From: Pseudovirgaria hyperparasitica | Lineage: Eukaryota | Assembly (NCBI GenBank): GCA_010093815.1 | Contig: ML996583.1 | Length of the DNA stretch: 64,000 bases | Direction: 5' to 3' (one strand) | In this document: positions 1 through 64,000 of the stretch, piece by piece | Layout: every line of letters starts with the position of its first letter | Position numbering within the stretch: position 1 is the stretch's first letter | Program-made: the position numbers and the translations under genes | Notes under the pieces: model-generated | The model's database searches: none | The model's input: the letters and a program-made list of their open reading frames with translations, nothing else | What the model was told of the DNA's origin: nothing

Positions 1-843
1 GAAACATCAAGTGTAAGAGAGACGGTAAGAAGATTAGGGATTGTGTTCTATAAGGGTCACATCTACTAGAGATTTGATGGTAAGAATTAGATCATGTTTC
101 TCTACTTCGTAATTTCACCTAGTCGAAAGTTTGAAATATAATTCTCACACGATGTTTGTTTGTTTGTTTCGTGGGGTTTGCACTATCTATTCGCACGCAC
201 AAGTCAATAACAAGTCAGCAATAAGAGCGTGTCATACTTCCATGAAACCTGTCTACTTCTCACATCGGTCCCTACGGAATTCCAATGTCACACTCAATAT
301 CGCGGAATACGGCGACGAGTAGAAACCCTACATAAAAGTCATATAAGTGGGCTAGTAATCTGTCGGCAGGATATTGCAGATGGTTAGACGGGCAGCATAT
401 ATTTCGCCTGTCGTCGTGGGTTGTATATGGCAGGCACCGGGTATGGCATGCAATGAGGGAATGCATAAAACGAGTAATGAGCCTATGAAAAGGGCAAATT
501 TCATGTGTACATGTATTGTGCGTAGCACGAAGTTTACATGAATCTTGATTGAAATGGGCCAGCTGAGAGTGTTCTCTGTTCGTGTAAGTACAGCAGATAT
601 ATTTAATCTTGGATATGAGAAGAAGAGGACAAGTGTGAAATGTGAACGGAGAAACAGTTAGGAACATCGAAACTGCTGTGTCTAGGGCTGACAATCTGAA
701 CAGGGCAGCTTAAGCTGATCGTCGTATGGAATGTTTCGTCACCGTTATCACGAAGTAGTCAATAGTTGAAGCTTGGTTGGAAGTCCCAGTGATACCATGT
801 TCTAATCGTCCGCATCTTGCATGCCACATCTCATCACCAACCT

Positions 844-1647
844 TTACTCCTTCACCCCCTTACTCGCCGGCATCCCGGTCACAACTCCAGGCGTATACTT
901 TGCCTTACCACTCTCACTCGTCGTGGTCTTCTTCGTCGACCCTCCCGCGTTACCCCTTTTCACACTCGAACCAGTCCCCTTTGGCATTCCCGTAACCACC
1001 CCCGGTGTATACTTCGCACCACTACCATCCTCCGTTGTCTTCTTCACCCCTGCCCCTGTGATCTTCTTCTGCGCGGTACCACCTGTCCCCGTCACAACAC
1101 CTGGCGTATACTTCGACCCGGCCGTCGTCGCAGACGCAGACCGCGAACGCACCACCGATCCCTTGGTGTCAGTCACCCTTGGCTTCGCAGAGCTAGCAAT
1201 AGACCTTTTCGTCGGCACAGTCCCGGTATAAGGCATATTAGCAGCCGCAGCACCCTTCCCATTTGGCGCCACAGGAGTGGAATGAGCCCGTTTGACCGCC
1301 ACTGGCCTCTTCGTTGTTGAAGACGCGCCTGTGGCGATGGTCTTTCTAGGCCTCGAACCTGCTGGTTTGGATGCTGAGCCGGTGCCTTTGATTGCGTTGC
1401 CCCAGGTGTCGAATTTAGTTTCCACGGCTGGGAGAATCTATGTGAGCCAGCAGGCGTGGGTGGAAAGGCTAGGGAAGGCTGAGAGGAGAACTGGGGAAGT
1501 CGTACCTCGACCGTATGCAGCACCGCCGGACTCAATGTAGTCGCCTGCTTTATTCAATATATCTCCGGCGTAGCCACCGGCGGTGCGCATGCCGCTGTCG
1601 ACGAAGCCGGCGACGCTGGACTGGATGATATTGGAGACGAAGTTCAT
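844..1647 (-). CDS. Hypothetical G/T/K/S-rich protein with three KYTPGVVTG repeats (2 exons; 3' end uncertain)
   Basis: ATG at 1647 (MNFVSNIIQSSVAGF...). Intron 1505..1428 (GTACG...GCTCAC...CAG) joins in frame to ORF 844..1425. The stop TAA overlaps a possible GTAAAG donor, so a further exon cannot be excluded. Confidence 0.7.
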
Positions 1648-2344
1648 GCTTGGCGGAATGTGGAGGTGACGGTGTTGGGGGACATTGACTGTATAGAAAC
1701 ACACTGTCGACCTTGACGATTGATGTTCCTGTTACAGAAGTCGAATGTTGCTACGGATCTTGGATGCCCTGTTTACATCCCTGTCAATGACATCGCTTAT
1801 ACGGGATGAGACATCACGTGTGTGTGCCACAAGCGGCATTGTCTTAGCATTCATACTCCTGCCTCTTCAAAATTGGACTTGATCATTCATTGTTGAGACT
1901 ATACAGCCCGCCATGCCGATGCTCCCACCACTTTTTATCCTATGGACAAATACAGTAAAATCAGAACATCGACCGAGTAACCCAACATGCCACGAGATGT
2001 GATCCTCATTCCTGCATGGTGAGCGTATTAATGCAACGTGAAACTCTATGCAGACCGCACATGCAAGTCGGATATCTCAGTGTGAAAAAGACGACCAGAC
2101 AAAGAAATATCGTACCGGAAGTGGAAATGATATATGAAACGGACGCACAGAAATGACGAAAACTCGCATGGCTACCGTCTGGAAACTATCGAGTACTGGA
2201 CAGCCTGCGAGCTTTTCGCCATAGGAGAGGAGTCGTTTTTGTTTTGTTTTACACCCAAGCTGGATGGTCGAATCAACGCCTGGTCTGGGGAAATGTATGA
2301 AATGCTGCACCTGTATAAACAAAAGCTCCAAAGACGAATTGAGC

Positions 2345-4143
2345 TTAGTTGATGGAGATCAATTTGATGTCGAAGACGAGGTTAGAGTTAGCGGGAATAC
2401 CAGGAAGTGACTTATTTCCATAGGCCAATTTGGACGGAATGGTGAGGCGTCGCTCGGCACCGACAGTCATGCCATCGACGCCGATTTCCCATCCTGTGAT
2501 AACTTCACCCTTGCCAAGGACGAAGGTGAACGGCTTGCCCTTTTTGTTCGCTGAACATAGGATCAGCACAAAGGCCACAGTTGGAATTGGAGCAAACTTA
2601 CAATCGAAGACTTTGCCATCTTTCTCGAGCTTTCCGATGTACCTCATGCCGATCTTGTCGCCTTTCTTAGCCGCAGGGCCTTTGCCCAGCTTTTTGTCGT
2701 CAATCTTTACCCCACGAACATTCTTTACGCCGAGGGCCTGCTTCGGTTTGGCATCCTCCTTTTCTCCAGCTTTGGGGAGTGGGGAACCGGTAGGTCCTTG
2801 CTCAAGGTTCTTCGCGAATTGAACCTTTTTGTCGGACTTGGCGGATTGGGGAGTGCCATTGGTGCCATTGACTTCCTTCTTGTCAGATTTCGATGTAGTC
2901 CCGTTGGCCTCTTTTTTGGCAACCTCATCAGCACCAGCAACAGCCAAGCCTTGGTTGTTCTTCAGCTTCTTGAGCTGCTTCTTGCTCAACTTCTCACCAG
3001 AAGCAGCCTCGCCAGACTTCATTGATTTTGCAATGAGATCGTCAAGGGTAGAAGCATCCTCCTCCGAGTCTTCGGCAGCGCGCTTATTCTTGCCCTTCTT
3101 GTCCTTTTTCTCAGCCTTAACAAGCTTTGGGGCCTCCTCTTCCTCACTTTCAACTTCAGTGACGCGGGGATCAGCAATGTCGTCGAGCTCATCAGATTCC
3201 TCATCATAATCATCTGAATCCTCATCCATACCTCCCAAACCTCCGTAGAGATCCATCTCATCGTCATCTTCATAGTCCTCATCATCAGACTCATCTTTGA
3301 CATCAGCAATGTAATTACCGGTCAAGAACACGCTGTGCGTGCCAATGACCTTGAAGTAAACCTGCTCATTTTCGCTGACGGTGATGTCAATTGGTTGTTG
3401 ATAGTGCTGCGTATGTTAGCGTATAGCCATGAGGATTACAGAGACAGTCTAACCTGCGTGGTGTCAAGAGTACAGATCACATGCTCCTCCAATTCACCAT
3501 CCTCACTGTCTGCCTCATCGGAGTCGATTTCCTCGTCGTCGTCTTCATCGGACGCTTTGCCTTTGCCTTTGTTTTTCTTGATACCGTTGACACCGTTGGA
3601 CATGTCATCAACGTCCATATCGTCATCACCAATGAGCGCTTCAAGGATCTGCTTGACAGCAGCGTCTTTTCGAGCTTTCTTGGTTTTTGCCGGATCGCTT
3701 GGGCCGCCATTTACTTCGTCGTCACTTTCATCATCCTCGGAGTCTTCTTCAGAGTCCTCGTCGGACCCGCCGAGAGCAGGTCTGAGACGAGCTTCCAGAG
3801 CAGCGATATCGTCGGAGTCGTAATCGTCCTCGTCGTCTTCGCTTTCACTCAGCTCAGCACTTATGACCTTGATGATCTTCAGAGTCGCGCGAGGGACGGT
3901 CTGATCGGCTGGAGCCAGGTCGAGCTGTGCGGGGGCACTAGGGTCAATGGCCGCCATTGAGATGCGTATCTGCATATGTTTAGTTTCTTATTCAGTCTGA
4001 AAATTTGCGCACAAGTAATATTAAAAGGCAGAGAATGATTAGACAGTACATACAGATGCAGGAAGGTCTTCGAAGCCCGCTGGGATGGGCATATCGCCAG
4101 GCGGGACCTCAAGGGCGTAAACGCGCACAGGTTGCTGAACCAT
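2345..4143 (-). CDS. FPR4: Nuclear FK506-binding protein (nucleoplasmin-like domain, acidic tracts, C-terminal FKBP PPIase)
   Basis: ATG 4143 ([16 protein letters not shown]). NPL motifs [15 protein letters not shown] and FLTGNY, plus D/E tracts. C-terminal FKBP domain: GMRYIGKL...[16 protein letters not shown]...[13 protein letters not shown]. Three GT-AG introns at about 4052-3971, 3452-3406 and 2601-2551. Confidence 0.95.
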
Positions 4144-4800
4144 GGCGTCGGAGTACTTCGATTTAGGAATATGGGTTGAGTCCCAAGAGAAAGGCTCTCT
4201 TCTGTGAAGAAAGGATGCTATGTGAAGTAGGTAGCGACAGCAGTAAAGAGAGCAGTCAAAATGTCTGTATGAATGCGTTGCGGGTTTGGAGCGGGAGCAA
4301 CGAGCACGAGAGAAGAAAAATGAGAGCTATGGACATGGAACTTTTGAAGCGGGCGATATTTTTTTGCCTGCCCTGCTCACCGCCTACGATTACCGGGGAT
4401 CGCGGGCTGCTAGGCCTAATCACGTCTAGCCCTTCCATCGCATCCATTTGATCCTCGTCTGTTCCATTGGAATAGCTGCACCTGTACGTGGCCCCCTTGA
4501 TGTTGGTGATGCGATTGACGACATTGACTAAAGGGCTTCAAGAATATCTTCTCGTGGCGATAAGTCTGCATCAATCAATATCCATGAGTTTTATATAAAT
4601 GTGTGCAATCCTTTATGTTCTCTCGCTTACTTGGCTCGTGCACGACTCATTTAGGTCGCGGGCGCGTTCCCACTTTGCAGCGCGTCATCCTGGTATCCAT
4701 CTCATCTGCGTCTGCAACATTGACCATACACACCGACAGCTCCATGAGGTCGCATATAGTCTTGCCAAAGCTATGAGGCCACCTTGCCGTCTACTTCGAG

Positions 4801-7800
4801 ATGGGCTCGAAGTTAGAAAGCAATTCCACAGCAGTGCGCAAGCGCATCGAAAGCCGTAGGTATTGCCCAGAGGCCAAAACCTGTACGCTCACCACCTCAT
4901 AGATACATTTGACAATGAGGAAGGAGAGGAATATGAGCCATCCAAGTTTGGAGGCTTCCCTGAATACTTTCGGCGCAAGAAGATAAAGCTCCAGAACCTT
5001 GATGCCGAACTACGCGCCAAGTCCGCTGACAAGCCCGCTGTATTCCGTGGTGTCGTTGCGAACGTCAATGGGTACACTCAGCCATCCTTGAATGACTTAC
5101 ATAGGATGATAGTCGAACATGGTGGTGGTTTCATGCAGTACTTGACCGGCAAGACGGCGGTGACCCATATAATTGCGAGTAGTCTTACGCCTAAGAAGGC
5201 TGTAGAATTCAAGAAATACCGGATAGTGAAGCCTGCATGGGTAGTTGATAGTATCGCTGCTGGAAAGCTGCTGCCATGGGACGCCTATCGTGTTGTGGAC
5301 GAAGGTGTCGGGCAGAAGATTCTCGGGTTCGACAGTGGCAAGATTGTCAGCCAGACAAGCAAACAGTCCAAAGGATACAGGGACCAGTCAGATACCAGCT
5401 GGTACACAAGCCAACTGAAGCAGTCGGCGTCCACCCCTAGCTCAAGCAGACCGAAGTTTCGGTCACAGAGGCCTCCGACACCCGTTTCCGACGATATTGA
5501 TGGCGAGGAGCAATCCGATCCTGACGACGATGTGAAATTGAGGGAGGCTGTCAACTACGATGTGCCTGAAGGTTTCTTTGACGGTGCCACCCCGAATACC
5601 CCCCCGAAGACCAGTCCTGTAGAAGAAACCCCCCAGAGAGAACTGATTCCCGAAGTGGATAAAAGTACGGAGAGCAGGACTCCTGGTGAGAAAGTACGAA
5701 CACCCAGTATAAGGGCCCACAAGAGATCTAGAAGCCCCTCGGCAGATGCTGCGGCTAAAAGACCAAGATGGACTTCAGAACAGAGTGGCGCTCTTCTTGA
5801 TTCTCCCTCGAAACGGAGTCACTTGACCGCCGAAGAACATAACGCCATCTTACTAGCGGATCCCAAGGTCCGGAAATCATCTGTTATCAATCCAGAATTC
5901 CTCGAGCAGTACTACCGCGAGTCACGCCTGCATCATCTATCTACGTGGAAAGCTGACCTCAAGTCTCAGCTACAGACGCTTGCGGCGGAAAAGACATCAT
6001 CCCAGAGAGTTCGCCAGAAGCGAGCCCCCGGTGCTAGAAGGTATATACTACACGTCGACTTCGACAGTTTCTTTGCAGCCGTCTCTCTCAAAAAGCATCC
6101 AGAGTACAAAGAAAAGCCTGCTGTGGTTGCACATGGCAATGGAACGGGATCTGAAATTGCTAGCTGTAATTATCCAGCTCGCAAATACGGAATCAAGAAT
6201 GGCATGTGGATGAAGCGTGCGTTAGAGCTATTCCCAGACCTAAAGGTTTTACCATACGACTTTCCCGCCTACGAAGAAGCAAGTAGATCATTCTATCAGT
6301 CAATCATGAACTGCAGTCCGGAAGCAGTAGTTCAAAGCGTAAGCATAGACGAAGCATTAGTCGATGTCTCTAACAGCTGCAATGCAGCTGGAGGAGGCAA
6401 TGGGGTCCATCCAAGTAAAGGTGCCCTATATCGTGAACAAGAGCAAGCTAATGAAATTGCGACCCGACTACGTGACGAAGTTCTCGCAAAGACTGGTTGC
6501 AATGTTTCAGTTGGCATTGGAGCCAACATTCTACTTGCCAAAGTCGCTCTTCGCAAGGCTAAGCCCGCAGGCCAGTATCAAATCAAGCCCGATGAGATGC
6601 TGGATTTTGTAGGGGCACTCCAGGTACAAGACCTGCCAGGTGTTGCTTGGAGTATTGGAGGAAAGCTCGAGGAGATAGGGATCAAATTTGTGTCTGATAT
6701 CCGTCAAGTTACGAAAGAAAAGCTGGTCAACGCTTTGGGACCCAAGACTGGTGAGAAGCTGTGGGATTACTCTCGAGGCATCGATCGATCCGAAGTTGGT
6801 GACGTGGTGGTGCGTAAGTCTGTGTCTGCTGAGGTCAACTGGGGAGTACGCTTCGAGAACCAAGAGCAGACCGATGAATTCATTGAGAATCTCTGCGGGG
6901 AGCTGAACAAACGACTGCTCAAAGAGAGAGTCAAAGGCCGACAATTCACCATGAAGATCATGCGTCGCGCAGCAGATGCTCCTCTCGATCCACCTAAACA
7001 TCTCGGCCATGGGAAGTGTGATACGTACAACAAGAGCATCGCATTAGGTGTTGCGACCAACGCGAAAGAAGTCTTGACTAAGGAAGCGCTGTCCATATTA
7101 AAAAGCTTCAATATCTCCCCTGGTGAGCTCCGAGGGATAGGGGTTCAAATGACAAAGTTGGAGCCACTGAGAGCCAATCTCGATGGGAAAATCGAGACCA
7201 GCCAACGTAGGCTCCAATTCAAGACTCATAATGCTGTTGGAAGGCCACTGCAAGAGTCTGTATCCGACGAACCGGATGCAGCAGACGATTCCATTCAAGA
7301 CGACGTCGTCACCCCAAAGAAGCCAAAAGCTCCGCCTAAACAGATCAATTACGGCCCTGCTGACCTTCACCAAAGCACACCTCGAAAGAAACCACTTAAC
7401 ACGCTCGGAACGCAATTTATTCTGCCCAGCCAGGTTGACCCTACCGTGCTTGAGGAATTGCCTTCAGACATACGGGCTAAACTTGCTAGGCACGTCCGTC
7501 AAGCATCTCCTTCGCCAGCGGCGAGGCCCAGACCTCCAGCATCAACAGTCCTCCCTAGTGAGTCACAACTCGACCCTGAAGCTCTCTCTGCCCTCCCAGA
7601 CGACCTTCGGGCAGAAGTGCTTGCACACTACGCCCAGGATCTCGAGAAGTTGCACACAGGCGAACATGCCGGTCTTCCCCAGTCACCACAAAAAACTCGT
7701 ATCTTCGCACCTCCAAAGAAACCTGTCGTTCCCGTAAAGCGTGGCCGTGGCCGTCCTCCGAAATACGCCATCGCACCCACCTCTGCCGCTACAAGCAATG

Positions 7801-8459
7801 CGACTTCATCTACTTCATCAACCCTCACCCAAGCCAACTTCATCACATCCCGCCCGACTTCCCGTAACACGGATGCTCTGCAACAAGTCAACGCTGCTGA
7901 CGTTGATGTCGAGTTCCTGGCCGCACTTCCTGCATCCATCCGCGCCGAAGTCCTTGCGCAGCAACGGCTCTCCCGACTTAATAATAAGTCAGCTCTCACT
8001 CTCCCTCGCAAAGCTCCTCCAAGGCCGAAAGCTCCCGTCACTCTACTTCCCTCTCAGCGTACGTTAGTATTACCACCAAGGAAACCACGGCCAACATTCA
8101 CGACGCAGAAGTTCACATCAATCGAAAACCTGCGTACAGCAATATCCTCATGGTGGGATACGTTTAGCGATGAAGGTCCATATGACGAGGATGTCGGTGC
8201 GCTAGGGAAATACCTCTCTGCCGTCGTTCGTGATGAGATGGACATGCACAAGGCAATGAAAGTAGTACAGTGGCTGGCCTGGGTTGTGAGTGAGGGATAC
8301 GAGCAAGACGAAGGGACAGTTGAAGACAGCGACGGATTTGCTGGACTGACGGCCAGCCAAGAAAAGGGGAAGCTCAAGTGGGAAGGTGCTGTAGAGACTG
8401 TCAAGGTCGTCGTGCGGAAAGCAGTAAAGGAACGTGGGCTGGGGGAGATAGACTTTTAA
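4801..8459 (+). CDS. REV1: Y-family translesion polymerase / deoxycytidyl transferase Rev1
   Basis: ATG 4801, intron 4856..4902. N-terminal BRCT (VNGYTQPS...THIIAS...VKPAWVVDS), SRLHHLSTWK, HVDFDSFF, IASCNYPAR, SIDEALVD, KHLGHGKCD, three UBM-like motifs and a C-terminal domain. Confidence 0.97.
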
Positions 8460-9200
8460 TCAGGAGTTTTTGTATCAATTATCGGCGTTGGGAGATGGAA
8501 TTGTGGATCTGATACCAAGGAGGCACGACATATGGAAACGGAGATTATGTTTATGTTCCAGACTTCAGTCCCACCGTGTCGTGTGTCGATAACACCGGAA
8601 TATATTTCAAAACTGTGGCGGTGTCTTAGCTGTGGTGTGGCTAGTAACACTCACATTTCGGAGCAAACCGCGCAACACAGGCTCGTAAATAATACTCGTG
8701 ACGGGAACGCGCCGGTAAGAACAATGCTCAATTGCGTAATCTCGTCCATCGCGTCTTTTGACTTCAGACTGCAAGTAGATGAATACCAGACTGTTTCGTT
8801 CTGACAATTGCGAACTCGCAAGACAGCCCTCCCATGTCCGACTTCAAACAAAGAGGCTGTGCCGTCCATGCATCCCATACCGAAGTGGAGACCTCAAACA
8901 CCCACCTCCGGTCTAGCCCGCTGTCTTCAACATCACCACATCTGTACCTGTACCTAGCTATATACCCATAACTCCCGCTCGCGACGTTGTTCGAACCCCT
9001 CGGATCGACTACTATCCCTGATCGTCCGAGTCTGATGTTTTCACCACTACAAGCCTGACACCTGCCATGCAGCCGCCCTGAGTCGTGAAGAACACGCTCC
9101 ACGTCGCTGTCCGAGGCAAGCTGCTTTGCGATACTGCACGCTTCACTACCATTCCTCCGTCAAGAGCCTTGCGCGCATAATACCGAGACCATAAACCGTG

Positions 9201-12200
9201 ATGACAAGGAAAGAGAATGTTGGCAGGCATGGTTCTACGGAAAGCTCCGGAGCTGATAGCTGGCGCTCGTCCGACACTATCAGAGGGTCACCGGCAGGAC
9301 GTGCGAGAAACGCGCCGGTAAGATCGAGGCCTGGGAAGGAAAAAGAGTACGTGCTGTTTGATTTCCATTCTGTTTGAGCATCCGCTGGTTCTTGCTGTCG
9401 TGTCTAGCGGCGATCTCATGGTTTGAAGCCGTGAGCCTCGAGAGATTGATGACTGAAAGAGTATCTGAGAGCGCTGTAAACGCGCGGTTATAGTACAGAC
9501 CACAGTTGTGGAGGGATCCTTTGTAGCCAGCTCTTCTGATAGCGTCCATGTGGTCTCCGCACGAGTCTCGCGCGTCGAATGATCAATTACGCCCGTCTTC
9601 GCACTCGGATGGCGCATTGTATGAGCGCACAATGCTGACATCTTAAGCAGAGCTGATATCGACGCTGATATTTCTCCTGGAACCAGGCCACGAGTGCCTG
9701 CGCAGAGTTCTAGATCAAAGATCGCCCCGTGGGAGACCTCTGGAAAGACGTCAGAATTCAACAACTACAGGAAAGAGCTGGCAGTATTAGATGCGCCGAA
9801 CAGTAATCCAGCGCCGAACTCACGCCAAAGGGTACATAATGCGAACTCGGATTTTCCACCTTGGGCTACTGGACTTGGTGGTACACCGAACGTTTCCAGT
9901 GTCTTCGGGAGCATTGGAAGCTTCTACAATGATTCGAACGAGGACCTGACCCAGCTCTCACCTGGACTTCGCCCTGGCAGTAGTAAAGATGAGGTGGTTT
10001 ATCCTGGTGATGATCGCCGGCCGTCCATCGCTAGCAACACCACTGTGAGCAGTCAAGGATCTAAATCGAGCATTGGCCGCGGGTTTCATAAAAAGCTGCA
10101 GGGTTTCTTCGGTGAAGAATTTCCAGTTATCGACTCCAGACAGAGCTCTGATACTAGCCTCGCCTACAATGCCTTTGCTGCTGCTGGAGCTGGCAATAAT
10201 AGCGACAACTCGTCTCGAGTACGTCCCCGAAACAATTCAATGCGGACCGCTGTAGGGGAGGGCTTAAACAGCCGACCAGTATCACCTGCAAGCTCACGCC
10301 CACGTACACCTCTACCATCAAGCGAAGTTACCCCTTGGGAATATCAAGATCTCAAGGTAAGGAGCCATTGGGGAAGACGGTTGAGCGCACTATGCTGTTG
10401 TGCTTTCCTTGCGTTCCATTTTGATTGTCTCAACTGACGACTTGGGCAGGAACTCCCAGGCTCCATCAGCTTGTCACGCCCCTCAACGGAACATTCGAAC
10501 TCCAAGTTCTCCAAATCGCACAAACTCCATCTACCTGGACACCGTCAAAGAGGGAGCAAGGAGGACAACAGAGCCGAATCTAACATCGGATACACATTAC
10601 GACCGAGTCTCAGCAGAGAGGAGTCGAGCGGAAGCGCGCGCAAGCCAGATAGTCGACTTCATCAGCTCCCAGTGGCACTTAGCTCGGCTTTCAACTCTAG
10701 CACTACGCTCGGTCGACCTTCAAGTCCAACGCCCAGCGGATCAAGTGCGCTCAGCAAGGAGAATATGGCTCAGCGCTCCCCGGGTGGCAATGGCAACCAC
10801 AAACGCTCTCTCATCGACCGATTAACGCGAAAGCACAAGGCCGATCGAGTCGTTGCGGATCCACTCAGTGACTTGTCCCCGTCCTCAACGTCTTTACATG
10901 CCCAACTGAGAGCCCCGAAGCTTCCGAAATCTGAGCCCACGGGAAACACGCGGAAACGGCCTGGCATAGAGCCCCCGCCAAGCATTCGTAGCAAAGAATC
11001 AATTCCGAAAAAAGAGCATGCCAGTAGGATACCTTTCAAGAGCTCGAAAAGAGGCCACCTAGCTGTCGAGCCATCAGCAAAGGATCCAAACGAAGCGCGG
11101 GCTTCAGCCGTTATGAACGAAGCTCTTTGGAATCTAGACACAGACTTGACACAAATGGAGGGTATCATCGGCAACCCCCTGCTTGGGCCCTTGACACCAC
11201 CTGTGGGGGACGTATATACAGCCTTCCCAGGTGACGATGCGTACAAAGAACCCAAGGAATACGAGGCACCCCCTGCGATATGGGATGCTCCGGATTCCTG
11301 GGCAGTGAAGCGAGTCGGGGATGAGAACATGGGTAGGCTACGTGAGCTTGACGAGAACGGCGATATTCCTAAGGATGACAACGTCGGTCCACCATATTGC
11401 GTACGCATATTTCGAGTTGATTCGACTTTTGCTGTCCTTTCCGTGGGACTAAACACAACTGTTGCTGAAATCATAGCGATATTAGGCAAGAAGACTTTGC
11501 TGCAGGACGAATTGAACAATTACCAGATCGTTATGCGGAAACACGACACTTCGCGGCAACTGCAACCCCAGGAAAGACCTGTCGTAATACAGAGGCACCT
11601 CCTAGAACAGGCTGGCTACACCGACTCTGATCGTCTTGAAGATGTCGGTCGAGAGGACAACAGTTATCTCTGTCGTTTCACTTTTTTGCCGTCCAAGATG
11701 ACTGGCTACTCGAGTCTCGAAAAGGATCCCGGCTTCAAGAATATGCAAAAGTTCAGTCATATCGATCTCCAAGGCCGAAATCTAGTCACTATTCCGATCA
11801 CACTATATCAGAAAGCAACTGAAATCATTTCTCTGAACTTGTCCCGCAACCTCTCCCTCGACGTCCCAAAAGATTTCATACAGACATGCACTAATTTACG
11901 GGACATCAAATATACTAGTAATGAGGCTTGGCGGCTACCTCCCAGTTTAGGCTTGGCCAGCAGGCTTACCATGCTAGACGTCTCCAACAACCGCTTGGAG
12001 CAGCTAGACAACACGGAGCTTAACAAGCTGCACAGTCTACAAGGCCTGCGTCTATCAAACAACAAACTTACGTCCTTGCCCTCGTATTTTGGCCAGTATA
12101 AAGCTTTGCGAAGCTTGAACCTCTCATCGAACTTTCTGAAGGAGTTTCCAGACTTCCTCTGTGAGGTTCGAACACTCGTGGATCTCGACATAAGCTTCAA

Positions 12201-15200
12201 CACGATTTCCAGTATTCCGAAGATCGGACAGTTGACCTGTCTAGAGCGACTTTGGGCGACAAACAACAAGCTCACCGGATCATTTCCACCATCACTGAAG
12301 AATCTCGTCAACCTCAGGGAGATCGATGTGAGATTCAACAGCCTAAACAATATCGACGTCATGTCTCAGTTGCCGAAGTTGGAGCTTCTGATAGTTGGTC
12401 ACAATTCAATATCTGCCTTCGAGGGCACTTTTGAGAAAGTCAAAGTGCTGCACATGAATCACAACCCAGTAACAAGATTCGGAATCACCTCATACGTACC
12501 GTCACTCTCCGTCCTAAATCTTGCATCCGCAAAGCTGGCGCAGCTCCCAGAGGACTTGTTCCAAAATGTACCCGGCCTTATTAAGTTCATCCTAGACAAG
12601 AACCATTTTGCATCTCTTTCTCCACAGATAGGACGATTAACTCGCCTCGAGCATTTCAGCGTTGCAAGAAACAATCTAGAACACTTACCAACCGACATTG
12701 GGCGTCTTATCGAACTCAGATTTCTGGACGTAAGAGAAAACAACTTACGGAAACTACCACAGGAGATTTGGTTTGCGCGCAAATTGGAAACTCTCAACGT
12801 CTCATCGAATGTCTTAGACACATTCCCTAAGCCACTCTTCCAAGCATTGAATGTAAATGAGCCAGCCGGTCTAGATGGAGGATCGACACCCACCCAAAAC
12901 AATGCGACAGGTCCCGAATTCGAAGAGCTTGGAAAACTCGAAGACTTCGCCGCTCGGCGCCCGAGTCAAGCTTCCGGTTACCTAAGTGTTGGTAGCTCTC
13001 CAGGGACATCAGTTCGTAAAGGGTCGATGGCCTCATCTTACGCTAGCGGCAGAAAACCTTCAATTATGTCCAGATCGACTGAAGGGACCCTGACGCCTGT
13101 CACACGGAAGGACTCAAGCTTGTCAAATAGACTAATGAGTACTTTTGCCGGATCCCTGCGGCACATTTATCTTGCCGACAACAGGCTGAACGACGATGTC
13201 TTTGATGAACTCGCACTACTTCCAGAACTGAGAATTGTCAATATGTCTTACAATCTGCTATACGACATTCCACCTCGTACGATTCGAAGGTGGTCAAATC
13301 TCGCAGAGCTGTACTTGTCTGGCAACGACCTGACATCGCTACCAGCCGAAGACCTCGAAGAGGTCACCTCCCTGAAAGTATTGCACATTAATGGAAACAA
13401 GTTTCAAGTCCTTCCGGCCGAACTAGGGAAAGTTGCCAAGCTGGCCATTTTAGATGCGGGTAACAATGCGCTGAAGTACAATGTCTCTAATTGGCCATAT
13501 GACTGGAACTGGAATTGGAATCACAACTTAAAGTTTCTCAATCTGTCTGGAAATAAGCGCCTTGAGATCAAGAAAGCCCTGAACGCTGTGGGAAATGCTC
13601 GAGAGGGCAGAGATCTGACCGATTTCAGCTCTTTGACTAACCTTCGTGTTCTTGGTCTGATGGATGTGACAATGATCGGCTCAAGCGTTCCTGAACAGTT
13701 TGAGGATCGAAGAGTCCGCACCTCGGGATCAACCGTAGGATCAATGGCCTATGGAATGGCCGACAGCCTCGGCCGCAATGAGCATCTTTCTACGATGGAC
13801 CTCGTCGTTGAAAGGTTCCGCAGTCACGATGATGAGACTCTCCTTGGCCTGTTTGACGGACAAGCGTTGTCTGGTGGCGGCTCCAAGATAGCGCGCTATC
13901 TTTACGAGAATTTCAAGCTTAGATTCACCGATGAGCTGGAGAGACTACGACCGCAGGAATCTCCTGCAGACGCTCTCCGTCGGACCTACTTAGGGCTAAA
14001 TAAGGATCTTGCAACAGCTGCCACTTCGTCGTACGAAAACAAGGCACACACTTCCCAGGCTCCTGGCGCACATCGCGGCTCAATATCTCTGCCAGAGCTC
14101 GGAGAGGATGATTTGAACTCTGGCAGTGTCGCTACTGTGCTTTTTCTCAAGGAAATGGACCTCTTCGTTTCCAACGTGGGGGACGCACAAGCTCTCTTGA
14201 TTCAGTCCGATTACACTCATCGCACAATCACAAGGAAGCATGACCCTGCAGAACATGGAGAGAGGGCACGGATACGTGAGGCTGGCGGATTTGTCTCTCG
14301 ACAAGGCAAGCTGAATGATGTACTGGAAGTATCGCGCGCCTTCGGATACGTGCAGATGTCCCCATCGGTGATTGCCGCGCCCCACGTGAATAAGATCACA
14401 CTTAAGGAAACCGACGAGATGATCGTAGTCGCCTCAAGAGAATTATGGGAATACCTTGCAGCGGACTTTGTTGTCGATGTTGCAAGATCAGAGCGCAATG
14501 ATCTCATGCGAGCAGCTCAAAAGCTTCGGGATCTGGCAATTGCTTTTGGAGCGGCAAACAAGATCACGGTGATGATTATCGGAGTAAATGACCTTCGCAG
14601 CAAGCAACGTGCCAAGCACCGCACTCACAGCATGTCCATGGGTCCGTCAGGTTCCCCTGATGAATTCACGAGCAGACTCAAGAATGCCAAGCGAGCGAAG
14701 GATATCGTCGCAGACTCAAAGTTGGCCCGGCTGGACCAGGAGGTCGACGCACCTATAGGCGAAGTCAGCCTTGTCTTCACGGATATCAAGAGCTCGACTC
14801 TACTTTGGGAGACATATCCAGTACCGATGAGATCCGCTATTCGCATGCACAACGAAGTCATGCGACGCCACCTACGCATCATCGGTGGTTACGAAGTGAA
14901 AACTGAAGGAGACGCATTCATGGTCGCCTTCCCAACTGTGACGTCGGCATTGCTATGGTGTTTCACAATTCAAAGCCAACTACTGGAGGTGCCGTGGCCA
15001 CAGGAAATCCTAAACAGTGTGAACGGCCAAGAAGTCTTGGATGCTGATGGTAACGTGATATTTCGCGGTCTTTCCGTCCGAATGGGTATACATTGGGGTA
15101 CTCCAGTGTGCGAGGTTGATCCAGTCACGAAACGCATGGACTACTTCGGGCCAATGGTCAATCGGGCCTCGCGTATATCATCAGTGGCAGATGGTGGACA

Positions 15201-15955
15201 AATTACAGTCTCATCTGACTTCATTGCGGAGATTCAGCGGCTGCTAGAGACACATATCGAGACTGACCGCAGTGGATCAACAGGTTCGGAAGACACAATG
15301 ACCGAGGATCCCATCAACCAAGTCATTCGACGCGAATTGAGGTCGCTCAGTAGTCAGGGCTTCGAAGTCAAAGACCTTGGAGAGCGAAGGCTGAAAGGTC
15401 TTGAGAATCCCGAATACATCTACCTGATGTATCCTCATTCGTTGGCAAGTCGCTTGAGTGTACAACAGCAACGAAACGAAGCAGAGCAACAAGTACCTCA
15501 GCAACAGGGAATTGCTGCCACTAAAGTTCGAGACAGTACGTTGACAATTGACACTGAGCATGTATGGGATCTCTGGAACGTAAGCCTACGTCTAGAGATG
15601 CTATGTAGTGCCCTTGAAAGTTCTAGCGGTCCGGCGCAACTGAAGGCGCCGGAGACTGCATTACTTGAAAAGATGAAGAACAGAGGCGGCGAAATCACGG
15701 ACCGGTTCTTGATAAACTTTGTCGAGCACCAGATTTCACGGATTGAGGTATGTTAATCTTTTTTCTTATCTTAGATGGATCATGACTAACTAAAAGCAGA
15801 GCTGTGTCACTACACTAGCACTGCGGAATCTCATCCGACCGTTCGGGCAAAATAGTCTCCTCGATCAAGCCTGCCCAATGGCCGACATATTTGCTGCTCT
15901 CACCTCTCAGCTAGACGAATTGAAGACTCTACAAGCTTCCGCGGTGAACTTCTAG
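9201..15955 (+). CDS. CYR1: Adenylate cyclase (RA domain, LRRs, PP2C-like domain, class III cyclase)
   Basis: Exons 9201-9346, 9651-10356, 10450-15747 and 15800-15955, with canonical splice sites. Motifs WDAPDSWAV, YCVRIFR (RA), a long LRR array, PP2C-like GLFDG...NVGD...VSRAFG, and cyclase VFTDIK...GYEVKTEGDAFMV...MDYFGPMVNRASR. The first exon is less certain. Confidence 0.97.
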
Positions 15956-16982
15956 ATGGCTTCTTCATTATCGCCCTCTAAGTCTGTCTCGGTCCTACCA
16001 TAGGCACGGATCCACGAACTTTTCACAATGGACTCGCGGAAGATGCATCGTTCATTGCAGCCTCCCGTAATATGTACAACACATGATTCGCTACTATACG
16101 ACCGTCAGCTTTGCGCGCATGAATATATTATACTTGCATGATTGTGCGTTGCATTCAGATAGCATTCGAGGCGCAAAGAGCTCTTCTGGGAGGGGTAAAG
16201 GTTCATAAGGATTCTCTGAGAACCAGATTTTGCTATCACATGAGATTGGCGTCGGCACTGCGATATAGGGGCGGTCGTCACGCTTTACGAGATACCTCAA
16301 TGGGAGAATACTGATACGTTTTTCCTTTTCCAACGGTCTGTGGAGATTCTGACCCAGCATGACGCAGTATTAGGGGGCCTGTGTGCGGTTGGGTAACCAC
16401 TCTATTACCTGCTTATTAGTGAAGGACGCATTGAATGATATATATGAAGTCATAGAGACGTGTATTTGTGATTAGATCCGATGCAGCAAGGAATCATTAA
16501 GATCAGGACTTGACCAAGGCCCTAAATGTCACGCAGGTCCCATTTCCCAAGCTTCGTCCCAAGCACCATTCGTGCTCAGGGGGAGACCATGCGCTGACTC
16601 ATCCATCCGTTACCGTACTGGGGTCCTTGCCCATGCCAAGCAATCTCGCGCGTGACCCTGACCTCGGAAGGCTTGGAAGACGACATCAAGATCCATCACG
16701 TCCTTGACGACTCATTGCCTTTGTACTGCCACCTCGACAACTCAGCCCCTTTATACTTCCTTTCATGTGTAGGAACACTGTATTACACGTATATATATAC
16801 GCTAATTTACCACCAACGTTCTTCGGTACCAGACCATCATCCACACAACCGCTCTATCCACAAAAGATTCCACACGATCGTGCAACTACTACTACCCCGA
16901 AGCTGCGCGCTAAAAAGGAAATGCCATTGGAATAGTTACACCAGATCAACACCACGTACTCTCTTTGTAGTACGCTGCCGCG

Positions 16983-18501
16983 ATGCGGTCCACTCTATCC
17001 CTGTACTCGTCTGTCACCGCCATCCTTTTTGCACTACAAGCCACAGGTCAAGATGTCAACAGCAAGGCAGAAGTTGGAATAGAGGTCTTGCGCACAGTCG
17101 AGTGCTCCAGAAAGACGGTAAATGGAGATGCTATCAAGGTTAACTACCGTGGCACGTTTCAGAGCGATGGCAGCGAGTTCGACAACAGTTATGACCGTGG
17201 CGAGCCGATAGGGTTCACGTTGGGGAAGCACCAGGTCATCACCGGGTGGGATATGGGCCTACTGGGGATGTGTATAGGCGAACAAAGACGTTTGACGATT
17301 CCTCCTGAGTTAGCGTATGGCCATGATGGTACTGGTCCGATTCCACCGGAAAGTACACTGAGTAAGTTTGATAGTCATATATAAACATGTGTTGAACGAG
17401 ACTAACCAAGGATGTAGTGTTTGACACTGAGCTGATGGATATTGCTGGAGTTGGCGTCGGTGACTTTACAGATGCAGACGGTGGCCCTGATGCGCAACCT
17501 GCTGAAGACAAAGAGCATGGAGGAGATAAGCCTGAAGGCGATGGTGAATGCCGTCTGCTGGGACCGTTCGCATTGATCGTCCAAGGAGCATTGGGTGCTC
17601 TGGCTCTGCTCTCTCTGGTATTCAAGCGGTGGCGCGAGTCTCCACGGCGTCCGATCAAGGTTTGGTCCTTTGACGCGTCGAAACAAGTCGTCGGCTCAAT
17701 CCTTCTTCACGTGGCCAACCTTCTCATGTCAATGCTATCGTCTGGAGATTTCGATATCGCCGCAAAGACAAAGGAAGCAGTGGAGAACAAGCAACCCAAC
17801 CCTTGTTCGTTCTATCTCCTCAACCTGGCTATCGACGTAAGTCTCCATCATAGCAGCCGCATCAAAGTTTAATGCTAACCAAATAGACTACCCTGGGCAT
17901 CCCCATACTTGTTATCTTGTTGAAGGTGCTCCATCACGCCTTCCTCCTCACTCCTCTCGCTCGACCACCGCAATCCATCAAATCCGGCCACTACGGCTCC
18001 CCACCTCGTGTGTCATGGTGGGCCAAGCAATCGCTCATCTACTTCCTCGGCCTGATTGGCATGAAACTCTGCGTCTTCTTCATCTTCAAGCTGCTCCCCT
18101 GGATTGCGTGGGTCGGCGACTGGGCACTGCGCTGGACAGAGGGTAACGAGGCAGTACAAATCACCTTTGTCATGTTCATCTTTCCGCTCATCATGAACGC
18201 CATGCAGTACTACATCATTGATACTTTCATCAAGGACCACGCAGGTGGAGAGGAGAGCGGGGAGTATCAGCAGGTAGACGGCGATGAGGATGAAGAGACG
18301 AGGAGAATTCGTGAGGCAAGGGAGTGGGAGGATGCGGATAGTGACAACGACGAGAACGAACCATTGACGGGCAGGGAGACACTCAAGGAGGCCAACCCGA
18401 CTGCAGTGCCGGTAAGAGATCGGGATGGAGGGCACAGCAGTTCGAGCAGTAGGAGTGAGCGGAAAGGTGGTTTGCTTGGAAAGGAAGCCAAGACGAAATA
18501 A
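16983..18501 (+). CDS. Signal-peptide FKBP PPIase (Fpr2-like) fused to a multi-pass STIMATE/TMEM110 (YPL162C-like) membrane domain
   Basis: Exons 16983-17361, 17418-17836 and 17887-18501. The first splice completes the FKBP end ([16 protein letters not shown]) and reads without a stop into [12 protein letters not shown]...[10 protein letters not shown]...FDASKQ...[17 protein letters not shown]...[10 protein letters not shown]. Confidence 0.88.
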
Positions 18502-19248
18502 TCAATTTTGTTAATATTTGTACGATAGACGCGCCGAAAGCCAATACAGTTTTTTGAGATTCAATATGTCGCTGAGCAACAGAAGCACGCACGGCCTAGT
18601 AACCCATCATTTGCCACTGACCACATCTGGATGGACGAAACATAGACTCACATTTCAGGAGGACTAACATCATATCGTGAGCATCAAGAAAACCAGTGAT
18701 ATATACGATGCACGAAAAGTATATCCGAGAATTTACGTAAAACATCGCAAAGTCAAGGGAAGAAAGGTAATTGGTGTTATTTCATAGCAGTCAACATATA
18801 ATCTAATTTCTTTGCACTGTTGTTAGAAATCATGTGGAACCTAGTAGTCAAACAGAGATTTGCTCTTAGAATGCGATTTTGAGACCGCGTAGAGAGGGCG
18901 GGGATCGTTCGGACGAGGGAGGACGATTATCGCTCGTAGTATACATGAAAGACCGATCGACCGTTTTCGCCGTAGGATACCGTAGATAGTTCGCCTCGAG
19001 CCGCTCGTAGTCGAACTGCTGGTAATATCAATTTTGTGAGACTAAACACCCCAAAGTAGTACACGACAACCAGAGACGTCTCTGGCGCTTGCAGCTTGCC
19101 ACCGGAAACAGAAAAGAAAGCAAGGAGATGAAAACCTAGTCAGACCGCGCGCGTCCATGTTGTTTAGATTCGGTGCAGAAACATTTCGTAACAATGCCTT
19201 TCTGGTTTTGACACCGCAGCATCGTGGTAAGTCTGATATTCAATCCTC

Positions 19249-20262
19249 CTACTCAGCCGTGTCAAGATCATCGTGGGCTGGAGGAGGGGATTCGACTTGG
19301 ATTGTTAGCATTGACTTGAGTGCTTGTGTGTAGAGAGGTCCTTAAATTACCTTTGCGTTCTTCTCCTTCGACTCCGTTCTCACGCTCTTCTGGATCGCGG
19401 TCCTTCATCTCACGGTCACGATCGCGATCCTCTGGAGTCCGCGACCGGTCTCTGTCTCGGCGGTCGTAATCGCGATCACGTCGTTCTTCCTTACGAGGGG
19501 AGTAGTCACGCGACCGGATGGGCGATCTACTACGGCCACGACGGGGAGAGCGCTCACGACGTCCACCACGGTCGCTGCCACGATCGCCTCCACGCTCACC
19601 AGGTTTAGCATCGCGACCGGAGTCAAATCGCCAAGACGCGGAAGGTGGCGTACGAGCCCACTAGTGCTCGTCAGCAACTGCAATATCGAGAATATAATGA
19701 ACTGACCTCGATCTTCAGAAGATCATCACGTCCGATTCGCTTGTTGTGCATCTCATGGTATGCATCATCAGCGTCGCGACGGCTCTCGTATTCGACGAAA
19801 GCGAACCTACTTTCACGTCAGCCGTTCTTTCCTGGATGGAGGAACTGATAGCTTACAGTCTGCTGGACGCTGAGCGTGGAGCTGGAATGTCACAGCGAAC
19901 AAGCCGTCCATAGCTGAGAGGATACGTTAGATGTGTTTGTGCACGATCATAGATGGTGGATGACGGGATGAATAGCAGTGGGGAGAAATCGAGCTCGACA
20001 GCAGCCGTGTGTACAAGATAGAGAGGGACGAGGAAGGCTAGGACTCTCGGAGCGATCGATCGAACGACATTCGAGGGAAGGTGATAAGACGAGGAATCGG
20101 GGACTATCGTGCAGTAACGGCGACGAGGTGATCGATAACGATGACGGATCGATTTCAGAATGCGTTCGAGACGTACCGTTCGAATTCGTAGGCAAGATCG
20201 CGGGCGCGGGTGCCGTGGCCGAAGCCCGTAACGTAGAGGGTAGTACCGCCACCTCGAGACAT
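19249..20262 (-). CDS. srp1: SR-family splicing factor, single RRM plus RS/RD domain (Srp1-like)
   Basis: Not visible as one ORF; assembled from 5 exons: MSRGGTTLYVTGFGHGTRARDLAYEFER|YGRLVRCDIPAPRSASSRL|FAFVEYESRRDADDAYHEMH...KIE|WARTPPSASWRFD...RSRSP...|ESPPPAHDDLDTAE*. RNP2 and RNP1 motifs and canonical donors are present. Confidence 0.9.
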
Positions 20263-20734
20263 GGTTGAGAAGAGTAAATGACGGGCTGTTCGTATCGAGA
20301 ATGATGTGTGATAAAGTGACGACGCGAGGCAGGGGGATGTTGAGTTTGCTTAGACCCAGATAGAGAGAAATAAATGATTTGATGTGGTGAAGGCATTCTG
20401 GTCGTCATGGGCTGGGACTAGCGCCTGCCACCGAGGTTGGGCCGAAGCCGCTCCTTTCGACAGTCTGTCTTGCGCCTACCTCACTTCTTACAAACAGTCA
20501 CTTGCAATACTCCAACCCGGTCTCCAGCCTTTCTATTATATCTACGTCTTTGAAACACGGATAGACACTCTCTTGACGCAAATCGCAATTTTACTCCAAT
20601 ACTAGGCGCAATCTACACTACTGTGGGAAACTGGATCATCACCACGCGCCACTGAACCTCTCCCCGAGCGCTCTTCTTGTTCGCAACTCACATCCACGGA
20701 CGTCCTGTCAAGGATATACTCCCAAAATCTCTCA

Positions 20735-22279
20735 ATGGCTACTGAAGTGAGCCAAGGTTCTGCTCTCGCCGAGCAACTGCAAGCTGTAGTACAACCAAAG
20801 CTGGTAGAACTTGGTTGGAGCACGGGCGGACTCGATGACTCTGCGCTCAGCGAATACATCATTTTGATGCTAGTGAATGGGAAGAGTCAAGATCAGATAG
20901 CATCGGAACTCTCTGAAGACTTGTTGAATCTCGGACCTGAAGATGCTGGTGCTCAAGAATTCTCGAAGTGGCTTTTCGTGCAGGTTAACGCATTGAATGC
21001 GGGCTTACATGGAGGCTCGTATGTTGCGCCAACTGAATCCACAGTATCAACAGAAAGCGGAATGAAAAGTGAGGAGAAAGAACCGACTGCGGATGCTGAG
21101 ATGAACGAAGCGATTGATGGAGGTTCAGGATCAATGTACATACCAATCCTTCGTTCGCACAGACAAGAGCTAATTTCTGCCAGACCAACTGGACCCAAGG
21201 CAATGCGTAACGGACACACGAACCCTCGAGATAAGCGTATGCTTGGTAATATCAACAAAACGCTAGATCGCTCGGGAGACTCTCCCCTTCATCGAGTGCG
21301 CGGAACGACGGGTAGTGGACGTATCAATTCCCATTCCAGGGAACCACCCAAAGGACCGCGAGCCAAGCTCAATCACCGAAATATTCAGCAAATGGCGGGT
21401 GGCACGGCGCCGCAGATGCAGATGTCAGGCATGATGTCGAATCACCTAGCGAATGGCATGTCAAGTCTTCCACCTGGGCAACAAATGGAAATGCTCGCGT
21501 ACTGGGAACAAGGTGCCCGGATGATGCAGCAGCTCATGTCAAATGGTGGAGTTCCGAATGGTGGGCCGGTCTTCAATCCTGCGTTCCAGCGGGGGAACCA
21601 ACTACCGCAAGGGAAATCACTCTTTGACAGAGTTTCGAAGCCCCGTCGCCAACCAAAATCAGCCCCCAAGGATTCCGATATGGGAGGAACAAATGATGGA
21701 GGAACAGGTATGGACTTTGAGTTGTCCCAACCCACGAAGCCAGCCTCCGAAACAAGATGTCGCTTCGATCTCAGCTGTACGAACCTAGACTGCACGTTTG
21801 CGCATCAGTCGCCAGCTGCCAAGCCTGGCATGACTTTGGACATGTCCACAGACTGTAGCTTTGGTGTAGCATGCAAGAACTTCAAATGCTCCGGGAAGCA
21901 CCCGTCCCCAGCAAAGCGGACTTCGTTCCAGTCGGAGAAAGATTGCGAATGGGGTCCTATGTGCAAGAATCCGACATGTCACTTCCGCCATTCCACAATG
22001 CCTCCCTGCCGCAACGGAGGCGATTGCACAATCGAAGGCTGCAAGTTCGCACATACACGTGTTACTTGCGTCCACAATCCTTGCACAAGACCTGGATGCG
22101 CGTTCAAGCACGCAGATGGCCAGAAGAAAGGAAAGTTTGGAGACAAGGTTTGGACAGCGCATGGCGAAGGGAACTCGCATGTCAGCGAGCGCAAATTCGT
22201 TGATGAAGAAGGCGAAGAAGAACTTATCATACCCGGTCACCAAGTCACGGTTACCCCAGGGGAAGCAATTATTACGTGA
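20735..22279 (+). CDS. NAB2: Nuclear poly(A) RNA-binding protein (PWI-like N-terminus, tandem CCCH zinc fingers)
   Basis: ALSEYIILMLVNGK N-terminal domain and five CCCH fingers (e.g. CRFDLSCTNLDCTFAH). The in-frame 48-nt intron 21136..21183 restores IPTGPKAMR. Confidence 0.9.
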   Translation: MATEVSQGSALAEQLQAVVQPKLVELGWSTGGLDDSALSEYIILMLVNGKSQDQIASELSEDLLNLGPEDAGAQEFSKWLFVQVNALNAGLHGGSYVAPTESTVSTESGMKSEEKEPTADAEMNEAIDGGSGSMYIPILRSHRQELISARPTGPKAMRNGHTNPRDKRMLGNINKTLDRSGDSPLHRVRGTTGSGRINSHSREPPKGPRAKLNHRNIQQMAGGTAPQMQMSGMMSNHLANGMSSLPPGQQMEMLAYWEQGARMMQQLMSNGGVPNGGPVFNPAFQRGNQLPQGKSLFDRVSKPRRQPKSAPKDSDMGGTNDGGTGMDFELSQPTKPASETRCRFDLSCTNLDCTFAHQSPAAKPGMTLDMSTDCSFGVACKNFKCSGKHPSPAKRTSFQSEKDCEWGPMCKNPTCHFRHSTMPPCRNGGDCTIEGCKFAHTRVTCVHNPCTRPGCAFKHADGQKKGKFGDKVWTAHGEGNSHVSERKFVDEEGEEELIIPGHQVTVTPGEAIIT

Positions 22280-22709
22280 TGTCATTTCAACAAAGGAGTT
22301 TTGGTATGGGACCTACTCTTGGCGGCAGATAGGCGAAGATACCTTTTCCTGTACTTATATGAATTCTGGTGCGGCTATAGTACATGTTAGGCAGGGCTAC
22401 ATGCCTCAAATCAACGGAGAATTAACAGTCACCCTGAATCTGGTCATTCAGTCGGGGTTATGAATATATACCGATTTTCCAAAGCTTGACTTGTAGATTA
22501 AAATATAATGTTTATATGTGAGCGTTGACACGAGCCCTCGCGTTCACGCTACTACGCAAGGTACCTCCGCGTACGCATTTCTGTACATTGCATCACGTCA
22601 CTGCGTCCGAGCGAACCGAATCGTCACCTACGATCGTACATTCTTTTGAGCTCGAAGACAACACGCTCTATGGCCCAATCACTCTTGTGTCTTCTTCTCG
22701 ATTATTGCA

Positions 22710-24636
22710 ATGCTTCAAAGAAGCAATGCTCTTCGATGCCTGACGCGAGCGTCCTATGGACGCTCTTCAAAACCCTTCCTCACTCACCTGCATAACCCAT
22801 GGTTCCGCCGCTCATATTCGCCGGGGCCCTCTGACGGGCAGCCGTATGAGATTGCAGTTCTAGGTGGGGGTATCACCGGCCTGTCGACGGCATACTGGCT
22901 CACGAAGAAGGCACCCAAAGCCAATATCACAGTGTACGAAGCTAGCAAGCGTGTCGGGGGATGGGTGCAATCGCTTGAAATGGATGTGGATGGAGACACT
23001 GTTGTGTTCGAGACCGGGCCTCGGACCTTGAGAACAGGCTCTGTTAATGCCATGGTCACACAAGCCATGGTGCGTGGCGGGAATGTCGTTCTATGCATAA
23101 GCTAATCTCGAGTCGCAGTTGGAGGATCTTGATTTGGCAGACGACATCATTTTCACCTCGAAGGATGCTGCGTCATCTCGAAACAGATACATATACTACC
23201 CCGACCACCTTGTGCGCATTCCATTCCCAGTCGATGGCCTACTGGACACTCTGAGTACCGTATTATTAGAACCTGCCTTCGAAGGAATCCTATGGCAGGT
23301 ACTAAAAGAGCCTTGGAAATGGACTAGACCATCACATCTTCTGGATGAGAGTGTAGGGGAGTTCTTGACCCGTCGCATAGGCAAGACGGCAACGAATAAT
23401 TTGGTATCTGCTGTGTTCCACGGGATCTATGCGGGAGACATCTGGCAACTAAGCGCAAAAAGCATAATGAGGAGTGCATGGGAACTTGAAGGCTCCTTTG
23501 GGTCATTTGGGCGCGGTCTGTCCGAGTGCCTGGAACATGGGGCTCTTGTTGATGCCAGGGACGCTGAACTCAAATCAGTATTGGAGCCCTTCCTGGACGG
23601 GAGTCAGTTCATGGACGATTTCAAATCTAGTAGCGTCTTCGCTTTCAAAGGAGGATTATCGCGGTTGACTGAGGCACTGGAAACCTATCTTGAAGACTGT
23701 CCGAACGTAACATTGATGACCAATTGTCACGTTGACGACCTAACATGTGAGGGTGCATTAGACCTTCACAATAGTGGTGTCTTGACAGATGGCAAGGTCA
23801 GAGTATGTTCATTTTAGCTCATGTCCGTGTCGTTCATATGCTGACATCTCAAGTTTAACGTCACCGACATGACTGATGAACGTCGTCTGAGGGCGCCACA
23901 AGTTGTTGACAAAGATCTTGTGATCTCTACGCTCCCGTCCCGGGTTCTAGCCAGCATGTTCGCATGGAAGACAGAATCTGGGATTTCGCCCTACCGTGGT
24001 AGGCCCATCCCTTCCATTGAAATGGGCGACTGGGCAACTGTAATGGTAGTCAACTTTTACTTCCGGGAATCTAACATCGTGCCTGTCAAAGGCTTCGGAT
24101 ATTTAATCCCACAAAGCGTCCCTTTCGAGAATAACCCTGAGCGAGCTTTGGGAGTGATATTTGACTCGGATGCAGTAACTGGCCAAGATACTGGATCTGG
24201 TACCAAACTCACGGTTATGATGGGTGGCCATTACTGGGCTGGGTGGGACAAATATCCCTCTCCTGAACATGCCACTCAGATGGCCATGGATCTACTTAAG
24301 AGACATATTGGTGACATCCCTGAACCTGCGAAGACAATGGCAACACTACAAGAGAACTGCATACCTCAATACAGAGTCGGTTGGGACACAGCAACGAAGT
24401 CTGCGCACGAACAGCTGCTTCACTATTTCGGCGGCAGACTGCGAGTGGCAGGTCCGTCTTGGCATGGGGTTGGTCTTCATGACTGCACGCGTGCAGCATA
24501 CGACGTAACTGAGGGTGCGGACGGATGGCACAGAGGCAAAAGCGAGCCTAGAACGGGCCTCGAGATGTTCAAAGAGGACCCTGTGTTTCTGCACAGCAAA
24601 ACAATGCAACAACCTAAGAAAACGCGATTCTACTAG
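22710..24636 (+). CDS. HEM14: Protoporphyrinogen oxidase (mitochondrial)
   Basis: R/S-rich presequence, IAVLGGGITGL FAD motif, FETGPRTLR, NRYIYYPDHL, HGIYAGD, GFGYLIP, IPQYRVG and GVGLHDC. Introns at about 23070-23118 and 23797-23853. Confidence 0.95.
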
Positions 24637-25018
24637 CATTCCTCTCCTCTTTCAGGAGACCAGGCCACGATTTCGAATCAGAGAAAACGATCTTGTCACT
24701 GTATAACAACCTGTGTAGATATTGTAGTACATAGCGTGCAGACGCATTTACCGTAGATGGCTTATACTAGTAATGCTCAATAGCTTTCGGCCGAAGTCTT
24801 GAATCGTGCTTGTCAACACTGTGTCAACACTGCAAACTCTGGAATTACATCACTATCGACTCAGAAACTCCCGTCACATATTTCTACGGATTGCGGTTGC
24901 TGCGCACGATAGCAGAACGCTTCGTACAATCAGCGAAGTATGTTTATATCTTCTCATCCATTCGTTCAGAACGATACCCAGACAACTCCAATCAGACAAT
25001 TTCCAGACCAATACAATC

Positions 25019-26630
25019 CTACATCCACAAACACAATTTTCCACTAGCAGTACCTGCAGCAACCCAGTCCCTCTCCGGATGAAACTGGGCCACCGCTGGT
25101 ACCGCCGTTATCAGCTCCGGGTCCCCTAATTGCGCCAACTGCTGCCCGCTCGCCGTATACACATCTACAAAGCGGTTCATGTTCCCAATCACAAATCGCT
25201 GCACGCCATCCACCGGGCTGCGCTGCCACTGCGGCCGCAAGATCGTTACCCATCGTCCAGTCTGGTTGTTGTGCGGGACGACCGTCACAGGCGCCATTTT
25301 GGCTTCTGAGAGGGCTAAACCTGCCGCGCCCGAACCTGCTGTCGCGAAATCGTATATCTTGACTGTATCGTCGTAGGAGGACGTGGCGAGGTGGCCGGAT
25401 GGCGCGAACGCGGCGTGAGAGACGGACAGACGCGACTCGTGCTCGCCGAGAAGGGCGGGCAGTGCGTTCTCGCCTTTGCCTGCGATCTTGCGCAGGTCCC
25501 AGAGTTTGAGCGTTCGGTCTAGAGAGGCTGTGGCTACGACGTGTGGCGATGTTGGGTGCAGTGAAAAGCCGCCTATTTTCTTTTCGCAGAGCTGGTATAG
25601 AGGTGAGGACGCGGTTTCGGTGGACGGCGTACGGGTGTCGTGGTGTCCGAAGGAGCCATCGAGGGTGGTGAAGTAGACAGTGTGCGGGTCGGAGGGATGG
25701 ACTTCGATGCCGGATAAAGGGGCGTCGTGGGAGGGATCGGGAGGGGCGTAGATTTCGACAGCGACGCCTTTATTGAGGTCCATGCGACGGATTGTGGAGT
25801 CGTATGAGGAAGAATAGATGTGGTGGGCGGAGGAAGGGGAGCATTGCAGGGCCGAGATTGTACGGGTATGGATCTTGAGAGTCGTAATGGCAGGAGAGCG
25901 ATCGTCCTCATCGTCGGAGTCTTCCTCCTTTTTGACAGCTGGAGCCTGTGGTGAGCAATCGCATATGCCCAGATTGCCCATCTTATCGCCAGCGAGAACG
26001 AGAGGTTTGTCGGTTGTGGGATGAAAGCTCATTGCGTAGATGCGCTCAGGGGTGATTTTGATCTCTTTGATATTCGTTAGCACGCGTCTCTTGTAGGACA
26101 TCTTGATTCATCATAACTATACCATTTGGTGTAAAGTCTTCCCACAGTTCAAGACTGCTCATCTTCTCCCTCAATGCCTGCAACTCTTTGTCACTTGTTT
26201 CCTTCTTGGCATCGAAAGTCCTCTCATAGGGCCTTGACGCTCTGATATCCGCAATCGCAGTCCAATCATTCCCGGCAACCAGCGCATCTCCAAGATTGAT
26301 ATCGCCACTAACGCGCTGTCTCTTTGCTCTTTCGGCCTCTCGGAGGGCCTCGTGCTCGTCCTCGGCTTTCCGTTTAGCTACTTCGCTGTCTGCGACAATG
26401 CCCCTCAAGCGCGATGATGTTCGCCGTGGGCCTATGTCTTCTTCCTTTATCTTCTTGGGGGCTGGCTTCTTCTTCTTTGCCGCACCGTTCGACGCGGCTT
26501 TCCTCGCCGAAGGCGCGATTCCTGCAGAGGCGGCATCAAGGGCAAGATCCCTTAGGAGAGCCTGATTCTTCGCAATCTTCTCTTGTCGAGCTCTTTCATA
26601 CTCGCTAGTTGCAGCAGATGTCCGCGCCAT
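25019..26630 (-). CDS. CMR1: WD40 DNA damage-binding protein Cmr1/WDR76
   Basis: ATG 26630; [27 protein letters not shown]; intron 26122..26065; [10 protein letters not shown]40 repeats, [17 protein letters not shown]-terminal ASGKLCLWM. Confidence 0.93.
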
Positions 26631-26663
26631 TTGTGTTGCCTCGCAAGAATACTCAATTGTGTG

Positions 26664-26707
26664 ACGCGCAGCAACTATAGGTAATGCGGTCATTGAACTT
26701 GACGCGT
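26664..26707. promoter_or_regulatory. MCB-like elements (ACGCG and ACGCGT) in the short CMR1/MTF2 divergent promoter
   Basis: ACGCG at 26664-26668 and a perfect ACGCGT at 26702-26707, both within the roughly 190-bp gap between the two start codons. Function is inferred only. Confidence 0.35.
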
Positions 26708-26818
26708 CGGAGGATACCCGCAATCACCTGACTTGGCGTTTTGCCAAGATTTCCCAATTAGACATCTAGGTATTCTTTCGGACTTCGTGCCGTGATTCCT
26801 CACTTCTCTGCAGTCACA

Positions 26819-28246
26819 ATGTCGTTACCGTCGTGCAGTAGGCGATTTGCCTACAAGATCACGGCCGATATATTACCTAGTCCTAGGACGTCATCCGGTC
26901 TCTCTTTCTTATACAACACTCCTACTATCCTAAGCCAAACAGTCTCGCGCCGCCGCAATTTACACACATACTCCCCGTCAGACTCAGTACCGTTCGATGA
27001 CGCCCAAGTCCCAGTCGCGAGAAAGCCTCGCAATCTCAACGACATCATCAGCGGCAAGAGAGGGACCAGCGTGACTGAAGCGGAGAGGAAGGTCTTCGAA
27101 CAGATCTTTTACGATGCAGAACAGCAGAAAGACGAAACGTCATCTGTCGACCAGCTAGTGTCGAACGAGGAGGACCTCGACGACGAAGACATTCTCCAAA
27201 TCGAAGAAGAAGAAGAAGATCCCATGGACATCGGCCGGCCCCGTAGGGGCAAGAAGGCGTTCAGCAACGACACAGACGACTTCCTCAAAGCCATCGCCGG
27301 CATCGAGAAGAATCGCAAGAAAACCCTCGGGCCCTCCTATCTCTGGCCCCAAGAAACCCAAAAGACAATGCAGCACGCCGAGAAGCAGATGAAGGCAAAG
27401 ATCGCCCGCAAGGCACCCAAGTTCCTCACGCATACCAACCTTCTGAAGCAGCGACAGCAAACCGAGCGCATCCGCGTGAGCAACCTCGTCAGGCGAGCCC
27501 GAACCGATTTCGAACTCTGGAACATCCTCGAGACCGAGGTTTTCGCCCCTGTCCGCGCCTTGCGACTCGACGACGACGACGCCGCCGCCGTCGCCGCCGC
27601 TGCTTCTGCTTCTACTGCCTCTATCCCCGACGACACAAGCACAGACGCCATCCCGAAAACAGTCGCAACACTCGCCGATCTAGCACAATCCCGCAGCAGA
27701 GCATCGTACACCAACGCGCCGCATCTCGCCATCATCGGCCCAACCTACCCATCCGTCATGGTCCTCGCGCTGCGCGTACTACGACACCGCTTCCCCTCCT
27801 CGACCCTCCCGCTCAGCGTCCTGCCAGCCATGCGCTCGCTCGGCCGCAGCAGCTTCGTCCTCGGAGCCAGCACGTCGCTCTACCACCAGCTCATCATCCA
27901 CTACTGGCTCAAGTACTCGGACTTATCGGGTATCAACGCGCTGCTCGAAGAAATGGCGAATGGCGTTGTGGAATTCAATCACACGACGCTCGACCTGCTC
28001 CAGCACATTACGCGCGAGGTGTTCCGGGCGCGGGACGGGCAGTTGGGTCCTGTTATGAAGGCGCTGTGGGGCATGGATATGTTTACGGATGCGTTGGGCG
28101 AGATGTGGCGGTGGAGGGAGCGGATCACGAAGGAGTTGCCGGATGAGAAGCCGGTTCAGAATTGGGATTCGGGTGAGGGGTCGGTGATTAGGCCGGTTTA
28201 TAGGACTTTTACGAGGAAGGTCTTTACGGCGCCTAGCACGTTTTGA
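26819..28246 (+). CDS. Mtf2-like mitochondrial protein
   Basis: ATG 26819 with an S/R-rich presequence. The C-terminal block TDFELWNILETEVF...YPSVMVLALR...LGRSSFVLGASTSLYH...LLEEM resembles the fungal Mtf2-like family. Confidence 0.7.
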   Translation: MSLPSCSRRFAYKITADILPSPRTSSGLSFLYNTPTILSQTVSRRRNLHTYSPSDSVPFDDAQVPVARKPRNLNDIISGKRGTSVTEAERKVFEQIFYDAEQQKDETSSVDQLVSNEEDLDDEDILQIEEEEEDPMDIGRPRRGKKAFSNDTDDFLKAIAGIEKNRKKTLGPSYLWPQETQKTMQHAEKQMKAKIARKAPKFLTHTNLLKQRQQTERIRVSNLVRRARTDFELWNILETEVFAPVRALRLDDDDAAAVAAAASASTASIPDDTSTDAIPKTVATLADLAQSRSRASYTNAPHLAIIGPTYPSVMVLALRVLRHRFPSSTLPLSVLPAMRSLGRSSFVLGASTSLYHQLIIHYWLKYSDLSGINALLEEMANGVVEFNHTTLDLLQHITREVFRARDGQLGPVMKALWGMDMFTDALGEMWRWRERITKELPDEKPVQNWDSGEGSVIRPVYRTFTRKVFTAPSTF

Positions 28247-28409
28247 AGCTTTGAGAGGGATGTATCGCTGTAGATGGGATTATGGAAGCTAAATATATGT
28301 TGCTCACTCCGCGTGCAGACAAGTATGCAGACATGGCTGTGTCGCTGCACACTTCGCACAATCCATGTCTCATAAAACCACCCGCCCTGAACGTCGGCAC
28401 ATCACCCTC

Positions 28410-30632
28410 CTACACCATCCCACTCCCAAGCTTCTTCGGGCCCCTAGCAATCTTCGGCGGTCCTTCAGGCTTCACCGTGACCTTCGATTTCCCGCTTGAG
28501 GGGGCCTTAACTGCAACACTAGGTACGACCTTCGTTGATACCGTATTTGGCTTCACAACATCACTGTGCCCTTGCTCTACTGCTGCTTGTTTAATCTTCA
28601 CCCCGCCTTTCGTCTCGATATACCCCGTCTTCATGTTGCTCCCTTGTGCTATGCTAGCTTTGCCTTGGCCGCCAGACGTCTTGATCCGGACTCCGCCTTT
28701 AGTTTGGAGGTAGCTTTCTGGTATTGTGGGTGTAGTAGGCTTTGCAGATGGCTGGATCTGTACGCGAATGCCATTGATGATCGCGTATTGTGGTGAGTCT
28801 GGGTTTGCCGATGTTTGTTTTGTGGGTGGGAAGGGGACGGGGACAGAAGTCTCAGGAATATGAGTTCGTCCTGGTGTCGGAGCAGCAGATTTTCCTGGTG
28901 TTCTCGACGGCGCGGTTCTCGCAACTGACCCGAGAGCTGTTGATGATGCCGGCACTCTCTGCGAGGTTGCAGGCCTAGAAGGGTCCTTCGCCGCGGTACC
29001 CGTCCTACTCTGATTCCTCTGAAGTCCTGTCCTGACCCCGCTCATCGCAGCAGCTCTTGCCGCCTTTGTATCCGGCAGCTCCCTGACAAATTTCCCAACT
29101 CTCCTCCTCTGCTCCGCCTCGAGCCCGACCTCCTTTGGTAGACTATCCTTGAACAATTTCAGATACTTCAGTTTCTTCTTCTTGTCCTCTTCCGTGTTAC
29201 CTTTCATCTGTACCTCCGGCGGACTCAGGGGTGTTGACATGCCCGGTACGCCGTGCTCGAGCATCTTTTCGAGATCAGCGGCGTTGGTGGGTAGTGAGAC
29301 TTGACCCATCAGCGGGCCGAGGGCTTGCGTGAAGTAGGACATTCCGTTTGTGAACGGAAGATCGGACGGTGATGCGCCGTATGCCAGAAAGAGTGCCATG
29401 GCCAGCGCGGTGATGGGTGCGAAGATGCGTATGAATTCCTCTGGACGGCCGCTCTTGATCTCTGTCTCGATGGACACGGCTGGGCGTGCAACGCTCCGAA
29501 TGCTACTCTCACTCTTCGAGTCCGCTCCTTGTGCAAGTTGGTCTTTCCAGTAGCTCGTGGCTGGAAAGCGAGTGTGCTTGGCAAAGTACGCGAGCATGTA
29601 GTCCTTCTCGCGCCATCTGTTCCTGAGCCAAGCGTCAAAAGCTTTGGGCCCATCGAGAGGTATATCGGCGATGCGGAAGCGGCGCCAGTGCATATTCACG
29701 CTCTTGGGTGGGCGGCCTTCGAAGAAAGAACTGCGTAGTGTGAAGACGTCCTGGCCATATGCGCCGGCAGGGACGCCTTCGTAGGCGATCGTGCAGTCAT
29801 ACAACCAGTCTGTGGATTCTCGTAATTCCTTTAGGCAGAAACGTAGGCCGGTGCTGCGAGGGAGTAGCTGGTGCTTCATGTCCTGAAGGTTGTTCTTCTT
29901 CGCCCAAGCTGTGCTCTTTTCGCGTGTGCCCGCGCTCAGGTTTGTACCTTCAGGGAAGATGATGAGCCACATCGGGTCAGAAGGCTGTTTGAGATGGGAC
30001 AAGGATTCGCGAAAGCGCGGCTGGTCCTCTTCCCATTTTCTACTCAGGAAAATGAAGTTGTAGAACTGGCAGCCCCAGCCTAGTATCGGGATCTTTTTCA
30101 AGGACTCCTTGAGGATGATATAAATCCGGCCATGCATCTTGTTGGTATATGCAATCCACCAGAGGTATAACCAGTCCGTGTATAGCTGATGATTGGCCAT
30201 AATTACGGTACGGTCAGAGAAGTTGCATCGCAGGCTACCATCTGAAAGTTTTATAAGTTGGCCTTTCATGCTCTCGTCGCCCGAGACGCGTACTTTCGTT
30301 GGAGCCCACCATTGTGTCAAAGATGTGATGAGTACTGCAAACGACTCTTTGGTATAGGCCATGTATGCATCATAGAATGCTGAGTCAATAAATTTAAGAG
30401 GGGCTCCAAGAAATTGAGAGGCAGTGATTCTGGTCACCAAATCAGATTTACCTCGGTGCAACATGACATTTACTTACGCCAGTACTCCAGATATGAACGT
30501 TGATCCGAGCGTAAAAGCTCTCTCTGCCTGACCAAATTCGCCATGGCGAGGCGGCCCAGACGGATGTCGGCCAAGTTTGGTAGGGCCCAGATTCAATCCA
30601 ACGCCAAAGTCTTTTTTTGGTTTCATTGCCAT
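28410..30632 (-). CDS. Lysophospholipid acyltransferase (Cst26/LCLAT1-like) with a long low-complexity C-terminal tail
   Basis: Exon 1 30632-30478 (HPSGPPRHG), intron 30477..30430. PlsC motifs ANHQLYTDW, ILKESLK, FIFLSRKW, IFPEGT, LLPRSTG and YDCTIAY. Confidence 0.9.
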
Positions 30633-31159
30633 ACCAAGACGATGCACATATTCTACGACTACCCTTCTGTCTTCGACATGACGGCTAAGCTATCATCATG
30701 ATGGAGAACTTGTCGCAATTCCTGCTCCTTGGAAGTGACCTGGTTCCTGATCCCTGACCCCAAGCAACTGTGGCGGCGTTGTGACGTCGTTTGTAATACC
30801 AGGATGCCTGCATGCCATTACCAAGATTGCAGCATCTCCTCCTTTCGCAAACGAAATGCACACATTGCTGCTGCATCGATAAAAGTCGCAGAATCGCAAA
30901 CGCTCCCGGAAAGTCTGGTCGATACCTTTGCTCGGTAAGTTGACTCTTACTATTTAGCGCGAAGATTTCTTTGTATGGTCTTCAAGCAGCCGTGTACCAG
31001 GGACATTTACTGCTTTCAGTATTATGTTGTGCTCAGGTGGCCGTACACTGGATAAGACTCCGAATATACTAGGGATTCAGGCTTTGCGCAGTCTGTCTTG
31101 CCGAACAATCAAGCTGACACACCAGTAGAAGACATCGGATCATTAAAACACCAAACCAG

Positions 31160-31692
31160 ATGCCTACCTCATCGGTTTCGAAGACAAGCCAGGCGGCCAA
31201 ACGCACACCGAAGACTCCTCAGGTCAATGGAGCTGTCAACGGGCATATCCCTTCGCCGTACGAGATCATGGCCGGAAGGATTGCGAATCGTGTGGCAGAG
31301 ATGGCAGAAAACATGACCTTCGTCGAACGTGAGAGGTAAGAAGTCCACGTCTATGTGGTGATATCTCCTGCTAACCCGGTCGAGATAGACCACAGCAGCA
31401 GCCTACTCCGTCATCGCCTGTGCCACAGCAAAAGAAGCCGCCACGCAAACTGGAGATGAGGCTCCAGAAGTACGCACAAGCACAGTCTGACGTCACCTTT
31501 TCAGCGCCATTCTTGGACAACACACTGTCAAAGATGCTCGATTTACAAAACCGCATGCTGAGAGTTGGCAAAGATATCGGTGCGGATGAAAACGTTAGTG
31601 AGGAGATTAAACAAGAACAGTTCAAGCAATCTGCTGAGCTCAGCCGGATCATTGCGTTGATATGTGCAGAGAAAGCTAGACAGGGAGCCTAG
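31160..31692 (+). CDS. Small hypothetical protein (at least 2 exons)
   Basis: ATG 31160 (MPTSSVSK...), GTAAGA...GCTAAC...TAG intron at about 31336-31388 joining in frame to ORF 31420..31692. A phase-compatible upstream exon starting at 30804 is possible. No recognisable domain. Confidence 0.55.
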
Positions 31693-33210
31693 AGAGGACG
31701 TGATTTATAGGTGCTCGTCTCATGGCGGCTGTCTGGACAACATGATTGTTTCGTAATCCTACTGATTTGAGGATGAATGGTGCTCTTTGGACGGTGTTTA
31801 GCATGGAAAGCTGCACGATATCTGGATAATTGGCGATCAAAGACTTGTACTGTATGCTCTAATTAGTCTCTTTATCAAAACATGGAGGTATTCTTGAGCA
31901 ACGTCACAAGGGAAGCGTCCCAAGCTCAGCGAATTCTTGATTTGCGCCTGGTACAGCGACCAAGACGTCGTGTTTCATCTAATGATCGCTTAGACATGGA
32001 GTATAGAGCAATCCATAGAGCAGTTATGCACTTTTCAGCGCAGGATATATGCCTGCCCTTGACCCCTAGAAGGCTCAGATCGTCCGGAAACGAGCCCGAA
32101 GGGTTGACTGGGGGACTTTTTAGATCAGGAACAAGCCGAGCAGAAGTTGGCAGGAGGCGCCGGAAAGGATGACGGCTGTAGCAATGATCGACAAGCGTTT
32201 TGTGATGATGATGATGATGATGACTGTTGCGATGATGGTTGGTATTGGTTGGCATTGGTTGGCATTTTGTTGCAGGTGAAAGCTACCAATGAAGACGCTG
32301 GGAGGACTCCTCGGTTAGGATGGCAGGCGATCAATCACTTTCTACCTGCTGTTTTCTGTCAGGTAGAAAGCATCAATCGTTGTATGATGGCCTGTGGTTT
32401 ATTACCATCACCATCAAAGAAACGTCGAAAGGCCGTGGGTATAAGCTCTAGGAGCGAATGAGCGTTGTCGTTGTTGACAAGGCTGAAGAATAGGCACGCA
32501 GGTGTGTTTCCAAGGCTTCCCGAGGTCCAGGACGACAAATACAGTGGCTAGCACTGAATAGTACGCACGACCCCGCAAACCAGCAAACGCTCCAAGCCAT
32601 ATCCGATGCAGAGTGGTGTGTTTTGGCGTGCTGATGACGTTTGCGTGCGTATCCCGTATCCCGTATCGCCGTCCTAGCAAGCATTGTCAGCCCTGATAAT
32701 TACTGTAAAGGTTTAATAGGTTTGGCCAAGGTCAAAAGTAATTAATTACTATGAGTAGCCAGCAACACTTTCTAGTTGTTCTCAAGAATTCTGCTCTCCC
32801 GATACTACCACCAAATCCTCACAAGATCACAAGATTTATTTATTGCTCAGGTGAAACATGCATCGGTAGCGGGCCCACACGCGCTGCACCCTGACCCTGA
32901 GTTCTGACTGACTGAACCCGTTTTTTGGCTGCGCTGCGCCCCGTTTCTATCGATTCGTATCCGCTCAACTCGCTGCTTTTGGGCACTGACTGGCCGCGAC
33001 AAGCAATTCCAATAGCGCTGCCCTTACTCATTTCTTGCCACCATCACAACAACTTCTTCAGCATCAACAACTCTTCCCACCGCCTTTTCATCCTCCATAT
33101 ACATCTTCCAAGCACGCCGCTGGACTTTTCTCCTGTTGGCTCTTTCGTTCGTTCTGTCTTGTTTGCTTCCAGGTCTCTCGTTTGCTTGTTCTACCACTAG
33201 CTGTCCATCC

Positions 33211-35664
33211 ATGGCGACCCTTCCCGCAGACCCACCCACGCCGCGTCTTTCAGTCTTTCGCGAGGTTGGACTGGACGACGAAGACGACACGACCCTCTTC
33301 ACATCTCTGCCACTACAGCGACCGCAGCTTAGAGTTCGCTTTCGAAGTCACAACTCCATAATAAATCCCAATGGTGAGGACAACGCAGACGACTCCGACG
33401 ATTGGGAGAGTATTGACCATGTTGAAGGGGATGACTTTGACTGTCAGTCCGACGAAGATGTGGACGTAATCACAGTACAGTCAAGAGCGTCGCTACCGTA
33501 TCGCTTGACACTCCTTGCCTTATTCGTCGCTATTGCCTTACCCATCGTCCAGAGTGCACCATATCTGGTCTCTGCAAGAGATTCACTGTGGAGGCCTTGG
33601 ACAACGGTAAACCCCAGCAATAATTTGCAGAGAAGAGAAGATAGCCCGACGAATATTTGTAAGAGATGGAGCCATCAGAGTGCCGTGGTGAATGGCACCT
33701 TGTACATGTATGGTGGGCGGGCAATGAGTGACAAGTCACAGACATCTGACCAGTGGAGTACGTCACACGAGCACCGGATCTCTCGACGTCACTAACACAG
33801 CCAACAGATAACTACTTCCTCTCTCTCGATCTGACAAAGACTTGGCAAATCAGTGATCCTGCCCTCACTGGCTATCCTCAACCTTCCGGTCCTCCTCCTG
33901 TCTCGAATGGCTTCCTATGGAACTCTCACGATTCACTCTACCTATATGGCGGAGAGTTTTCTGATACGCCCATAACATCGCCCGTTCCATTCTCCACGTG
34001 GGAGTACGATATCAAGGCTGGAAACTGGGTGGAGCATGAGGATCCAAAAACATCCGCTGGAAAAAATGCCGAACCCGAAGGCCAATCAGTACAGCGTGCC
34101 GCCGAAGGAGCAGGAGCCGGCGTAGCGGCATTGGGTAGGGGATGGTACTTTGGAGGTCATCTGGACTTCCTGACGACATACGAATGGAGCAACCAGGTTG
34201 CCAGGGTCTACATCAAATCTTTGGTCGAATTCACGTTCCCAGGATACTCCAACAGTGCCGTTGACACTATTTCTAGTAGCCCGGCTGGAGACGATGGTGT
34301 CTGGCGTAACATCACACAGGGCGGCGTACAAGAGACCGGCGGGTTTCCCGAACGAGCGGATGGTCTTCTTGTCTACGTGCCTGGCTTTGGAGCTGAAGGT
34401 ATACTTTTGGGTCTTGCAGGGGGGGACAACCAGAGCTTCGTAAGTCGACTCGACTACTCCTTCCTCAATCCGACGACATACTAATCATCCCAAGACTCAA
34501 ATGAATGTTATCGATGTGTACGATATAGCCAATTCGACCTGGTACAAGCAGTCAACCGCTGGAACGACACCTGGAATACGGGTCAACCCTTGTGCTGTCG
34601 TTGCAGCTGCTCCTGACGGATCATCATACAACATGTACATGTACGGTGGTCAGGACTTGAAAGCTAACAATAGTCAACAAAACCAGTACGATGACATGTG
34701 GATCCTGTCTATGCCTTCCTTCACCTGGTTTGAAGTCAAGACGGACTCCCAAGTTCCCCCGGGCCGCTCAGGACACACCTGCAACGTCTGGGACGGTCAA
34801 CTTGTTCTCGTTGGCGGCTACGTCGGCCAAGATCTTCTTTGCGATTACCCCGGAATATATGTTTTTAATCTCACCAGCTTAAACTGGAATAATCAGTTCA
34901 CAGCCCTTACCGGCTCTGACAACATCAACAACAAAGACGCTGCCGACTTCAACCCCTTTTCCCAACAGTCGAACCAACTCTCCCACAAATCCGACTCCGG
35001 CACTGGCGGTCTCGAAGGCTCATACGGCTACCAAGTCCCCGCGCAAGTGTATTCTGCAATCGGCGGTAATGAGCTTGGCGGTGCCACTATCACCAAGCCC
35101 GTCGCGACCGCAACAGCAGGCCCTTTTGCCACTGGCTCGCCCATCACGTACACTGTCACAAACCCCGATGGTTCCATCGTAACGTCTATCACCGGGGGCG
35201 GCAAGTCCAATAATGGTGGCGGCACGAATGTCGCCGCAATCGTCGCCGGGTACTTTGCCTTCTGTGCCTGGATTTATCGGAAACAGCTTCAGCTATACAA
35301 GACTCACGCCGCAATGATGCAAGCACGCAACGCTAACGAGAAAGACGCCTTTCTACCGTCAGGCACCTCCATGATCGGAGGAGGAGCGGCGCTCGGCACG
35401 GCGCTAAGCAAGAGTAGCTCTGAGCGGGCGCAAGGACTGAGACCGGACAGTATTGCGAATACGGTGGGGAGCCACTCGCGTACTGCGAGTAGTGGAAATG
35501 GAATAGGTGCAGGGACGGCGTATGCGGGCGCAGGTGCGGGAATGGGGAGAGGCAGTATGGATTCGATGGAGGATCTGCTTGCGGACCAGGAGCCGAGCTT
35601 CTGGGGAACGAAGGGGGTGTTGTTGAATCCGAGAAGGAGTCTGAGGGTCATTAATCGGGATTAA
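33211..35664 (+). CDS. Kelch-repeat (beta-propeller) membrane protein
   Basis: Exons 33211-33757, 33808-34439 and 34495-35664. Kelch motifs LYMYGG, LYLYGG, WYFGG, MYMYGG and RSGHTC; hydrophobic segments near both ends; C-terminal LLNPRRSLRVINRD. Confidence 0.85.
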
Positions 35665-35960
35665 TGATGGAAGAGAGAGAGAGAGAGTAATAAGGAAGAG
35701 CGGGTATGTGAATTGTCGTCTGTCGTCTGTCGTCTGACGTTGTAGTTGTGTGCGAATACCCTGAAGATTTGTTTCGGAGGACATGTATAGAGTATATTTC
35801 AAGACCTGGATTCGAGGGTCGACAGGCATGCGCGGGAAACAAGATATGAGTACAGGACATAATGATAATGAATAAGAAGAATTAATACGATCATCCCATA
35901 TATATATCTATATATGACCGTATATTGATGCTGCGATTTTATGCCACAACGCTTAAATGC

Positions 35961-36976
35961 TCAGTCCTCATCAGGATCATACAGATCCAGCCCTCCATCA
36001 TCAAACGTCTCCACCGCCTTCCTCTCCTCCCTCCTCTCGCCCCCATCCTGATGCGCCTGTGCCTGCACCTGCGCCTGAGCCTTCGCATACGCATTCTCCC
36101 GCCGGGCCCTCTCCTCAGCAGCAGTCGCCTCCCGCAGCCGACGCAGGCGCTCCTCCTCCGCGGCCCTCGCCCGATCCGCCACCGCCTGCTCCTCGGCGCT
36201 CAGCACCTGCCACGGATCCAGGCCGCTGTCGAGCATGCGCTGGATCGCAAACAGGTTGCCGCTGCGGATGCGGTCGTTGCTGGGCCAGGGCTCCCAGGGC
36301 GCGGCGGCCATGCTCGCGAGGACGTCGCGCATTTCTTGGGATAGGCCTTTTTGGTTTGTGGGGAGGGTGGGGTCGTGGGTTGGGTCGAGGAGGGTGGTTG
36401 TTTGGGTGGGTTGTTGGTCGTCTTGGGGCAGTGTGGGGGATTGGGTGGTGCCGTTGGGGGGGTCGTCTGTGGTTATGGCTGTTGTTGTTGTTGTGGTGGT
36501 GGTTGTGGGTTCTGGTGCTGCTGCTGCTGCCGCAGCAGCATTGCGGACTGTGGGCGGACGCGTGGTTTTGCTGATGAATTTGGCGTACGAGAGGAGCTCG
36601 TCAAAGGGGACGTCGCGGGAGGTGCTGGGAAAGGTGGTGACGGGTGTAGCGACGAGCTCTCTGCGGGTTTCCGCGATCGTTGCGAGGATGGATTTGAGGG
36701 TGTTGTCGAGCGACTCGGCGGTCTGGCGGAGGGCGAGGATGCGAGTGTGGTTTGCTTGGTGCTGCTCGACTTTGGGACGTCAGTGAGATGAGACTGGGAG
36801 AGAGTATAGTTTATGTGGGGGGACAGACGTCTTTCGAGCTCCTTGTTGAGGCCCTCGTCGGCGTCCATGAGCTTCTTTGCATCCTCGATTAGCGGGTTGT
36901 AGGCGGTGATGGAGTCGATGAGGGTGCTGAGAGAGGATTCGAGGCGCGTGAATTGCGCGTCGAGCGCAGCTTCCAT
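35961..36976 (-). CDS. MED4: Mediator of RNA polymerase II transcription subunit 4
   Basis: MEAALDAQFTRLESSLSTLIDSITAYNP; intron 36828..36770; LEQHQANHTRI...DVPFDELLSYAKFISKTT...PWPSNDRIRSGNL...LDLYDPDED. Confidence 0.9.
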
Positions 36977-38170
36977 GGTGGTTGTTGGGCGTGTTGAGGG
37001 GTGTGTGAACTTGAATGATAGTGAGCGAATTGTGTAGATGCTTGGAAGTGTAATGTCGAGGTAGTAATACTGTATGTAATTGTAGGTAATTCGACCAGAC
37101 GCCGACTGAAGCGTGCATCCTCATCTTTGGAGCCGAAACACGCTAACCAGTAATTAACCACACGGGCACTTGCGGGCAACTGGAGTAAAGCCGCATGTGC
37201 CAAGACTGCGGCCCACTAAGGTACAGTAATTAACTACGCCAGCGGCTCCCACCATGCATCCAGTGTCCTTCAGGTGACAACTTAATCGATTTCATCATCG
37301 GAATCTCAGATAGCGTGGCATAAGGCAGAATTAGGGGCGGCCGACAAAGACCTACATATAACCATATCTAGGCAGAGTGTATGCGGCCTTGTGGACTGAT
37401 TACGTCGCCGCTGGTCTATCTGGTCAGCCATTCAGTCCTCAGTTAACGACCTCGCGAACACCTGGCGTCCTCCACCTCTTTGTACATCCATGATAGACTT
37501 GACGGGTGACGGAGGCGTGTGGCACTAATATGGACGAGACGAGAACGGTTTATGTGGAATGAGTGGAATGAATGGATTATGACGATGCTCCACAACTACT
37601 GCTGCCACCAGGCCGACACTCAGCTGCCTACCTCTCTGCCACTGCCTAATCATATACTAGTATACCTTACATGTCATATCCATCACCCCCGCCGCCATAA
37701 TGAATGGACGCCCACCTGCATTACCCGGGAATCCATTCTTAATTACATACAGCACTGAAGAACTACCTATATATCCTACACTATTAGCTACATACATGCC
37801 ACACACACACACACATCCGTCTCTCCCATTCTCCATTCTTGATTCTCCATTCTCGTCCTACTACTAATTACTATTACTCCCTCCGCCTCGAAAGCCAACC
37901 CCAAACCCCCCCAAACCCAGTCGGGCGGCGCTCCCGTAGTCCCTCCCTGCCCATCATCTCTTTCTTGTCGCACCCCGCCCGCGCGTCATTTCGCCTCAGC
38001 TTGGGTCCCCGCCAACTTTAACACACTGCTGCACCCTCTCCCATAACCATCCAGATCTTCCAGAAAAAAGTCCCACCCGTCCAGTTTTCCTCCATCACAC
38101 CGCCGTTACCAAGCTTTGCGCCCCCTATACCTGGTTTTTGGGCCCTCCTTGCAGGGAAGTCTTTGCAGCT

Positions 38171-39377
38171 ATGGGTAAATCGTAAGTCTTCTTCCCTGTT
38201 CTGTCCACTCACTTGGCTTCATCACAACAAACCTGGTCGACCCTTGTGCCTCCCTCCTCCAACATGTTCGACTGATTCTTCACCATCCTTCCTTCCTCGT
38301 CTTCGAAACAGTCTTGAGCAACGTTGCTGTATCTTCTTCTCCACCGACCGCCACTTTTCCAGCGCATCCTCATGCCGGACCAGGACGACTGCTCCTCGTC
38401 TCCAAGAATGGCTCCCGCACGAAGACACAGCATACCGCGATATGAAGACACCGCTGGGCCTCAGCGCATGTCCGTCAAGACAAGCCATGACGTCCCTCTC
38501 TTGTCGAACAAAACCTCTCCCCTCAACCTTGCGCGACCCCACCATACCCACATACCCAATCATGACGAACGTGGCTACGACCAGTACAAGGCGCAACGCG
38601 ACTTTGTCCTGGAAAGGGCAATCAAGGAGAGAGCACACGACCTTTCACGACACTGGCCGATTGATCACATTGTCCTGGCCAAGAAGCTGATTATCCATTA
38701 TAGCCAGAGCAAGTTGTCGCAGCAGGAGCTTGCCGATCTGCAAAAGGCCACACATTTCGACAAGAAGGAGTTGCAGCAGTGGTATAAAGGTCTGTTGGTC
38801 CAAAGTCTCGTCAACAACCCTGGACTGAGGTAGCTGACACACCCGTCAAAGGCTTTCTGAAGGACTGCCCTTCTGGCATGCTCACGAAAGAGGAGTTTCA
38901 GAAGATCTACAAACAATTCTTCCCGTTCGGTGATCCGTCAAGTTTTGCAGATTACGTCTTCAACGTCTTCGATGCGGACAAATCAGGATCGATCGATTTC
39001 AAGGAGTTCATTTGCGCTCTCAGCGTGACAAGCAGAGGAAAGATGGAAGACAAATTGGACTGGGCGTTCCAGCTGTACGATATTGATGGCGACGGCAAGA
39101 TCAGCTACGATGAGATGCTAGCGATTGTCGAGGCAATCTACAAAATGGTAGGTCTATGTGCCGAGCCTGCGACATAGGGCGCTGATGAATCCGATAGGTC
39201 GGATCCATGGTCAAGCTCCCCGAAGACGAAGATACCCCTGAGAAGCGCGTAAAGAAGATCTTCAAGATGATGGACAAGGACGAGAATGGCAGTTTAGATA
39301 TGGCTGAGTTCAAGGAGGGCTCCAAGCGAGACGAGACCATCGTGTCAGCCCTTTCCCTCTACGACGGTCTCGTCTAA
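38171..39377 (+). CDS. NCS1: Neuronal calcium sensor-1 / frequenin (myristoylated EF-hand protein)
   Basis: Exons 38171-38181, 38704-38789, 38852-39147 and 39198-39377, giving MGKSQSKLSQ...[12 protein letters not shown]...[14 protein letters not shown]...[13 protein letters not shown]...LSLYDGLV*. Confidence 0.97.
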
Positions 39378-40814
39378 TAATCAGTCAATTGAGCGTTTCC
39401 ACTATACTTCATTAATCCATGACTGGGTTTCTCCTCGCTCTATTCGCTCTCCGGTACAAGCACCATCTTTAGCTCAGCTCATTGCACTGGAAGACAGTAC
39501 CGCAGTTATATCTGCTCCATTACACGTATCATGGCATGTCGGAGGTCGTTTGGGGGTTTGGTTCACTGTGAAAAGAGCGCCTTGTACGTACGTATCTTTC
39601 CTTCGTTGGTTACCGGGGCTCTTTGCTACTCTCTGTCAAACGTTAGGAATGCCTCTAGTCAGAACACCTGTCATAAGAGGCTATGAAAACACTATAAAGT
39701 TGATTCGAGCCTGTTTGCATTGTTAGCTTGTTGCGTTGCGTACTGGTTCATTTCCTTGCAGTGTTACCGGCGTACTTGCTTGGGACATTGCTGTGGCATT
39801 TATGCCGCCATTTGGGGAGCAACATCTGTCGTATTCTCAGGGGTCTAGGATCCTAGGTGAGTAGCAAAGAGCAAACAAGTGTCTGGACAAGTGTGAGCTC
39901 GCTAGAGTGAGCATACATACCGACTCTCTTCAGTCATACAACATCGCGAAATTCTTCTTCTGGCTGGACGATGAGCTCTCGTCCAATGCAATCTTGGTTG
40001 GTGATTTCAAGAGTGGTCAGGATCAATTCCTTCACACAAGGGACCGCAACTTCTTTAGGCTTGACGACTCAAAGACAATAAGTTATCAAAGCCTGCGTCG
40101 GGTACTCGGTAATACTGATACTCCCTCGAGGATTTATTCTGCTCCGATCAGTGCACACTAATATCCGATGATGATGCTCTCCATTAACAGACTGACGATA
40201 TATGCGATGGGGGTTTCACTGCAAGTGTATCACTGCAAGTGTAACGCGCTTAATTACACGAAGCTCGTGTCTCCTCTGATCCTATTCATGGTCCGACACT
40301 CCAGGTCTTCACGAAGTTGCACGCGGAAGCCTGTTCGGTCGCTGGACCACCTTCGAACCGAGCTTTTATCCTCGGATGATTAGGCAATAACCATAACACG
40401 CTTGGGTTGCCTGACGATTCCACATACTGCCGGGTTGATGCTATATGCATCTCCGTGATAATACTAGCGGTGAAGATGGCGGTCGACTGTACAGGGACTT
40501 CTCAATGGCATATTATTGTTCGTGGCATAGGACATCTATTCAATCATTTACTCTCTTTGGTCTTCTACTTATTCTTCCTACATATATATACTTCTGGCTT
40601 CCAGGTACAGTCTCCTCCCTTACCATCATGTTCCTCACAAGCCTTGCAAGTATAGTCAAGCTTACTATCAATCATGAATCTAGAATCAGACAACTGGAAC
40701 GCAATCGCTTTGCCAGCCAAACTCTGTCTCACGACTACTCAATCAACGTGCAAACAGAGCACTATGGCAAGCTCCGCTGGGTCGTGCTTGTGTAAGCTCT
40801 ACTGACAATCGCAG

Positions 40815-43463
40815 GTGTTGACCCCTGGTCCAAGTCCACAATCTGTGTACTCCGAACCAAGTAGGGACGGGTGCGGTGGATCGTCTGAGAGCATGATGGA
40901 TCTCCACTCCCTCGCATCGCACGAAGACATCGATTGGCATCATTTTGAGCAGCATGTGAGCGGCCTTGACGACAACTGTTTCTCAAATCTGCCTCAAAGC
41001 TACACTCAAAGCTCCATGGATGTAGCACACCATTTCTATGGCAACTCAGACCTTAATGACTTTTATGGTACACTGACACCGCCTTACGATTCGCCGCAAT
41101 CGCGAGACCAGTCTATAGCCACAGAGGACACAAGCGAGGGGTTCGGTACTCTCACCCAATACCATCCATATTGTACGGACCGTTCCGAAAGCGGGGCCTT
41201 GTATACGTCTTGTCCATGGCCAACTAACACGACAGACGCGTGGGCGCTTGATACCTCTGATGTTGAACACCTCCACCCGCATAGGGCTGACAGTTGTCAG
41301 CCTCCCGATCTTGGCGACCCCACTTTGAAGGCTAGCTGTGCGCCCGTGCTCAAAGTCGAGATGTTTGGCCCTGGTTATACTCAACAACCTCAACGGTCAT
41401 CACACTCGGTTTCTACGCCACCCGAGCAGTACTATTCAGCAACCACTCCTGGTCTACAGACGTCGCTCGATGTCTATGATCCGTATCCACAGCGTTCGGC
41501 GCGCTCGCAAGAAGAGCTACATTTTAGGGCCATGGCAGATGTTCGTTCAGACTCCATAAAGTATTCAAGTGTACATCATGCTAACACAGACCAGAGCGAT
41601 GATGAACGTGCCTCGCAACAGATCATGTCAGAACACCGACAGAGCGTGCGATCATGTATTCCCCCCACCGATCCCCTCGATGCGACATTCTCTTCTTCTC
41701 CCCTGGAGAGCACTTCGTCCCATGGTCACCTCTCAAGACCAGCAGTAACCTCCCCGAACCAGACGCAGAGACCTATCGCACAACATATAAAGAAGGGTAC
41801 AGGAAAAGTCGGCTTGAAGGTACTCAAGGGCCGCTATGGGAACATGCTCTGCTCAAGTCCAAGCAATGACTTGTTCGACGACATGAGCTCCGGCTCGGCA
41901 TTGCCTTTGAAACTGTTTCCATCATTGTCCGTGCACACTCCACTACGACGCAGAAAGCATGTCGCGGTGGCGTCGCCGATTTCTGAAGAACGTGCGATTG
42001 AAGAGACTATAGTTGAGAAGTTTGCTCGTGCGCCTGTCAATGTGCCTATTGCAGATTCATCCATCGTCAACGCCACCACCGATGACGGATCGTTCGGGCC
42101 AATCACTAGCGACGAAGACGATGGGCAGTTTTTAGTAGAGGAGGTTCTCGATAGGCGATCAAAGTTGATGGCTGATGGCTGTGAACACTTCGAATACTTG
42201 ATCAAGTTTGTCGGGTATAGCGCCAAATACAATGAATGGATTCAGGCCGATGATCTATGCGCTGACCTGCGTATTAAGTTCAATATTGAACATGCTGGGC
42301 TAGACTTTGAAGGACAAAATACGTTGGAAAAGGTCTCGGTCGATCCTGAGGAAGACCTTTTGGCTGCCATCGAGCGATGCGGCGACCCTGGCATCCGCAT
42401 CGGCAGTGTTGCCTTGGGCGAGCCTGACTGGGATGAGATGGATCTGGAGAGCACTCAACGGCTCGCGGAATCTGCTGCTGACGGAGACATGCAAATGGAG
42501 GATGAATCTGCCGGTGAAGGTACGAACAAGATCTCGAGGGGCAAGCCTCAAAAGAGTCGCAAAGCCTGCAAGTCAGACAAGCAAGTCAAGCCCTCCAAGC
42601 CCGCAACCAATCGTGGATCTTTCTCGGCAATGGAACGGGCTGTCATACAGCGACGTGCCAACCAGATCTGCAGAGAAAGAGGGATCACAGCATATGAATT
42701 CAAGGAGGCGATTCAGGTTAAACGTTACAAGGCAAAAAGTGACGTGTCTGAAATATGGCAGTCTCTGATAAGTGCGCTTCCACTGCGCAGTAGAGTTTCC
42801 GTTCAGAAATACTGTAGGAGACAGTTCAATAATGCCCAACGCGGAGCCAACTGGACTGCCGAGCAAGATGCTATCTTGCTTGAGTATGTGACGGAGTACA
42901 ATAACAGCTGTGGCTCGTCCAAGAACATTCCATATGCCATCATAGCCGAAAGATTGCAGCGCCGGGCCGAAGATTGTCGCGACCGCTATCGCGACTATCT
43001 CGAATACCCCGATCGGCGCACGGATCCATGGACGGCTGAAGAGGAGGCAAGATTGCTAGACGTTGTCGAGAATGTCATCCAGTTCGACATTGACTACATC
43101 AAGGAGAGCGGGACGTGGGACGCGTCACGGTATCCGCGAGAGGCCCTTGAACGTCGTATAAATTGGGACGTAGTTGCAAAGACGATGAAGACCCGGAATC
43201 GCCTTCAGTGTCATCCTCACTGGTACACTCTGAAGAACGGCAACACCCCAAGACAGCGAAGAGAGAAAGCCAAGGCTAGAAAGCCCGCCGCTGAGAGGGC
43301 CGAGGCCGAGTCTGCTGCGGAAACAGACGTCGCTTCACTCAACAAGCACAATCGCCTCTCGCAGGCCACCACATTGCCGCCGACAGACCAGAGTAGCCCG
43401 GACGCCATCTCAGCAATAGGCCAACCCCGACACGTCCGAAGGAAGAGCAGCCTGGAGCTTTAA
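40815..43463 (+). CDS. Chromodomain plus Reb1/TTF1/DMTF1-type Myb-repeat protein (start uncertain)
   Basis: 882-codon ORF preceded by an ACTGAC...GCAG acceptor; first internal ATG at 40893. Chromodomain FLVEEVLDRR...EYLIKFVGYSAKYNEW (about 42125-42275). Myb repeats GSFSAMERAVI...WQSL...LPLRSRVSVQKYCRR, WTAEQDAIL...RRAEDCRDRYRD and WTAEEEARLL...INWDVVAKTMKTRNRLQC (about 42610-43230). Confidence 0.85.
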   Translation: MLTPGPSPQSVYSEPSRDGCGGSSESMMDLHSLASHEDIDWHHFEQHVSGLDDNCFSNLPQSYTQSSMDVAHHFYGNSDLNDFYGTLTPPYDSPQSRDQSIATEDTSEGFGTLTQYHPYCTDRSESGALYTSCPWPTNTTDAWALDTSDVEHLHPHRADSCQPPDLGDPTLKASCAPVLKVEMFGPGYTQQPQRSSHSVSTPPEQYYSATTPGLQTSLDVYDPYPQRSARSQEELHFRAMADVRSDSIKYSSVHHANTDQSDDERASQQIMSEHRQSVRSCIPPTDPLDATFSSSPLESTSSHGHLSRPAVTSPNQTQRPIAQHIKKGTGKVGLKVLKGRYGNMLCSSPSNDLFDDMSSGSALPLKLFPSLSVHTPLRRRKHVAVASPISEERAIEETIVEKFARAPVNVPIADSSIVNATTDDGSFGPITSDEDDGQFLVEEVLDRRSKLMADGCEHFEYLIKFVGYSAKYNEWIQADDLCADLRIKFNIEHAGLDFEGQNTLEKVSVDPEEDLLAAIERCGDPGIRIGSVALGEPDWDEMDLESTQRLAESAADGDMQMEDESAGEGTNKISRGKPQKSRKACKSDKQVKPSKPATNRGSFSAMERAVIQRRANQICRERGITAYEFKEAIQVKRYKAKSDVSEIWQSLISALPLRSRVSVQKYCRRQFNNAQRGANWTAEQDAILLEYVTEYNNSCGSSKNIPYAIIAERLQRRAEDCRDRYRDYLEYPDRRTDPWTAEEEARLLDVVENVIQFDIDYIKESGTWDASRYPREALERRINWDVVAKTMKTRNRLQCHPHWYTLKNGNTPRQRREKAKARKPAAERAEAESAAETDVASLNKHNRLSQATTLPPTDQSSPDAISAIGQPRHVRRKSSLEL

Positions 43464-44705
43464 GCGGTTCCAGCAGTTTGAACTCCATCAAAAACGGATA
43501 TCCAGGAGGCCAGATGTCGGATTTGCCTGATCTTGACCTTGTGATCTACGGGGGGCCTTGGGGGCTACTTACGACCTTACGATGTTACGACTCAAAGAAT
43601 ACCTCTGTTTACCAATTTTCTTTCCGGGTCCTCTTTTCCGGCGGTTGTCACAAATGGGCTGCGTGTTGTTGATTCTCAGTTGTCGGAAAGTTTTGCGTCT
43701 CTTGGTATAGCATGCATGCATGCATGCATGATTGTCCCGGTGTAACGACGACGCTGCACTGGTCTTCTTTTGGGGATGGATGCATACTCGGAGGCTCTCG
43801 GGCATTGGGGATGTAGTAATATTGGGGTTGGGGGGTGGGCTTTCGGGCTTAGGTGTTGGTGGAGTTTGTTGCCTGTTGGGTCTACTTCTCTTTGGTTAAT
43901 TAGTTGTTTTAAACTAACTGTGGTCCAAACTTCTCATCATTACTGGACAGTGGAGTTTCGGCTTTGGGCGTTGGTGGTGTTGTTTCTTTTTTTCATGTAT
44001 TATACTTTTCGGTTCGATAGGTTGTTTTGTTATAGTTGAAACTTCTCATCATTACTGTGTTTTCACGAAACCCCCCCCCCTCCCTAGCAGTCCAGGAAGG
44101 AACCCCAGAGCGCTATAACGACCTGATGGATCCAGGAATGAACAGAGGAAACAACACGGAAACAATCGGGAGGGCCCAAAGCGATCCAGAGAACACGCCT
44201 GCCGGAGATCCGGATTCACGGGATAGATTTGTTAGTCAAGGGATTCCCTTGACTAATAAATCCATCCATCCATCTACCACCTACACGCGCGCTGCGCCGG
44301 GGGCAGGCAGGGCAAATACCGGTTATATAGGACGTGGACCCACTCAACCTCAGGAGAGTGTTATATTTCTCTATCTTCTCACATGGCACACTGACTGTAT
44401 CGCGTGTTCAATTCTCGATTTCAGTCGCTGGGTTTTGTATATATGGCTTGACTGGTGCGGAAAAGGCCTACGCTGCGTGATTGATGGGACACGCTACGTC
44501 AAGGGGAAAAGTGTAGATTGATTTTCCAAATTTCTCAAAGGCGCGATGGGCAAAGTCGCATTATCATGCCATAAATACAAAGAATAGTAGCGACTCCATC
44601 ATGGAAATCTAGTAGTACATCTCACACACAATCATCACTCTGCCAGACCAGCTCGGCATAATATACTACAACTCCTCCATCATCCCATCATCCCCTCATC
44701 AACCT

Positions 44706-45347
44706 CTACGCAATCGACCGCGTCCCATTATCCCCCTCCTCTACCCGCAGCTGCCCGCCCTCCCGCCGCCAAAACTCAATATCGCCCACCTCCCCTCTAC
44801 TCTGCTCCTCGCCCACACTACCCCTCACAATCCCCTCATCATTCTGCCCCCTACTCAGAATATCCTCGAGCGTGGTGCTCTGGTCCGTAAAGATCTTGAG
44901 GTGATCGGCTATCAGATGCCGCGCCTTGCAGCTCGGACACGCGATCAGCACCGTGCCGCCGTGGTAGCCTTGCTTGGAGATCCGGTGTGTCGAGCGTGTG
45001 GTGCAGGGCTTGCAGGTGAAGGTGAGCTGGTAGTGTGGTACGCCTTGGAATTGGGGCGGGATGGCGGTTGGGTCGGCGGGTGTCGCAGTGGGGGTGTCTG
45101 AGGATGGAGATGGGGAGGAGAATGTTGAGCCTGGTGCGCTGGTGTGGGTTGAGGAGGAGGAGGAGGAGGAGGAGGAGGAGGAGGAGGAGAAGCGCTGTGG
45201 GATTGGAGAGAGGCGAGGAGGGATGCTGATGCGGCGGAGGGCCGGAGGTGCGGTGGTGGTGAGGGTGCGTCGGGGGTGGAGGTTGGCGCGGAGGCTTGCG
45301 AATGTGCGCTGGCGGAGGGCGCGCGTGAAGAGGGTTGTATGGGACAT
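44706..45347 (-). CDS. ZIM17: Mitochondrial DNL zinc-finger Hsp70 escort protein
   Basis: R-rich presequence; YQLTFTCKPCTTRSTHRISKQGYHGGTVLIACPSCKARHLIADHLKIF. Confidence 0.95.
   Translation of the reverse strand: MSHTTLFTRALRQRTFASLRANLHPRRTLTTTAPPALRRISIPPRLSPIPQRFSSSSSSSSSSSSSTHTSAPGSTFSSPSPSSDTPTATPADPTAIPPQFQGVPHYQLTFTCKPCTTRSTHRISKQGYHGGTVLIACPSCKARHLIADHLKIFTDQSTTLEDILSRGQNDEGIVRGSVGEEQSRGEVGDIEFWRREGGQLRVEEGDNGTRSIA
45151..45189. repeat. (GAG)13 microsatellite encoding a poly-Ser tract in ZIM17
   Basis: Direct reading of the sequence. Confidence 0.9.
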
Positions 45348-45852
45348 TGTTTAGATGGTGGTGAGCATGGTAGTAGTGTGTTGGTGTGAAGGTTGGATGG
45401 AATGAATGAATGAATGATGGCTCTTGGAACATTTTTTCTTTTCGGGCAAGGAGATCCAGTGACGTCTGAGGACAGGGTCCCGGAAAGTGGGTCCGTGGGT
45501 GGATGGCCGCCTGTGTGTTCTAGCAGAATTCCATTCCGCATTCTCTAGAATCCCACCCTTTGTTCCCACAGAAACCTCGGGATTCTCTCTGCATAAAGCG
45601 ATTCTGAACGCTTTAGAGACGTGACAGAGACTTGCTCGCCTTTCCACAACTCCGTGCCCGCCCTACCTCCTCTACCCAGCAACACACGTCGGAGTATAGC
45701 GCCGTAGCCCGCGATCCTCCAACCCCCGCGTATTTCATCAGGTTGAGCCCGCGCGCCAAAAGCCAGGATTCGGCTCTGAAATCCGAGGACCACCGTCGAC
45801 TACTGGCGAAAAGAACCGGACGTGTTGCGTTTGGCGTTTTGAGGCTGCGAGC

Positions 45853-48573
45853 ATGTCTTTGACCTCGAATCGGACTAAGCATAGAGTGAAGCCTCCCCGA
45901 AAGGTATGTCATTTCACTGTTCTCAACCGAGTACACACAGCACGCGTCTTTCCCAGACCTAACCTTACCACTATCATGAACTCTTACTGACATCCGCTTC
46001 TACGCACAGGGACTCCAAGGCGATGCCGGCGGCTTCGAGCAGATGTGGCCCGAACTGCGCGATGCGTTTGGCGAGGTGCACAAGAAATGCGCGTCCAAGC
46101 TGTCCTACGAACAGCTGTACCGCAAAGGCTACACCCTGGTGCTGAAGAAGATGGGCATCCAGCTCTACGACGGCATAAAGGAATCAGAAAGTGTTTGGCT
46201 GAAAGCAGAAGTACTCGGTGAGATACGGGCAGTCTTGGCCGCGGGACAGTTCCAGACAAGCTCGGGCAGGTCGGAGAACGAGCAGCGGATATATGGGGAG
46301 GAGTTTCTGAGGATCATGAAGAATACGTATAATGATTATATGACGTCTATGAGTATGATTGCGGACGTGCTGATGTACTTGGTAAGGGCTGTTTCGTGGC
46401 GTTTCTGACGCAGAGAACAAGGCTGACATCGGTTGTAGGATCGTGTGTTTTGCAAAGATCACAGATGCCCGACGGTCTTCTCGATGGCTATGGGTCTGTT
46501 CCGGAAGATCGTGCTCGAAGAGTCGGCCTACCCGAACGACCCGGTCAACGTCCTCCGACACCTCACAGACATCATTCTGTTTCAAATACAACTGGAGAGA
46601 TCGGGCGAGATTATCGACAAGAGCCTGATACGGCAATGTGTGTACATGCTTGAGGGACTATACGTGACGGACCAGGAGCGGGAAGAGGACAGACTCTACG
46701 TGAACGCTTTCGAGCCCCACTTTCTAGACACGAGTCGAGAGTTCTACAAGTCCGAAGCCGAGCGCATGCTTTTCGAGTCCGATGCCGGGGCCTACTGTCG
46801 CATTGTGAGGAAACGCATAAATGAGGAGCAAGACCGGTGCAGATCGACGCTCTCTGACTTGACGACGGAGAAGATTGTCAGGGTCGTCGAGAATGAGCTT
46901 ATCAAGAATCAGATCGGTAACATCATTGCGTCGCCGAGCGGCGTTCGACATATGATAGACAATGATTTGTTTGATGAACTTGAGCTCATCTACGAGCTAG
47001 AAAGCCGTATAGATAAACGCAAGGGGGAATTGAAGAAGGCATTGCAGAAGAAGATTGTGGAGGCTGGCATGGAAGTCAACAATGCCGCGATCGCGGCCTC
47101 ACAGGCATCTGCCGCACCAGCCCAGGCAGGTGAGGGCGGCGAATCGTCTAGTAGAGCGCCCGCCGAGAAGTCTGGGAGCAACCAGACTGTTGCAGCCCTG
47201 ACGTGGGTCGACGACGTGCTTAAACTGAAGGACAAGTACGACTTGATCTGGCAACGATCATTTGACCAAGACCAAGACCTGCAAACAGCCCTTACGCGGA
47301 GCTTCTCTGACTTTATTAATTCAGCCACATTTCCTCGAGGTTCGGAGTACATTTCGCTGTTTATCGACGAGAACATGAAGAAGGGCATCAAAGGTAAGTC
47401 GGAAGCTGAGATTGACCAGCTGCTTGACAAGGCTATCACGCTACTCCGATACGTGCTCGACAAGGATATGTTCGAGAGGTACTACAAGAAGCACTTGTGT
47501 CGCCGTCTGCTCATGAACAAGTCTGTTAGCAATGATGTTGAGAAGCAGATGATCTCACGCATGAAGATCGAGCTTGGAAACAGCTTCACGGTCAAGCTGG
47601 AGGCTATGTTCAAGGACATGACCATCTCCGAGGAGCTCACCAGCGGTTACAAAAACTTTATCCACAATATGGGAGCAACCGACCCGACCAGAGTGGACCT
47701 GTCTATATCCGTCCTCACGAGCATGACCTGGCCATTAGAGTCTATGGGTGGTGCGATTGAGAACAGCGATTCAGGGGGCAGATCGAAATGCAAATTCCCT
47801 CCAACAATCGAGCGAGTGCGGCAAAACTTTGAACGATTCTACTCGGAAAAGCATTCGGGCAGACAGCTGACGTGGCTATCAAACATGGGCACGGCAGACA
47901 TCAAAGCAATATTCCCAAAAGTGCAGACAAAGGAGGGCTACAAGGAGCGGAAGCACGAGCTCAACGTCTCCACCTACGCCATGGTCGTGCTCCTGCTCTT
48001 CAACGACCTGCCCGCCGACCAGAGGCTCTCCTTTGAGACCATCCACGCCGAGACAAACATCCCCAAGGCCGACCTTGTCAGAACGCTGCAGTCGCTCGCC
48101 GTCTCGCCCAAGACGCGCATCCTGGTCAAGGAGCCGATGAGCCGCGACGTCAAGCCGACAGACCACTTCTGCTTCAACGAGGGCTTCAAGAGCCCCTTTG
48201 TCAAAGTTAAAGTCGGCGTCGTCATGGCCGGCAACAAGGTCGAGAACGAGCGGGAGCGGCGCGAGACGGAGCAGAAGAATGAAGCGTCGCGGGGGTTTGT
48301 CATTGAGGCCGCGATTGTGCGCATCATGAAGTGAGTCGACGTCCTCTTTCCCATAATTTTGGTATCTAGTAGTAGCTAACATTGTTGTGTCGTGGCAGAC
48401 AGCGCAAGGAGCTCAGCCACCAACAGCTCATCGCCGAGGTGCTCAGCCAGATGGCCGCCCAGTTCAAGCCCGAGGTGGCGATGATCAAGAAGCGCGTCGA
48501 GAGTCTGATTGAGCGCGAGTATCTGGAGCGGCTGGACGGCCAGGACCTGCCTGCGTACCGCTACCTGGCCTGA
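45853..48573 (+). CDS. CUL3: Cullin-3
   Basis: Exons 45853-45903, 46010-46381, 46439-48330 and 48399-48573. [38 protein letters not shown], neddylation motif [11 protein letters not shown] and [11 protein letters not shown]. Confidence 0.95.
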
Positions 48574-49099
48574 GAGTCCGAGAGGTGGTGGGCATGGTGG
48601 GTTAGTAATCGACAATGGTAAAAGGGTTTGTGGGAGGATTGGGAGGCAGGGTTTGCTATAAACTGCCCCATAAAAATCTCAATGCATTTTGCTTAGCATT
48701 TGTTAGTTTTCTTTTCTTCTTCAACGTTTCATTTTTCGGTTTTGAGCGTTTCTTGTCTGTTTTGTTTTTGGTTATTTGATTCCTCGCATGCATGCTACAG
48801 CAAGAAATGAAGCTGAGCAGCAGTGGAGAGAGGAAGGGGAGTTCAGATCTTGAACTTGCATTTTCGGAGTAGGAAATTTTTTTTTTTTTGGGAGGGGGCG
48901 TTGGTTGACATTGTTTGGTACCGCTTGCAATCTGTGTCACATTGAGCGGACGAGGGTTGAATTGCGGCGTGTATGGATGGATGGATGGGTGGAGAAATGA
49001 AAGGTGGTTGATGGCGATGAATGATGATGATAGGGCGGGCATATCCAGATGGTAGGCGCTCTGCTACTACAGGCAGGTTCAGATTGAGGTTTTGGTAAA

Positions 49100-50450
49100 G
49101 ATATATATATACTACTATCTATACTATACCAATATATACGACATGATTTGTTGGGGAGGGGGGCAATGATGCATGCATTGCTGTCTGCCTGCCTGCCTAC
49201 CTACGCACTACGCACTACGCACTACGCAGTATGTATGAGGTCTGTCGAGAGTTGGTTTTGAGCTCCTTTATCTTTGTTTTTGGTTTCCCCTCTTGCACAC
49301 GTGGGCGTGGGCGTGTGCATGTACGACATGTATGTATGTATGTACAAAGCCAGAAGCCAGCCAAGTATGCACGGAGGAGTCAGTCAGATATTCAGACAGT
49401 CAGTCAGATATTCAGACAGCCATACAATCAGACAAACGAACAAACGAAAAGCAAGCTCATCTCATCTCCCGTCCTCTCGTAGCTCGTATATGTAATTAGT
49501 GCTAATTACTTATCTGGCGATACCGAAGGCACGGAAGTGCTATCGCCAGCGAGCGCTTGTTACACGGCGTAATCTCGGTGGCCTGTCTGTCTGTCGGGTG
49601 TGTGTGTGTGTCTTGTGTGTCTTGTGTGTCTTGTGTGTTCATGTGGTACGAATACGGAAGGAGACGGGGATTGGAGGGTGGTATATGATGTAGTAGTTGT
49701 ATGGTGTGGTGTGGTGTGGTATGTGGTATGTGGGGGTCATTGTGCGGGATGTACATTTAAGGTATAGAGGGAAGGAAGGAAGGAAGGGTGGATGGGAGAA
49801 ATGGGGAAATGGAAGGAAGGATGAAGAGGTGGAAAGGAAGGAAGGTGCGCAGGATGATGTCTCTATGAGACTACCTAGAGAAGCAGATGGATAGGTAGAT
49901 TTGTTGACTGTTTGCGCGCAGACCGGACAAGCAGTCTAGACGATCTAGACAGTCTATCTAGATGGTAGTATGGAGAAGGTTCGTCCAGGGCCTGGTAATT
50001 AGGTACCTAATTTCATTTAATTTGCTGGATGCCAGGTGCTGGGTGACTTTGGGTAATTTTAGTAGTGGTGTGTTTCACGCGTTCCTTTGGCGGCGGACCC
50101 GGATGGGTGGATGGATGGAATGGATAGGTGGATTGATTGTTACCAGGTAATTACAATCGTTTTGTACCTTAAATTATGCTTGCCCTGCCCTGCCCTGTGC
50201 AGCGAAGGACCGGTCAAGCAGCACTTGAGAATGGGCTCGCACGAGGTTTGTGTCGATCTGCTGTGTGTATGCATGCATGCATGCATGGAGTAAGTACTGT
50301 AGTACTCAGCTTTTTTGTTTGTTTGAAGGACTGCTTGGTGTAAGTAATTAAGCGAGTACGGGCGGGGACGAGAATGTAGTGGTTTGTTTGACAAACGGCG
50401 AAGACGGGATGGATGGATGATGATGATGTGTGTATAACGAAGAATACTCA
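49100..50450. repeat. Intergenic tract rich in short tandem repeats
   Basis: (TACGCAC)n at about 49202, CAGTCAGATATTCAGA twice at about 49381, (GTGTCTT)n at about 49600, and (TGGTG)n, (GGAT)n, (ATGC)n and (TA)n tracts. Confidence 0.75.
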
Positions 50451-51862
50451 GCAAGGGCTATGCTAGCTAACAAATAATGAGTTCAGTGATGTCGGTTTCA
50501 GCCACGACGGGAAAGAAGAAGACGAAGAAAGGTAATTAATAAGACGGGTTTCAGGTTCTTGGACTCCAGCAGACTGTATACATAAGAGCAAGTGCCCCAC
50601 TAGCAGGAGTGGAGAATAAGATGTGGGTGGAGCCGTGGTAGCTATTAAATACTAACTACGGTTCCAATGGACGCGATGGCGGCGGCGCTCAGTAAGAAGG
50701 CTCTGCGATGCAAAAGTCTTCATGTAGTATTATTAATTAGACAAAGCACAGTATGGTAATTAGTCGTGGAGGTGATGAATGTTAATGACAATGTCAAGGT
50801 AGAGTTGAAACGGTGGCGCATCCTACTGACGGTATGTCTCCATGTCTTATAATAATAACTTACTTTTTTTTGCATGCAATGTGTTGATGCAGTCAGCAGA
50901 TATGTCTACTCGTCGAGAATGTGAATATCGTGAATCGGCGCTGTGCGATCAGAACTACGCGTGACAACGCTAGGGAACAAACAGCAGACACGAGGCGGAA
51001 GAATGCTTGTGTTATGTTGAATTGTTCATTGTATCGTGTCGTGTCGTGTCGTGTGGCAGCACAGGGAGAGCGAGGCATGGCAAGTCCAGTATTCATTTCC
51101 GATCGGGACCTCAAAGGGCGTGGAGAGCTGCGGTGCCTATCAAAGTCGCCTATCAAGTCGCCTATCGGGGGGGGATGCTTGCATATCGCCGGGCGATTCT
51201 GCAGCCCCAGACGGCAGGAGGCTCGCGTACCTGATGCTAGACCACCTTACACGCCATTGTCGCCCGTTGATTGGCTGCAATACCGATCCTGACAGACTTT
51301 GACATACAAAGCACGGCCGTCCCTGTGTTTCATCCTACGCGTCCGTCGTGACTTCCTGGCTGGGTCTGCATGACGAATACAGGGCAGGTGCCAGCTGTGG
51401 CAAGGTCGACATCCATCCGGCGCCCTCTCATTGGCTGCGTTGCCCCCCCAGTACTGCCGCACCGCCGCAACCCACAACTCCCGTCATCTCTACTATATTC
51501 TCTCCCCTCTCTCCTCTTCCTTTTCTTTCTCTTCCACCTTTCTCTCCCTCTCTTCCCCCTCTTGCTATCGCATCGCTCAGGTCGTGCTCTTTGGCACCTT
51601 GCTCTCTTTTCAATCACTCTTCGGAGTACAGTCCTTCTTTTTTTATCACTCAATCGATCCACACACTCTCTTTCGAGCTTTGCCCACCTTTGCCATTCCT
51701 CGTTTCTTTTGCCCTGGAAGGCCACTATCCTTAAGAAAGCACTTCGAAAGTTGCTCATCCCCGCCCTCTGTTGCATATCCACCGCCAATTGACCATCTTC
51801 CACGTTTACGACCCGATCAGAAACGATTTACGCAAAAAAGTCAGTTATCCAATCTACCAATC

Positions 51863-53248
51863 ATGTCGACCAAGCTCGCTCTTCTCGCCCTGCTCTCTTC
51901 CGCTCTCGCCGTTCCGTTCGATGCCCGGCACCCAAAATACCCAGCTGGCAACACCACGGCTGTCATGCCCACTGGTGGCTATGGCGGTGATCACTCTACA
52001 GTCGAGCCCACCACCTACATCACAAGCACCTCATACATCACCCAATTCATCACCCTGACCAGGCCGCACTCTCCCAGTGCCCCTGAGCAAACCCCCACCC
52101 CCACTCAGGAGCAAAGTGTTGACGCCGAGGCTACTGGTGGTGCTGGCAGCGATTCTGGTGCCAATCCGGGCGGCTATGCCAGTCAAGGCAGTCAACAGTG
52201 TGGAGCTGTCGTCACTTCAACTGTCAAGCAACAGGTCACCGTCACTGTCACGGCTGGATCCGCCAACACTCCCGCGCCTGCTCCTCCCGCTGCTCCGTCC
52301 GCTCCTGCTGAACCTTCTGTCGCCCAGAGTCCAGTTGCTGCCCCGTCCTTTGCCACCTATGCTCCCGAGTCATCTGCCGCCCCGCCCGAATCTCACGCGC
52401 CAGAGGCCACTCCTTCCCCGACTCCAGCTCCAGCTCCGGCCCCAGCTCCGGCCCCAGTGTCCAGCGTTGTCCAGCAGCCAGCCCCCAGCAGCTCCACCGA
52501 GGAAGGTTACAAGCCCGCCCCCACAGCTGGTAGCTCCCCCAAGGGTGGCAAGCGTGGTCTCGCCTACAACGATGCTTCTCTTACGACATGCTTCAAGGAC
52601 AACGCAAAGGTCTCTTGGGCCTACAACTGGGAGGCTACTCCCCGCAACCTTGACTCCGCCTTCGAGTACGTCCCAACCATGTGGGGTATGAAGTCCGACT
52701 TTACCTCCACCTGGAAGGGCTTTGCCGACGCTGCCATTGCCTCTGGCTCAAAGCACCTCATGGCCTTCAACGAGCCTGACCTGACGTCTCAAGCCAACAT
52801 GTCGCCCGCTGACGCTGCCAAGAACTACCGTACCTACTTCCAACAATACTACGGCAAGGGTCTCCGTCTAGGTGCTCCATCCGTGACCAACGGAGGTGGA
52901 AACATGGGCCTGACCTGGCTGGCCAGCTTCATGAAGGAGTGCTCCGACTGCCAAATCGACTTTTGCCCGGTGCACTGGTACGACTCCTACCAGAACATTG
53001 ACTACTTCAAGAGCCACATGCAAAAGGCCACCGAGGCTTGCAACGGCAAGCCAATCTGGCTTACCGAGTTTGGTACCAATGATGGTTCTGATGACCAGAT
53101 CAGCGGCTTCCTCAAGACCGTCCTCCCGTGGTTGGACAGCCAGGACTACGTGGAGCGATATGCCTACTTCATGGCCGGCACTGGTGCACGCCAGCTCGTT
53201 ACCGGAACTGCCGCGAGCACCATTGGCGCCGTTTATGGCTCTGCATGA
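51863..53248 (+). CDS. Secreted GH128 beta-1,3-glucanase-like protein (Asl1-like) with a P/S/T-rich linker
   Basis: Signal peptide MSTKLALLALLSSALA; catalytic domain GKRGLAYN...WAYNW...EYVPTMWG...FNEPD...PVHWY...IWLTEF...VERYAYF. Confidence 0.92.
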   Translation: MSTKLALLALLSSALAVPFDARHPKYPAGNTTAVMPTGGYGGDHSTVEPTTYITSTSYITQFITLTRPHSPSAPEQTPTPTQEQSVDAEATGGAGSDSGANPGGYASQGSQQCGAVVTSTVKQQVTVTVTAGSANTPAPAPPAAPSAPAEPSVAQSPVAAPSFATYAPESSAAPPESHAPEATPSPTPAPAPAPAPAPVSSVVQQPAPSSSTEEGYKPAPTAGSSPKGGKRGLAYNDASLTTCFKDNAKVSWAYNWEATPRNLDSAFEYVPTMWGMKSDFTSTWKGFADAAIASGSKHLMAFNEPDLTSQANMSPADAAKNYRTYFQQYYGKGLRLGAPSVTNGGGNMGLTWLASFMKECSDCQIDFCPVHWYDSYQNIDYFKSHMQKATEACNGKPIWLTEFGTNDGSDDQISGFLKTVLPWLDSQDYVERYAYFMAGTGARQLVTGTAASTIGAVYGSA

Positions 53249-53724
53249 TTCTTTTTAAACTTGTCATGAATCGATATCGTCTGGGTAGATGTGGTGCCTC
53301 TCTGTCTCACCCGGACGGGCACCGTCGTCCCCTACGGTGAATGAATTCCTCTTTATACTTCGTGTCTATACTTATTTAACACTGGCAAGAGTCGCTTTAG
53401 CGAACGGGGTTTCGTCGAGTGCTCTGCCTTTGGGATTGTGTTGTCATCAGCGCATTGCGTGGGCTGCGAAACGGCTTGGGTTCGATCATAGACTGGTGCA
53501 GAGCGCAGTATGTCCAAGTCAAATGTTGAACATTGTCTATCGACTTGTCTTTTACTCTCGTTGATTTTGCTTCCTCGTGTGACCTTGCTCGTGATGTTGC
53601 GAATTGAATGCAAGCCTACATCTCCACGATACTCGTAGCCCTTGCTGACGGTCCTCTCAGTCATGGTAGCACCTTTCCACTACATTTGTGTATCATACAT
53701 ACAAGCCATGTGGCCAACAGCCCT

Positions 53725-55251
53725 TTACCACTCCGTATCATCCACATCATGCCCGCCATGCGTGCTTGACATGTCCTCCCACCACACCAGATTATCCGCC
53801 ACATGCCTATACTCATCAAACCCCATGCCCAACGCCTGCTCATACTCGGCCGCTAAGCCAGCAAACCCGGACCTCGTCGTATCGCACTGCCTGAGCTGGT
53901 GCTGCTTCACCTTCCGATACCGCAGCAGTCGAAACGCAAGCACGCTGACGGGCGCCCACGAGCCCTCCCGCAGCGTAATCCGATCCAGGTCCAGCTCCGT
54001 GATGCGCCGGTGCCGCACAAGAAACCGGCACAGCTCGTCCGACGTCAGGTCAAGCGAGCCAAGGTACAAATACGCCAGATCGGGCCATTTCTCCGTGCCG
54101 CTGCCAACGTACGCCGTCAGGGGCAGCGCATAGTTTGTCGTCGTCGTTGTATCTCCGCCGCTCCGGTCCCGCCGCATCCCGCTGTCCGAGAGGTTGAGTT
54201 TGAGGCGCTCGAGCGCGGCGCATGAGCCGATGAGGCGGCCGAGGAGGCCCGTGGCTAGCAGGGCGCGGAGCTGTGTCTGCGAGCTTGGATAAGGGGCGTG
54301 GATCGCGCCGTCGTGATATTCGCCTGGTGCGTCGGTGCTTGTCGCGAGTGCGAGCTTGAGGTCGCGCACCTGAGCAAAGGAGGCGCAGAGTGCGGCGAAG
54401 CGCGCGGGCACGCGCTGTGCGGCGGCGAGAAAGGAGATGTGCATGTGGAGGTCTAGAGTGCGGATGTTGTTTGGTGTGCATGATGCCAGCGCGGCAAAGA
54501 GGTTGAACAGCGGCCGGAAGTCGAGGCAGTCGATGCCCTCGCGCGCGAAGCCGATGGGGAGGTTGGCAAAGTGCTTGTGTCTGCTGGGCAGTTGGGGCCC
54601 GCAGAGGTCGGGCTTCCAGCGGTGATCTTCCGCGTAGGACCAGAAGATGATCTTGGAGAGGCGCGGGAGGGCAGGGAGGGCGGTTTGGAGGAGGACGAGG
54701 GCGTCGTGGGCTTGGGCGCGGATGAGTTCGCGCTCTTGGGCCATGGGCTTGAAGAAGGTGTCTGTTTGCTTGGAGGGGATGTATAGTTCCTTGATGATCG
54801 CGCAGTAGCTGCAGCACTCGTTTTCGTCGTCGTTACTGTTCTCAAGGCTCCGCTTCGCGCGATGCAGCGGATCAAGCCACGCATTGCAGAACCCGTACGA
54901 CGCAGCATCATACACGAGCGTGCGCACTCCCCTCGCCACAAGCGGATGCTCGTCGCACAGCCTGCGCAGCCGGTCCAGCGGCGCCCTTTCCGACGCAATG
55001 CACACCCGCTCGAGCAGCAGTGGCGCCCCCGCATCTGCAAACGTCTTGCACACGAGGCGGAGGTTCTGGATCGAGGCGGTGTCGTGAAGGCTGTATCGCG
55101 GCCCGTTGGACTTGTAGTATTTGCGGCGTGGGATGTGTGCGCGGCTTGGCTGTCTGACGTGTGTGAAGATGAGAGTGGTGAGCTCGAGGGGGAGGGGGAA
55201 GGAGGATTGTGGTTTGGGCGGAGGGGGTGGTGAGGGGATTGGGGATGTCAT
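53725..55251 (-). CDS. F-box-like protein with a degenerate LRR-like C-terminus
   Basis: 508-codon intronless ORF; LPLELTTLIFTHV...IQNLRLVCKTF F-box signature, then LxxLxL repeats (LERLKLNL, LAYLYL, ITELDL). Confidence 0.7.
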   Translation of the reverse strand: MTSPIPSPPPPPKPQSSFPLPLELTTLIFTHVRQPSRAHIPRRKYYKSNGPRYSLHDTASIQNLRLVCKTFADAGAPLLLERVCIASERAPLDRLRRLCDEHPLVARGVRTLVYDAASYGFCNAWLDPLHRAKRSLENSNDDENECCSYCAIIKELYIPSKQTDTFFKPMAQERELIRAQAHDALVLLQTALPALPRLSKIIFWSYAEDHRWKPDLCGPQLPSRHKHFANLPIGFAREGIDCLDFRPLFNLFAALASCTPNNIRTLDLHMHISFLAAAQRVPARFAALCASFAQVRDLKLALATSTDAPGEYHDGAIHAPYPSSQTQLRALLATGLLGRLIGSCAALERLKLNLSDSGMRRDRSGGDTTTTTNYALPLTAYVGSGTEKWPDLAYLYLGSLDLTSDELCRFLVRHRRITELDLDRITLREGSWAPVSVLAFRLLRYRKVKQHQLRQCDTTRSGFAGLAAEYEQALGMGFDEYRHVADNLVWWEDMSSTHGGHDVDDTEW

Positions 55252-56142
55252 TTTTGTGATGATGCTGCTGCTGACGTGGGAGAGAGGTGGTAGATTGCGT
55301 TTTATGTAAAGTGGTAGTCGTAGGCTACAGGATCGCGCTATATCTTCGCGCGTCTACCTATAAAAGCGGGTCGGAACTATATCTACTCTTGGCATGGTGT
55401 AGGACGACTTCGGGAGAGTAAGCTAGGCTAGTCATGTCTTGGTCTGTATGGGATTCCCGTTCGATATATATGTCGACGCATCAACAGGTGCAAGAGCAAG
55501 AGCAAGTTCGGATGCAATACTGTGGCCGCTTCAGTCTGATTTCTTCCTGCGTTCATTCGCTGTCTTTCGCCTCGGTTGAAGCCATCCATCATTGCCGTGC
55601 TGTATTCAATATCGATGCAAGTGCTCGACACAACGGTCAGTGGTGATATATTTATGATAGTATACTCTCCTTTTTTCGACACGCTGTCGGTCAAATCCGT
55701 ACAGCAGGGCTCCGGGCAATTGCTCGACCACAAATATCACACGATCCAGGGCAAGATGATTGTAGCGACCTATAATTCCGTCGTAGACAGGGGTTTCGAG
55801 CTGCATAGAGAATCCTTACAATGTCAGGTTCAGGAAAATGCAACACCCGCGACTGAACCGGAAGCCCATTATATATGGATGTGCCTGGATATATCTATGA
55901 ATAGGAGATATTGCTCTCTGCGAAGTCTTGGAAGAACATGGCTGCGTAGACACAGTATGATCTTTGGAACGGCACTCTACACTGGTCGAAGCATGAACTT
56001 GACGACACGAAGTTATTTGATTGATGCATAGTACTACTGTACAAGCAACAGTCATCAGGTTTGAAATACTAGAAGAGAGTTTGCGCCAAGGATGATACTC
56101 AATCACGAGGAATTCAGATTGTAATGACTAATACCAAGAGTA

Positions 56143-57276
56143 TCAAGATCTTCTTCTCCCAAACACCCTGATTCTCTTCACACCTCCGTCAGGAATAATG
56201 ACCAGTTTGACATGTGAGTACGTCTGTCCCTGTGCATTGCTCAGCTCTTGTGATCCATACTCGTGCTCGCGATCTGGCCCTGCTTTCTGTGGCGACAAAA
56301 CCTCCTGCCATGCACCATCATCTGCATCAGGATCCTTGTCAAACCTCCCAGCAAACACCTGCACCTTCTGCGGGAAGTTACCACGGAAATGAGCAGTGTC
56401 AATAACAATCCGCTCGATCTCCCCCGTAGTTCCCAGTCTGATAATTGCCCAATCAATATGTGGACCCCTCGTGCGCTTGGTCTCCCAGCCATCACCCATA
56501 TCCATGCCTCGCCCTGGCAGGAGCAAATTGTCTTTCGTGCCAAAGTGTTGATCCGAGCAGCTGACAGCGACTCCACCATTCACAGTCGCAGCAAGGTCGA
56601 ATACCGCGTCAACATCCTGCGGGAACACCGGCAGCGCCACTCCGAACAGCTTGAAACGTGCAATGCCCCCATCAGGATACATCAGCAGTCTGACGTGTGT
56701 GTATGCCTTCTCCGTAATCTTGCTCAACAGCCATGCGTGTCGCTGGCTCGGCCCGCACTCCTGCTTTTCAAGTATCGTCTCCCAGCCCGCGAAGCTCTTA
56801 TCACTGACCTTTGCGTCATCATTGCTGAAGCAGCCCTCGACCGCGATTTCAGGGGCGTGGTTCCCGTTGAAGAATGCCGTGTCTATCTCCACGCCTTTGA
56901 CCTTCCCGCTGGCAACGCCCAGTCTTATGACTACCCAATCGAAGGGTTCGGTGTTGTGACGCCTCGTCTCCCAACCATCGTACCAAGCGCCTGCATGCGT
57001 GAACACTCCTGGCTTGCGTACAGGCGGTGTCGAAGTCGTAAGGTTCTCGGCCGCAGCAAACCATTCATCAGAAAAGGAGAGGATACGGGAGCCTAGTGGC
57101 TTGGAGATGAGGTCTGACAGTGTCGATGTCTCAGCAAGTCTCTACTCGTGCGTGTCATTCTTGGAGATTGAGTTACCTATACTAGTCGAGCCAAACGTCT
57201 CTTGGATCTTCTCGGGTGCGACTACTGTAACGTCGCCTTCACCTATGGGCTCGGAAACAATTGCTTGGATCTCCAT
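56143..57276 (-). CDS. DAL2: Allantoicase
   Basis: ATG 57276, intron 57176..57114. SDEWFAAAENL, DGWETRRHN, IDTAFFNGN, YPDGGIAR, and a second repeat DGWETKR...IDTAHFRGN...PDGGVKR. Confidence 0.96.
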
Positions 57277-57639
57277 GTTGTGCGACGATTGATGGATGTA
57301 CAGCTAGAAGCATGGAAAAGTCTCGAGGAAGACGGCGCCTTCTGAATAGCTCTTGTGAATGTCGGCGTTTGATTGTCCCTGTCATGGCGGGGCAGGCGGC
57401 GACCCAACCCCCGCGTAGGGCTGACTAGCTCCTGAAATCAGCAGCACTAAAAAGCCTTCTAAAAGGCTGTGCACTATACTGCGTCCAACGTCTCTAGGAC
57501 ATGATTGTTATCTCTGGGAACTAATTTGCCTTCGAGCTTTGAGCCCGGATTCCTGCTAGTATCTGCGAGTGATCTGATGTTCAAGTTTTCCGACCAAAAG
57601 TTCAAAAAGAAGGTCGAGCATGTAAATTCAAAAAGGAAA

Positions 57640-57730
57640 TTCCGAATAGGGGAATCGAACCCCTGGCTGCTGTGTACTTCTTGGGAGACCCAATGAGAGA
57701 CAGCGATGTTAGCCACTACACCAATTCGGA
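57640..57730 (-). tRNA. tRNA-Glu(CUC) with a 19-nt intron
   Basis: Reverse complement reads TCCGAATTGGTGTAGTGGCTAACATCGCTGTCT-CTC-A[intron 57693..57675]CACAGCAGCCAGGGGTTCGATTCCCCTATTCGGAA. Acceptor, D, anticodon and T arms pair, and a T-run Pol III terminator follows. Confidence 0.95.
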
Positions 57731-57989
57731 AATGCTTAGAAGAGTTTTAGTATTTTTCAATATAATCTATGTCTATACTATTTTACACATGGGCCTAATC
57801 TGTAACCTTAATTATATAAATTAGAATAATTTAAGTAAAGAACTATTATAATAGCTGCTATAACAAAGCTAACGACACGTAACTCTCTACGTGGTGTCCT
57901 ATAGGAACTTTAGTAGAATTTACCGTGATTAACGTAATTATCTAACTAGTTTAACTACCAACGGTCCATATATACAAGCCTAGTACTAG

Positions 57990-60300
57990 ATAAGATCTAG
58001 TTTGGGAACACCGAGCTAAATCGCAGCCCATGCCAGCGTCTGCAGCGCTTGTGTGGAATTGAACTCTACGGCTGTCGCGCTTTGGAGAGTGCATGCTATT
58101 AGCTTCTTCCCTACCATACCAACCGTGCAGCGTACGATGGCAACTGTTGGCCATCTACTTATCGCCTAATTGGCAGTCTATAATCAGGATCCAGGTTCTG
58201 GCATGTTCATGCGGCGTGGTAGTTAGCTAGTAAAATATCCAAGTCCCTTTACGGTACGCCAGGATAGCGTACTTCACTCTTCTATGAGGTAGCAGCGAGT
58301 AAATGACTCCAATGGCATTCAAAACCCAATCCAAAACTCAATCGAGAGTATGTCTTAGCTAATAAATAAATCTTCATACTAACAAATACGAGTAAGATTA
58401 TACTATTACCAACTTTCAAAGAGAACAATAGCGTACCTCAATAGGTAGCTAGCAAGACCTCCTAAGGAGGGCTTAGACAACATCAGGGGGAATACAAGAA
58501 GCACTTACAACACTCGCTAGTTCTATTAAAGAGCTTGGTAATGCGATGGAGGCCGCACAGTTACTTTTTAGTAAGGCTTACCGTAGTAGATTAGGGTCAT
58601 GCTAACTCGATAGGCGTATCCATAACGCAAGCGGACCTCTGCAGATCATTCATTGATATGTCCAATGACAACTTCGTTGCTACCATCGATAATATGACCG
58701 CGCTACCAGGCATCGAGACGTTCGAGTTCGCTGAATAGAAAACTATTATGAAGGAGCAAGGCACAAAGAAAGAAAAGGGGCCGATGATATTAGATACTAT
58801 ACTAAATAGAGATAAGTAGTAGAGTCAAGCATAACATATGCGATAGACCAGATCTACGTCGTCCTAACAGACTATCTAGAACCATACTACTAGGGTAGTG
58901 AAATTAAAGTACACTTTGCTAGAATCTTATCGTATCAATCAAAACTTCTTCTTTCACCGATTATAGTACTGTTAAGCCTCTAGATCTAGATAATGATAAC
59001 TTCGGGATAGTGTGAGGCTGTAAAGGCAGCTCTATTTCTAGATCGCCATGAGCGTAACCAGGATCCACTGCTAGAGTCTGGATCTGAAGAAGAATTCGGC
59101 GAGGTTTATTCATAATTGTAAGAAATGTACTAATAACCCCTTGAAGAGAAACATGCCCTTTCAAAACCTAGAAGCTAGTGAAGCGAATTGTATGGAGTTT
59201 GACTAGCTTTATGCGAGTGCGACTTTTGAGAACCTAGGAGTAGATTAGCTTTATTAACTTAGCATGCGCACGACGTGTTACGTACAAACAAAGCCAGTAC
59301 TTTTGAGGGATAGTGGCAAAAATCCGTCGTGTCAAGAGGATATTTCAGACCTGAGCCAGCGATGTTCAGTCGGAGCTCTTTAAGCTGCTTTAAAGATGAA
59401 ATAAGATCCCATGCATACCTCTAGGGCTACCGTGGTGGCTTCATCGAGTTCAAGTACAAGCACCGGAGAGTGCCTACATGCTTCATGATTACAAGAGTAC
59501 TCAAAGATAGCCGTAGGTTGGAAAGATCGAACTAGATGACCTTCAATCCGTCGATAGCAGTAAGCAAGCTTTCAAGAACTTGCACGACGCGTTACAAGGA
59601 TCTAATATAAAGAATATAGGTGAATGTTCCCAACTTAAGATCGGAAAAAGAGGTTAGAAAAGATTCTACACGGGGACACTAGATGACCGCCAGGTGACGT
59701 AATGCAGATGAACAAAGTATTTGGTGCAAGTTTAGGTCGACTCGAATTAATCGTAGAGAATTCAGTCCTTGCGGCACATAGTTCCAGATATTTCTTGGGA
59801 TAGTGCACGGAATATACGGGAAGCTCTCGTGTTCGTCAAGTCGCTATAGCCTTAGAAATGCGGCCCTTAAGTTACTAGGTATCGATGATATAGAACTGAC
59901 TTAGACACTAATCGCTAATAGGTTATCCGAAGAAACGACTGTACTACATAGTCGGTTCAACTGGCAGTGACTTAGGGAGCGAAGATCAAGGTATCGCAAT
60001 TTCCCATGCGTACTAAGGAATGTGCGGAAGCTTTACACACCTACTTAACTACTCGAAAGATAACTCGTGATCAAATCGCGTGGACTATGGCGAATATATT
60101 CCGTAACTTAGCTACTTTCGTACTCCCGCAGACGAATAAATCCTAGGATAAGAGTAAAGGTCGAATTGAATGATTAGCTAAGGCTGCCTCGTCGAGTACC
60201 ACGTAAAAGTGTAATAAGCTCGTCGCACTAACACTAGTTCCGCGTAATACTAAGCGAGCACTTAGAAGACCTTCTATTAGAAGCTTTTCTAATTAGCTGT
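57990..60300 (+). pseudogene. Heavily degenerated (RIP-like) coding relic of unknown family
   Basis: No long ORF on either strand, with an excess of TA/TAG/TAA. Plus-strand frames read protein-like between TAG/TAA/TGA codons that would be CAG/CAA/CGA before C-to-T change. A residual intron signature GTATGT...ACTAAC...AG lies at about 58348-58396. Confidence 0.45.
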
Positions 60301-61256
60301 TCGCTTCTACTATATAACTTAACATACCTAAGCTAAACATATTAGAGAAATAACTCCATTGGTATACTAGATAAGCTATGCCCTTAGAGGCGACTGGATT
60401 TGCATGGTTACTAGTAAAGGGAAAAAGCTAAGGATTCCAAGCTAATCTTACTATATGTACCTTTACATGGTTCACCCTATGTAATAGATTCTTACTAGAC
60501 AATTAAGAGAATAGTTACTTTATACATTTAAAAGAGATGGGACTTAGCTAGGATTGGCGGGACTTAGTAGGGCTTAGTCTAAGTTAACGGGCCGTTCCGT
60601 GTATCTATAAAAGATGGGGTCTAAAAGCTTGTTTGTTCGTGGTTAGATGCGCACGGGAACATGTATCATCTATGTTTATTATAAGTCTAAAGCTCGAGGA
60701 AGCTGTCCCTGCCCGCTTACCATGGAATCCAGTCGTCCTCTGTGCCGATAATGATGGCCCTAGTTCACTACTATTTCGGGTTGCTTCTATATGGAGGACT
60801 TATGGCGCGGTTCACATTAGAAGTTCTATGTAGAACAATAATGCGGGGATCTTGCGTCGTGGGAATGGTATGCTGGATTATTTCCAAAGCGGTATTTTGG
60901 TACTCTGCATTAATTAGTCTAAAGCTCTGGGTGCTTCCAGTCGGCGATGCTCGGTGCTCGCATTATTACATCGCGTTTCTCCTAATCGACTCCGTCCTCG
61001 TAATATGGGACTATTCGCATCATAGAAATAGAGTTTTGAATAACCTCTGTGGCGTGATTTTTTAGTCCACGAACCATCGATTGCTTCACGGAGTGTAATT
61101 AGCGAGTTCTGCTAGTGGAGCTGGTGATATTAGCGGCTTAGCCCCCGGTCAATCGCCTCGCGCTCTGCGTCCGCTTTCTTCGCCCGTCGCAACCCTGCCA
61201 ATCTTGCGCATCATTTCCTTTGCAACTTTACAGGCTTCGCATGCCCGCGATAGACC

Positions 61257-62101
61257 ATGGCATCAGGCTTTCTTGATCGATGCATATCGCGCCTTCTACA
61301 TAGCCGAACTTCAATTGCGAAGAAGATCTGTGGCACATTAGGTCCCAACGTCGTTCGAGTAGGTCGACATCGACTCGTTAAAGGTCCCTGCCATGAGGCC
61401 GAACTGGAAGCCTTACAATTCGTCGCCAGATCAACATCTATACCTATACCCAGAGTTCATCGGACATATAAATACAAAGATAGGCTCTACATCGAAATGG
61501 AATATGTTCAGGGTCAGACTCTCGCGTTCGCTTGGATGAAAGGGCTGCTATCCGAGGATCAAAAAGAGCTATTATTGAAGAGCTCGCGAATTTTGTTGGC
61601 CAACTCCGGGGGCTGAAGCCACCGCAGGATGGAATCGTTGCATCGGCAGAGTCGCATTCCTGCCTGGATTATCGAATCGGGAATAGACCTGTTGGACCAT
61701 TCTCTACCTACGACGAGTTTCATGCCTTCCTTCGAGGCAATATCCCATTTGATTCTAGTGAGCAGATTTTTGGGCAGCAAGTATCAAAATGTCATTCGCG
61801 CTCCTATCGTACCCTCTTTTCTCACTCAGATCTTGCTCAGCGTAACATTATAGTCAAGGATGGTAGGATTGTGGCTATTATAGACTGGGCATTCAGCGGT
61901 TGGTATCCTGAGTATTGGGAGTATACAAAGGCGCATTATGGCATGATGAACGTGCCAGACTGGTACTCGGAGTTCGAACGTGTTATGCCTAAGTACGATG
62001 ACGAGTTGAAGGCTGAATATCTTCTCTGGGCTCTATATGAGGAGCCCGGGAATCAAAAGCATTGGCGCGTTCCCGGACCCGAAGGAGCAGTTGTTCAATA
62101 G
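61257..62101 (+). pseudogene. APH/choline-kinase-like phosphotransferase with a single frameshift (pseudogene or sequencing error)
   Basis: N-lobe LVKG...ELEALQFV...TSIPIPRV...IEMEYVQG in ORF 61257..61616. C-lobe FSHSDLAQRNIIV...AIIDWAFSGWYPEYWEY in ORF 61532..62101. One extra A in the run at 61561-61565 would fuse the two. Confidence 0.8.
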
Positions 62102-62157
62102 GCACACTATCTATCATACTACGAACCACAGCTCCCCTATGGTCGTATCATAGACCT

Positions 62158-62685
62158 CTAGGCGTAGACATATATGTTTTGCGGACTCGATTCGCCCATC
62201 CAGTGGTCCGCCTGCCGAAGAGCTCGGATTAGAAACTGAGAAATATCAAACCCTCTTACTATCCTAGCCTCCTGAAGCATAGCTATAGCCGCCATTGTCC
62301 AAGTGACATAGTTCTGCTGCGGCGTTGCGTTTTTGACGGGAACCGGTACAGTAGCTAAGATCGCCTGGATCTGATCGTTTGTAATATCGTTAGGCACCTT
62401 TCCTATCAGGACCCTGCCAATAAGATGACCGCTTTGAAGAGGATTAACTCCCTGCTTGGCCGAAATACCCAGTTACGGTCGGGATTTAGGTCTTGCCTTG
62501 CTACTGGATCAAGTACAATCCCATCGGACACATCAATCGCAAAGCAGTCGTGACCGGTCGATTTTTTTCGGTGTGATAAGGATGCTCCAGTGATAAGCAC
62601 TATATTGTAGCTCAACCCGGTTCTGTCCAAGTGATAGTTCGTCACGATGATGGATCGAAACGTAGACTCGACGTTTATCGCTCAT
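62158..62685 (-). pseudogene. Frameshifted small fungal protein gene (YHW...NC-type, DUF6914-like)
   Basis: Reconstructed as MSDKRRVYVSIHHRDELSLGQNR...AYHWSILITPKK / STGHDCFAIDVSDG...NWVFR / GVNPLQSGHLIGRVLIGKVPNDIT...QNYVTW, with frameshifts at the T7 run (62562-62568) and near 62460. Confidence 0.65.
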
Positions 62686-62886
62686 AGTCAATCTGAATTG
62701 TTAGCTCGAGGCTATATACAAGAGAAGCACTGCTTACAGTGTGTTTCGAAGACTAGTTGTTAAGGATACTCGTTGTGCGGGCCGTGTGGACTGTACGTAG
62801 GCTTTCTTGCTGGAGGCTTTCTCGAAATCCCTTCCTACTTATACACCGTGAATGGCGCTGTGCTGATTAGCCTGCCTAGTACCCCA

Positions 62887-63411
62887 AACTTAGTGTTAGC
62901 ATATTCATTGGATAGGAGCCCATGAAAGACGGTACTTATCTCTCCAGCCTCGTAGGAGCTCTCTAAGTAGACTACACTAGGCAGCAGTTAGTATAAACAA
63001 TAGTACGCTGCGCTTATGTGGCACAGTGCCAGCACTTGCTTTTAGACTACTCTTGACATAGATAATTTATTGAATAACGTTGGGATGAGGATTCCGTTCG
63101 AGGAGTTCCAACGCCTTAGCGCTTACCGTATATAGGGTTCAGAACCTCCATTAGTATATAATCATCGACCATGTTCGTGGTGAAAGTGCGAATTCGGGTA
63201 TACTTCCCTTTTGGTCCTTCACCATAAATGGCGCTTAAACTTAGTATTAGCATATTCATTGGACGAGAGGCTATGAAAGAATGTACTTGTTTTTCCAGCT
63301 TCTCAGGCGCTCCTCAACGCCATGCAGTCTATCACCAGGCAGCAGTCAGTACGAACAAAAGTGGGCTGCGCTTATGTAGCACACTTGCTTTCAGCCTGCT
63401 CTTGGCATAGA
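62887..63411 (+). repeat. Diverged direct repeat of about 175 bp (copies at about 62887-63063 and 63237-63411)
   Basis: Shared blocks AAACTTAGTRTTAGCATATTCATTGGA, ATGAAAGA..GTACTT, AGGCAGCAGTYAGTAY, GCTGCGCTTATGT and CACTTGCTTT...CTCTTGRCATAGAT occur in the same order. Confidence 0.85.
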
Positions 63412-64000
63412 TCTTCCATCGATTGTCGGTTTGACTGATTTGGTATGCAGCTTAAGCCGAAGTCACAATTTGGATAAATGGCGTACATAAGCCGCTGCTC
63501 CGCGGCATCAACAGCAAACTTGCAACAACTCTCAAAAATAACTTCCAACATCGTCATGTATGTGCTATCCTTAATTCTCTCCGCTTAACCTAATTCGAGA
63601 TAGGTGTCACAACCGAAGTATCACGGTTATATTGATCGTTAAGGGCAGCCCCAGAGACTCTATGAAGTAGTCATCAGCGACTACAGAAACTCTTAGTATG
63701 TGGGACCGGCTAACAACCCAGCAAATAACGAGACTACAAACTATCCGATCCAGCTTTGCAAGCATATTGGGCGCAACATCGGGCCACTGGTCAAGAGATT
63801 GCTCGTAGCAGCTATTGATCTATCACCTTGGCGCAGTCGATCATGCTTCCTTATCGTGCTGCTGTGATGAAGTCTTCTATCCTGCGTCTCTAGTAACGAC
63901 TAAGCTTTCTCTAATGAGCATATAAGAGCCTAGATCTATGAGATTCCATATGTCGTTCGCATGAATTATGGTATTACTGGGTTTCATATCGTTATATGCA

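What the first reader, a model, noticed from the sequence alone, without database searches (positions are those of the whole stretch)
40815..43463. Chromodomain fused to a Reb1/TTF1-type Myb DNA-binding module
Seen: one uninterrupted ORF with a long disordered N-terminus, a chromodomain (cage positions F, F in place of the usual W, and Y) and a full Reb1-like set of Myb-associated and Myb repeats. Known: Reb1/Nsi1/TTF1/DMTF1 are sequence-specific terminators, fork barriers or nucleosome-positioning factors and to my knowledge lack chromodomains, while chromodomains read methyl-lysine and are also carried by chromovirus integrases. Inference: a lineage-specific factor coupling DNA-sequence recognition to H3K9/K27 methylation (rDNA silencing or heterochromatin boundary), possibly from a captured chromodomain. 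This is the best candidate for an undescribed system here.
Basis: partly seen in the sequence, partly recalled or inferred. Interest (0 to 1): 0.72.

Follow-up and report, generated by a model that had tools for sequence, protein, structure and literature searches.

The report
Fungal Reb1 with an added chromodomain
In one fungus, the gene for Reb1, a conserved DNA-binding protein that normally stops ribosomal-RNA transcription, has gained a module of the kind that reads chemical marks on histones and has lost its termination module, a combination not seen in the relatives examined and not yet tested in the lab.

Summary
The fusion is real. The 856-codon frame (40893-43463; Pseudovirgaria hyperparasitica by the NCBI name) holds a chromodomain (aa 413-466; Pfam Chromo 25.2 bits against a cut-off of 25.1 when excised; cage F413/F439/Y442) ahead of a Reb1-type MybAD-Myb-Myb module (best solved match S. 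pombe Reb1). Spliced contigs from two runs of one sample carry both domains in one exon. It is the only Reb1-like gene found in its genome. No chromodomain was found in 150 related proteins or 80 related loci. Two corrections: the gene has introns, and the Reb1 set is not full. It has one MybAD rather than two, and it lacks the C-terminal domain found in 134 of 150 relatives, which matches the transcription-termination domain of S. pombe Reb1. Best reading: a Reb1 rewired from Pol I terminator to a DNA-site plus methyl-lysine reader. Binding is untested, the donor is unresolved (an own-genome Ty3 family and animal HP1 are about equally close), and only one species is known.

The parts
40445..40604 (+). 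Upstream exon from the first in-frame ATG of the spliced RNA (945-aa reading). The true start is unknown: in-frame ATGs at 40445, 40505, 40764, 40893, 40896
   Evidence: joints; splice and ATG list
40605..40683 (+). Intron, 79 nt, GT..AG; contains the ATG used by the NCBI model P0002
   Evidence: P0002 N-terminus against the sequence
40684..40766 (+). Exon ending in an in-frame ATG (40764-40766)
40767..40814 (+). Intron, 48 nt, GC..AG, with a CTGAC branch-point-like site
40815..41540 (+). Exon; low-complexity N-terminal region with no Pfam match
41541..41594 (+). In-frame intron, 54 nt, GT..AG, without a stop; hence the apparently uninterrupted ORF
   Evidence: also absent from P0002
41595..43463 (+). 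Last coding exon, holding both the chromodomain and the Myb module; contigs continue to about 44054
42129..42290 (+). Chromodomain, aa 413-466 counted from ATG 40893; cage F413 (42129), F439 (42207), Y442 (42216); W449 kept; acidic lead-in; net charge -8 over aa 405-470
42615..42830 (+). Single Myb-associated domain (equivalent to MybAD2), aa 575-646
42849..43001 (+). Myb repeat R1, aa 653-703
43026..43232 (+). Myb repeat R2 with a long insertion like that of filamentous ascomycete relatives, aa 712-780
43224..43460 (+). 79-aa basic tail with no Trp (and no aromatic residue after aa 782), where relatives carry the termination-domain homologue

Best explanation
This is the fungus's only detectable Reb1/TTF1-family gene, remodelled by one gain and one loss. 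SHOWN: one spliced exon encodes a classical-type chromodomain, a charged linker of about 110 aa, and MybAD2-MybR1-MybR2; the C-terminal domain homologous to the S. pombe Reb1 transcription-termination domain is missing. INFERRED: the Myb module still binds a specific DNA site (28 of 35 strongly conserved columns kept; folds like 5eyb). The acidic chromodomain with three aromatic cage residues binds a methyl-lysine tail, most likely H3K9me2/3 and possibly H3K27me3, probably weakly because the central Trp is Phe. The protein would then act as a two-input tether that stays longest where its DNA site lies beside methylated nucleosomes (rDNA array edges, edges of repeat-derived heterochromatin), positioning nucleosomes or marking a boundary rather than arresting Pol I through the usual termination domain. 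The chromodomain probably came from outside the gene, a Ty3/chromovirus integrase being the nearest donor seen in this genome.
For: Architecture and single exon. Only Reb1-like match in G000 with four queries (own module, PF21559, P0006, P0020) and among 22 PF13921 matches re-scored with the Myb module. Chromodomain in 0 of 150 related proteins (the one weak partial hit, P0126 at E 0.01, lies after its Myb repeats in the C-terminal domain) and 0 of 80 related loci. C-terminal domain in 134 of 150 proteins (110 of 126 not used to build the profile) and 54 of 80 loci; the relatives' profile aligns there to 5eyb 279-351 (i-E 0.0027), which a passage of PMC8970589 calls the transcription termination domain. 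The query scores E 2.3 with that profile, and the whole window in six frames no better than E 4.6. Cage and core residues are kept although no chromodomain examined is over about 45% identical, and the segment has no stop and no RIP signature (TpA/ApT 0.62) in a genome where 123 of 129 Chromo matches contain stops: this points to constraint. Net charge -8 fits the acidic, histone-binding HP1 class (PMC3013012 passages). MAGGY's chromodomain binds H3K9me2/3 (PMC3350952 passages). [quoted passage not shown]
Against: No binding or localisation data; one species, so no dN/dS. The chromodomain is below the Pfam cut-off in the whole protein and departs from the consensus: W to F in the cage, K/R to V after it, EWI for TWE, and Q rather than E/V at the top clasp position. 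AlphaFold gave low-confidence helices for this segment in both jobs, without alignment depth there: no structural confirmation. A profile from 29 relic chromodomains barely detected it (4.8 bits, best shuffle 4.7). GEN1 shows a chromodomain can be kept for a non-histone role. The donor is unresolved, and no integrase remnant flanks the domain (z 1.7-2.1 upstream, 0.2 or less downstream). The C-terminal domain is not universal: 16 of 150 proteins and 26 of 80 loci miss the threshold, some with tails of only 42-67 aa, so its loss need not be tied to the gain. The Myb module is divergent (7 of 35 conserved columns changed; median 2; 16 of 147 relatives as many or more). The genome searches score only first-look candidates, so a very divergent second copy is not excluded.
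Confidence: 0.45

Rival explanations
1. Passenger domain: a chromodomain fragment, probably from a retrotransposon, landed in frame in the fast-evolving disordered N-terminus and is tolerated; the protein works as an ordinary short-tailed Reb1-like transcription or nucleosome-positioning factor.
For: Single species; marginal score; W to F and other departures; a stop-free fragment of the same Ty3 chromodomain family sits in non-RIP DNA elsewhere in this genome (L030), so such fragments do get scattered; short-tailed Reb1 proteins without a chromodomain exist (P0036, P0043, P0046).
Against: About 33% identity to the nearest relic family, with cage, strand core and the distal Trp kept; neutral drift over that distance should not spare these positions, and TGG to TTT needs two changes yet stays aromatic (inference). 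GC3 of the segment (0.48) is within the gene's range.
Confidence: 0.25
2. Non-histone use: the chromodomain is folded and selected but binds a methylated non-histone protein or an unmodified partner, or packs against the Myb module as a structural or regulatory part, as in GEN1/Yen1.
For: GEN1's chromodomain bound none of the histone peptides tested, yet the chromodomain is needed in yeast Yen1 (PMC5039027 passages); Pc-class chromodomains can bind non-histone methylated sequences (PMC3013012); the C-terminal half resembles CBX4 and the ARID4A chromo-barrel about equally; the protein has RKS/RKA-like motifs of its own at aa 555 and 849.
Against: Three aromatic cage residues and an acidic lead-in as in HP1; net charge -8 argues against direct nucleic-acid binding; a long low-confidence linker separates it from the Myb module.
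Confidence: 0.2
3. Derived paralogue or transferred gene: a canonical Reb1 with its termination domain exists but was missed, and this gene is an extra copy, possibly from a basidiomycete (the species is recalled as a parasite of rust fungi; this comes from no call).
For: Long branch; falls beside three basidiomycete proteins in both trees, weakly (63/78); none of 10 window neighbours found in 80 related loci; the genome search has a loose first look.
Against: Four Reb1 queries find only this locus; two termination-domain queries find nothing significant; best hits are Dothideomycetes (Elsinoe, Patellaria, Sphaceloma); the R2 insertion is 37 aa against 29-47 in the ascomycete-side rows measured and 25 in Roridomyces; grouping with Patellaria is not rejected (p-AU 0.19); the related loci share little gene order among themselves; a published table gives 97.7% BUSCO completeness for this species' assembly.
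Confidence: 0.1

Closest known systems
S. pombe Reb1 (PDB 5eyb); family of S. cerevisiae Reb1/Nsi1 and mammalian TTF1/DMTF1
   Same: MybAD + two Myb repeats, best sequence and fold match; long low-complexity N-terminus; apparently single copy
   Different: Adds a chromodomain; has one MybAD, not two (one also in the filamentous-fungal profile); lacks the C-terminal termination domain; binding site unknown
Reb1-like Myb proteins of filamentous ascomycetes (Elsinoe, Sphaceloma, Patellaria, Teloschistes and unnamed metagenome proteins)
   Same: Single MybAD, R1, R2 with long insertion; at most 37% identity over the module
   Different: 0 of 150 carry a chromodomain; 134 of 150 carry the C-terminal domain
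HP1/Cbx classical chromodomains
   Same: Acidic lead-in, three aromatic cage positions, chromo-box, distal Trp, acidic charge
   Different: W to F; Tyr at the position after the cage where Pc-class CBX4 has Tyr; no polar-clasp Glu; no chromoshadow hit; the fungus's own HP1-like gene is much less similar (score 39 against 73 for the Ty3 family)
Group I chromovirus integrase chromodomains (MAGGY type); own-genome Ty3 family L039/L042
   Same: Nearest own-genome chromodomain, 18 of 55 identical, sharing LDRR, YLxK, YNxW and DL..LR..F; L039/L042 lie behind integrase zinc-binding and SH3 domains
   Different: No integrase or SH3 remnant beside the query's domain; no DNA-level match; support not starred
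GEN1/Yen1, a nucleic-acid enzyme with an appended chromodomain
   Same: Precedent for a chromodomain added to a DNA-binding protein (PMC5039027 passages)
   Different: [quoted passage not shown]

Membership tests
Reb1/Nsi1/TTF1 | Myb-associated domain followed by two Myb repeats | tested here: met
Reb1/Nsi1/TTF1 | Two MybADs (four helix-turn-helix saddle, as described for S. pombe Reb1 in PMC8970589) | tested here: not met
   MybAD1 of 5eyb scores 0.6 bits; the profile of related fungal proteins also has one MybAD, so this is shared with filamentous fungi
Reb1/Nsi1/TTF1 | C-terminal transcription termination domain | tested here: not met
   79-aa tail without Trp; E 2.3 with the relatives' profile, which finds 134 of 150 and aligns to 5eyb 279-351. 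AlphaFold draws a long helix at 786-814 that VIA aligns up to 5eyb residue 444, so a first-helix remnant is possible
Reb1/Nsi1/TTF1 | Binds a GGGTAA-core site downstream of the rRNA gene | tested here: inconclusive
   No GGGTAA in the first 4.6 kb after the assembled LSU copy, but that copy is at an array edge beside RIP-like DNA and the motif may have diverged
Reb1/Nsi1/TTF1 | Pol I termination or polar fork arrest | not testable with these tools
   needs an assay
Classical chromodomain (HP1/Pc/group I) | Three aromatic cage residues at Y24, W45, Y48 (PMC3350952 passage) | tested here: met
   F413, F439, Y442; the middle one is Phe, not Trp
Classical chromodomain (HP1/Pc/group I) | Pfam PF00385 at or above the curated cut-off | tested here: inconclusive
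   25.2 against 25.1 excised; 19.5 in the whole protein; 24.1 in the genome scan
Classical chromodomain (HP1/Pc/group I) | Three-stranded sheet plus C-terminal helix | tested here: inconclusive
   both AlphaFold models are low-confidence there (pLDDT about 50) with no alignment depth
Classical chromodomain (HP1/Pc/group I) | Methyl-lysine binding | not testable with these tools
   needs peptide binding
HP1 proteins | C-terminal chromoshadow domain | tested here: not met
   no Pfam match at E<=1; a separate HP1-like gene exists at L025
Chromovirus (Ty3/gypsy) integrase | Chromodomain at the C-terminus of an integrase with zinc-binding, core and SH3 parts | tested here: not met
   such parts are found at L026, L039, L042
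Domesticated chromovirus chromodomain | Groups with element chromodomains against host ones | tested here: inconclusive
   82/89, long branch, 16 rows from one genome; HP1-alpha is as close

The most novel reading that the evidence does not exclude
A retrotransposon's heterochromatin-targeting chromodomain was domesticated into the fungus's only Reb1 while the Pol I termination domain was lost, turning a conserved terminator into a factor that needs both a DNA site and a repressive histone mark; this species would then end rDNA transcription, or protect forks at rDNA, by another route.
Probability: 0.25. Interest if true: 0.75.

Novelty: new variant of a known kind. Interest (0 to 1): 0.52.

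Why it matters
Sequence-specific DNA binding and methyl-lysine reading are usually on separate proteins (general knowledge). A natural one-chain fusion in a conserved, apparently single-copy housekeeping factor would be a compact model of how heterochromatin is tied to fixed DNA sites, and a case of a host factor gaining a reader domain, possibly from a transposon. The loss of the termination domain also asks how this fungus ends Pol I transcription. A side result is useful whatever the function: the conserved C-terminal domain of fungal Reb1-like proteins, for which the Pfam scans gave no dedicated family, matches the S. pombe termination domain. The weight is limited by having one species and no functional data.

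Tried and rejected
Annotation artefact or read-through into a transposon relic: rejected; spliced contigs bridge both domains in one exon with no differences. The runs are not on record as RNA (no RNA holder listed); RNA is inferred from six joints with GT..AG or GC..AG ends, and both runs are one sample of one study. Chromodomain spliced out: rejected. Architecture common in relatives: rejected within what was examined (best 149 of 949 hits plus P0003; 80 of 94 loci); the other 800 hits were not seen. P0126's Chromo hit (E 0.01, 30 aa) rejected as chance in its C-terminal domain. Termination domain on a downstream exon or separate gene: not found with these queries. Word-based homologue searches were nearly blind: 2, 1 and 0 hits. 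Atlas: no usable hit for aa 400-790. Viral contigs: nothing for either chromodomain query. AlphaFold on the chromodomain: uninformative; no fold search was run on the single-domain model. Complex of the chromodomain with an unmethylated H3 tail: no verdict, score 0.02. Relic-only profile as an independent test: too weak. Synteny: none of 10 neighbours in 80 loci, 36 of them 15 kb or longer. Myb trees: unresolved. rDNA motif scan: inconclusive. Literature: no paper describing this fusion appeared in the listings (2 papers, unrelated by title and abstract start; 0 papers; 0 papers); the library lacks most subscription journals. The fungal TE co-option screen PMC10799480 (passages and supplement rows seen) includes this species and lists six Chromo fusion candidates, none with a Myb domain; it kept only fusions seen in at least five genomes, so a singleton could not appear. 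The primary papers on the Reb1-Ter structure and on MAGGY were not read (the MAGGY paper is not held; the Reb1-Ter paper was not requested); their findings are taken from passages in PMC8970589, PMC8701712, PMC5368702 and PMC3350952. bioRxiv supplements of 10.1101/2021.11.30.470311 (passages only) were not seen and list reader-domain architectures. Earlier scan findings: none by words or by sequence.
Full report
OBSERVATION. The frame is real: 885 codons stop to stop (40806-43463), 856 from the first ATG at 40893. A 100%-identical NCBI model over aa 400-800 is named EJ05DRAFT_504737 of Pseudovirgaria hyperparasitica, with only Myb Pfam families precomputed. Residue numbers below count from ATG 40893. 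Pfam finds Chromo at aa 414-455 (E 9.3e-4, 19.5 bits; 25.2 bits against a 25.1 cut-off when excised), Reb1_MybAD at 577-646 (below cut-off) and two Myb repeats. Against solved structures the Myb part matches S. pombe Reb1 5eyb best (E 4e-15) and the chromodomain matches HP1-alpha best (E 4.9e-5). The Atlas ranks Chromo clusters first for aa 404-472 (0.88, a lead). The cage positions are F413, F439 and Y442.

GENE STRUCTURE. Two runs of one sample, not on record as RNA, hold the stretch. Their contigs skip six segments with GT..AG or GC..AG ends, three in the upstream gene and three in this one, so they are read as RNA. The introns here are 40605-40683, 40767-40814 (GC..AG) and 41541-41594 (54 nt, in frame). 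One piece with no differences covers 41595 to about 44054, so the chromodomain and the Myb module share an exon. The spliced frame opens at ATG 40445 (945 aa), with further in-frame ATGs down to 40893 (838 aa); the start is not known. The NCBI model starts inside the first intron and removes a segment that the contigs read through.

IS IT THE GENOME'S REB1? Four queries return this locus as the only significant match: its own Myb module, PF21559, a Patellaria protein and a full-length relative. Of 22 PF13921 matches, none but this locus scored better than E 0.003 with the module. These searches score only first-look candidates. Best database hits are Dothideomycete Reb1-like proteins. The module is divergent (at most 37% identity; 28 of 35 strongly conserved columns kept) but folds confidently and superposes best on 5eyb. 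Trees leave it unplaced between ascomycete and basidiomycete proteins (63/78); grouping with Patellaria is not rejected (p-AU 0.19). None of 10 neighbouring frames was found in 80 related loci, which share little gene order among themselves.

IS THE ARCHITECTURE COMMON? Not in what was examined. All 150 related proteins (best 149 of 949 hits, plus P0003; three are multi-Myb proteins rather than Reb1) were scanned with Pfam at E<=0.1. One had a 30-aa Chromo hit at E 0.01, located after its Myb repeats in the C-terminal domain. Three proteins had rows not shown, but a direct search with the query's chromodomain found no relative below E 1. A chromodomain profile found nothing below E 0.73 in 80 metagenome loci in six frames, while it detected five of seven control loci at E<=3e-4.

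Relatives carry a conserved domain after MybR2. A profile of it finds 134 of 150 proteins (110 of 126 held out) and 54 of 80 loci, but not the query (E 2.3) or any frame of the window. The relatives' profile aligns there to residues 279-351 of the 5eyb chain (i-E 0.0027). A passage in PMC8970589 describes S. pombe Reb1 as MybAD1, MybAD2, MybR1, MybR2 and a C-terminal transcription termination domain not needed for DNA binding; a passage in PMC8701712 says Reb1-A12.2 contacts are required for Pol I arrest and termination. That the contact is made by this domain is recalled, not seen in a call. The query ends 79 aa after its last Myb Trp, with no Trp in the tail; two termination-domain queries found nothing significant elsewhere in the genome. 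The loss is not unique: several relatives have tails of 42-67 aa. MybAD1 is not matched either, but the filamentous-fungal profile also has one MybAD.

WHERE THE CHROMODOMAIN CAME FROM. The genome has 129 Chromo matches, 123 with stops inside; those inspected include Ty3 integrase relics (L026, L039, L042) and host genes recognised by eye as HP1-like, CHD1-like and Mi-2-like. Of 33 own-genome chromodomains compared (29 relic or relic-like, 4 host; the other matches were not fetched), the L039/L030/L042 family is nearest (scores 73, 62, 57 against 39 for the HP1-like gene) and groups with the query at 82/89, unstarred, on a long branch (18 of 55 identical). That family has at least 9 DNA matches in the genome. 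But HP1-alpha shows about 21 identities over the same span (counted from the alignment), the C-terminal half is as like CBX4 and ARID4A, and there is no flanking integrase remnant or DNA-level match. RIP damage lowers the relics' scores, which favours the element, but the donor is unresolved.

HOW IT MOST LIKELY WORKS. Shown: the parts and their order. Inferred: the Myb module binds a specific site; the acidic (net -8) chromodomain with an aromatic cage binds a methylated histone tail, by analogy with HP1 (PMC3013012 passages) and MAGGY (PMC3350952 passages); the linker lets both act at once, so occupancy would be highest where a site adjoins methylated nucleosomes; without the termination domain the protein is more likely a chromatin organiser than a classical Pol I terminator. 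S. pombe Reb1 already has a reported link to heterochromatic silencing (review passage). I put this at 0.45, against a tolerated passenger domain (0.25), a non-histone role as in GEN1 (0.2) and an extra or transferred copy (0.1). The W-to-F change, the missing polar clasp and the Pc-like Tyr suggest weaker or broader binding than HP1; H3K9 versus H3K27 cannot be called.

COMPARISON AND NOVELTY. It descends from the Reb1/TTF1 family and keeps its DNA-binding core, but fails two features described for S. pombe Reb1 (second MybAD, termination domain). It is not an HP1 and not a retrotransposon gene. Paper searches and a fungal TE co-option screen that includes this species did not show the fusion; an InterPro architecture query could not be run. 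Papers were seen as search listings or passages only; none was read whole. Verdict: real, expressed, apparently undescribed variant of a known protein, known from one species and untested; interest 0.52.

Noticed in passing
window 37824-44054: In both runs a single contig joins the upstream EF-hand gene (frequenin/NCS-1-like, label by eye; ends 39377) to this gene across about 1.07 kb with no long ORF. Read-through, overlapping UTRs or an assembly join; a contig across two genes shows no single transcript.
   Followed up: no
window 40605-40814 and about 41174-41239: The NCBI model P0002 starts inside a spliced intron, misses the GC..AG intron and removes a 22-codon segment that the contigs keep.
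   Followed up: partly
P0003-P0152, after the last Myb repeat: A conserved domain of about 75 aa in ascomycete and basidiomycete Reb1-like proteins has no dedicated Pfam family in these scans and aligns to the S. pombe Reb1 termination domain.
   Followed up: yes
P0036, P0043, P0046, P0127, P0142: Other Reb1-like proteins with tails of 42-67 aa after the Myb module and no chromodomain; one is named from a Xylariaceae genome, the others are unnamed or 'hypothetical'. Independent losses of the termination domain, or short gene models.
   Followed up: partly
L030 (G000:C3:1168672-1168794): A stop-free fragment of the L039-family chromodomain in non-RIP DNA, directly after an unrelated ORF and before a copia-type reverse-transcriptase fragment.
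   Followed up: partly
L147:287-972 (G000:C40, just after the LSU rRNA gene): A 340-bp tandem duplication at 93% identity, followed by AT-rich RIP-like DNA; the assembled rDNA copy itself has RIP-like dinucleotide indices, as at an array edge.
   Followed up: no
L058 (G000:C14:452719): A host chromodomain at the start of a long ORF region, apparently intron-split, not identified.
   Followed up: no
window 23845-57141: Neighbours look like ordinary housekeeping genes (protoporphyrinogen oxidase, WD40, acyltransferase, kelch, MED4, zf-DNL, cullin-3, glycoside hydrolase, allantoicase); labels are by eye, not from a family search.
   Followed up: no
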